A stretch of DNA of 32,000 bases, taken from assembly GCF_000193795.1 (NCBI RefSeq), contig NZ_AEPI01000123.1; one strand, written 5' to 3'. Origin of the DNA: Neisseria lactamica NS19 (GTDB lineage Bacteria > Pseudomonadota > Gammaproteobacteria > Burkholderiales > Neisseriaceae). This document shows positions 1-32,000 of this stretch, piece by piece. The notes beneath the pieces are model-generated. The model made no database searches. It worked only from the letters and a program-made list of their open reading frames with translations, and was not told the origin of the DNA. Position 1 is the stretch's first letter, and every line of letters starts with the position of its first letter. Position numbers and translations under genes: made by a program.

Positions 1-216
1 GCTGGAGGGGCACAGGCAAACGGAATTTGTATCGATTCCATCTGTATTTTAAAAGGGGGTGCTTTCTGCTTGTTTTTTAAATTTAAATCCGGTTTCTTTA
101 AATGGTTATCCAATGTGAAGTGAGGTTTGCCGGCTGTTGTGAAATGCCGATGCGGTACAAACTGTACAGAAGCAGCAGAAGCGGGTGCAAAAGGATAATG
201 GCAGGGCAGTGCGGCT

Positions 217-777
217 TTATGGTCTGAACGGGGCGTATGCCCATTCCCCGGGTTTCAAATCCAAATCAAACAGTTTCAGTCTGCCGCTGGCTACTCTGAC
301 CAGGCGCAGGCAGGGATAGCCGGCTTTGGCGGTCATTCGCCTGACTTGGCGGTTTTTTCCCTCAGAGATGGTGATTTCTATCCAAAAATCGGGAACGGTT
401 TTGCGGACGCGTATCGGCGGAACGCGCTCCCACAAACGCTCGGCTTCGCCGGGATTTAAAACGCGGACGAGGGCAGGGCGGGTAACGAAATCGCCTAAGT
501 CTATCCCTTTTCTTAGGCTTTCCAACCGGCTTTCGTCGGGCAATCCCTCCAGTTGCGCCCAGTAGGTTTTGGGATGTTTGAATTTGGGGTCGGTAATTTT
601 TGCTTGAAGCCAGCCGTCGTCGGTCAGCAGAAGCAGCCCTTCGCTGTCGGTGTCGAGCCGTCCGGCGGGGTAGAAGCCGGGAAGATTGATAAAGTCTTTC
701 AGGCTTTTGTGTTTTTCGTGCGGTGAAAATTGGCAGATGACGCCATAGGGTTTATTGAAGATGATGAGGTTTTTCAT
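217..777 (-). CDS. rluE: 23S rRNA pseudouridine synthase, RluE-like (RsuA/RluB/E/F family, single domain)
   Basis: 186-aa ORF with catalytic motif GRLDTDSEGLLLLTDDG typical of RsuA-family pseudouridine synthases; no N-terminal S4 domain, as in RluE. Confidence 0.8.
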   Translation of the reverse strand: MKNLIIFNKPYGVICQFSPHEKHKSLKDFINLPGFYPAGRLDTDSEGLLLLTDDGWLQAKITDPKFKHPKTYWAQLEGLPDESRLESLRKGIDLGDFVTRPALVRVLNPGEAERLWERVPPIRVRKTVPDFWIEITISEGKNRQVRRMTAKAGYPCLRLVRVASGRLKLFDLDLKPGEWAYAPFRP

Positions 778-967
778 GGTTTGTTTACCGGAATTTCGTC
801 AAGGGTTGCAAATCCGCCTTTCGGAGCGGCGGTAACAGAGGGGCGGAAAGGGGCAACACACTGACTGTGCCGTATGGTTATTTTTGTGCGGAGAAAACAC
901 GGTTTGCCGACGGACGAACCTGCCCGATATGGCGGCCGTTTGGCTTGTGGGGCGGGGTTTCAGCATA

Positions 968-1001
968 AAATGCCGTCTGAAGCGGCGTTCAGACGGCATT
1001 T
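968..1001. terminator. Inverted DUS pair (GCCGTCTGAA 972-981 / TTCAGACGGC 988-997) forming a hairpin downstream of the ybdD-like gene
   Basis: Perfect inverted repeat aaaatgccgtctgaa-N6-ttcagacggcatttg read directly; the DUS-pair terminator arrangement is typical of Neisseria. Confidence 0.7.
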
Positions 1002-1014
1002 GTTTCAAGCAGGC

Positions 1015-1209
1015 TTAACAGCAGCGTCCGCCGTTTGCGCCGCAGCGGCGTTTGCGGCAGTAGTCTTGAAATTGCAGCTTGGTCATCACGGGGGCGTTGG
1101 GATTATGTTTGCGCTGCTGTGCAACGTAGTTTTCATAATCGGGCACGCCTGCCATCAAGTTTGCCGTCAGCTTGATGGTTTTCCACCAAGACGCGAGCTT
1201 ATGCTTCAC
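1015..1209 (-). CDS. YbdD/YjiX-family small protein (DUF466), partner of CstA
   Basis: C-terminal 64 aa of the listed 100-aa ORF: VKHKLASWWKTIKLTANLMAGVPDYENYVAQQRKHNPNAPVMTKLQFQDYCRKRRCGANGGRCC. The MxGxPDYxxYV motif and the terminal GG.RCC match YbdD. GTG at 1209 has GAGG 7 nt upstream and overlaps the cstA stop. Confidence 0.7.
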   Translation of the reverse strand: MKHKLASWWKTIKLTANLMAGVPDYENYVAQQRKHNPNAPVMTKLQFQDYCRKRRCGANGGRCC

Positions 1210-3280
1210 TTTGTGCCTCTGGCTGCTTGCCGTCGCGGTACACCGCCGGGATTTCTTTGGCGGTCGACCAGCCGACTTTGCGTGCTTTGAGGGCGGTACG
1301 CACGCCGTAGATGGCAACGATGACGACGACTAAGAGGAACAATGCGGTCAGACCGGCATTAATTTTGTCGTTGAAGATGATTTGCGCCATTTCGCCGATG
1401 TCTTTAGCCGGTGCGAGGACTTCGTTTTTAGCCAATGCGTCGCTGTATTTGCCGGCGTGGGCAAGGAAGCTGACGCGCGGGTCGCTGTGGAACAGTTTTT
1501 GCAGGCCGGCATAGCAGGTTACAAACAGTACGCCGACGGCGGGAACGAGTGCCACCCAGACATAACGGTCGCGCTTCATCTTAATCAGCACGACGGCACA
1601 CATAATCAAGGCTACGCCTGCCAGCATTTGGTTGGCGATGCCGAACAAAGGCCAGAGCGAGTTGATGCCGCCCAACGGGTCGGTTACGCCGGTGTAGAGG
1701 AAGTAGCCCCACAATGCCACGGCGAAGAAGGTCGCAATCAGGTTGGCAGGAATGGAATCGGTGTTGCCGAAAGGTTTGTAGAAAATACTGCCCAAGTCTT
1801 GAATCATGAAGCGTGCGACGCGCGTGCCGGCATCGACGGCGGTCAGGATGAACAAGGCTTCAAACAGCAGGGCGAAGTGATACCAGAACGCCATCATGGC
1901 TTCGCCCGGAATCAGGCGGCTCATGATGTGCGCCATACCGACTGCGAGAGTGGGCGCACCGCCCGCACGGGACAGGATGGTGTTTTCGCCGACTTCCTTA
2001 GCGGTGTGCAACAGGGTTGCGGCATCGACAGGGAAGTTCAGCTTGGTGGTAATTACTTCGGCGGCGGTATTGGCATCCGTACCGATCAGGGCGGCAGGGC
2101 TATTCATCGCGAAGTACACGCCGGGATCGAGCGAAGCGGCGGCGGCAAGCGCCATAATGGCTACGAAACTTTCCATCAACATACCGCCGTAACCGATCAT
2201 ACGGACGTGGGTTTCGTTTTCCAGCATTTTCGGCGTAGTACCGGAAGAAATCAGCGCGTGGAAGCCTGAAACCGCACCGCAGGCGATGGTGATGAACAAG
2301 AATGGGAACAATGCGCCTGAGAATACCGGGCCCGAACCGTCGATAAAGTGGGTAACCGCAGGCATTTGCAAAGCGGGATTGACGATGACGATGCCCAAAG
2401 CCAAGGCCGCAATCGTACCGATTTTCAGGAAGGTAGAGAGGTAGTCGCGCGGGGTCAGCAAGAGCCAGACCGGCAAAACCGAAGCCACGAAACCGTAAAT
2501 CATAATCGCCCAAGTCAATTGGATGCCGTCAAGGTCGAACCAATGCCCAAAGGAACTTTTCGCCACATCTTCGCCGTAAACCACCGCCAACATCAGCAAA
2601 ATAAAGCCGACGATGGAAATCTCGCCGATTTTTCCCGGACGGATATAACGCGTGTAGATACCCATAAACAGCGCAATCGGCATCGTTGCGGCAATGGTAA
2701 ACGTACCCCAAGGGCTGTGAACCAGCGCTTTGACGACAATCAACGCCAACACCGCCATAATGATGACCATAATCATCAAAATACCGATGGACGCAATCAC
2801 GCCGGGAACAGTGCCGAGTTCCTGTTTCACAATATCGCCCAAAGACTTACCGTCGCGGCGCATAGAGACGAACAAGACCATCATATCCTGTACCGCGCCG
2901 GCAAATACCACGCCGAAGATGATCCACAAAGTACCGGGCAGATAACCCATTTGCGCCGCCAAAACCGGACCGACCAAAGGGCCCGCGCCGGCAATCGCGG
3001 CAAAGTGGTGTCCGAACAATACGCCTTTGTGCGTCGGAACGTAGTCCAAGCCGTCGTTGTGGCGTTCTGCCGGAGTCAGGCGGTCAGGATCGAGCCGCAT
3101 CACGCGGTTGGCGATGTAGAGGCTGTAAAAACGGTAGGCGATGCAGTAAACGGATATGGCGGCGGTAACCATCCATACCGCGCTGACCTGTTCGCCGCGG
3201 CTGAGTGCCAAAGTGGTAAAGGATGCTACGCCGACCAGTACCACTATGCCCCAAATGAGGAAGGTTTTGAGTGATTTCAT
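1199..3280 (-). CDS. cstA: Carbon starvation protein A (peptide/pyruvate transporter family)
   Basis: Long polytopic membrane ORF with clear CstA-type sequence. Start moved to the internal ATG at 3280 (MKSLKTFLIWG...), which has an AAGGA Shine-Dalgarno; the upstream extension in the ORF track looks non-coding. Confidence 0.93.
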   Translation of the reverse strand: MKSLKTFLIWGIVVLVGVASFTTLALSRGEQVSAVWMVTAAISVYCIAYRFYSLYIANRVMRLDPDRLTPAERHNDGLDYVPTHKGVLFGHHFAAIAGAGPLVGPVLAAQMGYLPGTLWIIFGVVFAGAVQDMMVLFVSMRRDGKSLGDIVKQELGTVPGVIASIGILMIMVIIMAVLALIVVKALVHSPWGTFTIAATMPIALFMGIYTRYIRPGKIGEISIVGFILLMLAVVYGEDVAKSSFGHWFDLDGIQLTWAIMIYGFVASVLPVWLLLTPRDYLSTFLKIGTIAALALGIVIVNPALQMPAVTHFIDGSGPVFSGALFPFLFITIACGAVSGFHALISSGTTPKMLENETHVRMIGYGGMLMESFVAIMALAAAASLDPGVYFAMNSPAALIGTDANTAAEVITTKLNFPVDAATLLHTAKEVGENTILSRAGGAPTLAVGMAHIMSRLIPGEAMMAFWYHFALLFEALFILTAVDAGTRVARFMIQDLGSIFYKPFGNTDSIPANLIATFFAVALWGYFLYTGVTDPLGGINSLWPLFGIANQMLAGVALIMCAVVLIKMKRDRYVWVALVPAVGVLFVTCYAGLQKLFHSDPRVSFLAHAGKYSDALAKNEVLAPAKDIGEMAQIIFNDKINAGLTALFLLVVVIVAIYGVRTALKARKVGWSTAKEIPAVYRDGKQPEAQSEA

Positions 3281-3796
3281 GGAATTAATCCTTATCTCAC
3301 ACTGTCGGAATATGCCTGAACGGCAGGAAACGACCGCCTGCCGGCACGGGCACAAACCGGAGTCTGAATGATTGACGAAGTATGAAACAGCGCGCTTGTC
3401 GGGACTTGTGCCTTATGCCCGCATCAAACAGTGCAGGGATATACGCGCACAAAACGTTAAACGCCGAATAGGATTTTAACGCAAATTAGCATACTGATAG
3501 CGGTTTTTACTTGGAATTTGGAAAAAATTTACATTCCTCCGAGCGGGCAGGCAGGTTCAGACGGCATCGTCAGGCAAAAGGTGGTGTCGGAAGACGGGTA
3601 AAGAAGGGGCGCGCAATCCGGATTATCGATTTATCGTGTTTCCTTTTCGGTTGAACTCCCGCCACTTGGACATCCGTCTTTCGGGGCGGTAGAATCGGAC
3701 TTTATTTGGGAGGGGTGCAACCCCTTCCGAATCAGGGCGGCACATAGGGCGGTGCCTTATGTGCCGCCATGTGTTTTGAAACATTGGGGAGCTTTT

Positions 3797-4177
3797 ATGA
3801 ATATCAGGTTTTTCGCGCTGACCGTGCCGGTTTTGTCTTTGGCGGCCTGTGCCGCATCGGAGGCGTATGATGGCGGCGGACGCGGGCATATGCCGCCTGT
3901 TCAAAACCAAGCCGGCCCGGCCGATTTTCGGGCGTTTTCATGCGAGAACGGTTTGTCTGTGCGCGTCCGTCAGTTAGGCAGCGGAAAGGTTGAATTACGT
4001 TTGGATGACAAACGTGCTGTTTTGTCTTCCGCCGTTGCTGCATCCGGTGAACGTTATACTGCAGAAAACGGTCTGTTCGGAAGCGGGACCGAGTGGCATC
4101 AGAAAGGAGGCGAAGCCTTCTTCGGCTTTACCGATGCCTACGGCAATTCGGTCGAAACTTTCTGCCGCGCCCGCTAA
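3797..4177 (+). CDS. MliC-family C-type lysozyme inhibitor lipoprotein (SliC-like)
   Basis: Start at ATG 3797 (GGGGA SD). Signal peptide MNIRFFALTVPVLSLAAC with lipobox. MliC hallmark motifs SGERY and W.QKGGEA, plus the conserved Cys pair. Confidence 0.8.
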   Translation: MNIRFFALTVPVLSLAACAASEAYDGGGRGHMPPVQNQAGPADFRAFSCENGLSVRVRQLGSGKVELRLDDKRAVLSSAVAASGERYTAENGLFGSGTEWHQKGGEAFFGFTDAYGNSVETFCRAR

Positions 4178-4196
4178 ACGGGGCAGCCTGTTTGAG

Positions 4197-4226
4197 CCGC
4201 CGTCCGGATTTTTCGGGCGGTTTTTT
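4197..4226 (+). terminator. Rho-independent terminator after the MliC-like gene
   Basis: CCGCCGTCCGG-loop-CGGGCGG hairpin followed by TTTTTT. Confidence 0.6.
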
Positions 4227-4277
4227 ATGTCGGATTTGTTTTGCCGTTCGGCCTCCAGCAGGGTTCGGGCTGCCTGA

Positions 4278-4382
4278 TATAGTGGATTAACAAAAATCAG
4301 GACAAGGCGGCGAGCCGCAGACAGTACAAATAGTACGGCAAGGCGAGCCAACGCCGTACTGGTTTAAATTTAATTCACTATA
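4278..4382. repeat. Correia repeat-enclosed element, short (about 105 bp) form
   Basis: TATAGTGGATTAACAAAAATCAGGACAAGGCGGCGAGCC ... GGTTTAAATTTAATTCACTATA; characteristic terminal inverted repeats with TA ends. Confidence 0.92.
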
Positions 4383-4657
4383 TTTTTCTTAAACGACAGG
4401 GATTGCGCCCGCGCCATATTCAGACACCGCCCGGATGTTGCTCCGCCCGGCCGGATGCTTCAGACGGCATCGGAAGGGTTTGCGGTTTTGGAATATGAAG
4501 ATGATTTCGCAGACGGATTTAGGCTTGGTCGCGTGGTATGGGGCGATACGGCAGGCAGCAGGGGATGATTTTGATTTGTTGTTTGAGAAAGTTTGATTTT
4601 CTTTACGGTTGCGGTATGATTGCGGAAATTAACACTTCTTAATGAAACGGGATTGGT

Positions 4658-4936
4658 ATGAAAAAAGTATTTACTCTTGCCATTAGTGCAATTTTATTGG
4701 CCGGATGTGCCGGTACAAATTTCAGTTGGGATAACGCCCGGCAGATAAAGCAAGGTATGGATGAACAGGAGGTATTAACTTTGCTGGGCAATCCAAATTT
4801 AACAAAGTCCTCTCCTGAAGGCTTGGTTTATGTGTGGTCGTTTGCGAATGGACTAACCGGATCGGTTCGAACAGTTTCGGTTGTTATGAAAGATGGGGTT
4901 GTTGTTTCTGCCCCTGTTATTCCTGCAGGATATTAA
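4658..4936 (+). CDS. Small lipoprotein of unknown function
   Basis: 92-aa ORF, signal peptide MKKVFTLAISAILLAGC with lipobox LAGC; sits in a lower-GC stretch; hairpin terminator follows. Confidence 0.6.
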   Translation: MKKVFTLAISAILLAGCAGTNFSWDNARQIKQGMDEQEVLTLLGNPNLTKSSPEGLVYVWSFANGLTGSVRTVSVVMKDGVVVSAPVIPAGY

Positions 4937-4956
4937 GTATCCATCTGTAGAATTTT

Positions 4957-4976
4957 GCCCGCTTCATGCGGGCTTT
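4957..4976 (+). terminator. Hairpin terminator GCCCGC-ttcat-GCGGGC-TTT
   Basis: Read directly, 21 nt after the lipoprotein stop. Confidence 0.5.
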
Positions 4977-5004
4977 GCTCAATCAAATTTAACTAAGGAT
5001 AAAC

Positions 5005-6168
5005 ATGAATACGGTGGCTGTAAGTGCGGTATTTAAAGAACGGATTGCTTCCCATGCGGAACATGTCAAGAAGGTTGCACATATCTGTACTACCGAAGAG
5101 ACGACAAAACAGGCTTTGATTTTGCCTTTATTGGATATTTTAGGTTTCTCGGCATTCGATCCGAATAAGGTTCGGGCGGAATATCAGGCGGATTTTCCGG
5201 GTGCAAAATCAGGGGAGCGGGTCGATTACGCATTGTTTTGCAACGGCGTACCGGTTATGTTTATCGAAGCAAAATCATATAGTGAGAATTTGTCCAATCA
5301 TTGTCCGCAGTTGTCGCGTTACTTCAATGCCACGCCTGAAGTAGCCATTTGCGCTATTACCAATGGCCGGGAATGGCGGTTTTTTACCGATTTGTCCAAT
5401 AAGAATATTATGGATTCGGAGCCGTTTTTGACCGTTGATATTACGATGTTGAATGAAAATGATGTGGCGCAACTGTATCAGTTCAGGCACGACAAGTTTC
5501 AACCTGATGCATTGCGAAGCCTTGCAGAAGAAAGCATATACCTGACGGCATTTACAGAATCAATCACAGAAAGTTTGAAAGAGGTGGATTTTGATTTCGT
5601 CCGTTATGTGGCGGGAAGGGCAAATATTCAGCGGCAGTTTACCCAACGATATTTGGAAAGCATACGTCATATCGTCAAACAGGCTGTTCAAAATACGGTT
5701 AGTTCAATGATTGTGTCGGGGCTTAGTGCGCCGAAAGTGCAAGAGGAAGCCGCTCCTGTTGAGACGGGGAGGCAGGAAGACCCAACAGCACCGATTATCG
5801 ACCCCGAAAACAATAAAATCGTTACCACTTATGCGGAAAGAAGGTTGTTTGATTTGGTTAAATCAATTCTTCCTGATGATGCGAGTATTGAGGCAAAGGA
5901 TACGGAAAGCTATTTCGGCGTATTGGTTGATGGTAAAAGCAACAGATGGATATTACGGTATTTTGACAATAAACAAAGGCCGTCTGTAATCTTCCCAATC
6001 GAATTGGAAGAGTCGGATATTTCGAATATCGAACGATGCGGACTTGAGGTATCAGGCAATCAAGTTATTATTGATACGCCTGAAAACCTGCTTCGTGTTG
6101 TTTGGTTGGTTATTGATTCTTACCGATTCTGCTGTGATGACGAGAATTTTAAACGCAAACCTAAATAA
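5005..6168 (+). CDS. PD-(D/E)XK nuclease-like protein (type I restriction enzyme R N-terminal-like domain) with an uncharacterised C-terminal half
   Basis: 387-aa ORF. The N-terminal region has the ...GERVDYALF...VMFIEAKS... D-x12-E-x-K pattern typical of the HsdR N-terminal / Mrr-like fold. Lower GC than neighbours, strong terminator downstream. Confidence 0.6.
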   Translation: MNTVAVSAVFKERIASHAEHVKKVAHICTTEETTKQALILPLLDILGFSAFDPNKVRAEYQADFPGAKSGERVDYALFCNGVPVMFIEAKSYSENLSNHCPQLSRYFNATPEVAICAITNGREWRFFTDLSNKNIMDSEPFLTVDITMLNENDVAQLYQFRHDKFQPDALRSLAEESIYLTAFTESITESLKEVDFDFVRYVAGRANIQRQFTQRYLESIRHIVKQAVQNTVSSMIVSGLSAPKVQEEAAPVETGRQEDPTAPIIDPENNKIVTTYAERRLFDLVKSILPDDASIEAKDTESYFGVLVDGKSNRWILRYFDNKQRPSVIFPIELEESDISNIERCGLEVSGNQVIIDTPENLLRVVWLVIDSYRFCCDDENFKRKPK

Positions 6169-6174
6169 GGCAAC

Positions 6175-6206
6175 AAAACCCCCTGCATATGCAGGGGGTT
6201 TGTTTT
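6175..6206 (+). terminator. Rho-independent terminator AAAACCCCCTGCatatGCAGGGGGTTTGTTTT
   Basis: Perfect 8-9 bp GC-rich palindrome plus T-run immediately after the 5005-6168 stop. Confidence 0.75.
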
Positions 6207-6297
6207 ATATTTCTGTCTGTGGCGTAAGAACCACATCAAATGTCCGCGATTTTGACGGCATTTGAAAGCGGATATCCCGCATACCGGAGGACACGAA

Positions 6298-7731
6298 ATG
6301 AACGAATATTCCCAATTAATCCAGCATCCCGATATTTCCCTTTCCCCGATTTCAGACGGCATCGGGGTTGGCAATCCGGCAACGGGCGAGACTTTGGCGT
6401 TTGTCCGCAAGACGGATTCGGACAAGCTGAAAAACCTGATTCAAAAGGCGGCGGCAGCGCAAAAATTATGGGCGGCGAAAACTGCGTTGGAACGTGCCGA
6501 CATATTGTGGCGTTGGTATTTTTTGGTTAAAGAAAACAAGGAAGAACTGGCGCGCCTGATGACGATGGAGCAGGGCAAAAGTCTGACCGAGTCGCGCGGC
6601 GAAATCGATTATTCCGCTTCGTTTGTGCGCTGGTTTGCCGAAGAAGCGCGGCGGATTGACGGCGATGTGTTAACGAGTGTGAAAGCGTCGCAAAAACTGG
6701 TCGTATTGAAACAGCCGGTCGGCGTTACCGCTGCGATTACGCCGTGGAACTTCCCGTCCGCGATGATTGCGCGCAAGGCCGCGCCTGCTTTGGCGGTGGG
6801 CTGCGCGATGATAGTCAAACCCGCGTCGCTCACGCCTTTAAGCGCGTATGCCTTGGCTTCGTTGGCTTACGAAGCGGGCGTGCCGCAGGATTTATTGCCC
6901 GTTGTCAGCGGTAGTGCTTCGGAAATCAGCCATGAATTTGCCACAAATCCGATTATCCGCAAAATCAGCTTCACCGGCTCGACCGAAGTCGGCGCAAAAA
7001 TATTTGCCGACAGCGCGGCGGACATTAAAAAACTCAGTTTGGAACTGGGCGGCAACGCGCCGTTTATCGTGTTTGACGATGCCGATTTGGACAAAGCCGT
7101 GGAAGGCGCGCTTGTCGGCAAATTCCGCAACAGCGGTCAGACCTGCGTCTGTACCAACCGCGTTTACGCCCAATCGGGCATTTACGACGCATTTTGCCGC
7201 AAATTGAGTGAAAAAGCAGCCGCGCTCAAATTGGGCAACGGCTTGGAAGAAGGCGTAAACCAAGGGCCGCTGATTGAGGAAAAAGCGGTAGAGAAAGTCG
7301 AGCAGCACATCGCCGATGCGCTCTCCAAAGGCGCGGTCTGCCTGACCGGCGGCAAACGCAGTGCATTGGGCGGAACGTTTTTCGAGCCGACCGTTTTAAG
7401 CGGCGTAACGGCGCAAATGGCGGTAGCTCGCGAGGAAACCTTCGGGCCTTTGTGTCCGGTGTTCCGTTTTGAAACCGAAGCCGAAGTCATCGCGGCCGCC
7501 AACAATACGGAATACGGTTTGGCGGCTTACCTTTTCACTGCCGACACCGCCCGCCAATGGCGCGTCGGCGAAGCCTTGGAATACGGCATGGTCGGCATCA
7601 ATACGGGCTTAATCAGCAATGAAGTGGCGCCGTTTGGCGGAGTGAAACGCAGCGGTTTGGGGCGCGAAGGCGGCAAATATGGTGCAGATGAATATCTGGA
7701 ATTGAAATATTTGTGTATTGATGTCGGGTGA
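6298..7731 (+). CDS. gabD: NAD(P)-dependent succinate-semialdehyde dehydrogenase (aldehyde dehydrogenase family)
   Basis: ALDH motifs ELGGNAP and catalytic Cys in GQTCVCTNR. Start moved to ATG 6298 (MNEYSQL...) behind a GGAGGA SD. Confidence 0.85.
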   Translation: MNEYSQLIQHPDISLSPISDGIGVGNPATGETLAFVRKTDSDKLKNLIQKAAAAQKLWAAKTALERADILWRWYFLVKENKEELARLMTMEQGKSLTESRGEIDYSASFVRWFAEEARRIDGDVLTSVKASQKLVVLKQPVGVTAAITPWNFPSAMIARKAAPALAVGCAMIVKPASLTPLSAYALASLAYEAGVPQDLLPVVSGSASEISHEFATNPIIRKISFTGSTEVGAKIFADSAADIKKLSLELGGNAPFIVFDDADLDKAVEGALVGKFRNSGQTCVCTNRVYAQSGIYDAFCRKLSEKAAALKLGNGLEEGVNQGPLIEEKAVEKVEQHIADALSKGAVCLTGGKRSALGGTFFEPTVLSGVTAQMAVAREETFGPLCPVFRFETEAEVIAAANNTEYGLAAYLFTADTARQWRVGEALEYGMVGINTGLISNEVAPFGGVKRSGLGREGGKYGADEYLELKYLCIDVG

Positions 7732-7840
7732 CGGATGCCGTCCGAACGGCAGTTCGCCGGAGTGCGCCGCATTTCAAGCAGCCTTTATCTGTTGTACAAT
7801 GCGGCCTGTTTTTACGGTTATTTTTGATTTGAATTAAGAT

Positions 7841-8626
7841 ATGATGGAAAACGGAAAAACAGTCTCGAGATGGCGTTTTGCCTTGAAAAGTGCGGGCTGG
7901 CACCTTTTAATCAGCCTGTCGGTTGCAGGGCTGGCGGCATTGCTGGTTTTTAAGGTTTGGTATCCTTATCCTTATGCCGAGCTGACGGGAGGTCTGTCGC
8001 TTTATCAGCTGGTGGTGGCGGTCGATATCGTATGCGGCCCCCTGCTGACGCTGATATTGTCCAGCCCGAAAAAGACAGGCAGGGCGCGGGCCGTGGATTT
8101 TTCCCTGACCGGCGCGATTCAGCTGGCCGCATTGGCGTATGGTTTGCACAGCGTTTCTTTGGCGCGTCCCGTAGTGGAGGCGTTTGAACAGGATCGAATA
8201 ACTATTGTTACGGCGGCGGAGGTCGTGGTTGAAGATTTGCACAAAGCCCCCGAAGGGCTGCAAAGCCTGTCGTGGTTCGGCATCCGCCGCGTCGGGCTGA
8301 AAGAGCCTGATACGGCGGACGAAGAAAACAAAACCTTGGATTTGTCCCTGAAAGGTATCGAACCGAGTATGCGTCCGGACCGGTGGCTGCCGTATTCCGA
8401 CAAGGAAGCGGAAGAAATCCGTAAGGCGATGAAGCCGCTGAAAAAATTGGCGGATGCGAGAAAAATCGCCGTTGCCGATATTTTGAAGCAGGCAGACATT
8501 TCTGAAGATAAAGACTGGTATTTCCTGCCCTTTACCGCCGGCAGGCAGAAAGATTGGATTGTGGTGCTGGACGCGCAGGGAAATGCCCGAGGCTACGCGC
8601 CGATAGACGGCTTTATCGCCGACTGA
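7841..8626 (+). CDS. Inner-membrane protein with 3 predicted TM helices and a soluble C-terminal domain (possibly type IV pilin accessory TfpB/FimB-like; weak recollection)
   Basis: 261-aa ORF. Hydrophobic segments WHLLISLSVAGLAALLVF, LYQLVVAVDIVCGPLLTLIL and FSLTGAIQLAALAYGL; DUS-pair terminator directly downstream. Confidence 0.55.
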   Translation: MMENGKTVSRWRFALKSAGWHLLISLSVAGLAALLVFKVWYPYPYAELTGGLSLYQLVVAVDIVCGPLLTLILSSPKKTGRARAVDFSLTGAIQLAALAYGLHSVSLARPVVEAFEQDRITIVTAAEVVVEDLHKAPEGLQSLSWFGIRRVGLKEPDTADEENKTLDLSLKGIEPSMRPDRWLPYSDKEAEEIRKAMKPLKKLADARKIAVADILKQADISEDKDWYFLPFTAGRQKDWIVVLDAQGNARGYAPIDGFIAD

Positions 8627-8630
8627 ACCC

Positions 8631-8663
8631 GATGCCGTCTGAAACCGGCGTTCAGACGGCATC
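8631..8663. terminator. Inverted DUS pair terminator (8634-8643 / 8651-8660)
   Basis: gatgccgtctgaaaccggcgttcagacggcatc read directly. Confidence 0.7.
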
Positions 8664-8734
8664 CCTGATATGCCGGATATTGCAAACACAACGGCAGCCC
8701 CGCTGCCGCCGTATCGTTGGGGAACATAAAAATC

Positions 8735-10291
8735 ATGGATTTCAGTTGGTTGGCAGAACCGCATACCTGGATAGGTTTTGCCACGCTTTTGGTGTTGGAA
8801 GTCGTATTGGGGATAGACAACCTTGTCTTTGTGGCGATTTTGGCAAACAAGGTCCAGCCCGCACGGCGCGACCGCGCACGGATTACCGGCCTGGGATTGG
8901 CAGTCGTCATCCGCATCATTATGCTTGCTTTTATGGCGCACATCATCACGCTGACCGAGCCGCTGTTCCAAATCGGCGGCCTCGCCGTTTCCGGCAAGGA
9001 TATGATTATGCTGGCAGGCGGTATTTTCCTGCTGTACAAAGCCACAACCGAGTTGCACGAACGCCTCGAAGGGCACAACCGGTTTGCCGTTGCCGACAAC
9101 CGGAAAAGGCACGCGCCGTTTTGGGGCGTGGTCGCGCAAATCCTGATATTGGATGCCGTGTTTTCCATCGATTCGGTTATCACCGCCGTGGCGATGGTCG
9201 ACCATATCGTCGTGGCGATGGGCGCGGTCGTCGTCGCGATGGCGGTGATGATTTCCGCCAGCAAACTCTTGACCGAATTTGTGGACAGGCATCCCACCGT
9301 CGTGATGCTCTGCCTGGGTTTCCTGCTGATGATCGGTTTCAGCCTGATTGCCGAAGCCTTCCATTTCCACATTCCCAAAGGCTACCTCTACGCCGCCATC
9401 GGCTTCTCGATTTTAATCGAACTGTTTAACCAGATTTCGCAGCGCAACAGCCGCAAAAACGACTACATCGGCAGCTCGTGGCGCAAGCGCACCGCCGAAA
9501 ACGTTTTGGGTATGATGGGCATACGCGAAAGTGTGCTTGCCGACGCGGGCGGCGAATCCGGGGATGACGCGCATTTTGAAGAAAACGAAAAATCGATGAT
9601 ACGCAGCGTGCTGACGCTTGCCGAACGCCCGATTATGGGGGTGATAATCCCCCGCCGGGACATCGAACGGCTGGACATTTCCCAAAGCCGCGAAGAACAG
9701 TATGCCCAACTGCAAAACACGCCTTACAGCCGCCTGCTCGTTGTCGGTAAGGCAGGTGTTGACGAACCGTTGGGCTACATCAACAAAAAAGACCTGCTCG
9801 CCCAACTGCTGGCGACGGGCAGCCTCGACATTCAGACGGCATTGCGCCAGCCGCTCGTCCTGCCCGACAGCACCACCGCGCTGGGCGCAATCGAACTCTT
9901 CCGCCAAAGCAGCGCGGATTACGCCCTCGTCGTGGACGAATTCGGCGCGGTATTGGGTATGGTAACCATGAAAGACCTGCTCGAAACCATCGCGGGCGAG
10001 TTCCCCGAAGAATTCGAACGCGAAGAAGAACCCGCCGTTCAGGGGAATCCCGATGAAAGCCTGACGGTGGAAGGCGTGTTGGAATATGTGGAGCTGGCAT
10101 CCCAACTCAATCTGCCGCAACAGGAGGAAGATACCGATTTCCATACCGTTGCCGGGCTGATTATGGAAGAATTGCAAACCATCCCCGATGTCGGAGATTT
10201 TGCCGATTTTCACGGCTGGCGGTTTGAAGTGGTTGAAAAAGAAGGGCAGCGCATCGAACGGGTCAAAATCACCAAATTGCCCGAAGAATAA
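8735..10291 (+). CDS. TerC-family membrane domain fused to a CBS pair and a CorC/HlyC transporter-associated domain (YegH/YoaE-like)
   Basis: N-terminus MDFSWLAEPHTWIGFATLLVLEVVLGIDNLVFV is TerC-like. The central and C-terminal part has the CBS/CorC architecture. Start set at ATG 8735. Confidence 0.85.
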   Translation: MDFSWLAEPHTWIGFATLLVLEVVLGIDNLVFVAILANKVQPARRDRARITGLGLAVVIRIIMLAFMAHIITLTEPLFQIGGLAVSGKDMIMLAGGIFLLYKATTELHERLEGHNRFAVADNRKRHAPFWGVVAQILILDAVFSIDSVITAVAMVDHIVVAMGAVVVAMAVMISASKLLTEFVDRHPTVVMLCLGFLLMIGFSLIAEAFHFHIPKGYLYAAIGFSILIELFNQISQRNSRKNDYIGSSWRKRTAENVLGMMGIRESVLADAGGESGDDAHFEENEKSMIRSVLTLAERPIMGVIIPRRDIERLDISQSREEQYAQLQNTPYSRLLVVGKAGVDEPLGYINKKDLLAQLLATGSLDIQTALRQPLVLPDSTTALGAIELFRQSSADYALVVDEFGAVLGMVTMKDLLETIAGEFPEEFEREEEPAVQGNPDESLTVEGVLEYVELASQLNLPQQEEDTDFHTVAGLIMEELQTIPDVGDFADFHGWRFEVVEKEGQRIERVKITKLPEE

Positions 10292-10307
10292 GCATTCAGG
10301 ATAGAAA

Positions 10308-11054
10308 ATGAACGTTTTGATTTCCAACGACGACGGCTACCTCTCAGAAGGCATCGCCATTCTGGCGCGCGTTACGGCGGAATTTGCCAACGTCAGGGTG
10401 GTTGCGCCCGAACGCGACAGGAGCGGGGTCAGCAATTCACTGACGCTCGACCGTCCTTTGCAGCTGAAACAGGCGCAAAACGGATTTTACTACGTCAACG
10501 GCACGCCGACCGACTGTATCCATATCGGGCAGTCTGTATTTTCGGATTTTCAAGCCGATTTTGTCTTTTCGGGCATCAACCGGGGCGCAAATATGGGGGA
10601 CGACACGCTTTATTCGGGGACGGTTGCGGCGGCAACCGAAGCCTACCTTATGGGCATACCCGCCGTGGCATTTTCCTTAAACGACGCTTCCGGACGCTAT
10701 TGGGCAACCGCAGAAAAGGCACTGTGGACATTGTTGGCGCATTTTTTCAAAAATCTCCCGCAGTCCCCCATTTTGTGGAATATCAATATCCCCGCCGTCT
10801 CGCCGGAAGATGTGCGGGGCATTAGAATCGCCCGTTTGGGCAGGCGGCACCACGGTCAGAACGTCATTCCCGCGCGCAATCCGCGCGGCGAACAGATTTA
10901 TTGGATAGGACCGGTCGGAGAAGTTTCCGATCGGGAAGAGGGAACGGATTTCGGCGAATGCGAAGCGGGTTTCATCACGGTAACGCCGCTGCAAATCGAT
11001 TTGACCGCTTATCGGGATGTGGCGGAAACGGCGGCGTTTTGGCGTACGGGCTGA
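10308..11054 (+). CDS. surE: 5'/3'-nucleotidase SurE
   Basis: [11 protein letters not shown]...[21 protein letters not shown] signature; conserved surE-nlpD neighbourhood. Confidence 0.95.
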
Positions 11055-11156
11055 CCGTTTCGCCAAAGGCAGGCGGGCGTTGCGCTTGAGAAGAACGCGC
11101 ATTTTTATTATGATATAGCGCATTCAGGCTATATATCGGAACATGAAGGTTATCTT

Positions 11157-12164
11157 ATGTTGAAACAAACGACACTTTTGGCAGCTTGTACCGCCGTTGC
11201 CGCACTGTTGGGCGGTTGCGCCACCCAACAGCCCGCTCCTGTCATTGCAGGCAATTCAGGTATGCAGACCGTACCGTCTGCGCCGGTTTACAATCCTTAT
11301 GGCGCAACGCCGTATAATGCCGCTCCTGCCGCCAACGATGCGCCGTATGTGCCGCCCGTGCAAACTGCGCCGGTTTACACGCCTCCCGCTTATGTTCCGC
11401 CGCCTACACCTGCCGTTTCGGGTACATACGTTCCTTCTTATGCACCTGTCGACATCAACGCGGCGACGCATACTATTGTGCGCGGCGACACGGTGTACAA
11501 CATTTCCAAACGCTACCATATTTCTCAAGACGATTTCCGTGCGTGGAACGGCATGACCGACAATACGTTGGGCATCGGTCAGATTGTTAAAGTCAAACCG
11601 GCAGGATATGCCGCACCGAAAACCGCAGCCGTAGAAAGCAGACCCGCCGTGCCGGCTGCCGTACCAAGCCCCGTGAAACCCGCCGCGCAGCCGTCCGTGC
11701 AGTCCGCGCCGCAACCTGCCGCGCCCGCCGTGGAAAATAAAGCGGTTTCCGCGCCCGCACCGCAATCTCCCGCCGCTTCGCCGTCCGGTACGCGCTCGGT
11801 CGGCGGTATTGTTTGGCAGCGTCCGACGCAAGGCAAAGTGATTGCCGATTTCGGCGGCGGCAACAAGGGTGTCGATATTGCCGGTAATGCCGGACAGCCT
11901 GTTTTGGCGGCGGCTGACGGCAAAGTGGTTTATGCCGGTTCGGGTTTGAGGGGATACGGCAATCTGGTCATCATCCAGCACAATTCTTCCTTCCTGACCG
12001 CATACGGGCACAACCAAAAATTGCTGGTCGGCGAGGGGCAGCAGGTTAAACGCGGGCAGCAGGTTGCTTTGATGGGCAATACCGATGCTTCTAGAACGCA
12101 GCTTCATTTCGAGGTGCGTCAAAACGGCAAACCGGTTAATCCGAACGGCTATATCGCGTTCTGA
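11157..12164 (+). CDS. nlpD: Murein hydrolase activator lipoprotein NlpD (LysM + M23 peptidase domains)
   Basis: Lipobox LLGGC, Pro/Ala-rich linker, LysM ([16 protein letters not shown]) and a C-terminal M23 domain (GVDIAG...HLHFEVR). Confidence 0.9.
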
Positions 12165-12187
12165 TTTTCTGTCTGAAATCAAGTTGG

Positions 12188-12228
12188 AAATGCTGTCTGA
12201 AAGGTTTTCAGACGGCATTTTTGTTTTT
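12188..12228 (+). terminator. Imperfect DUS pair terminator after nlpD
   Basis: aaatgctgtctgaaa-ggt-tttcagacggcattt followed by a T-run. Confidence 0.6.
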
Positions 12229-12552
12229 GGCGGCTGTGTTTTCAAAATGGCGTTGAAAAACGGACGGGTCGGAATCGGTCGGTTTTTCTTCAATAAATCA
12301 AACCATTACTCCGAATGTTGGAACAATGCCTGTCCGGTATTTCAGAGAGGCGGATTGATGCGGTCTTAAAACACGGACGTTTCCACCCAAGGGATGAAAA
12401 CATTGGTCCCGACGAAGGGGCAATGTTTTTCAGCGTTCGAGGCCAATCAATTTATCTGAAAACACACGCTTTAAAGTCCGGTTCGGCGGGCGGCGCAGGG
12501 TGCGGAAACGGATGGCGCGATGTGTCTGTCTTTCAGACGGCATAGGCCGCCG

Positions 12553-13035
12553 TCAGCAGCCGCAGGACACGTCTCCGGAGGCTTGCAGGCTGATGTTTCT
12601 GCGTTTTTTCGCTTTTTCGTAGCGGCAGCGTTGGCGGTCGGTCAGGATTTCCAGCGGGGGGACGGGGACGGGTTTGCCGTCTTTGACCGCAACCATCGTG
12701 AAGTAGCAGCTGTTGGTATGGCGGATTTCGCCGGTGCGGATGTTTTGTGCTTCGACGCGGATGCCGATTTCCATCGAGGTGCGCCCCGTGTAGTTGACAG
12801 CGGCGTAAAAGGTAACCAAATCGCCGATGTGGATGGGTTCTTTAAACAGGACTTTGTCAACCGACAGGGTAACGCAATAATTGCCGCTGTAACGGCTGGC
12901 GCAGGAATAGGCGACTTGGTCGAGCAGGAGCAGGAGTTCGCCGCCGTGTACGTTGCCGCTGAAATTGGCGGTGTCCGGCATCATCAGTTCGGACATAATG
13001 AGTTCGTGGGAAGGCAGTTGGCGTTGTTGTGTCAT
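12553..13035 (-). CDS. Acyl-CoA thioesterase (hotdog fold, YciA/BFIT-BACH type)
   Basis: 160-aa ORF; MPDTANFSGNVHGGELLLLLDQVAY... matches the 4HBT-superfamily acyl-CoA hydrolase pattern. Confidence 0.8.
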   Translation of the reverse strand: MTQQRQLPSHELIMSELMMPDTANFSGNVHGGELLLLLDQVAYSCASRYSGNYCVTLSVDKVLFKEPIHIGDLVTFYAAVNYTGRTSMEIGIRVEAQNIRTGEIRHTNSCYFTMVAVKDGKPVPVPPLEILTDRQRCRYEKAKKRRNISLQASGDVSCGC

Positions 13036-13155
13036 AGTGTACCTGTTTTAAGAAAGGGTGTTTTGAAATGGGTGCGGGAAAATTTTAGGGAATGGGGAAG
13101 TGGAATTCAAGCTAAAAAAAGCTATGATGGGATAGTTTGCAGAAATGGGCCGCCG

Positions 13156-13186
13156 ATGCCGTCTGAAGCCTTCAGACGGCATTTTG
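13156..13186. terminator. Inverted DUS pair (13158-13167 / 13171-13180)
   Basis: atgccgtctgaagccttcagacggcatttt read directly; lies just 3' of the small minus-strand ORF. Confidence 0.65.
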
Positions 13187-13187
13187 T

Positions 13188-13349
13188 TTAGGAAAGCCAA
13201 AAACGGAAAACCAGGAAAAACACGAGTGCCAGCACGGCCGCCCAAACGGCGAGCATCAATCCGGCAACCGCCCGGCCCATACGGTAAACCGGGTTTTTGC
13301 GTTCGTCTTCAAGGAGCGGGTTGTGATTTTTTTCGGGTTGTTCGGACAT
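13188..13349 (-). CDS. Small hypothetical membrane protein (53 aa)
   Basis: MSEQPEKNHNPLLEDERKNPVYRMGRAVAGLMLAVWAAVLALVFFLVFRFWLS: charged N-terminus plus one TM helix. Start at ATG 13349 with a weak GAGAA SD. No family recognised. Confidence 0.4.
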   Translation of the reverse strand: MSEQPEKNHNPLLEDERKNPVYRMGRAVAGLMLAVWAAVLALVFFLVFRFWLS

Positions 13350-13422
13350 TTTGTTCTCAATCGGAAAAGTTGGAAATGGGCGTAAGGTTACGTTGCCGTG
13401 CAAAAAGATTCAAGAAGGAAGG

Positions 13423-13883
13423 TCAGCAGCCGTCTTCCCAATTTTCGTCCCAAGCGTGTTTCAATGCCGTCTGAACGGTATCGGCATCGAATCCGCGATA
13501 GGCGAGGAAGCGCGCCTGTTTTTGTTTTCTTTAAGGTCGGCGGCAGGGTGTTTGAATTTTTTACGCAACACGGCTATGGCGGTCTGTTTTTCGCTTGAGC
13601 GGTCGGGAAGCAGCTTGCGGCCGGTTTCTTCATCTATGCCCTGTTGCGCCAAAGCCTGTTTCAGCCTCAATGAACCGTGTTTGCGGCTTTTGCTGCGGAT
13701 GTAGGCTTCGGCATAGCGCAAATCCGACTGCCAGTTGCGTTCGGCAAATTCGTTTAACACGTTTTCCAGCTCCTCTTCGCTTTCGGCGTGCGGTGCAAGT
13801 TTGCGTTTCAGACCGATGCGGCTGACTTCTTGGCGCGAGAGGATGTCCATCGCGCGGGCGCGTAGGGATTTTTGGGGTTTCAT
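13423..13883 (-). pseudogene. recX: recX (RecA regulator) with an apparent 1-nt deletion in an A-run; annotated ORF 13461-13883 is the frameshifted form
   Basis: The N-terminal 116 aa are RecX-like. After ...HPAADLKE the frame gives NKNRRASSPIADSMPIPFRRH*. The frame one nucleotide out of register reads KQKQARFLAYRGFDADTVQTALKHAWDENWEDGC* (stop at 13423), a typical RecX repeat-3 (RFL.YRGF). The full span is 461 nt, one short of a multiple of 3. Confidence 0.7.
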
Positions 13884-13939
13884 GGCGGCGGTTTCGGCGT
13901 GCGGCAGGTTTCAGACGGCATAGCGTGCCGTCCGAATGC

Positions 13940-14647
13940 CTACTCTTCTTTATTTTTCTGCGGTTGCAGGTTTTCGTAAATTTCGGGCAGCGAGCCGATA
14001 ATCCAGTCGGGACGGGTCGCATCGTCTTGCGAGAGCAGCGTCATATCGCCGTAACCGAAGGTAACGCCGACGCTCAGGCAGCCGGCGGCTTTGGCGGCGA
14101 TGATGTCGTTGCGCGAGTCGCCGACCATAAGCATATTGGCGGCATCGATGCCCAAAACTCCGGCGGCGTGCCGCAGCGGCAGGGGGCTTGGTTTTTTTTC
14201 GGGCAGGCTGTCGCCGCCGAGTATCAGGCTGAAGTAGTCGGCAAGTCCGAGCTGCTTCAACAGTTCGGCGGCAAGGATTTCGTTTTTGTTGGTAATGACT
14301 GCCAGCGGGATGCCCAAAGATTTGAGCAATGCCAACCCGGCTTCGGTTTCGGGATAAGGGCGGGTGAAGACGCTTAAGTGGTCGCGGTAGTATTTCATAT
14401 AGGACACGAAACCTTTTTCCCACAGTTCGGAATCGGCTTCGCGGTCGCGGTCGTTGGTTAAAACGCGGTGAACCAGTTTGCCGATGCCGTCGCCGACGTA
14501 GCTTTCGACCACTTTGGCGGGGAGCGGTTTCATACCGAGTTGTTCCAACATCGCTTCTGCGGCGGCGGCAAGGTCGGGAACGGAATCGCACAGTGTGCCG
14601 TCCAAATCGAAGGCGACGGCTTGGACGTGTTCGATGGCTGCATTCAT
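13940..14647 (-). CDS. gph: Phosphoglycolate phosphatase (HAD superfamily)
   Basis: HAD motif I AFDLDGTL and motif IV VGDSRNDI; overall Gph-like sequence. Confidence 0.88.
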   Translation of the reverse strand: MNAAIEHVQAVAFDLDGTLCDSVPDLAAAAEAMLEQLGMKPLPAKVVESYVGDGIGKLVHRVLTNDRDREADSELWEKGFVSYMKYYRDHLSVFTRPYPETEAGLALLKSLGIPLAVITNKNEILAAELLKQLGLADYFSLILGGDSLPEKKPSPLPLRHAAGVLGIDAANMLMVGDSRNDIIAAKAAGCLSVGVTFGYGDMTLLSQDDATRPDWIIGSLPEIYENLQPQKNKEE

Positions 14648-15059
14648 AATCCGGTTTCCTGTCGGGTTGAAAGGGTTTATTTTAACATTGTTTGCACAGG
14701 GCTTCTAATGTATGGATTGTTAACAATCGCAACAGGTTTTGCAGGCGGTGTTTTTGGATTCTGAGGGCGGAATCGGGCAGGGGTTTGAAATCCCGGCGAT
14801 GTTCCAATTAAATTTTTAAAAATAAAAGGATGCTTATACTTTTATTTAATTGGACATTTGCTTTTCGGGCGCGGAGGTTGATTTTCTCAGGCAGTGTCCG
14901 GGCTGATTCCGTGCGGCTTGAAAAATAAAATCATATATAGATTAATCAAATCGCGCTTGTGCCGACTACATGCTATTACATTTTGTCGGGAAATTGGTTA
15001 TAGTTGCGAACCTGATGGCTTGTTCCATTCCGAACCTCTCTTTGTGAAAAGGAAGCAAA

Positions 15060-16325
15060 ATGTCTGATGCCGTTGCAAAAGAAACCCTCAATCCGTTTGA
15101 AATCGCGCGCAAACAGGTCAAAACCGCCTGCGACCGGCTGAAAACCGATCCGGCCGTTTATGAAATTCTGAAGAGTCCGACCCGCGTGTTGGAAGTCAAT
15201 TTTCCCGTCAAACTCGACGACGGCACGGTCAAAACCTTCACGGGCTACCGTTCGCAACACAACAACGCCGTCGGCCCCTACAAAGGCGGCGTGCGCTTCC
15301 ATCCCAGTGTGAATTTGGACGAAGTCAAAGCCCTGTCGATTTGGATGACCATCAAATGCTGCGTTGCGGGCATTCCTTACGGCGGCGGCAAAGGCGGCAT
15401 TACCTTGGATCCGCGCGATTATTCCGAGGCGGAACTGGAACGCATCGCCCGCGCTTATGCTGAAGCGATTGCCCCGCTGATTGGCGAAAAAATCGATATT
15501 CCCGCCCCCGATGTGAACACCAACGGCAAAATTATGTCGTGGATGGTGGATGCTTATGAAAACGTGGTGAAACATTCCGCGCCGGGCGTGTTTACCGGCA
15601 AACCGGTCGAGTTCGGCGGCTCTTTGGCGCGTACCGAGGCTACCGGTTACGGCGTGAACTTCGCCGCCGTCCAAGCTTTGGAAAAACTGGGCAAAGACGT
15701 GAAAGGCGCGACTTACGCCATTCAAGGCTTCGGTAATGTCGGTTACCACACAGGTTATTACGCGCATCAATCCGGCGCGAAAGTCGTTGCGGTTTCTACT
15801 GTCGATGTTGCCATTTACAACGAAAACGGTTTGGATATGGAAGCCCTGTTCAAAGAGTTTCAAGAAAAAGGCTTCATCACCAACGAAGCCGGTTACGGCA
15901 AGGAAATTACCAACGCCGAACTTTTGGCTTTGGATGTGGACGTACTTGCCCCTTGCGCGCTGGAAAATCAACTGACTTCCGAAAACGCCGGCAAAGTCCG
16001 CGCGAAAATCGTGGTTGAAGGCGCAAACGGCCCGACTACGCCCGAAGCCGACGTTATTTTGCGTCAAAACGGCGTATTGGTCGTGCCCGATATTTTGGCG
16101 AACTGCGGCGGCGTGGTCGTTTCCTATTTCGAGTGGGTGCAAAACCTGCAAGGCTATTATTGGGAGTTTGACGAAGTTCAGGAAAAAGAAACCGTCGTCC
16201 TGCGCCGCGCGTTCCGCGATATTTGGAACTTGGCGCAAGAGTATGATGTCGATTTGCGAACCGCGTCTTATATGATGAGTATCCGCCGTGTTGAAAAAGC
16301 GATGAAGCTGCGCGGCTGGTATTGA
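15060..16325 (+). CDS. gluD: NAD-specific glutamate dehydrogenase (GluD/RocG type, 421 aa)
   Basis: GDH motif KGGVRFHP...GIPYGGGKGG and a GFGNVG Rossmann motif. Confidence 0.9.
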   Translation: MSDAVAKETLNPFEIARKQVKTACDRLKTDPAVYEILKSPTRVLEVNFPVKLDDGTVKTFTGYRSQHNNAVGPYKGGVRFHPSVNLDEVKALSIWMTIKCCVAGIPYGGGKGGITLDPRDYSEAELERIARAYAEAIAPLIGEKIDIPAPDVNTNGKIMSWMVDAYENVVKHSAPGVFTGKPVEFGGSLARTEATGYGVNFAAVQALEKLGKDVKGATYAIQGFGNVGYHTGYYAHQSGAKVVAVSTVDVAIYNENGLDMEALFKEFQEKGFITNEAGYGKEITNAELLALDVDVLAPCALENQLTSENAGKVRAKIVVEGANGPTTPEADVILRQNGVLVVPDILANCGGVVVSYFEWVQNLQGYYWEFDEVQEKETVVLRRAFRDIWNLAQEYDVDLRTASYMMSIRRVEKAMKLRGWY

Positions 16326-16339
16326 TGTTTGAACAAAGG

Positions 16340-16370
16340 ATGCCGTCTGAAGCCTTCAGACGGCATTTTT
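16340..16370 (+). terminator. Inverted DUS pair terminator after gluD (16342-16351 / 16355-16364)
   Basis: atgccgtctgaagccttcagacggcattttt. Confidence 0.75.
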
Positions 16371-16412
16371 GTGCGGGCGGGATTAATGGCGCGGATGACC
16401 GATTTGGAAGAT

Positions 16413-16518
16413 TATAGTGAATTAAATTTAAACCAGTACAGCGTTGCCTCGCCTTGCCGTACTATTTGTACTGTCTGCGGCTCGCCGCCTTGTCCTGATT
16501 TAAATTTAATCCACTATA
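16413..16518. repeat. Correia repeat-enclosed element, short form
   Basis: TATAGTGAATTAAATTTAAACCAGTAC...GTCCTGATTTAAATTTAATCCACTATA. Confidence 0.92.
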
Positions 16519-16779
16519 AAGTCGAGTAGTTCGCCTGTTTTTGGCACACGCTTTGATCGGGGAAGTCGGCTTTGTGTTCGACACTGGCTTTCCAGAAGCC
16601 TTGGCGCAAGGGGATGATGTCCACTTCGCCTTTGCCGTCTGTGCTGTCGGAGAAAGCCTGTGCTTCGGTGCTGATAAATAAATTATTGTCTGATATATGG
16701 TTTTTGAGAAATGAAAAAGCCGGTTGGGTGTAACGGGCTTGTCTGATAAGATGGCAAAATTTTTGAATGGAGAGAAAAG

Positions 16780-16989
16780 ATGCCCTATGTCAATATTAAA
16801 GTAACCGGTGGTAAGGAAGCGCCGAGTACGGAGCAGAAGGCGGAGCTGATACAAGGTGTAACGGAATTGTTGGGTCGTGTATTGGGTAAAAATCCTGAGA
16901 CGACAGTGGTCGTTATCGATGAAGTGGATACCGATAACTGGGGCATAGGCGGCAAAAGCGTCAGCGAACGGCGCAAAGAGGGCAGGTGA
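16780..16989 (+). CDS. 4-oxalocrotonate tautomerase family enzyme
   Basis: 69-aa ORF starting MPYVNIKV (catalytic Pro1 after Met removal); typical 4-OT length and pattern. Confidence 0.85.
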   Translation: MPYVNIKVTGGKEAPSTEQKAELIQGVTELLGRVLGKNPETTVVVIDEVDTDNWGIGGKSVSERRKEGR

Positions 16990-17078
16990 AAAGCCTGAAA
17001 AACCCTGCCCTGATGCTTTAAATTCTGCGTGAAAAAGAGTACATTCCCACCCATTGCCCAAAATTTACGGAACACATT

Positions 17079-18293
17079 ATGGATAAGTTTCCCAAGTCTG
17101 CAAAGCTCGACCACGTCTGCTACGACATACGCGGGCCGGTTCACAAAAAAGCCCTTCAGCTTGAAGAGGAGGGCAATAAAATCCTTAAACTCAATATCGG
17201 CAACCCTGCGCCGTTCGGCTTTGAAGCCCCTGATGAAATCTTGGTCGATGTCATCCGCAACCTGCCGACTTCGCAAGGCTATTGCGATTCCAAAGGGCTG
17301 TATTCCGCCCGCAAAGCCATTGTTCACTACTATCAGACCAAAGGTTTGCGCGATATTACGGTAAACGATGTCTATATCGGCAACGGCGTGTCCGAGCTGA
17401 TTACGATGTCTATGCAGGCGTTGCTCAACGACGGCGACGAAATCCTGATTCCCGCGCCCGACTACCCCTTGTGGACGGCGGCGGCAACGCTTGCGGGCGG
17501 TACGGTACGCCATTATCTGTGCGACGAAGAAAACGGCTGGTTTCCCAACCTTGCCGATATGGAAGCCAAAATCACGCCCAAAACCAAAGCCATCGTCGTC
17601 ATCAACCCCAATAACCCGACAGGCGCGGTGTACAGCAGGGAAATCTTGTTGGAAATCGCCGAACTGGCGCGCAAACACGGTTTGATTATTTTCGCCGACG
17701 AAATTTACGACAAAATCCTTTATGACGGCGCGGTTCACCACCACATCGCCGCGCTTGCCCCCGACCTTTTGACGGTAACGTTCAACGGTTTGTCCAAAGC
17801 CTACCGCGTTGCCGGATTCCGCCAAGGCTGGATGGTGCTCAACGGGCCGAAACATCATGCAAAAGGTTACATCGAGGGTTTGGATATGCTCTCGTCCATG
17901 CGCCTGTGTGCCAATACGCCGATGCAGCATGCGATTCAGACGGCATTGGGCGGTTATCAGAGCATTAACGAATTCATCTTGCCCGGCGGGCGGCTTTTGG
18001 AACAGCGCAACAGGGCGTGGGAACTGGTCAACCAGATACCCGGCGTATCCTGCGTCAAACCGATGGGCGCGATGTATATGTTCCCAAAAATCGATACCGA
18101 AATGTACCGTATCCACGATGACATGAAATTCGTTTACGATTTGCTGGTGCGCGAAAAAGTCTTGCTGGTACAGGGAACGGGGTTTAATTGGATTAAACCC
18201 GACCATTTCCGCATTGTCACGCTGCCTTACGTCCATCAGATTGAAGAGGCGATGGGCAGGCTGGCAAGATTCCTGCAAACCTACCATCAGTAG
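17079..18293 (+). CDS. alaA: PLP-dependent aminotransferase class I, AlaA (glutamate-pyruvate aminotransferase)-like
   Basis: N-terminus SAKLDHVCYDIRGPVHKKALQLEEEGNKILKLNIGNPAPFGFEAPDEILVDVIRNLPTSQGYCDSKGLYSARKAI is very close to E. coli AlaA/YfbQ; PLP Lys in NGLSKAY. Confidence 0.85.
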   Translation: MDKFPKSAKLDHVCYDIRGPVHKKALQLEEEGNKILKLNIGNPAPFGFEAPDEILVDVIRNLPTSQGYCDSKGLYSARKAIVHYYQTKGLRDITVNDVYIGNGVSELITMSMQALLNDGDEILIPAPDYPLWTAAATLAGGTVRHYLCDEENGWFPNLADMEAKITPKTKAIVVINPNNPTGAVYSREILLEIAELARKHGLIIFADEIYDKILYDGAVHHHIAALAPDLLTVTFNGLSKAYRVAGFRQGWMVLNGPKHHAKGYIEGLDMLSSMRLCANTPMQHAIQTALGGYQSINEFILPGGRLLEQRNRAWELVNQIPGVSCVKPMGAMYMFPKIDTEMYRIHDDMKFVYDLLVREKVLLVQGTGFNWIKPDHFRIVTLPYVHQIEEAMGRLARFLQTYHQ

Positions 18294-18307
18294 GATTCTG
18301 ATAAAAA

Positions 18308-18349
18308 ATGCCGTCTGAAACGGAGATTCCCGTTTCAGACGGCATTTTC
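18308..18349. terminator. Bidirectional DUS-pair terminator between the convergent alaA-like gene and clpB
   Basis: atgccgtctgaaacggagattcccgtttcagacggcatttt (18310-18319 / 18334-18343). Confidence 0.75.
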
Positions 18350-18364
18350 AACAGCAGGAACGAA

Positions 18365-20944
<2,580 letters not shown>

Positions 20945-20979
20945 TTTCTTTTCCTTTTGGAAACGTCCATTGTTGAAGC

Positions 20980-21008
20980 CTATATGTGCATAATTGTGGA
21001 TAACTCAA
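20980..21008 (-). promoter_or_regulatory. Possible sigma-32 type heat-shock promoter of clpB
   Basis: Minus strand reads CTTGA-N16-CACATATA about 35-60 nt upstream of the clpB ATG, resembling the CTTGAAA / CCCCATNT consensus; weak match. Confidence 0.3.
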
Positions 21009-21202
21009 GTGTCAGATTTTAACTTTTTAGGTTTAATTGATTATCTTATTGAATATTATTGAAATAAATTTTTTGATTTATGTGTATAACTTAATCTCTC
21101 CAATGGGGAAGCGTCCGATGCCGTCTGAACAAATATTGTGAATCGGGTATAATCGGCGCATCTTTTCCCTTTCAGACGGCATTGATGCCGTAAGGATATT
21201 TT

Positions 21203-22213
21203 ATGAGCAAAAAACGAGTTCTGACCGGCGTAACCACCACCGGCATCCCGCATCTGGGCAACTACGTCGGCGCCATCCGCCCCGCCGTCCGCGCGGCGCA
21301 AAACCCCGATACCGAATCCTTCCTCTTCCTTGCCGATTACCACGGCATCATCAAATGCCACGAGCCGGAGATGATTCACCAATCCACCCGGGCCGTTGCC
21401 GCCACTTGGCTTGCCTGCGGACTCGACCCCGAGCGCACCACCTTTTACCGCCAAAGCGACATTCCCGAAGTGATGGAATTGAACTGGATTCTGACCTGCA
21501 TCACCGCCAAGGGTTTGATGAACCGCGCCCACGCCTACAAAGCCGCCGTGCAGGCAAATGTCGAAAACAATCAGGAAGATCCTGATTTCGGCGTGGAAAT
21601 GGGTTTGTTCAGTTATCCCATCCTGATGACTGCCGATATTTTGATGTTCAACGCCAACGAAGTCCCCGTCGGACGCGACCAAATCCAACACGTCGAAATG
21701 GCGCGCGACATCGCCGGCCGCTTCAACCACCGCTTCCAAGAACTCTTCACCCTGCCCGAAGTGAAAATCGACGAAAACGTCGAACTCTTGGTCGGCTTGG
21801 ACGGACGCAAAATGTCCAAATCCTACGGCAACACCATTCCGCTTTGGGAAAACGACAAGAAAACCCAAAAATCGGTTAACAAAATCATCACCAATATGAA
21901 AGAACCCGGCGAGCCGAAACAGCCTGATGAAAGTCCTCTGTTTGAAATCTACAAAGCCTTCTCCACGCCGTCTGAAACCGCAGCATTCACACAAATGCTT
22001 GCCGACGGCCTGGCGTGGGGCGAAGCCAAAAAACTTTTGGCGGCGAAAATCAACGCCGAGCTGGCAGAACCGCGCGAACGCTACAACGAGCTGACCGCCG
22101 ACCCTTCGCAAATCGAAGACATCTTACAGGCAGGCGCGGCGAAAGCGCGCAAAGAAGCGCGCGAATTATTGGACAAAGTACGCGATGCGGTCGGTATCCG
22201 CCCGTTGAAATAA
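21203..22213 (+). CDS. trpS: Tryptophan--tRNA ligase
   Basis: Class I signatures GIPHLGNY (HIGH) and KMSKS; 336 aa. Confidence 0.95.
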
Positions 22214-22218
22214 ACCCA

Positions 22219-22261
22219 ATGCCGTCTGAACTTCCGCCTGTCGCGTTTCAGACGGCATTTT
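22219..22261 (+). terminator. Inverted DUS pair terminator after trpS (22221-22230 / 22247-22256)
   Basis: atgccgtctgaacttccgcctgtcgcgtttcagacggcatttt. Confidence 0.75.
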
Positions 22262-22281
22262 GAAACCATCAGGAGTGTGGA

Positions 22282-22827
22282 ATGCTGAAAACATCTTTTG
22301 CCGTGCTAAGCGGCTGCCTGCTGCTTGCAGCCTGCGGCAAATCCGAAAATACGGCGGAACAGCCGCAAAATGCAGTGCAGGGTGCACCGAAACCGGTTTT
22401 CAAAGTCAAATATATCGACAATACGGCGATTGCCGGTTTGGATTTGGGACAAAGCCGCGAAGGCAAAACCAACGACGGCAAAAAACAAATCAGCTATCCG
22501 ATTAACGGCTTGCCGGAACAAAACGTTATCCGGCTGATCGGCAAGCATCCCGGCGACTTGGAAGCCGTCAGCGGCAAATGTATGGAAACCGGCGGCAAAG
22601 GCGCGCCTTCGGGCTGGGCGGAAAACGGCGTGTGCCATACCTTGTTTGCCAAACTGGTAGGCAATATCGCCGAAGACGGCGGCAAACTGACGGATTACCT
22701 GATTTCGCATTCCGCCCTGCAACCCTATCAGGCGGGCAAAAGCGGCTATGCCGCCGTGCAGAACGGACGCTATGTGTTGGAAATCGACAGCGAGGGGGTG
22801 TTTTATTTCCGCCGCCGCCATTATTGA
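22282..22827 (+). CDS. Hypothetical lipoprotein (181 aa)
   Basis: Signal peptide MLKTSFAVLSGCLLLAAC with lipobox; no family recognised. Confidence 0.7.
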   Translation: MLKTSFAVLSGCLLLAACGKSENTAEQPQNAVQGAPKPVFKVKYIDNTAIAGLDLGQSREGKTNDGKKQISYPINGLPEQNVIRLIGKHPGDLEAVSGKCMETGGKGAPSGWAENGVCHTLFAKLVGNIAEDGGKLTDYLISHSALQPYQAGKSGYAAVQNGRYVLEIDSEGVFYFRRRHY

Positions 22828-22846
22828 GGTATTCAAAAATTCCATA

Positions 22847-23220
22847 ATGCATTTGAGTTTTCCAAGCCCTTTCAGGAAGGTGGCAGCAACAAGTTTTTTG
22901 TCCTGATGGCGGCTGCCTTGGCGGCTTGTTCCCAAGAGGCCAAACAAGAGACTAAGGAAGCGGCCCAAGCCGTCGGATCCGATGTTATAGTGGATTAACA
23001 AAAACCGGTACGGCGTTGGCTCGCCTTAGCTCAAAGAGAACGATTCTCTAAGGTGCTGAAGCACCAAGTGAATCGGTTCCGTACTATCTGTACTGTCTGC
23101 GGCTTCGTCGCCTTGTCCTGATTTTTGTTAATCCACTATAAAGACACTGCGGCTTCTGCCGCCGAAGAAGCGAAAGACCAAGCCAAAGATGCTGCGGCTG
23201 ATGCAAAGGCAAGTGCCGAG
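22847..23220 (+). pseudogene. Disrupted small Ala/Lys/Glu-rich surface lipoprotein gene (resembles meningococcal Ag473/NMB1468 from memory)
   Basis: Frame ...LMAAALAACSQEAKQETKEAAQAVGSDV is interrupted by the Correia element. It resumes in frame as KDTAASAAEEAKDQAKDAAADAKASAE and is then cut at 23220/23221 by unrelated prophage-end sequence. Confidence 0.6.
22986..23140. repeat. Correia repeat-enclosed element, full-length (155 bp) form, inserted in the lipoprotein gene at a TA
   Basis: TATAGTGGATTAACAAAAACCGGTACGGCGTTGG...GTCCTGATTTTTGTTAATCCACTATA. Removing the element and one TA restores gat gtt aaa gac act (D V K D T) in frame. Confidence 0.92.
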
Positions 23221-23262
23221 TGTGGGGGACTGTTAGTTTTTGCACAAGGTACAAATAGAAGT

Positions 23263-23309
23263 AAAAAAACGCTGAAATCTCGGAAAGAAGTGGATTTCAG
23301 CGTTTTTTT
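23263..23309. repeat. Perfect 17-bp inverted repeat AAAAAAACGCTGAAATC-N13-GATTTCAGCGTTTTTTT near the prophage left end (bidirectional terminator and/or paired transposase-binding sites)
   Basis: Read directly; the half-sites contain TGAAAT/ATTTCA, reminiscent of the TGAAAC core of MuA end-binding sites. Confidence 0.5.
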
Positions 23310-23340
23310 GTATCCGGAAAAGTTACGCTAGCTTTTTCAC

Positions 23341-23368
23341 AAAACCGCGCCGGAATGCGCGGTTTTTT
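23341..23368. terminator. Bidirectional hairpin AAAACCGCGC-cggaat-GCGCGGTTTTTT downstream of the minus-strand repressor genes
   Basis: Read directly. Confidence 0.6.
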
Positions 23369-23424
23369 GTTTGAAGCTGACGAGATTAGGGAATTTTTAA
23401 AACTATTTTAAGAGGGTTTTAAAA

Positions 23425-23829
23425 TCAGTTTACGGTACGGCCGAACCATTCTACCCGGCCGATGATGGCTATATCGGTGTTGTCGGCTGTGAGGTCGATT
23501 TCAAAAGGCTCGTAGAGTGGATTGGCGGATTTAACCAAGAGCCGGCCGGGCAGGCGTTGGATGTTTTTGACGAACAGGTCGTTTCCTATGCGTAGGACGT
23601 ACAGGCCGTCGCGCGGCTCAGTTTCGGCGTGGTTGATTAGGATGTTGTCACCGTGGTTGAGGATGCCTTCCATTGAATCGCCTTTGACGGCGATTACGGA
23701 GAGCTTGTCTGTTTGGCGGGTGACGTAGTTTTCTATCCAGTATCGGCGGAAAACCAAGCAGAACAAAGGTTCTTCGCCGAAGACCGGTGCGCCATACCCT
23801 GCTACTGCGGCTACGTTGTAGCTCGGCAC
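23425..23829 (-). CDS. S24 (LexA/CI-type) peptidase domain without a DNA-binding domain; probable 3' remnant of a COG2932-type phage repressor
   Basis: VPSYNVAAVAGYG (Ala-Gly cleavage region), catalytic Ser in KGDSMEG, Lys in LFVKNIQRL and the IIGRVEW tail. Only a GTG start with no SD; in-frame TAG 11 codons upstream. Confidence 0.6.
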   Translation of the reverse strand: MPSYNVAAVAGYGAPVFGEEPLFCLVFRRYWIENYVTRQTDKLSVIAVKGDSMEGILNHGDNILINHAETEPRDGLYVLRIGNDLFVKNIQRLPGRLLVKSANPLYEPFEIDLTADNTDIAIIGRVEWFGRTVN

Positions 23830-23886
23830 GAATACAAACTCTGACAGGTTGACGGGAGCCTATGGTGTCGTACTAGTCTATTGAAA

Positions 23887-24240
23887 TTATTCTAGAAATT
23901 TAATAATGCACTGAATGCTTGAACCAGGAGCATAACCTTTGTTACAACCTTTCGCAACATAATCTATGGCGGCCTTACCTATTAGGTCAGCTTCTCTGTA
24001 TTTTTCTATTAACTGTATTTCTTCTTTATCAAGAAATTCTGCTTTAAAAACATAATTCATATCTGCACCTAATTCAGCAAATAAAAATAATGTCTTAGCT
24101 TCTGGAGCTTCTTCACCTTTTTCAAAACGAGTCCATTTTGCAGCAGTTACTTCGCAGGCTTTTGCGACCTCACGTACTGACAATTTTAAACGTTTTCTCT
24201 CAGCTTGAAGACGATTTGAGAACCAAGAAACAATTTCCAT
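23887..24240 (-). CDS. XRE/Cro-CI-type HTH regulator (117 aa from ATG 24240), AT-rich
   Basis: MEIVSWFSNRLQAERKRLKLSVREVAKACEVTAAKWTRFEKGEEAP...; strong AAGGAAG SD before ATG 24240; paralogous to the next gene. Confidence 0.7.
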   Translation of the reverse strand: MEIVSWFSNRLQAERKRLKLSVREVAKACEVTAAKWTRFEKGEEAPEAKTLFLFAELGADMNYVFKAEFLDKEEIQLIEKYREADLIGKAAIDYVAKGCNKGYAPGSSIQCIIKFLE

Positions 24241-24260
24241 TCTTCTTCCTTCTAGATATT

Positions 24261-24392
24261 TAAGCAACTAACTAAGCAACAAAATTTTTTCGGTTGCTTA
24301 GTTAAAATTATTTAATATCATATAGATATATAAATATGATTTTTGAATAAAATTGTAACTAAGCAACCAATTTTTTAAAAATAGTTGCTTAG
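24261..24392. promoter_or_regulatory. Operator-like array: five copies of TAAGCAAC/GTTGCTTA arranged as two inverted-repeat pairs plus one extra half-site
   Basis: Half-sites at 24261-68(+), 24273-80(+), 24293-300(-), 24360-67(+) and 24384-91(-). IR1 is 12 bp perfect (24269-24280 / 24293-24304). Confidence 0.5.
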
Positions 24393-24401
24393 CCCTACCC
24401 T

Positions 24402-24761
24402 TCAGGCTACTTCACCAACCGTAATACCGACTTCTTTTTTCTCCTGTGTTTTGGCGATAGTCAAAATAATCTCACGACTTTTATTTGTTGATTGTCGATA
24501 GTTTTGAAGCAGTTCTAATTCATCTTTGCTGAGTTCGTTTGAATTTTCAGACGGCCTATTTCCTGTGAAAAGGAAATTTACATCTGCACCTAATGCACAA
24601 AAAGAGAAAATAATTTCACAGTTTGGTAGAAATTGACCACGCTCATATTTTCCCCACATCTCACGTGTAATGCCGCATTTCTCAGCAAGTTGAGACTGAG
24701 TCAAACCTAACTTTTTTCTTTCTACTTTCAATCGATTAGCAAAAAGAGAAATATTTTCCAC
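24402..24761 (-). CDS. XRE/Cro-CI-type HTH regulator, AT-rich (119 aa from GTG 24761; ATG 24797 is the alternative start)
   Basis: VENISLFANRLKVERKKLGLTQSQLAEKCGITREMWGKYERGQFLP... aligns residue-for-residue with the N-terminus of the 23887-24240 product; AAGGA lies 9 nt before the GTG. Confidence 0.7.
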   Translation of the reverse strand: MENISLFANRLKVERKKLGLTQSQLAEKCGITREMWGKYERGQFLPNCEIIFSFCALGADVNFLFTGNRPSENSNELSKDELELLQNYRQSTNKSREIILTIAKTQEKKEVGITVGEVA

Positions 24762-24867
24762 AAAATAATCCTTGCAAAAGAGAAATATTTTTCTCATAAT
24801 TCAAAAAAGAGAACAGCACTAGTGCTTATTTAGTTATGTATTCTAACACAGTCAGAAAGGACTATCT

Positions 24868-25044
24868 ATGTTGATAACTGTCGAGAAATTAAAAGAAAAT
24901 TTTGAAAAAGAAGGCAAGACTCTGGCTTCTTGGGCGCGTGAAAACGGCTATCAGCCACGCGAAGTTTACTTAGTTGTCGGCGGGCAGAATAAGGCTAAAT
25001 ACGGCAAGGGTTTTGAAATTGCGAGAAAACTTGGGCTGAAGTGA
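24868..25044 (+). CDS. Ner/Nlp-like small DNA-binding protein (58 aa; below the ORF-track cutoff)
   Basis: MLITVEKLKENFEKEGKTLASWARENGYQPREVYLVVGGQNKAKYGKGFEIARKLGLK. AAAGGA SD. Divergent from the repressor genes and immediately upstream of the transposase, as ner is in Mu. Confidence 0.6.
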   Translation: MLITVEKLKENFEKEGKTLASWARENGYQPREVYLVVGGQNKAKYGKGFEIARKLGLK

Positions 25045-25051
25045 GGTTGAT

Positions 25052-27037
25052 ATGAATGAAATATCTAGCCGAGAGTTATCTGAAATATTAAATAAATCAA
25101 GGCAAGCATTAGACAAAAAAGCTTTAAAAGAAAACTGGCTTTATAAATTTTCAGACGGCCAAGGCAAAGGCGGGAAAGTCAAGCAATACTTAATCGCTTC
25201 CCTCCCTGCCAAAATCCGGGCAGCCATTATGAAACGGCAGTCGGACGAGTTGGCGGAGAAGATGCCGAAAACCCTGCCCCAAGTCAGACCGGGGACGGCG
25301 ATGTCGGCTCAGGCACTGGCTGAAGCGGCCAAGCTGTTGAACGAGAAACAACGGTCGGTGGCGGATGCGCGATGTGCGGTGGTGGCGGCGGTGTTGGGGA
25401 TTAAATATCAATACGGTTGCTCTGCGAAGGCTGCGGTGGCTCAGTTTTTGGGCTTGCTGGCAGAAGGCAAATTGGACGCGGTTACGCTCGGTAACTTGGA
25501 AAAGGCCAATGACCGCAGCCGGTCGGCGAAGGTTGGCGAACGTACTTTAGACGGCTGGATATCTGCCTACCTTAAGGCGGAAAACGCGACGGAGCGGTTG
25601 GTGGCTTTGGCTCCGAAGACGACGAAGGCGGTCAAGCCGATTGAGAGCTACGGTTGGTTGCCGATGTTTATGCAGTTTCACAACATCCCTTCAGCTCCGA
25701 AGCTGGCGCACAGCTACCGCCGGTTTGTGCAGTGGGCGGAAGCGGAAAATATGCCGGTCAATGATGTGCCTAATTTGAGTATGGTGCGGCGCGTTTGGGA
25801 CAAGCTGCCGATGATTATGCAGGAGCGTGGCAGGAAAACGGGGGCGGCTTATAAATCGCTGCTGCCTTATGTGAAACGTGATTGGGGGGCTTTGAAGCCG
25901 AACGATGTTTGGATCGGCGACGGCCACAGCTTTAAGGCGAAGGTGGCTCATCCGGTACACGGCAGGCCGTTTAAGCCTGAGGTGACGGTGATTATTGATG
26001 GTTGTACGCGGTTTGTGGTCGGGTTTTCGGTCTCTCTTGCTGAAAGTTGTGTGGCGGTATCGGATGCTCTGCGTATCGGGGTCAAGCACTTTGGTTTGCC
26101 GATTATTTATTACTCGGATAACGGCGGCGGCCAAACCGGCAAGACGATAGACCATGAAATCACGGGTATTACGTCCCGACTGGGTATCCGGCATGAAACG
26201 GGTATCGCGGGCAATCCGCAAGGGCGCGGCATCATCGAACGATGGTGGAAAGACAATCTGATTGAGATGGCGCGGCAGTATGAGACGTTTGCGGGCGCGG
26301 GGATGGACAGCAGTACGAAGAACCTGATGTACCGCAAGATGGAAAGTGCTTTTAATGCTTTGGAAAAAGGCAAGGATTTGACGGAGGAACAACAGAAATA
26401 TTTGAAAAAACTGCCGAGCTGGTCGCGTTTTATCGCGGATGTGGCCAAGTGTATCGACGAATACAACAACCGCCCGCACGGCGAGCTGCCCCGACATCCG
26501 GACGGCGGGCATTATTCGCCGAAGGCTTATCGGGAAATGAGGCTGGAACAGGACGGTATCGCGCCGGATATGTTGTCGGCGGAAGAGCTGGCGACGATGT
26601 TTATGCCGCAAGAGGTGCGAAAGGTACAGCGCGGTTGGCTGGATTTGTTCAACAACTCTTATTTCTCAACCGAGCTGGCGGAGTATCACAAGGACGAGGT
26701 ACGGGTCAGCTACGATTTGAGCGATGCGTCGACGGTCAATGTGTTTGATATGGACGGCAAGTTTATCACTAAGGCGCAGGCCAACGGCAATACCCGCGAG
26801 GCTTTCCCGACGGCGCGTATCGACCAACTGGCGGAAAAACGCCGAAAAGGCAAAATCAAGCGGGCGGAAAATGCAATCAAGCTTGCAAACGCGGAAGTCA
26901 ATCCGGCACTGGAACAGGCTGCGGTTTGGGACGAGCTGGGACATTTGGGCGGAAACGTCATCGAGGCGAAGTATGCGGTATTGCCGAAAACGGGCACAGA
27001 CGACGGGATTTTCTTGTTTGAGGCGGATAGAAGTTAG
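25052..27037 (+). CDS. Mu-type DDE transposase (MuA-like)
   Basis: 661 aa. N-terminal Mu-type DNA-binding region; DDE triad candidates in VWIGDGHSF, YYSDNGGGQ and GRGIIERWW. Confidence 0.9.
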   Translation: MNEISSRELSEILNKSRQALDKKALKENWLYKFSDGQGKGGKVKQYLIASLPAKIRAAIMKRQSDELAEKMPKTLPQVRPGTAMSAQALAEAAKLLNEKQRSVADARCAVVAAVLGIKYQYGCSAKAAVAQFLGLLAEGKLDAVTLGNLEKANDRSRSAKVGERTLDGWISAYLKAENATERLVALAPKTTKAVKPIESYGWLPMFMQFHNIPSAPKLAHSYRRFVQWAEAENMPVNDVPNLSMVRRVWDKLPMIMQERGRKTGAAYKSLLPYVKRDWGALKPNDVWIGDGHSFKAKVAHPVHGRPFKPEVTVIIDGCTRFVVGFSVSLAESCVAVSDALRIGVKHFGLPIIYYSDNGGGQTGKTIDHEITGITSRLGIRHETGIAGNPQGRGIIERWWKDNLIEMARQYETFAGAGMDSSTKNLMYRKMESAFNALEKGKDLTEEQQKYLKKLPSWSRFIADVAKCIDEYNNRPHGELPRHPDGGHYSPKAYREMRLEQDGIAPDMLSAEELATMFMPQEVRKVQRGWLDLFNNSYFSTELAEYHKDEVRVSYDLSDASTVNVFDMDGKFITKAQANGNTREAFPTARIDQLAEKRRKGKIKRAENAIKLANAEVNPALEQAAVWDELGHLGGNVIEAKYAVLPKTGTDDGIFLFEADRS

Positions 27038-27072
27038 AACGGTTTTAAACCTCTTTTAAAAGGACTAAAAAA

Positions 27073-27987
27073 ATGAAACAAATTAATCAAGCATTGCAAC
27101 AAAAACTGGCTGAATTTAAAGAAAAATCGGGTATGAGCCAAACCCAGCTGGCACGCGGTATCGATACTTCGCCGGCATCCGTCAGTATGTACCTGAACGG
27201 TACTTATGCGGCAAAAGGCGGTAATTATGAAACCATCGAGCCGAAAATCGAAGCGTTTTTGGAGATGCAGGAAAGCAAAGCGCGACGCGAAGAGCCGGTG
27301 TTTGGTTTTGTATCGACTAAGACGACACGCCGCATTGCGGAAGTGATGCGCGATGCGCACGAAGGCGGCGAAATAGTGGTGATCTACGGTCAGGCGGGAT
27401 TGGGCAAGACTCAGGCGGTCAAAAACTACTGCGAGAAAAACCCTGCGGCCATCTTGATTGAGGCTAATCCGAGCTTTACGGCACTTGTGCTGATGCGCAA
27501 GTTGGCGACTGCGGCGAAGGTATCGGCGATGGGCAGCCTGAATGATTTGTTTGAGTCTGTATCTGACCGCCTGCGCGATTCGGGCCGTCTGATTGTGGTC
27601 GATGAAGCGGAAAACCTGCCTTTACGCGCCCTTGAGATTATCCGCCGATTGCACGACAACACGGGCTGCGGCTTGGTGTTGAGCGGTATGCCGCGACTGG
27701 TGGCGAACCTGCGCGGTAAGCACGGCGAGCTGGTACAGCTTCACAGTCGTGTGGCGGGTGCGCTGCCTTTGGGCGATACGATGCCCGACGCGGAGTTGGA
27801 ACAGATTGCGCGGGCAACACTACCCGAAGCCGATGATGAAACGATTGCGGAGCTGGTCAAACAAAGCAACGGCAATACGCGCCGGATGAGCAAATTGATG
27901 CGCGGCGCGGTACGCACGGCAAACAAGAACGGTATCAAGGTGCAGGCCGGTATCGTTAAGAAATACAGCTCCCTGATTATCCGATAA
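27073..27987 (+). CDS. Mu-type transposition ATPase (MuB-like, AAA+ with N-terminal HTH)
   Basis: N-terminal HTH (GMSQTQLARGIDTSPASVSMYLNG), Walker A GQAGLGKT, Walker B LIVVDEAENL. Confidence 0.9.
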   Translation: MKQINQALQQKLAEFKEKSGMSQTQLARGIDTSPASVSMYLNGTYAAKGGNYETIEPKIEAFLEMQESKARREEPVFGFVSTKTTRRIAEVMRDAHEGGEIVVIYGQAGLGKTQAVKNYCEKNPAAILIEANPSFTALVLMRKLATAAKVSAMGSLNDLFESVSDRLRDSGRLIVVDEAENLPLRALEIIRRLHDNTGCGLVLSGMPRLVANLRGKHGELVQLHSRVAGALPLGDTMPDAELEQIARATLPEADDETIAELVKQSNGNTRRMSKLMRGAVRTANKNGIKVQAGIVKKYSSLIIR

Positions 27988-27999
27988 GAAAGATAGTGT
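27985..27999. other. Proposed recombination junction: + strand TAAGAA-AG-ATAGTGT (minus strand ACACTAT-CT-TTCTTA), Mu-like flank / core / filamentous-prophage end
   Basis: Both halves are exactly matched by loop sequences of the structured leader at 29102-29312 (see findings). TAA 27985-27987 is the MuB-like stop codon. Confidence 0.55.
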
Positions 28000-28156
28000 A
28001 TTTCACGGTCAAATAACTTTACATTTCTTGACCTTGCAAGAATACACACCCCGACTTGTTCGGGATGTTTGTTCCGTTTTGAATGGATTTGATGTTTTAA
28101 TTTATGTTTTATTTTCAATAAATTGAAAATTTACTAGGCTTTTGGCCGCGTTAAAT

Positions 28157-29107
28157 CTATTTATATCTTTCCACTTGGAAATCTTGGCCGTTCTGCAAAA
28201 GCGTAAACGCTATTACCGCCAGTTTCCTCATTATGGCGATTAATATCAGCTTTATATGTTTTCCCTTGTTTTTCAGACGGCCTACAAATTCAGGAAAGGC
28301 ATTGCAACGATATGCAACAAGGGCAGGCATATAAAGGCTTTTCCTTATTTCCGAACTTCCTATTTTTGATATTCTGCTTTTTCCGTTTACGCTTGTTCCT
28401 GATTGAAATTTTCTAGGGTCTAGGCCTAGATAAGCCGTGAACTGTTTTGCATTTTTAAATTCATGTTTTTTATAGGTTGATAACAATACGGCTGTCGCTT
28501 GCTCGCCTATGCCTGTTATTGTTTTCAGCCTTTTGCGAAGGTTGTTATAGCTTGGATTGTCTTTGTAGAACTGGAGTAATTGCTTTTTGACTATATGTAT
28601 TTGTGCTGTCAGGTTTGAAATAGTTGTTTGAATATGGGATTTGATATAGTCGGGTGCTTCGTGTTGTTTGGCTTTTTCTGTTGCGCGTTGCTGTTTCAGA
28701 TAGTCTAAATATCGGGCGATTTCCTGTAATTGCTTCTGTTCTTTTGCTGGCGGTTTCCATGCTTTTAATTTGTGCTTTCTGTCTTGGCAATATTGAGCTA
28801 TCAACTTTGCGTCTTGTTTATCTGTTTTTGATCGTTGTAGTTCTGCTATCGCATATCCTTTTATCTTTCGTGGATTCTCTACGGTAATTGTGTATCGTAA
28901 ATAAAGATATTCGGCTAATGCTTCGTAATATGTGCCTGTTGCTTCGCACACGCAATGAAGCTTATCGGTTACTTTATGACTTTGTAGCCAATTTATTAAT
29001 TGTTCAAATCCTCCTTTGTTGTTCTGAAACTTCTTTTGATGATTTTGACCGTCTGCAATCAAACAGCAATCTATTGTTAGCTTTGAAACGTCAATTCCTA
29101 AGTACAT
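28157..29107 (-). CDS. IS110-family (Piv/irg-like) DEDD recombinase/transposase
   Basis: 316 aa; LGIDVSK, CEATGTYY and KTDKQDAKLIAQYC motifs (RuvC-like DEDD domain); C-terminal ITGIGEQTA...SG.S...RISK.G....R..LYM.A Tnp_20 domain; AT-rich. Confidence 0.9.
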   Translation of the reverse strand: MYLGIDVSKLTIDCCLIADGQNHQKKFQNNKGGFEQLINWLQSHKVTDKLHCVCEATGTYYEALAEYLYLRYTITVENPRKIKGYAIAELQRSKTDKQDAKLIAQYCQDRKHKLKAWKPPAKEQKQLQEIARYLDYLKQQRATEKAKQHEAPDYIKSHIQTTISNLTAQIHIVKKQLLQFYKDNPSYNNLRKRLKTITGIGEQATAVLLSTYKKHEFKNAKQFTAYLGLDPRKFQSGTSVNGKSRISKIGSSEIRKSLYMPALVAYRCNAFPEFVGRLKNKGKHIKLILIAIMRKLAVIAFTLLQNGQDFQVERYK

Positions 29108-29312
29108 GGTTTAACCTTATTAATTCGGGCTTTTTGCCCTAGATAGTGTTCAAACTTAAGATGTACGAAAGCCCACGCTTCTATCTTTCTTACAAGCTGT
29201 ACGCTTTGGCCGTACTTTCGAAGTCGTGGGCTTTACTTGGTGTTTCGTCAAACGCCAAGCCCTCAATGGGCTGATTTACTCATTCAGGGCTTGAAGCTTA
29301 CCGTCTTTGCCG
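29102..29312 (-). ncRNA. Candidate bridge (guide) RNA in the 5' leader of the IS110-type recombinase
   Basis: Two abutting stem/internal-loop/hairpin modules (29168-29234 and 29102-29166). Their loops contain exact 12-nt and 9-nt matches to the element/flank junction at 27985-27999. The 5' end is inferred from a promoter-like TTTACC-17-TAGAAT. Confidence 0.55.
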
Positions 29313-29318
29313 TTTCTG

Positions 29319-29347
29319 ATTCTATTATGGTTACTGGTTTTGGTAAA
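29319..29347 (-). promoter_or_regulatory. Sigma-70-like promoter for the leader RNA/recombinase (minus strand TTTACC-N17-TAGAAT)
   Basis: -35 at 29347-29342 and -10 at 29324-29319, read directly from the minus strand. Confidence 0.45.
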
Positions 29348-29385
29348 TATTTCTGTTGCGACCCGAATGTCTGATTTTTTTAGGC

Positions 29386-29580
29386 GTATCTCAGTCTGGA
29401 ATCACTCCGTTAGTGGGTTTCCGGTATTGAAAAACAGTTCATAAAAAAGGAAAAGGGGGTGTTCGTAAAGATTGGGCAAAAAGCGCGCCCAATCTTTACA
29501 AAGCTTCCCCCTTTTCCTTTTTTCTGCCCTATTTTCCTGCACCTACAACCCCCGAACGAAGCGATTCCAGACTGAGACAC
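29386..29580. repeat. 195-bp compound palindrome with three nested arm pairs
   Basis: Outer GTATCTCAGTCTGGAATC (29386-29403) / GATTCCAGACTGAGACAC (29563-29580), 17/18. Middle AAAAAAGGAAAAGGGGG (29443-29459) / CCCCCTTTTCCTTTTTT (29507-29523), 17/17. Inner GTAAAGATTGGGC (29465-29477) / GCCCAATCTTTAC (29487-29499), 13/13. Confidence 0.85.
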
Positions 29581-29808
29581 TTTAAAAAAAAACAGCCATT
29601 CTAACAGTTAACCCCCTTCACTCAGCTCAAGCCATCCTGAGGGGTAAGGGCTGAAACCGAAAGATTTTTATTTTGAATGAAAGGAACTTTATGACATAGA
29701 TTCAGGCGCAAAAATCAAAGAGCGGTGGGGATAAGCAAAAATCCCCAAGCCTGAGAACAAGGGGATTTTTTGCATTCCTGCCAAGTGTGAAACTTACAGG
29801 AAAATCAA

Positions 29809-29901
29809 ATGCAGATAAATTTGAAATTTGGCAAACTGCTTTTGACTATCACGATTGATATACGGTTTATTCTAGCCGTTATCATACTGATAAGTCAATA
29901 A
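29809..29901 (+). CDS. Speculative 30-aa hydrophobic peptide MQINLKFGKLLLTITIDIRFILAVIILISQ
   Basis: AGGAAA SD 6 nt upstream of the ATG, hairpin terminator 13 nt downstream, antisense to the phage gene direction; no homology recognised. Confidence 0.2.
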   Translation: MQINLKFGKLLLTITIDIRFILAVIILISQ

Positions 29902-29914
29902 CCCACGACAAGAA

Positions 29915-29936
29915 CCGCCCGATTAAGGGCGGTTTT
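29915..29936. terminator. Hairpin CCGCCC-gattaa-GGGCGG-TTTT between Zot (minus) and the small plus-strand ORF
   Basis: Read directly. Confidence 0.5.
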
Positions 29937-30011
29937 CTAATTGAAAACGCCTCCGCCCGAATCTTCAAATATCTTGCCCTTTTCTTCCCAGTTGTCATAC
30001 ATCAAGTTTTG

Positions 30012-31097
30012 TTAGGGCTTTCCGCCCATTACGAGAACTTGGGGCTTGTCCGCTTTCGCGGACTGTGCCGCCTGTTCCGTCCTTTGCTGTTCGTCCTTGT
30101 AGGGATTAAAGGGTAAGCCGTTTCTTGCGTAATCTTTGCACATTGCCTTTGTAATTTCCTTCAAGGGCGTTCCCTGTTGGGAATAACATGTGCAATCTGA
30201 TTTTCCGCCTTCTATGCATCCTACGATTTGCTCAAAGGTTTTTACTTGTCGGACTGTGTTATAAATAGGCTTGCTTTCGGGCTTTTCGGATAAAGTCGGC
30301 ACAAAGTCTTCGGGTTTCAGATTGTCGGAATGCTCAAAAGGCGCTATCTCTGATGATGCCGTCTGCTCCGTCATCGTCTGCACAACGCTTTCTTTTTGTG
30401 CTTCCTGCTCAATCTGGCCGCCTGTGTTTTTGCTGTAAACTTGAAACATACCGTAACTTTTCCAGCCTATAAACCCTATAATCGCAATCAACGCCCAAAC
30501 CGCCCAAGGTACTTTTTTCTTAAACTTTTGGTGTTGGCTTGCGGATTTATAGTATTTGAAGGCTTCTTTAGGCGGTTTCCAACTTGCGACTTCCACGCCG
30601 CTTACACCTGCCGGATTGTCCAACGAGGTTACGCATTTATACCAAGAATACTGTTTCATGCCGATTGCCTTGCGTTCAAGGTGTACATGCTTTGAAACAA
30701 GGTTGCGGACAAATATATCAAGTTGGCTCGGGTGCTGCGTCATCAAAATAACGGTATGCCCGTGATGGCGTAATTCTGTCAGTTCTTGAATATAGGGCGG
30801 AACGGGACGGCCTGCCGCGCGTACCGGGTAAGTGTAGTGCGCTTCGTCAACAATCAGCACCGCGCCTTCCGGTATGACATCACGAAGCGGGGCGGACATG
30901 ATTTGTTCTTCCGTCAGTTCGTGGGCATTGAACTTGCGTTTGTCCAATCCGTCGATATGGCAGAAATAAAGCGGCCTGTCTACTTCCGTGCCGTCTTCCA
31001 ATTTCATTTTGAACAATCCGTCTTCGTTGTTCAAAATCATAGAGACGACACGAGAGGTTTTGCCCGTCCCCATATTTCCCGTAAACAAATAAATCAT
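30012..31097 (-). CDS. Zot-family / filamentous phage assembly ATPase (pI-like)
   Basis: MIYLFTGNMGTGKTS Walker A, VLIVDEAH Walker B, central TM segment WAVWALIAIIGFIGW; typical Zot architecture. Confidence 0.88.
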   Translation of the reverse strand: MIYLFTGNMGTGKTSRVVSMILNNEDGLFKMKLEDGTEVDRPLYFCHIDGLDKRKFNAHELTEEQIMSAPLRDVIPEGAVLIVDEAHYTYPVRAAGRPVPPYIQELTELRHHGHTVILMTQHPSQLDIFVRNLVSKHVHLERKAIGMKQYSWYKCVTSLDNPAGVSGVEVASWKPPKEAFKYYKSASQHQKFKKKVPWAVWALIAIIGFIGWKSYGMFQVYSKNTGGQIEQEAQKESVVQTMTEQTASSEIAPFEHSDNLKPEDFVPTLSEKPESKPIYNTVRQVKTFEQIVGCIEGGKSDCTCYSQQGTPLKEITKAMCKDYARNGLPFNPYKDEQQRTEQAAQSAKADKPQVLVMGGKP

Positions 31098-31106
31098 GTT
31101 TCTGCC

Positions 31107-31397
31107 TTATCTCGGAAAGACAAACGTCAGTTTTTTCAATGCGTGCATACCAATAAAGAATGAAAACGCGCCGAACAGATAGCCCAAACCCTGCCCGAAT
31201 CCCGAAATTAAAAGAAGGTTCAATATGTCGGAAGGCATGGAATTGATCGCGTTGGCCGTGTAATCCTTGAACTTGTTCAGTGCGATGAGATACCCGGCAT
31301 AGGTTACAAATGTCATACCCGTTGCAATGATGATTCTGACAATCAGCATTTTCAGGAGTATGCCTAAAAGTGGAATGAGACCGGCGAGCAATGGCAT
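31107..31397 (-). CDS. Small membrane protein, pVI-like minor coat protein (DUF2523-like)
   Basis: 96 aa with 3 hydrophobic segments. Sits between the pIII-like and pI-like genes as in inoviruses; its start abuts the upstream stop (TAAATG). Confidence 0.55.
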   Translation of the reverse strand: MPLLAGLIPLLGILLKMLIVRIIIATGMTFVTYAGYLIALNKFKDYTANAINSMPSDILNLLLISGFGQGLGYLFGAFSFFIGMHALKKLTFVFPR

Positions 31398-32000
31398 TTA
31401 TTTCCCCCTCAACGAACCGAAAACGACAAAAGCCGACATAATGATAAAGGCGAGCAGTACGGCAAATCGGATTTTTTCCGCAAACACGCATAACGGCTCA
31501 TAGCTTGCCTGATATTGCCTACCGAAAACATGAAAGGTTTTCGGCTGCGGACATACGCCGTTAGACGGTAAAAAGTTATCTGAAGACCATGTTTTATCGT
31601 CTGTAACCTGCGGTATTCTTATATCGTCAAACATGCCGTCTGAAGGTTCGCCCATCTCCTGACAGGCTAGGATTGTCGGGAAATACTTGCATAAAAAACC
31701 ACCGTCTTCGCCTTCTTTCCTTTCTTTGCCGTCCCTGCCGTTTGTGCGTCCCGGAACGGCGGGGGAATCGGGTCTTGTGCCGGGCTGTCCGTCCGTATCG
31801 GGATTTGCATTGGGATTCAAATCGGGGGCGGGTTCGGGATTGGGACGCGTGCCGGGGTGCTCATTGGGGTTCGGGTTGTTTGCAGGGTTTTCGGCGGGCG
31901 ATACTTCGGGCAGCGGCTGTGCGTTCGGTGCTTCCGCGCTTCCGGGGGTTAAATCGGGACGCGGGATTACTTGGACATCCACCGTGGTGTTGCCTTGCGC
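31398..32000 (-). CDS. TspB / pIII-like adsorption protein, C-terminal part (5' end outside window)
   Basis: The frame is open to the window edge. Pro/Asn/Gly-rich linker (PNPNEHPGTRPNPEPAPDLNPNANPDTDGQPGTRP), Cys-containing domain and C-terminal membrane anchor LLAFIIMSAFVVFGSL. Confidence 0.7.
   Translation of the reverse strand, partial: AQGNTTVDVQVIPRPDLTPGSAEAPNAQPLPEVSPAENPANNPNPNEHPGTRPNPEPAPDLNPNANPDTDGQPGTRPDSPAVPGRTNGRDGKERKEGEDGGFLCKYFPTILACQEMGEPSDGMFDDIRIPQVTDDKTWSSDNFLPSNGVCPQPKTFHVFGRQYQASYEPLCVFAEKIRFAVLLAFIIMSAFVVFGSLRGK

Follow-up and report, generated by a model that had tools for sequence, protein, structure and literature searches.

Mu-like prophages of Neisseria (MuMenB, Pnm1/2) carry repressor, ner, A, B, gam, gemA and mor, followed by Mu-type head and contractile tail genes. 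Another family of neisserial elements comprises the filamentous phages MDA-phi and Nf1-Nf4, which are about 8 kb long, have low GC and are arranged as Rep_trans, coat B, TspB, DUF2523 and Zot, with a Piv/IS110-type transposase last; they recombine at a CT core within the abundant genomic repeat dRS3 (ATTCCCRC-CT-RCGCGGRAAK) (Bille, 2005, PMC2212043; Kawai, 2005, as cited in PMC7058167). The IS110 group includes IS621, whose DEDD plus Transposase_20 recombinase is guided by a bridge RNA upstream of the gene. This RNA presents left and right guides in two internal loops, the core is CT, no target duplication is made and a -35/-10 pair is split between the element ends (Durrant, 2024, PMC11208160). 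Some IS110/IS1111 elements insert into short, highly repeated and mostly intergenic safe landing pads such as REP (Tobes and Pareja, 2006, in the reference list of PMC11208160; ISPpu9, PMC12288879). Mobile elements are also found inside prophages: helper-embedded satellites reside in prophage late genes by way of an integrase clade specific for phage genes, and their placement is regulatory (PMC10111431).

The DNA analysed here, called the window, is a 32,000-nucleotide stretch of Neisseria lactamica NS19 (contig NZ_AEPI01000123.1) that ends one base short of the contig end, within TspB. It very probably records the scarless integration of an Nf-like phage of ~7.9 kb into a Mu-like prophage of ~36.6 kb, after MuB, through recombination of the IS110 (IS621) type guided by a bridge RNA. 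This reading is carried by sequence evidence: the two junctions, the site without the insert, the junction of the circular form, the fold of the RNA, and guides that covary with their flanks. The features are collected in Table 1.

Table 1. Features of the window (positions count from its first base; strand as reported).
Feature	Position	Strand	Evidence or remark
Mu-like prophage, left part	23220..27992	+	94% identical to the G011 Mu-like prophage up to 27992
Repressor-like HTH	24402-24797	-	
ner-like	24868-25044	+	
MuA	25052-27037	+	Pfam Mu-transpos_C, rve, HTH_Tnp_Mu_1
MuB	27073-27987		Pfam AAA_22 and HTH (HTH_3); TAA stop 27985-27987
Target half-site at window junction	27985..27992		TAAGAA (including MuB stop codon) plus core AG
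Recombinase-side phage end (left donor)	27993..28012	-	...GAAATACACTAT on phage strand; -35-like TTGACC 28007-28012
GC-rich hairpin, terminator-like on both strands	28046..28068		After recombinase stop codon; promoter/terminator scan
IS110-family (Piv/MooV-type, RuvC-like DEDD) recombinase, 316 aa	28157..29107	-	Pfam DEDD_Tnp_IS110 and Transposase_20, E-values 7e-26, 2e-23
Predicted bridge RNA in recombinase leader	29115..29292 (about)	-	Guide matches, consensus fold, guide-to-flank covariation
RDG GAAUUAAUAAGG	29115-29126	-	Donor-binding loop
LDG ACACUAUCU	29141-29149	-	Donor-binding loop
RTG UAAGAAAG	29185-29192	-	Target-binding loop
LTG ACGGCC	29208-29213	-	Target-binding loop
Promoter-like TTTACC-17-TAGAAT	29347-29319	-	Promoter scan
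Long palindrome between Zot and bridge RNA	29376..29589		ORF-free stretch; no ORF of at least 50 aa spans it
Zot/pI-like	30012-31097	-	Pfam
DUF2523/pVI-like	31107-31397	-	Pfam
TspB, C-terminal 200 aa	31398-32000	-	Pfam

At the MuB end, the first phage base is 27993, five bases past the stop codon, and the shared two-base core AG (window strand) occupies 27991-27992. GC falls from 0.57 to 0.36 at 28000. The breakpoint is given independently by relatives: the Mu side aligns with three other Neisseria genomes up to 27986-27992, and the phage side with another from 27989 onward. On the phage strand the target half-site is CT-TTCTTA, the core followed by the right target, and it complements the right-target guide UAAGAAAG exactly; the recombinase-side end AAAG/ATAGTGTATT (slashes mark junctions) is present at 13 insertion sites in 8 genomes. 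The sequence-only reading had described a switch to AT-rich phage DNA a few bases after a MuB-like stop codon, leading into co-oriented IS110-type recombinase, Zot, pVI-like and TspB-like genes; the GC drop and the Pfam hits, all on the minus strand, agree with it, and the junction is real and sharper than that reading had stated. Its remark that dRS3 is absent from the junction also stands, since a search of the window for ATTCCC-N8-GGGAAT, allowing one mismatch, finds nothing; the genome has 236 exact copies. It had further proposed a target other than dRS3, located inside another mobile element, and both points are borne out by the reconstructed attB (TAAGAAAG/GCCGTCTGAA) and by the continuation of the Mu-like prophage elsewhere in the assembly.

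That continuation, sought together with the other phage end, begins exactly at base 3229 of contig C56 of the same genome, where Mu genes resume. Its first bases, GCCGTCTGAAATGAGACACG, are those found after MuB in the uninterrupted Mu-like prophages of genomes G011 and G022, which lack the insert and keep an intact empty site. The empty site of these related prophages is the attB given above, also written CCGATAAGAAAG/GCCGTCTGAAATGAGAC; attL in the window is CCGATAAGAAAG/ATAGTGTATT, attR on C56 is GCAATATATAAG/GCCGTCTGAAATGAGAC, and attP in two circular inoviruses (OR148970 and OR148973) is GCAATATATAAG/ATAGTGTATT. Comparison of the four sites reveals a dinucleotide core common to donor and target, and no target-site duplication. 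The circular relatives are known as metagenomic inovirus genomes; in circular oral inoviruses the matching phage junction is ATATATAAG/ATAGTGTA, and TTGACT-18-TATATT lies across the circular junction in OR148970 and OR148973. In G045, attR carries an extra AG. Both junctions are reproduced in Logan assemblies of run ERR1145113, and also in Logan assemblies from other samples at 98-99.9% identity.

The phage itself is spread over four contigs: the window contig C10, C40, C43 and C56:1-3228. Exact k-mer overlaps between contig ends, sought to close the gap, were not found, and the prophages of G044 and G002 were dropped as scaffolds, since the 1.3-kb recombinase module is all that they share with this phage. 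Phage continuity is read from Logan contig L107 of a related isolate, 91-100% identical, which bridges the gap in the order C56 3228-1, C43, C40, C10 end. The inovirus gene set is present in Nf order (Rep_trans, coat B, TspB, pVI-like, Zot/pI), with Rep_trans and Phage_Coat_B on C56 (Pfam on ORFs; called genes on Logan contigs) and the Piv/IS110-type transposase gene at the phage 3′ end, co-oriented with the phage genes. The long palindrome is probably a phage origin or packaging element. Recombinase copies from N. uirgultaei and N. flavescens are 96-97% identical to this one; identity is ~45% to a gonococcal irg fragment and 38.6% to the recombinase of a co-resident dRS3-type element on C44. 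The gonococcal irg contig L087, considered as a classical comparator, is without the leader, and the C44 element took its place. The integration module as a whole is 94-97% identical to the N. flavescens and N. uirgultaei modules, and the remainder of those phages differs.

C56 encodes the full Mu set of Gam, GemA, Mor, portal, Mu F, protease I, sheath, tape measure, baseplate and fibre. Candidate Mu ends lie at ~23220 in the window (TG) and ~35041 on C56 (CA), with repeated TTGTGCAAAAGCT-like, MuA-site-like repeats; a search for a 5-bp duplication at these approximate ends found differing flanks, CCGAG and GGGCA. A 128-bp REP-like repeat also interrupts the first gene after B. The early operon appears now to be cut off, with Pe-ner-A-B separated from gam, gemA and mor, and the filamentous insertion has thus probably disabled the Mu-like prophage in this genome.

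The predicted bridge RNA is laid out as two 5′ stem-loops, then the target-binding loop, then the donor-binding loop. ACGGCC, UAAGAAAG, ACACUAUCU and AAUAAG follow one another in the leader as the IS621 guides do, with the same strand sense (PMC11208160); the LTG and RTG are complementary to the target, the LDG and RDG to the donor. The target guides ACGGC-C and UAAGAAAG together spell the landing site. The left guide matches just five target bases and one base of the core, the first; it ends in A, a mismatch to the T of the core. A longer left guide with a bulge, pairing further into the adjoining DNA uptake sequence (DUS), was considered and dropped as unsupported by the evidence. A consensus fold from 15 homologues (RNAalifold) contains 27 pairs, 20 of them with compensatory changes. 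Rfam searches in gathering and E-value modes returned no bridge RNA family, and for the palindrome gave only spurious sub-threshold matches to miRNA-like long hairpins. The RNA is inferred to be transcribed and to direct the recombinase.

Guides vary together with the flanks at which their phages reside. Across 16 distinct guides, 21 of 22 cognate pairs of right guide and own flank match at five of five bases, as against 0 of 444 non-cognate pairs. Among left guides, ACGGCC occurs with TTCAGACGGC/CT at nine sites and ACGACC with TTCAGACGAC/CT at four; in a Kingella MAG GCUGCCU accompanies TTCAGGCTGC/CT, and in Vitreoscilla the guide GCCG adjoins a palindromic TTACAGGCCG repeat. Left guide and left target agree in at least three DUS dialects. 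Hosts of ACGACC carry ~2,500-2,900 copies of AGGTCGTCTGAA, and hosts of ACGGCC ~1,900-2,800 copies of AGGCCGTCTGAA. Each of the 13 sites belonging to the two Neisseria dialect groups adjoins a DUS, which in G056 has a single mismatch. As a positive control, the co-resident element on C44 has guides UCCCGC and CGCGUAG that match dRS3 (ATTCCCGC-CT-ACGCGG), the published Nf1 target. Exceptions are the phage of G062, which targets a non-DUS repeat, Logan contig L108, on which a near-identical rep end abuts CAACTGTAC/CT, and L070, with one mismatch in the guide. The evidence supports a target of 12-13 bp, AAGAA-AG-GCCGT at the 5′ edge of the DUS, that would be spelled by the phage bridge RNA. This target does not belong to the Mu prophage as such; that it lies at the MuB stop codon is happenstance. 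The perfect 13-mer TAAGAAAGGCCGT is the sole copy in the assembly, and the 12-mer has one further copy.

In the proposed mechanism, the donor would be the double-stranded circular phage (...ACACTAT-CT-TATATATT...) and the chromosomal target ...TTCAGACGGC-CT-TTCTTA..., between MuB and the next Mu early gene. The guides would work as in IS621: ACGGC(C) would pair with the first bases of the AG-type DUS, and UAAGAAAG with five to six bases across the core, here the MuB stop codon region. Donor and target would be exchanged without target duplication at CT, the core that reads AG on the window strand, leaving the phage in the order rep, coat, TspB, pVI-like and Zot, then bridge RNA and IS110-family recombinase. 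A promoter would form across the circular junction. The lack of dRS3 would follow from a recombinase lineage set to the DUS edge instead, and the location inside Mu is incidental. Recombinase and leader RNA are predicted to join ACACTATCTTATATATT to CAGACGGCCTTTCTTA, and specificity should follow the loops when ACGGCC is changed to ACGACC, or UAAGAAAG to UAGCAAAG, with matching targets. The predicted circle junction is ...GAAATACACTAT-CT-TATATATTGCG..., and the site restored after excision is predicted to be TAAGAAAG/GCCGTCTGAAATGAG.

Two other origins for the junction are hardly credible. The contig ends 4 kb past the junction, inside a repeated phage gene, which might raise suspicion of an assembly chimera or of a Mu prophage cut short at MuB by an unrelated deletion. 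Both junctions, however, lie well within contigs and recur in independent Logan assemblies, which argues that they are not chimeric; moreover, the flanks rejoin to the base as the G011/G022 empty site, the phage ends rejoin as the circular-inovirus attP, and the full Mu late region is present. Host XerCD is used by many inoviruses. Its action at a dif-like site, as for CTX-phi, or that of a tyrosine or serine integrase, is just as improbable here: Pfam scans of the phage ORFs show no integrase besides the IS110 gene, the sites have just 2-3 bp of core in common with at least 13 different flanks used, and the guide-to-flank covariation points to RNA. A more serious possibility, though one we consider less probable than its opposite, is that the junction arose elsewhere, the strain having inherited the Mu-plus-phage composite or acquired it through transformation and homologous recombination. 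The near-identical junctions in other samples and the integration module shared with N. flavescens and N. uirgultaei phages that otherwise differ fit such a history, and transformation has been suggested for the spread of Nf1 between species (PMC7058167). The event may date to an ancestor, or the composite may have come by transformation; yet this bears on when and where rather than how, as the junctions would still require a guided, site-specific exchange at the CT core.

What the DUS signifies is a separate question. For a filamentous phage clade spanning Neisseriaceae (Neisseria, Kingella and probably Eikenella), we lean towards the view that the left-target guide (LTG) has co-evolved with the host DUS dialect, with the transformation tag doubling as attachment site. 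A link that is merely incidental, in which the recombinase needs ~12 bp (ACGGC-CT-TTCTT) that are often DUS-borne and there is no adaptive targeting, seems unlikely, but has points in its favour. DUS adjacency is partly expected because the left guide is short, matching five LT bases and one core base, and GCCGT words are mostly DUS-borne: in this genome (G000), a full DUS encloses 231 of the 456 copies of AGGCCGT and 47 of the 70 copies of AAAGGCCGT (51-67%). The G062 and L108 copies at non-DUS flanks point the same way. Against it, the guide shifts with host dialect (ACGAC in AGGTCGTCTGAA hosts, ACGGC in AGGCCGTCTGAA hosts), the guides of the Kingella MAG and Vitreoscilla accompany the different flanks given above, and every site of the two Neisseria dialect groups is at a DUS.

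If the co-evolution view is correct, an integrated prophage would always adjoin an intact DUS, which could aid its spread by transformation, and scarless excision could restore the interrupted locus, here the Mu-like early operon. The DUS, which tags DNA for uptake, would serve as a phage landing pad as well, with a guide that tracks dialect across species, and would thereby connect the two principal ways in which genes move in Neisseria. Guided integration at the DUS edge would explain the non-dRS3 location of some neisserial filamentous prophages, which is relevant to mapping such phages. N. lactamica NS19 offers a natural case of two filamentous phages in one genome with bridge RNAs apparently set to dRS3 and DUS, respectively. 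For a recombinase family now employed in genome engineering, these elements provide a natural series of reprogrammed guides with real genomic targets.

Compared with the systems described above, the Mu-like prophage has the gene order of MuMenB and Pnm1/2, the copy here being interrupted by the filamentous phage and the 128-bp REP-like repeat. Its nesting resembles that of helper-embedded satellites (PMC10111431), whereas the site here is a generic 12-mer at the DUS edge, and nothing indicates that either phage depends on the other. With MDA-phi and Nf1-Nf4 the phage shares layout, size, low GC, the CT core and an abundant repeat as target, but it uses the DUS edge (AAAG/GCCGTCTGAA) in place of dRS3. 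The recombinase domains, the placement of the predicted bridge RNA, its two loops, the order and strand sense of its guides, the CT core, the absence of target duplication and the split -35/-10 pair are all as in IS621 (PMC11208160). The left guide here is shorter (5+1 versus 9) and the right guide longer (7-8 versus 4). Unlike IS621, the mobile unit is a whole phage; its rep-side donor end is separated from the bridge RNA by ~6.5 kb of phage genes, which would leave the junction promoter facing rep. The landing pad is short, highly repeated and mostly intergenic, as for the repeat-inserting IS110/IS1111 elements, but the repeat is the Neisseriaceae transformation tag and the cargo is a phage.

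The Mu-like prophage of Neisseria lactamica NS19 is interrupted next to its MuB stop codon by a filamentous phage that carries an IS110-family recombinase. The window (G000:C10:9101-41100, ending one base short of the contig end) belongs to a draft Neisseria genome of ~2.14 Mb in 132 contigs. This genome is rich in repeats, with many AT-type DNA uptake sequences (DUS), Correia elements and 236 exact copies of dRS3, the usual target of Nf/MDA phages. The sequence-only reading had placed filamentous-phage genes directly after the MuB stop, which is borne out by the gene order and by a fall in GC from 0.57 to 0.36 across the junction. It had also reported no dRS3 at this junction, and none occurs in the whole window even with one mismatch allowed. 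The ORF-free region of the phage contains a long, nearly perfect palindrome (29376-29589); sub-threshold Rfam matches of this segment to several microRNA precursor models were rejected as long-hairpin artefacts. A Correia-type repeat of ~145 bp (23000-23143), with dozens of genomic copies at 93-99% identity, sits close to the Mu-like prophage end, on its left side.

Features of the interrupted Mu-like prophage and of the filamentous phage
Feature	Location	Remark
MuA	window 25052-27037	
MuB	window 27073-27987	TAA at 27985-27987
IS110-family recombinase	window 28157-29107	minus strand
ORF-free stretch	between IS110-family recombinase and Zot	0.9 kb
Zot	window 30012-31097	minus strand
DUF2523/pVI-like gene	window 31107-31397	minus strand
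TspB	beyond DUF2523/pVI-like gene	minus strand; last 200 codons
Phage rep gene (Rep_trans)	C56 1781-3139	

The Mu-like prophage of a relative, G011, aligns to C10 up to 27992 and then to a second contig of the same assembly, C56, from 3363 onward, at 90-96% identity. After base 3229, C56 encodes RdgC-like, amidase, Mu portal, Mu F, protease I, sheath, tape measure, DNA-circularisation, baseplate and fibre proteins, followed by host genes from ~35 kb. The search for the other phage end and the Mu continuation, proposed in the sequence-only reading, thus leads to C56 for both, and since Mu-like genes resume there at 3229 after the filamentous phage, the claim of a prophage within a prophage stands. 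The Mu-like prophage measures ~36.6 kb (window 23220-27992 plus C56 3229 to ~35041). The filamentous phage measures ~7.9 kb, running from window 27993 to the contig end, through the small contigs C40 and C43, to C56 1-3228, with the contig order taken from a contig of a related isolate. Gam, GemA and Mor adjoin the phage rep gene on a Logan contig from run ERR1145113. A junction of this kind could also be an assembly chimera or an unrelated deletion boundary. Independent Logan assemblies contain both junctions (at 99.94% identity across 6.3 kb and 98% across 8.1 kb), and the chimera and deletion readings are rejected.

Several irregularities accompany the Mu-like prophage. In a Logan contig from ERR1145113 (L105, 1939-3925), gene calling divides MuA into two ORFs (294 and 349 aa), where the window has one 661-aa ORF; the two sequences differ by one mismatch and three gap openings over 6.3 kb, and the split reflects a frameshift in the isolate or else an assembly error. 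A 128-bp GC-rich REP-like repeat (C56 3258-3385; CCCTCTCCC...GGGAGAGGG) with about ten related genomic copies interrupts the first small Mu gene that follows B. The prophage ends, TG... at window 23220 and ...CA at C56 ~35041, carry TTGTGCAAAAGCT-like repeats, and no matching 5-bp duplication was found there (CCGAG vs GGGCA).

A related-genome search matched the Mu side in three other species up to window 27986-27992 and the phage side in a fourth, starting at 27989. With a slash at the crossover, attL in the window reads CCGATAAGAAAG/ATAGTGTATTTCACGG, and attR at base 3229 of C56 reads ...GGGGACGCAATATATAAG/GCCGTCTGAAATGAGACACG. The insert-free comparison suggested by the sequence-only reading is provided by uninterrupted Mu-like prophages of two other species (G011 and G022), whose empty site, CCGATAAGAAAG/GCCGTCTGAAATGAGACACG, matches both flanks. 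The attP site, GCAATATATAAG/ATAGTGTATT, is read from two circular genomes of human-saliva inoviruses (OR148970 and OR148973). As read from these sequences, the four behave as the att sites of a conservative exchange, without duplication, at a core of two bases that reads AG on the window strand (CT on the phage strand). L107 and L109, Logan contigs of other runs, start precisely with the CT core at the rep-side end of the phage, as expected from graph branching if the end has several contexts or a circular form.

Nf1/MDA insertions lie in dRS3 at a CT, ATTCCCRC-CT-RCGCGGRAAK (PMC2212043; PMC7058167). The present phage uses a different target, as had been supposed. The same phage end, AAAG/ATAGTGTATT, recurs in 8 genomes, at 13 different sites in all. 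In every case in which the other end was located, it adjoins a DUS (...ATATATAAG/GCCGTCTGAA in G000, G002 and G044; with one DUS mismatch in G056), which gives AAAG/GCCGTCTGAA as the landing site and puts the crossover at bases 1 and 2 of the 12-mer AG-DUS. Rep-side junctions vary in detail: G045 has an extra AG between phage end and DUS (TATAAG-AG-GCCGTC), and in G044 the phage end is duplicated in tandem over 13 nt (CGAAATATATAAG twice). The assembly holds no further copy of the 13-mer TAAGAAAGGCCGT and one further copy, on C109, of the 12-mer AAGAAAGGCCGT; only 231 DUS in this AT-DUS host carry the AG prefix. The MuB-proximal DUS is, by these word matches, the best match in the genome, and no sign was seen of Mu as such being recognised.

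A predicted bridge RNA in the recombinase leader would direct the recombinase to this DUS-edge target. In IS621, left guides read like the top strand on the left side of the core, right guides are reverse-complementary to the core and right flank, and the target loop precedes the donor loop in an RNA upstream of the gene (PMC11208160). On the phage strand, the 200 nt that precede the recombinase start contain, in order, ACGGCC, UAAGAAAG, ACACUAUCU and AAUAAG, which conform to these rules. ACGGC-C reproduces the final five bases of TTCAGACGGC together with the first base of the core, UAAGAAAG is fully complementary to CT-TTCTTA in the MuB stop region, ACACUAU-CU is the left donor plus core, and AAUAAG complements CT-TATATATT in part. 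The far phage end was considered as CT-TATTAATTC and rejected; it actually reads CT-TATATATTGC, which leaves the right donor guide only partly paired. Across 15 homologous leaders the scaffold is conserved and variation falls only in hairpin loops and at the positions of the guides. Of the 27 pairs predicted by RNAalifold, 20 show compensatory changes, and the two guides lie on opposite sides of an internal loop, one in its 5' half and one in its 3' half.

Contigs C44 (1409-3746), C48, C61 and C74 of the same genome carry fragments of one or more further filamentous elements. Those on C44 comprise the end of TspB, Zot (39% identity) and an IS110 recombinase (38.6% identity to that of the window), with a leader of the same architecture. 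Its loops, AAAUCCCGCA and ACGCGUAG (UCCCGC / CGCGUAG), spell TCCCGC-CT-ACGCG, the published Nf1-type dRS3. The guide reading thus recovers the known target of a classical element, and a different one for the element in the window.

Guides and flanks also vary together. Over the five bases next to the core, compared in 22 copies (16 distinct right guides among them), the guide matches its own flank perfectly in 21 of 22, against 0 of 444 non-cognate pairings (mean 2.2/5); L070 has a one-base guide mismatch. For instance, AAGAAAG accompanies CTTTCTT, AGCAAAG accompanies CTTTGCT, ACCAAAG accompanies CTTTGGT and GUUUCAG accompanies CTGAAAC. Among left guides, ACGGCC is found with TTCAGACGGC/CT (9 sites), ACGACC with TTCAGACGAC/CT (4 sites), GCUGCCU with TTCAGGCTGC/CT (a Kingella MAG) and GCCGCU with the palindromic repeat TTACAGGCCG/CT (Vitreoscilla). 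Hosts of ACGACC hold ~2,500-2,900 copies of AGGTCGTCTGAA against ~180 of AGGCCGTCTGAA, and the ratio is reversed in ACGGCC hosts, corresponding to the AG-mucDUS and AG-DUS dialects, respectively (PMC3630211). An Eikenella copy, whose far junction lies off its contig, reads GUAGCCU, a guide that would fit the DUS of that genus as a prediction only. The left guide is short, so the DUS association is partly a by-product of word usage.

Other targets were observed. G062, whose DUS are of the AG type, carries at two sites a related phage that does not target them; the guides of this phage (CAUUUCCCUU and GGGUUAG) and both flanks (CCACCCTTCCC/CT/AACCCC) point to a different palindromic repeat. A rep-side end in Logan run ERR1517532 (L108, 200-260), 99.75% identical to the present one, adjoins CAACTGTAC/CT and not a DUS, which suggests either an off-target event or a different guide on the same phage body. 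In Vitreoscilla massiliensis a related phage-borne recombinase occurs in three copies, each next to TTACAGGCCG; two of the three show an inverted pair, CGGCCTGTAAAC...TTACAGGCCG, resembling a DUS terminator pair, and TTACAGGCCG may be an uptake-sequence-like repeat of Vitreoscilla. The literature searched, with incomplete coverage, yielded no description of bridge RNAs in neisserial phages or of a DUS as a phage attachment site.

Within the Mu early operon the filamentous phage lies antisense, and a terminator-like hairpin (28050-28076) faces incoming Mu transcription; gam, gemA and mor are therefore probably separated from the early promoter. Since the exchange is scarless, excision would restore the operon. 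Phages with otherwise non-aligning genes share a 1.3-kb recombinase module at 94-97% identity, which argues that the module moves as a cassette. In the circular inovirus a predicted sigma-70-like promoter spans attP toward rep (TTGACT, 18 nt, TATATT; 10/12 matches), and TTGAC is kept at a fixed distance from the core even in very distant copies. Similar junction promoters are found in IS110 elements; unlike in those elements, however, a whole phage genome here separates the junction promoter from the bridge RNA.

What the first reader, a model, noticed from the sequence alone, without database searches (positions are those of the whole stretch)
29102..29312. Candidate bridge RNA: recombinase leader loops exactly match the integration junction on opposite strands
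Structure, read on the minus strand from a TTTACC-17-TAGAAT promoter to the recombinase ATG; the leader forms two modules separated by a single nucleotide. (1) Module 1: a 10-bp stem AAAGCCCACG/CGTGGGCTTT (29234-29225 with 29177-29168). It encloses a 9-nt 5' loop ACUUCGAAA, a hairpin GUACG-N7-CGUAC, and a 21-nt 3' loop AGCUUGUAAGAAAGAUAGAAG. (2) Module 2: a stem GUACAU.UUAA / UUAA...AUGUAC (29166-29156 with 29114-29102) that sequesters the start codon. It encloses a 16-nt 5' loop GUUUGAACACUAUCUA, a hairpin GGGC-A5-GCCC, and a 12-nt 3' loop GAAUUAAUAAGG. Matches to the junction: the 3' loop of module 1 contains UAAGAAAGAUAG, identical 12/12 to + strand 27985-27996. The 5' loop of module 2 contains ACACUAUCU, the exact reverse complement (9/9) of + strand 27991-27999. 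The two matches are to opposite strands and overlap by 6 bp at the proposed junction between the MuB-like flank and the element (minus strand ACACTAT-CT-TTCTTA). Interpretation: a given 12-mer is expected once per 4^12 positions, so chance is unlikely. This is the geometry described for IS110/IS621 bridge RNAs, with a right-target guide in the 3' half of the target loop and a left-donor guide in the 5' half of the donor loop, meeting at a CT core. Here it sits in what looks like the integrase module of a filamentous phage, which would make phage integration RNA-programmed. I am not aware of this being described for the neisserial Nf/MDA-type phages.
Basis: partly seen in the sequence, partly recalled or inferred. 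Interest (0 to 1): 0.9.

Follow-up and report, generated by a model that had tools for sequence, protein, structure and literature searches.

The report
Bridge RNA guiding filamentous phage integration
A filamentous prophage of Neisseria lactamica carries, just upstream of its IS110-type recombinase gene, a two-loop "bridge RNA" whose loops spell out the phage attachment site and the chromosomal landing site, so the phage appears to choose its integration site by RNA base-pairing, and the landing site includes the Neisseria DNA uptake sequence.

Summary
The 12-mer and the 9-mer each occur only in the leader and at the junction (0.06 and 0.02 expected by chance). The leader folds with z = -4.15.

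The bridge-RNA reading is strongly supported by comparison, not by experiment.
- The recombinase aligns full-length to IS621 transposase (E = 1.4e-58), with all five catalytic residues kept.
- A circular relative carries the predicted attP, ACACTAT-CT-TATATATT.
- Uninterrupted Mu prophages carry the predicted empty target, TTCAGACGGC-CT-TTCTTA.
- Across 34 distinct guide/site pairs in 13 guide classes, the 5-nt right-target guide matches the host flank perfectly in 27. No permutation out of 50,000 did as well.
- The left-target guide also tracks the flank. It reads ACGGCC at AG-DUS sites, ACGACC at AG-mucDUS, GUAGCC at an eikDUS-like flank and CCCGCC at dRS3, the classical Nf1/MDA target.

- The GUACG-N7-CGUAC "hairpin" is not conserved. 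It contains the left-target guide, and the true apical stem is AAGC/GCUU.
- The UUAA/UUAA stem is unsupported.

The mechanism is known (IS110 bridge RNA), and the IS110 transposase of Nf phages is known. Three things appear undescribed: the bridge RNA in an inovirus, the tracking of DUS dialects, and a naturally hypervariable right-target guide.

The parts
29319..29347 (-). Promoter-like site TTTACC-17-TAGAAT upstream of the leader
   Evidence: Consensus scan, 9/12 matches, not enriched over shuffles. Inferred only. Relatives have a different sequence upstream of the shared leader.
29250..29299 (-). 5' stem-loop that precedes the two guide modules
   Evidence: Minimum-free-energy fold. The sequence is shared with the N. 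flavescens relatives L011 and L012. IS621 bridge RNA also starts with a stem-loop (my own knowledge, not checked here).
29168..29234 (-). Target-binding loop module. Its basal 10-bp stem is 29234-29225 with 29177-29168.
   Evidence: Basal stem forms a standard pair in 95% of cells, and 8 of 10 pairs show compensatory changes across 27 leaders.
29208..29213 (-). Left-target guide ACGGCC. It has the same sense as the target top strand ACGGC + C of the core.
   Evidence: Left junctions read ...TTCAGACGGC-CT-TATATATT. The guide changes with the flank: ACGACC with TTCAGACGAC, GUAGCC with TTCAGGTAGC, CCCGCC with ATTCCCGC, and GAUACC or AAAACC with ATAC or AAAAC.
29194..29206 (-). Apical hairpin of the target loop: AAGC-GUACA-GCUU
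Evidence: Four inner pairs all show changes on both sides (AU/GC/UA and GC/CG types).
29185..29192 (-). Right-target guide UAAGAAAG. It is antisense to the target top strand CT-TTCTTA.
   Evidence: 8/8 complementary to the empty Mu site. This segment is hypervariable among recombinases that are 95-97% identical. 27 of 34 distinct guide/site pairs match 5/5, and no permutation out of 50,000 reached the observed total.
29181..29184 (-). Handshake guide AUAG. It is antisense to the last four bases (CTAT) of the phage right end.
   Evidence: It accounts for the 12/12 match spanning the junction. The handshake-guide concept is described in PMC11208158. Variants AUUG and ACUG keep only the core-proximal positions.
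29102..29166 (-). Donor-binding loop module. Its basal stem includes the start codon (AUG at 29107-29105).
   Evidence: Fold. The apical hairpin GGGC/GCCC (29139-29136 with 29130-29127) pairs in 92% of cells with 3 compensatory pairs. The inner ACAU/AUGU pairs are kept. UUAA/UUAA is not supported.
29141..29149 (-). Left-donor guide ACACUAUCU. It has the same sense as the phage right end plus the CT core.
   Evidence: 9/9 identical to 27999-27991. Variant guides AUACUAU and AAGCUAU are matched by variant element ends ATACTAT and AAGCTAT.
29115..29120 (-). Right-donor guide AUAAG plus G. AUAAG is antisense to CT-TAT of the phage left end. The G can pair with the last C of the target left half (handshake).
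   Evidence: The phage left end is CT-TATATATT in all loci. ATAAGG is invariant across the 27 aligned leaders. The pairing is short (5-6 nt) and shows no covariation, because the donor end does not vary.
28157..29107 (-). IS110-family (DEDD + Ser) recombinase, 316 aa
   Evidence: Pfam DEDD_Tnp_IS110 and Transposase_20. Full-length match to IS621 transposase 8WT6, E = 1.4e-58, with D6, E55, D96, D99 and S236 aligned to IS621 D11, E60, D102, D105 and S241. Named an IS110 family transposase of Neisseria lactamica, WP_019273447.1.
27991..27999 (-). Right end of the prophage: left-donor half ACACTAT plus the CT core (27992-27991)
   Evidence: The same end lies 160 nt after the stop codon in every copy. 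It is joined to TATATATT in the circular phage genome OR148970.1.
27985..27990 (-). Host right-target half TTCTTA. It overlaps the stop codon of the Mu B-like gene.
   Evidence: Empty site CCGATAAGAAAG|GCCGTCTGAA in 25 of 27 Mu-like prophage contigs.
27991..32000 (-). The part of the Nf-type filamentous prophage that lies in the window (recombinase, bridge RNA, Zot 30012-31097, DUF2523 31107-31397, TspB C-terminus 31398-31982). Its left end is beyond the window.
   Evidence: Pfam. Complete copies span about 7.8-7.9 kb from CT-TATATATT to ACACTAT-CT in L001 and L002.

Best explanation
The 29312-29102 leader (minus strand) most likely encodes an IS110-type bridge RNA that serves as the integration guide of an Nf-type filamentous phage.

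Proposed steps:
1. The double-stranded circular phage form carries attP = ACACTAT-CT-TATATATT, located between the recombinase 3' region and the Rep gene.
2. The donor loop reads attP: ACACUAUCU reads the left side and AUAAG the right side.
3. The target loop reads a chromosomal site ACGGC-CT-TTCTT: ACGGCC reads the left side and UAAGAAAG the right side.
4. The DEDD/Ser recombinase exchanges strands at the CT core. The handshake bases AUAG and G stabilise the exchanged strands.
5. The result is a prophage flanked by CT.

The left target half plus the core is the last seven bases (ACGGCCT) of the reverse complement (TTCAGACGGCCT) of the 12-nt AG-type DNA uptake sequence. The five bases of the right-target guide therefore select a subset of DUS copies. 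In this window the selected copy is the DUS immediately after the Mu B-like gene of a Mu-like prophage in N. lactamica.

Shown: the sequence anatomy, attP, the empty site, guide/flank covariation, stem covariation and conservation of the catalytic residues.

Inferred: that the RNA is transcribed, that it binds the recombinase, and that base-pairing rather than protein contacts sets the specificity.
For: - Uniqueness and fold. The matching words occur nowhere else in the window. Fold z = -4.15.
- Recombinase. It is homologous over its full length to IS621 transposase, with all catalytic residues kept.
- Same guide, different sites. The identical leader at four or more sites always abuts ACGGC-CT on the left and CT-TTC(T/C)T on the right.
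- Empty site. TTCAGACGGC-CT-TTCTTATCGG is found in 25 of 27 uninterrupted Mu-like prophages.
- attP. It is intact in a circular inovirus genome and in L130 and L157.
- Right-target guide. It is hypervariable among near-identical leaders and complementary to the flank: 27 of 34 pairs match 5/5, there are 13 guide classes, and no permutation out of 50,000 did as well. An independent metagenome set gave 7 of 9 perfect matches and added the guide class AATCA, read as TGATT in the flank.
- Left-target guide. It covaries with the left flank and with the host DUS dialect or dRS3.
- Left-donor guide. It covaries with variant element ends.
- Stems. Compensatory changes occur in the target-loop basal stem, the target-loop apical stem and the donor-loop apical stem.
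- Geometry. It equals that published for IS621.
Against: - No expression data. The promoter is a weak consensus match no better than chance.
- No Rfam family matches the leader.
- The right-donor guide pairs with only about 5-6 nt and shows no covariation, because the donor end does not vary.
- Some insertions do not fit the guide. L003/L007/L009 lack 4 bp at the junction and score 1/5. L119-L125 have a left flank AAAAC that does not match ACGGCC. L138 scores 3/5.
- The bridge RNA lies about 6.8 kb from the element's left end, unlike compact IS110 elements, so regulation through a promoter formed at the circle junction cannot apply.
- The DUS is itself a conserved repeat, so the invariance of the left flank alone could reflect where ACGGCCT occurs in these genomes.
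Confidence: 0.9

Rival explanations
1. Protein-only site-specific recombination. The recombinase itself recognises attP and a DUS- or dRS3-like site. The leader is just a structured 5' UTR, for example a translational control that sequesters the AUG, and it resembles the junction because it carries recombinase-binding repeats.
For: The start codon is held in the donor-module basal stem. The left flank (DUS) and both phage ends are nearly invariant, as protein-recognised sites would be.
Against: The variable segment of the leader is complementary to host DNA outside the element. It changes in step with that DNA among recombinases that are 95-97% identical. The left guide switches with the DUS dialect or dRS3. 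Binding-site repeats would match element DNA, not host flanks, and would not show the published sense/antisense split.
Confidence: 0.05
2. An autonomous IS110 insertion sequence that happens to sit inside the prophage and moves by itself. Under this reading the bridge RNA serves the IS and not the phage.
For: The recombinase and leader resemble a compact IS110 unit. The same phage structural protein (DUF2523, 100% identical) occurs with a different recombinase module, so the module is exchangeable.
Against: There is no CT-TATATATT-like end between the leader and Zot in the window. The end read by the right-donor guide lies 5.9-7.2 kb upstream, next to the Rep gene, in every complete copy. The circular phage genome joins exactly these two ends. 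Every contig that extends upstream of the leader shows it next to Zot.
Confidence: 0.04
3. Chance similarity between an AT-rich leader and an AT-rich junction.
For: The guides and flanks are A/T-rich, which raises the background match rate (shuffled mean 106 of 170).
Against: The words are unique in the window. No permutation out of 50,000 reached the observed match. The result was replicated in an independent metagenome set.
Confidence: 0.01

Closest known systems
IS621 / IS110-group bridge RNA recombination (Durrant et al. 2024, PMC11208160; Hiraizumi et al. 2024, PMC11208158)
   Same: - DEDD + Ser recombinase, with a full-length match to 8WT6.
- A non-coding RNA directly upstream of the gene, made of a 5' stem-loop, a target loop and a donor loop.
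- Left guides have the sense of the top strand and right guides are antisense.
- CT core.
- Handshake bases 3' of the right guides.
- About 5 nt of right-target pairing beyond the core.
   Different: - The mobile unit is a filamentous phage of about 7.8-7.9 kb. About 6.8 kb of phage genes lie between the element's left end and the bridge RNA.
- The promoter cannot be formed at the circle junction.
- The handshake stretch can be 4 nt.
- The right-donor pairing is short.
- The donor-module stem includes the start codon.
- The target is a DNA uptake sequence rather than a REP element.
Nf1/MDA phage integration into dRS3 repeats by its IS110 (pivNM/irg-type) transposase (Kawai et al. 2005 and Meyer et al. 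2016, as cited in PMC7058167)
   Same: - Same phage family and gene order (Rep, coat, TspB, DUF2523, Zot, IS110 transposase).
- Integration at a short repeat that contains CT.
- Relatives L152 and L154 sit in ATTCCCGC-CT...CT-GCGCGGGAAT.
   Different: - Those papers, as cited in PMC7058167, attribute specificity to the integrase, and PMC7058167 mentions no guide RNA. I did not read the 2005 and 2016 papers themselves.
- Here the dRS3 halves are found written in the leader loops (CCCGCC and CGCGCAG).
- The window's phage does not use dRS3. It uses AG-DUS plus TTCTT.
ICENmu, an integrative conjugative element proposed to use DUS motifs as integration sites (PMC7371117)
   Same: A mobile element of Neisseriaceae that exploits the abundant DUS repeat, which often lies at terminators, as a landing site. 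That paper suggested that dialect changes alter host range.
   Different: ICENmu carries a DUS in attP and uses a conventional integrase. Here the DUS is read by an RNA loop, and attP itself contains no DUS.
IS1111-group seekRNA / bridge RNA elements
   Same: Same recombinase superfamily and RNA-guided target choice.
   Different: IS1111-group RNAs lie downstream of the gene, in the right end (PMC11208160). Here the RNA is upstream, as in the IS110 group.

Membership tests
IS110-family bridge recombinase systems | Recombinase with an N-terminal DEDD (RuvC-like) domain and a C-terminal Tnp domain carrying the catalytic serine | tested here: met
   Pfam PF01548 + PF02371. Alignment to IS621 (8WT6), E = 1.4e-58. 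D6, E55, D96, D99 and S236 align with D11, E60, D102, D105 and S241 after the 2-residue offset of the PDB chain. These residues are invariant in the 20-sequence alignment A1.
IS110-family bridge recombinase systems | Structured non-coding RNA next to the gene with two internal-loop modules (upstream of the gene in the IS110 group) | tested here: met
   Fold z = -4.15. Compensatory changes in three helices across 27 leaders. No Rfam model exists or matches, so membership rests on structure and covariation, not on a curated model.
IS110-family bridge recombinase systems | Target loop: the 5' strand has the sense of the left target, and the 3' strand is antisense to core + right target | tested here: met
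   ACGGCC matches TTCAGACGGC-C. UAAGAAAG is antisense to CT-TTCTTA. Both sides covary with the flanks across loci.
IS110-family bridge recombinase systems | Donor loop: the 5' strand has the sense of left donor + core, and the 3' strand is antisense to core + right donor | tested here: met
   ACACUAUCU equals the right end of the element, and variant ends are matched by variant guides. AUAAG is antisense to CT-TAT of the left end. The right side is short and invariant, so it is supported by complementarity only.
IS110-family bridge recombinase systems | CT core dinucleotide at both junctions, in attP and in the empty target | tested here: met
   Left junction ...GGC-CT-TAT, right junction ...TAT-CT-TTC, attP TAT-CT-TAT, empty site GGC-CT-TTC.
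IS110-family bridge recombinase systems | Handshake guides that pair with the non-cognate DNA after strand exchange | tested here: met
   AUAG lies 3' of the right-target guide and pairs with donor CTAT. G lies 3' of AUAAG and pairs with the last C of the target left half. Function not tested.
IS110-family bridge recombinase systems | Compact element of about 1.5 kb, with the bridge RNA in the left end next to the terminus and a promoter restored at the circle junction | tested here: not met
   The left end lies 5.9-7.2 kb upstream of the recombinase gene, beyond the phage genes. No end-like sequence lies near the leader. This is a difference in architecture, not in the recombination chemistry.
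IS110-family bridge recombinase systems | The RNA is expressed, binds the recombinase and is required for recombination | not testable with these tools
   No transcriptome or biochemical data are available here.
Nf-type (Nf1-4 / MDA-like) neisserial inoviruses | Gene order Rep_trans, coat B, TspB, DUF2523 (G6P-like), Zot, IS110 transposase, in an element of about 8 kb in Neisseria | tested here: met
   The window holds the TspB C-terminus, DUF2523, Zot and the recombinase. Complete copies with the identical recombinase in L001 and L002 show the full order. The host is N. lactamica, from ClpB WP_019273438.1.
Nf-type (Nf1-4 / MDA-like) neisserial inoviruses | Integration into dRS3 repeats (ATTCCCRCCTRCGCGGRAAK) | tested here: not met
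   The window's phage and its close relatives integrate at ACGGC-CT-N5, usually a DUS. Only the roughly 55%-identical relatives L152 and L154 use dRS3.

The most novel reading that the evidence does not exclude
Neisseriaceae filamentous phages, including the disease-associated Nf1/MDA lineage, integrate by a bridge RNA that evolves as a natural, modular address label.

- The left-target guide tracks the DNA uptake sequence dialect of the host clade: AG-DUS, AG-mucDUS, eikDUS-like and simDUS-like. It uses dRS3 in the one dRS3-targeting lineage seen here, whose contigs (L152, L154) carry only AT-DUS. The AT dinucleotide of that dialect offers no CT core.
- The 5-nt right-target guide diversifies rapidly between otherwise identical phages, spreading them over different DUS copies.

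This would be natural reprogramming of a bridge RNA by a virus. It would also mean that a transformation signal doubles as a phage landing pad.
Probability: 0.6. Interest if true: 0.85.

Novelty: new variant of a known kind. Interest (0 to 1): 0.72.

Why it matters
- **A virus using a bridge RNA.** Bridge RNAs have been described for minimal insertion sequences. Here the same machinery carries a whole virus, so a phage's integration site would be set by a few RNA bases. That would explain, in molecular terms, the long-known dRS3 specificity of the meningococcal MDA phage family.
- **A natural reprogramming series.** At least 14 right-guide classes and about six left-guide classes are seen with their matching sites. 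This is ready-made specificity data for people engineering bridge recombinases.
- **Links between three systems.** The finding connects competence signals (DUS dialects), phage host range and polylysogeny. It also shows phage-in-phage insertion (a Mu-like prophage) and disruption of a type III restriction gene.
- **Testability.** Each part can be tested with a simple two-plasmid assay.

Tried and rejected
- **Rfam.** A scan of 27500-30100 at E <= 1 found no bridge-RNA family. It found only spurious miRNA-like hits on a long hairpin at 29376-29589.
Rejected: 59% paired and not conserved.
- **The UUAA/UUAA stem.** Rejected: 45% paired.
- **The window's own left junction.** It lies beyond base 32000. 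Three attempts failed. The exact Mu B protein is found only on short contigs that also carry the insertion. A scan of viral contigs for the predicted Mu-side left junction found nothing. None of the 121 left junctions from the metagenome scan has a Mu flank. The left half was therefore established from the empty site and from other copies with the identical leader.
- **INPHARED near-search.** It gave only about 76%-identical inoviruses. One of them supplied the circular attP.
- **Unreadable preprint.** The preprint on IS110 elements expanding into large elements (10.64898/2026.08.14.744561) could not be opened. The full-text term counts show it contains none of 'filamentous', 'inovirus' or 'dRS3'.
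- **First automatic guide extraction.** It mis-parsed L145 and L169. This was corrected.
Full report
**Observation.**
A 10-bp stem AAAGCCCACG/CGUGGGCUUU spans 29234-29225 and 29177-29168. UAAGAAAGAUAG lies at 29192-29181 and ACACUAUCU at 29149-29141. The 12-mer is identical to + strand 27985-27996. The 9-mer is identical to minus strand 27999-27991. Each word occurs only at these two places in the window. Shuffles run at the same mismatch setting as each search predict 0.06 matches for the 12-mer (up to 1 mismatch) and 0.02 for the 9-mer (exact). The 226-nt leader folds to -68.1 kcal/mol, z = -4.15. The proposed promoter exists but is a 9/12 consensus match, no more frequent than in shuffles. 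No Rfam family matches.

**Context.**
- The ORF at 28157-29107 (-) has the DEDD_Tnp_IS110 and Transposase_20 domains.
- It aligns over its full length with the IS621 transposase of PDB 8WT6 (E = 1.4e-58). D6, E55, D96, D99 and S236 sit opposite the IS621 catalytic residues D11, E60, D102, D105 and S241.
- Upstream on the same strand lie Zot, a DUF2523 protein and the C-terminus of TspB. This is the tail of an Nf-type neisserial inovirus.
- On the other side are a Mu A-like transposase and a Mu B-like ATPase.
- ClpB and the recombinase are identical to N. lactamica proteins WP_019273438.1 and WP_019273447.1.

**Same guide at different sites.**
The identical recombinase occurs on 23 further contigs, and in the ten places retrieved the leader is identical. 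The element always ends ...GAAATACACTAT-CT, 160 nt after the stop codon. The flanks then differ between sites:
- TTCTTATCGG, after Mu B;
- TTCTTCGTTC;
- TTCTTCATTT;
- TTCCTGTCTT, inside a split type III restriction gene.

The sites differ, but the first five bases agree with the guide AAGAA-AG. The complete copies L001 and L002 are about 7.8-7.9 kb long. Their left junctions read TTTTTCAGACGGC-CT-TATATATTGCG and GGATACGGC-CT-TATATATTGCG. From these I deduced target = ACGGC-CT-TTCTT and donor attP = ACACTAT-CT-TATATATT.

**Direct confirmation of both deduced sites.**
- Empty target. A scan for the 3' end of the Mu B gene returned 27 Mu-like prophage contigs. Of these, 25 read CCGATAAGAAAG|GCCGTCTGAAATGAGAC. 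In recombinase orientation this is TTCAGACGGC-CT-TTCTTATCGG. It is 8/8 complementary to UAAGAAAG and contains ACGGCC.
- attP. A complete circular inovirus genome from saliva (OR148970.1) carries a 78%-identical recombinase. Between the recombinase and the Rep gene it reads ...GAAATACACTAT-CT-TATATATTGCCC. The same joint is seen in L130 and L157.

**Guide/target covariation.**
Leaders from GTDB genomes, IMG/VR and metagenomes are nearly identical among recombinases that are 95-97% identical. The exception is the segment just 5' of AG-AUAG, which reads UAAGA, UAGCA, UCAUC, UAACA, CUGAA, UAACG, UAAAA and so on. The host flank follows this segment:

| Guide (5 nt) | Host flank after CT |
|---|---|
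| AGCAA | CT-TTGCT, at six different sites |
| CATCA | CT-TGATG |
| TGAAA | CT-TTTCA |
| AACAA | CT-TTGTT |
| AAAGA | CT-TCTTT |
| TAAAG | CT-CTTTA |
| GAAAT | CT-ATTTC |
| CGCGC | CT-GCGCG |

Over 34 distinct guide/site pairs in 13 guide classes, 27 are perfect over 5 nt. The total is 159 of 170 positions matched. Permuted pairings average 106 and never exceed 130 in 50,000 trials. With one site per class the total is 58 of 65, against a permuted mean of 30, again with no permutation as high. An independent metagenome set gave 7 of 9 perfect matches and added the class AATCA, read as TGATT. Five nucleotides beyond the core is also the right-target length reported for IS621, positions 10-14.

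**The left guide and the DNA uptake sequence.**
- Almost every left flank is TTCAGACGGC-CT. Of 121 metagenomic junctions selected on CAGACGGC, about 114 have the full word.
- TTCAGACGGCCT is the reverse complement of the 12-nt AG-DUS, AGGCCGTCTGAA. The core CT is therefore the complement of the AG dinucleotide that defines that dialect (PMC3630211).
- The guide changes with the dialect:

| Locus | Left flank | Guide | DUS content of the locus |
|---|---|---|---|
| L013, Neisseria sp. CP9 | TTCAGACGAC-CT | ACGACC | 21 AG-mucDUS, 0 AG-DUS |
| L167 | TTCAGGTAGC-CT | GUAGCC | only eikDUS-type words |
| L169 | TTCAGGCAGCC-CT | GCAGCC | one simDUS-type word |

. The eikDUS and simDUS 12-mers are from my own recollection. 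The paper's text only confirms an A at position +4 for eikDUS and a T at +3 for simDUS.
- L152 and L154 lie in ATTCCCGC-CT...CT-GCGCGGGAAT. This is the dRS3 repeat reported as the Nf1/MDA target (PMC7058167). Their loops read CCCGCC and CGCGCAG.
- A more distant clade of 320-aa recombinases has guides GAUACC, AAAACC or AAACC, with flanks ATAC-CT or AAAAC-CT.
- The window's host is an AT-DUS species: 24 of its 28 DUS copies are AT-DUS and only two are AG-DUS. One further AG-DUS had been provided by the Mu prophage at the point of insertion.

**RNA structure.**
On an alignment of 27 distinct leaders:
- The target-module basal stem pairs in 95% of cells, and 8 of 10 pairs show compensatory changes.
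- The stem AAGC/GCUU, directly between the two target guides, shows compensatory changes in all four inner pairs.
- The donor-module apical hairpin pairs in 92% of cells, with three compensatory pairs.
The UUAA/UUAA stem pairs in 45%.
- The corrected architecture is: 5' stem-loop, then [stem / left-target guide / hairpin / right-target guide + handshake / stem], then [stem with the AUG / left-donor guide / hairpin / right-donor guide + handshake / stem]. This is the layout published for IS621.

**Rival explanations.**
- Protein-only recognition cannot explain why a leader segment is complementary to host DNA outside the element and changes with it.
- An autonomous IS nested in the phage is unlikely. 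No CT-TATATATT-like end lies between the leader and Zot. The ends read by the donor loop are the phage ends, and these are joined in the circular genome.
- Chance is excluded.

**What does not fit.**
- L003, L007 and L009 have ACACTAT-CT-TATCGG, which is 4 bp shorter than the window's junction.
- L112 has an extra AAAG in the empty site.
- L119-L125 carry the window-type leader but sit at AAAAC-CT with a 16-bp duplication of the left end. This is the target type of the 320-aa clade, which suggests that integration modules have been swapped between resident prophages.
- A 2026 preprint on half-match recombination by bridge recombinases may be relevant to these cases. I did not read it.

**Novelty.**
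Already known:
- IS110 bridge RNAs (2024).
- The IS110 transposase of Nf phages and its dRS3/CT target (PMC7058167, citing Kawai 2005 and Meyer 2016).
- A DUS proposed as an integration site for an ICE (PMC7371117).

Four full-text searches bearing on this combined bridge RNA, bRNA or IS110 with filamentous, inovirus, Neisseria, dRS3 or prophage. Apart from an aptamer review that merely contains all three of the terms bridge RNA, filamentous and Neisseria, they found no paper linking a bridge RNA to an inovirus. A fifth search found no paper linking Nf integration to the DUS. The library lacks most subscription journals, so prior description cannot be excluded. I rate this a new variant of a known kind: the same recombination chemistry, carrying a virus, with a natural series of reprogrammed guides and a competence signal as part of the address.

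Noticed in passing
window 29365-29601: Long imperfect inverted repeat (95-nt arms, 77% complementary, 47 nt apart) between Zot and the leader. It produced spurious miRNA-family hits in Rfam. It may be the phage packaging or origin hairpin.
   Followed up: no
window 27073-27999, with empty sites in L092-L118: The filamentous prophage sits inside a Mu-like prophage, immediately after the stop codon of the Mu B-like gene and 8 nt before the ATG of the next Mu gene. This is a phage-in-phage insertion that should uncouple the downstream Mu genes.
   Followed up: partly
window 28272-28283 (+) and 24546-24557 (+): The only two AG-type DUS copies in a window otherwise dominated by AT-DUS (24 of 28). 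One lies inside the recombinase coding sequence (peptide GRLKNK), so the phage itself carries an uptake sequence.
   Followed up: partly
L003, L007, L009 right junction; L112 empty site: Microheterogeneity of a 4-nt unit at the Mu site. Some inserted copies read ACACTAT-CT-TATCGG (one TCTT instead of two). One empty site has an extra AAAG. The cause could be slippage, use of a second CT, or half-matched recombination.
   Followed up: no
L119-L125 left junction (e.g. L119 2487-2546): Prophages with the window-type leader lie at TTTTAAAAC-CT, which does not match their left guide, and carry a tandem 16-bp duplication, TATATATTGCGTCC-CT-TATATATTGCGTCC. The flank is the target type of the 320-aa recombinase clade, which suggests the integration module was exchanged after insertion.
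   Followed up: partly
L320-L329: A DUF2523 protein 100% identical to the window's occurs in prophages with a different recombinase/leader module (320 aa; the similar leaders of L016 and L020 go with recombinases about 40% identical). Structural and integration modules therefore recombine freely among Nf phages.
   Followed up: partly
L001 1828-3102 and 10982-12433: A copy with the identical leader splits a type III restriction enzyme gene into its ResIII helicase part and its RE_endonuc part.
   Followed up: no
L257 10762-10804: Two prophage left ends face each other across an inverted DUS pair (AATATATAAGGCCGTCTGAATATTTCAGACGGCCTTATATATT). Both arms of a terminator-like DUS pair are therefore occupied, in opposite orientations.
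   Followed up: partly
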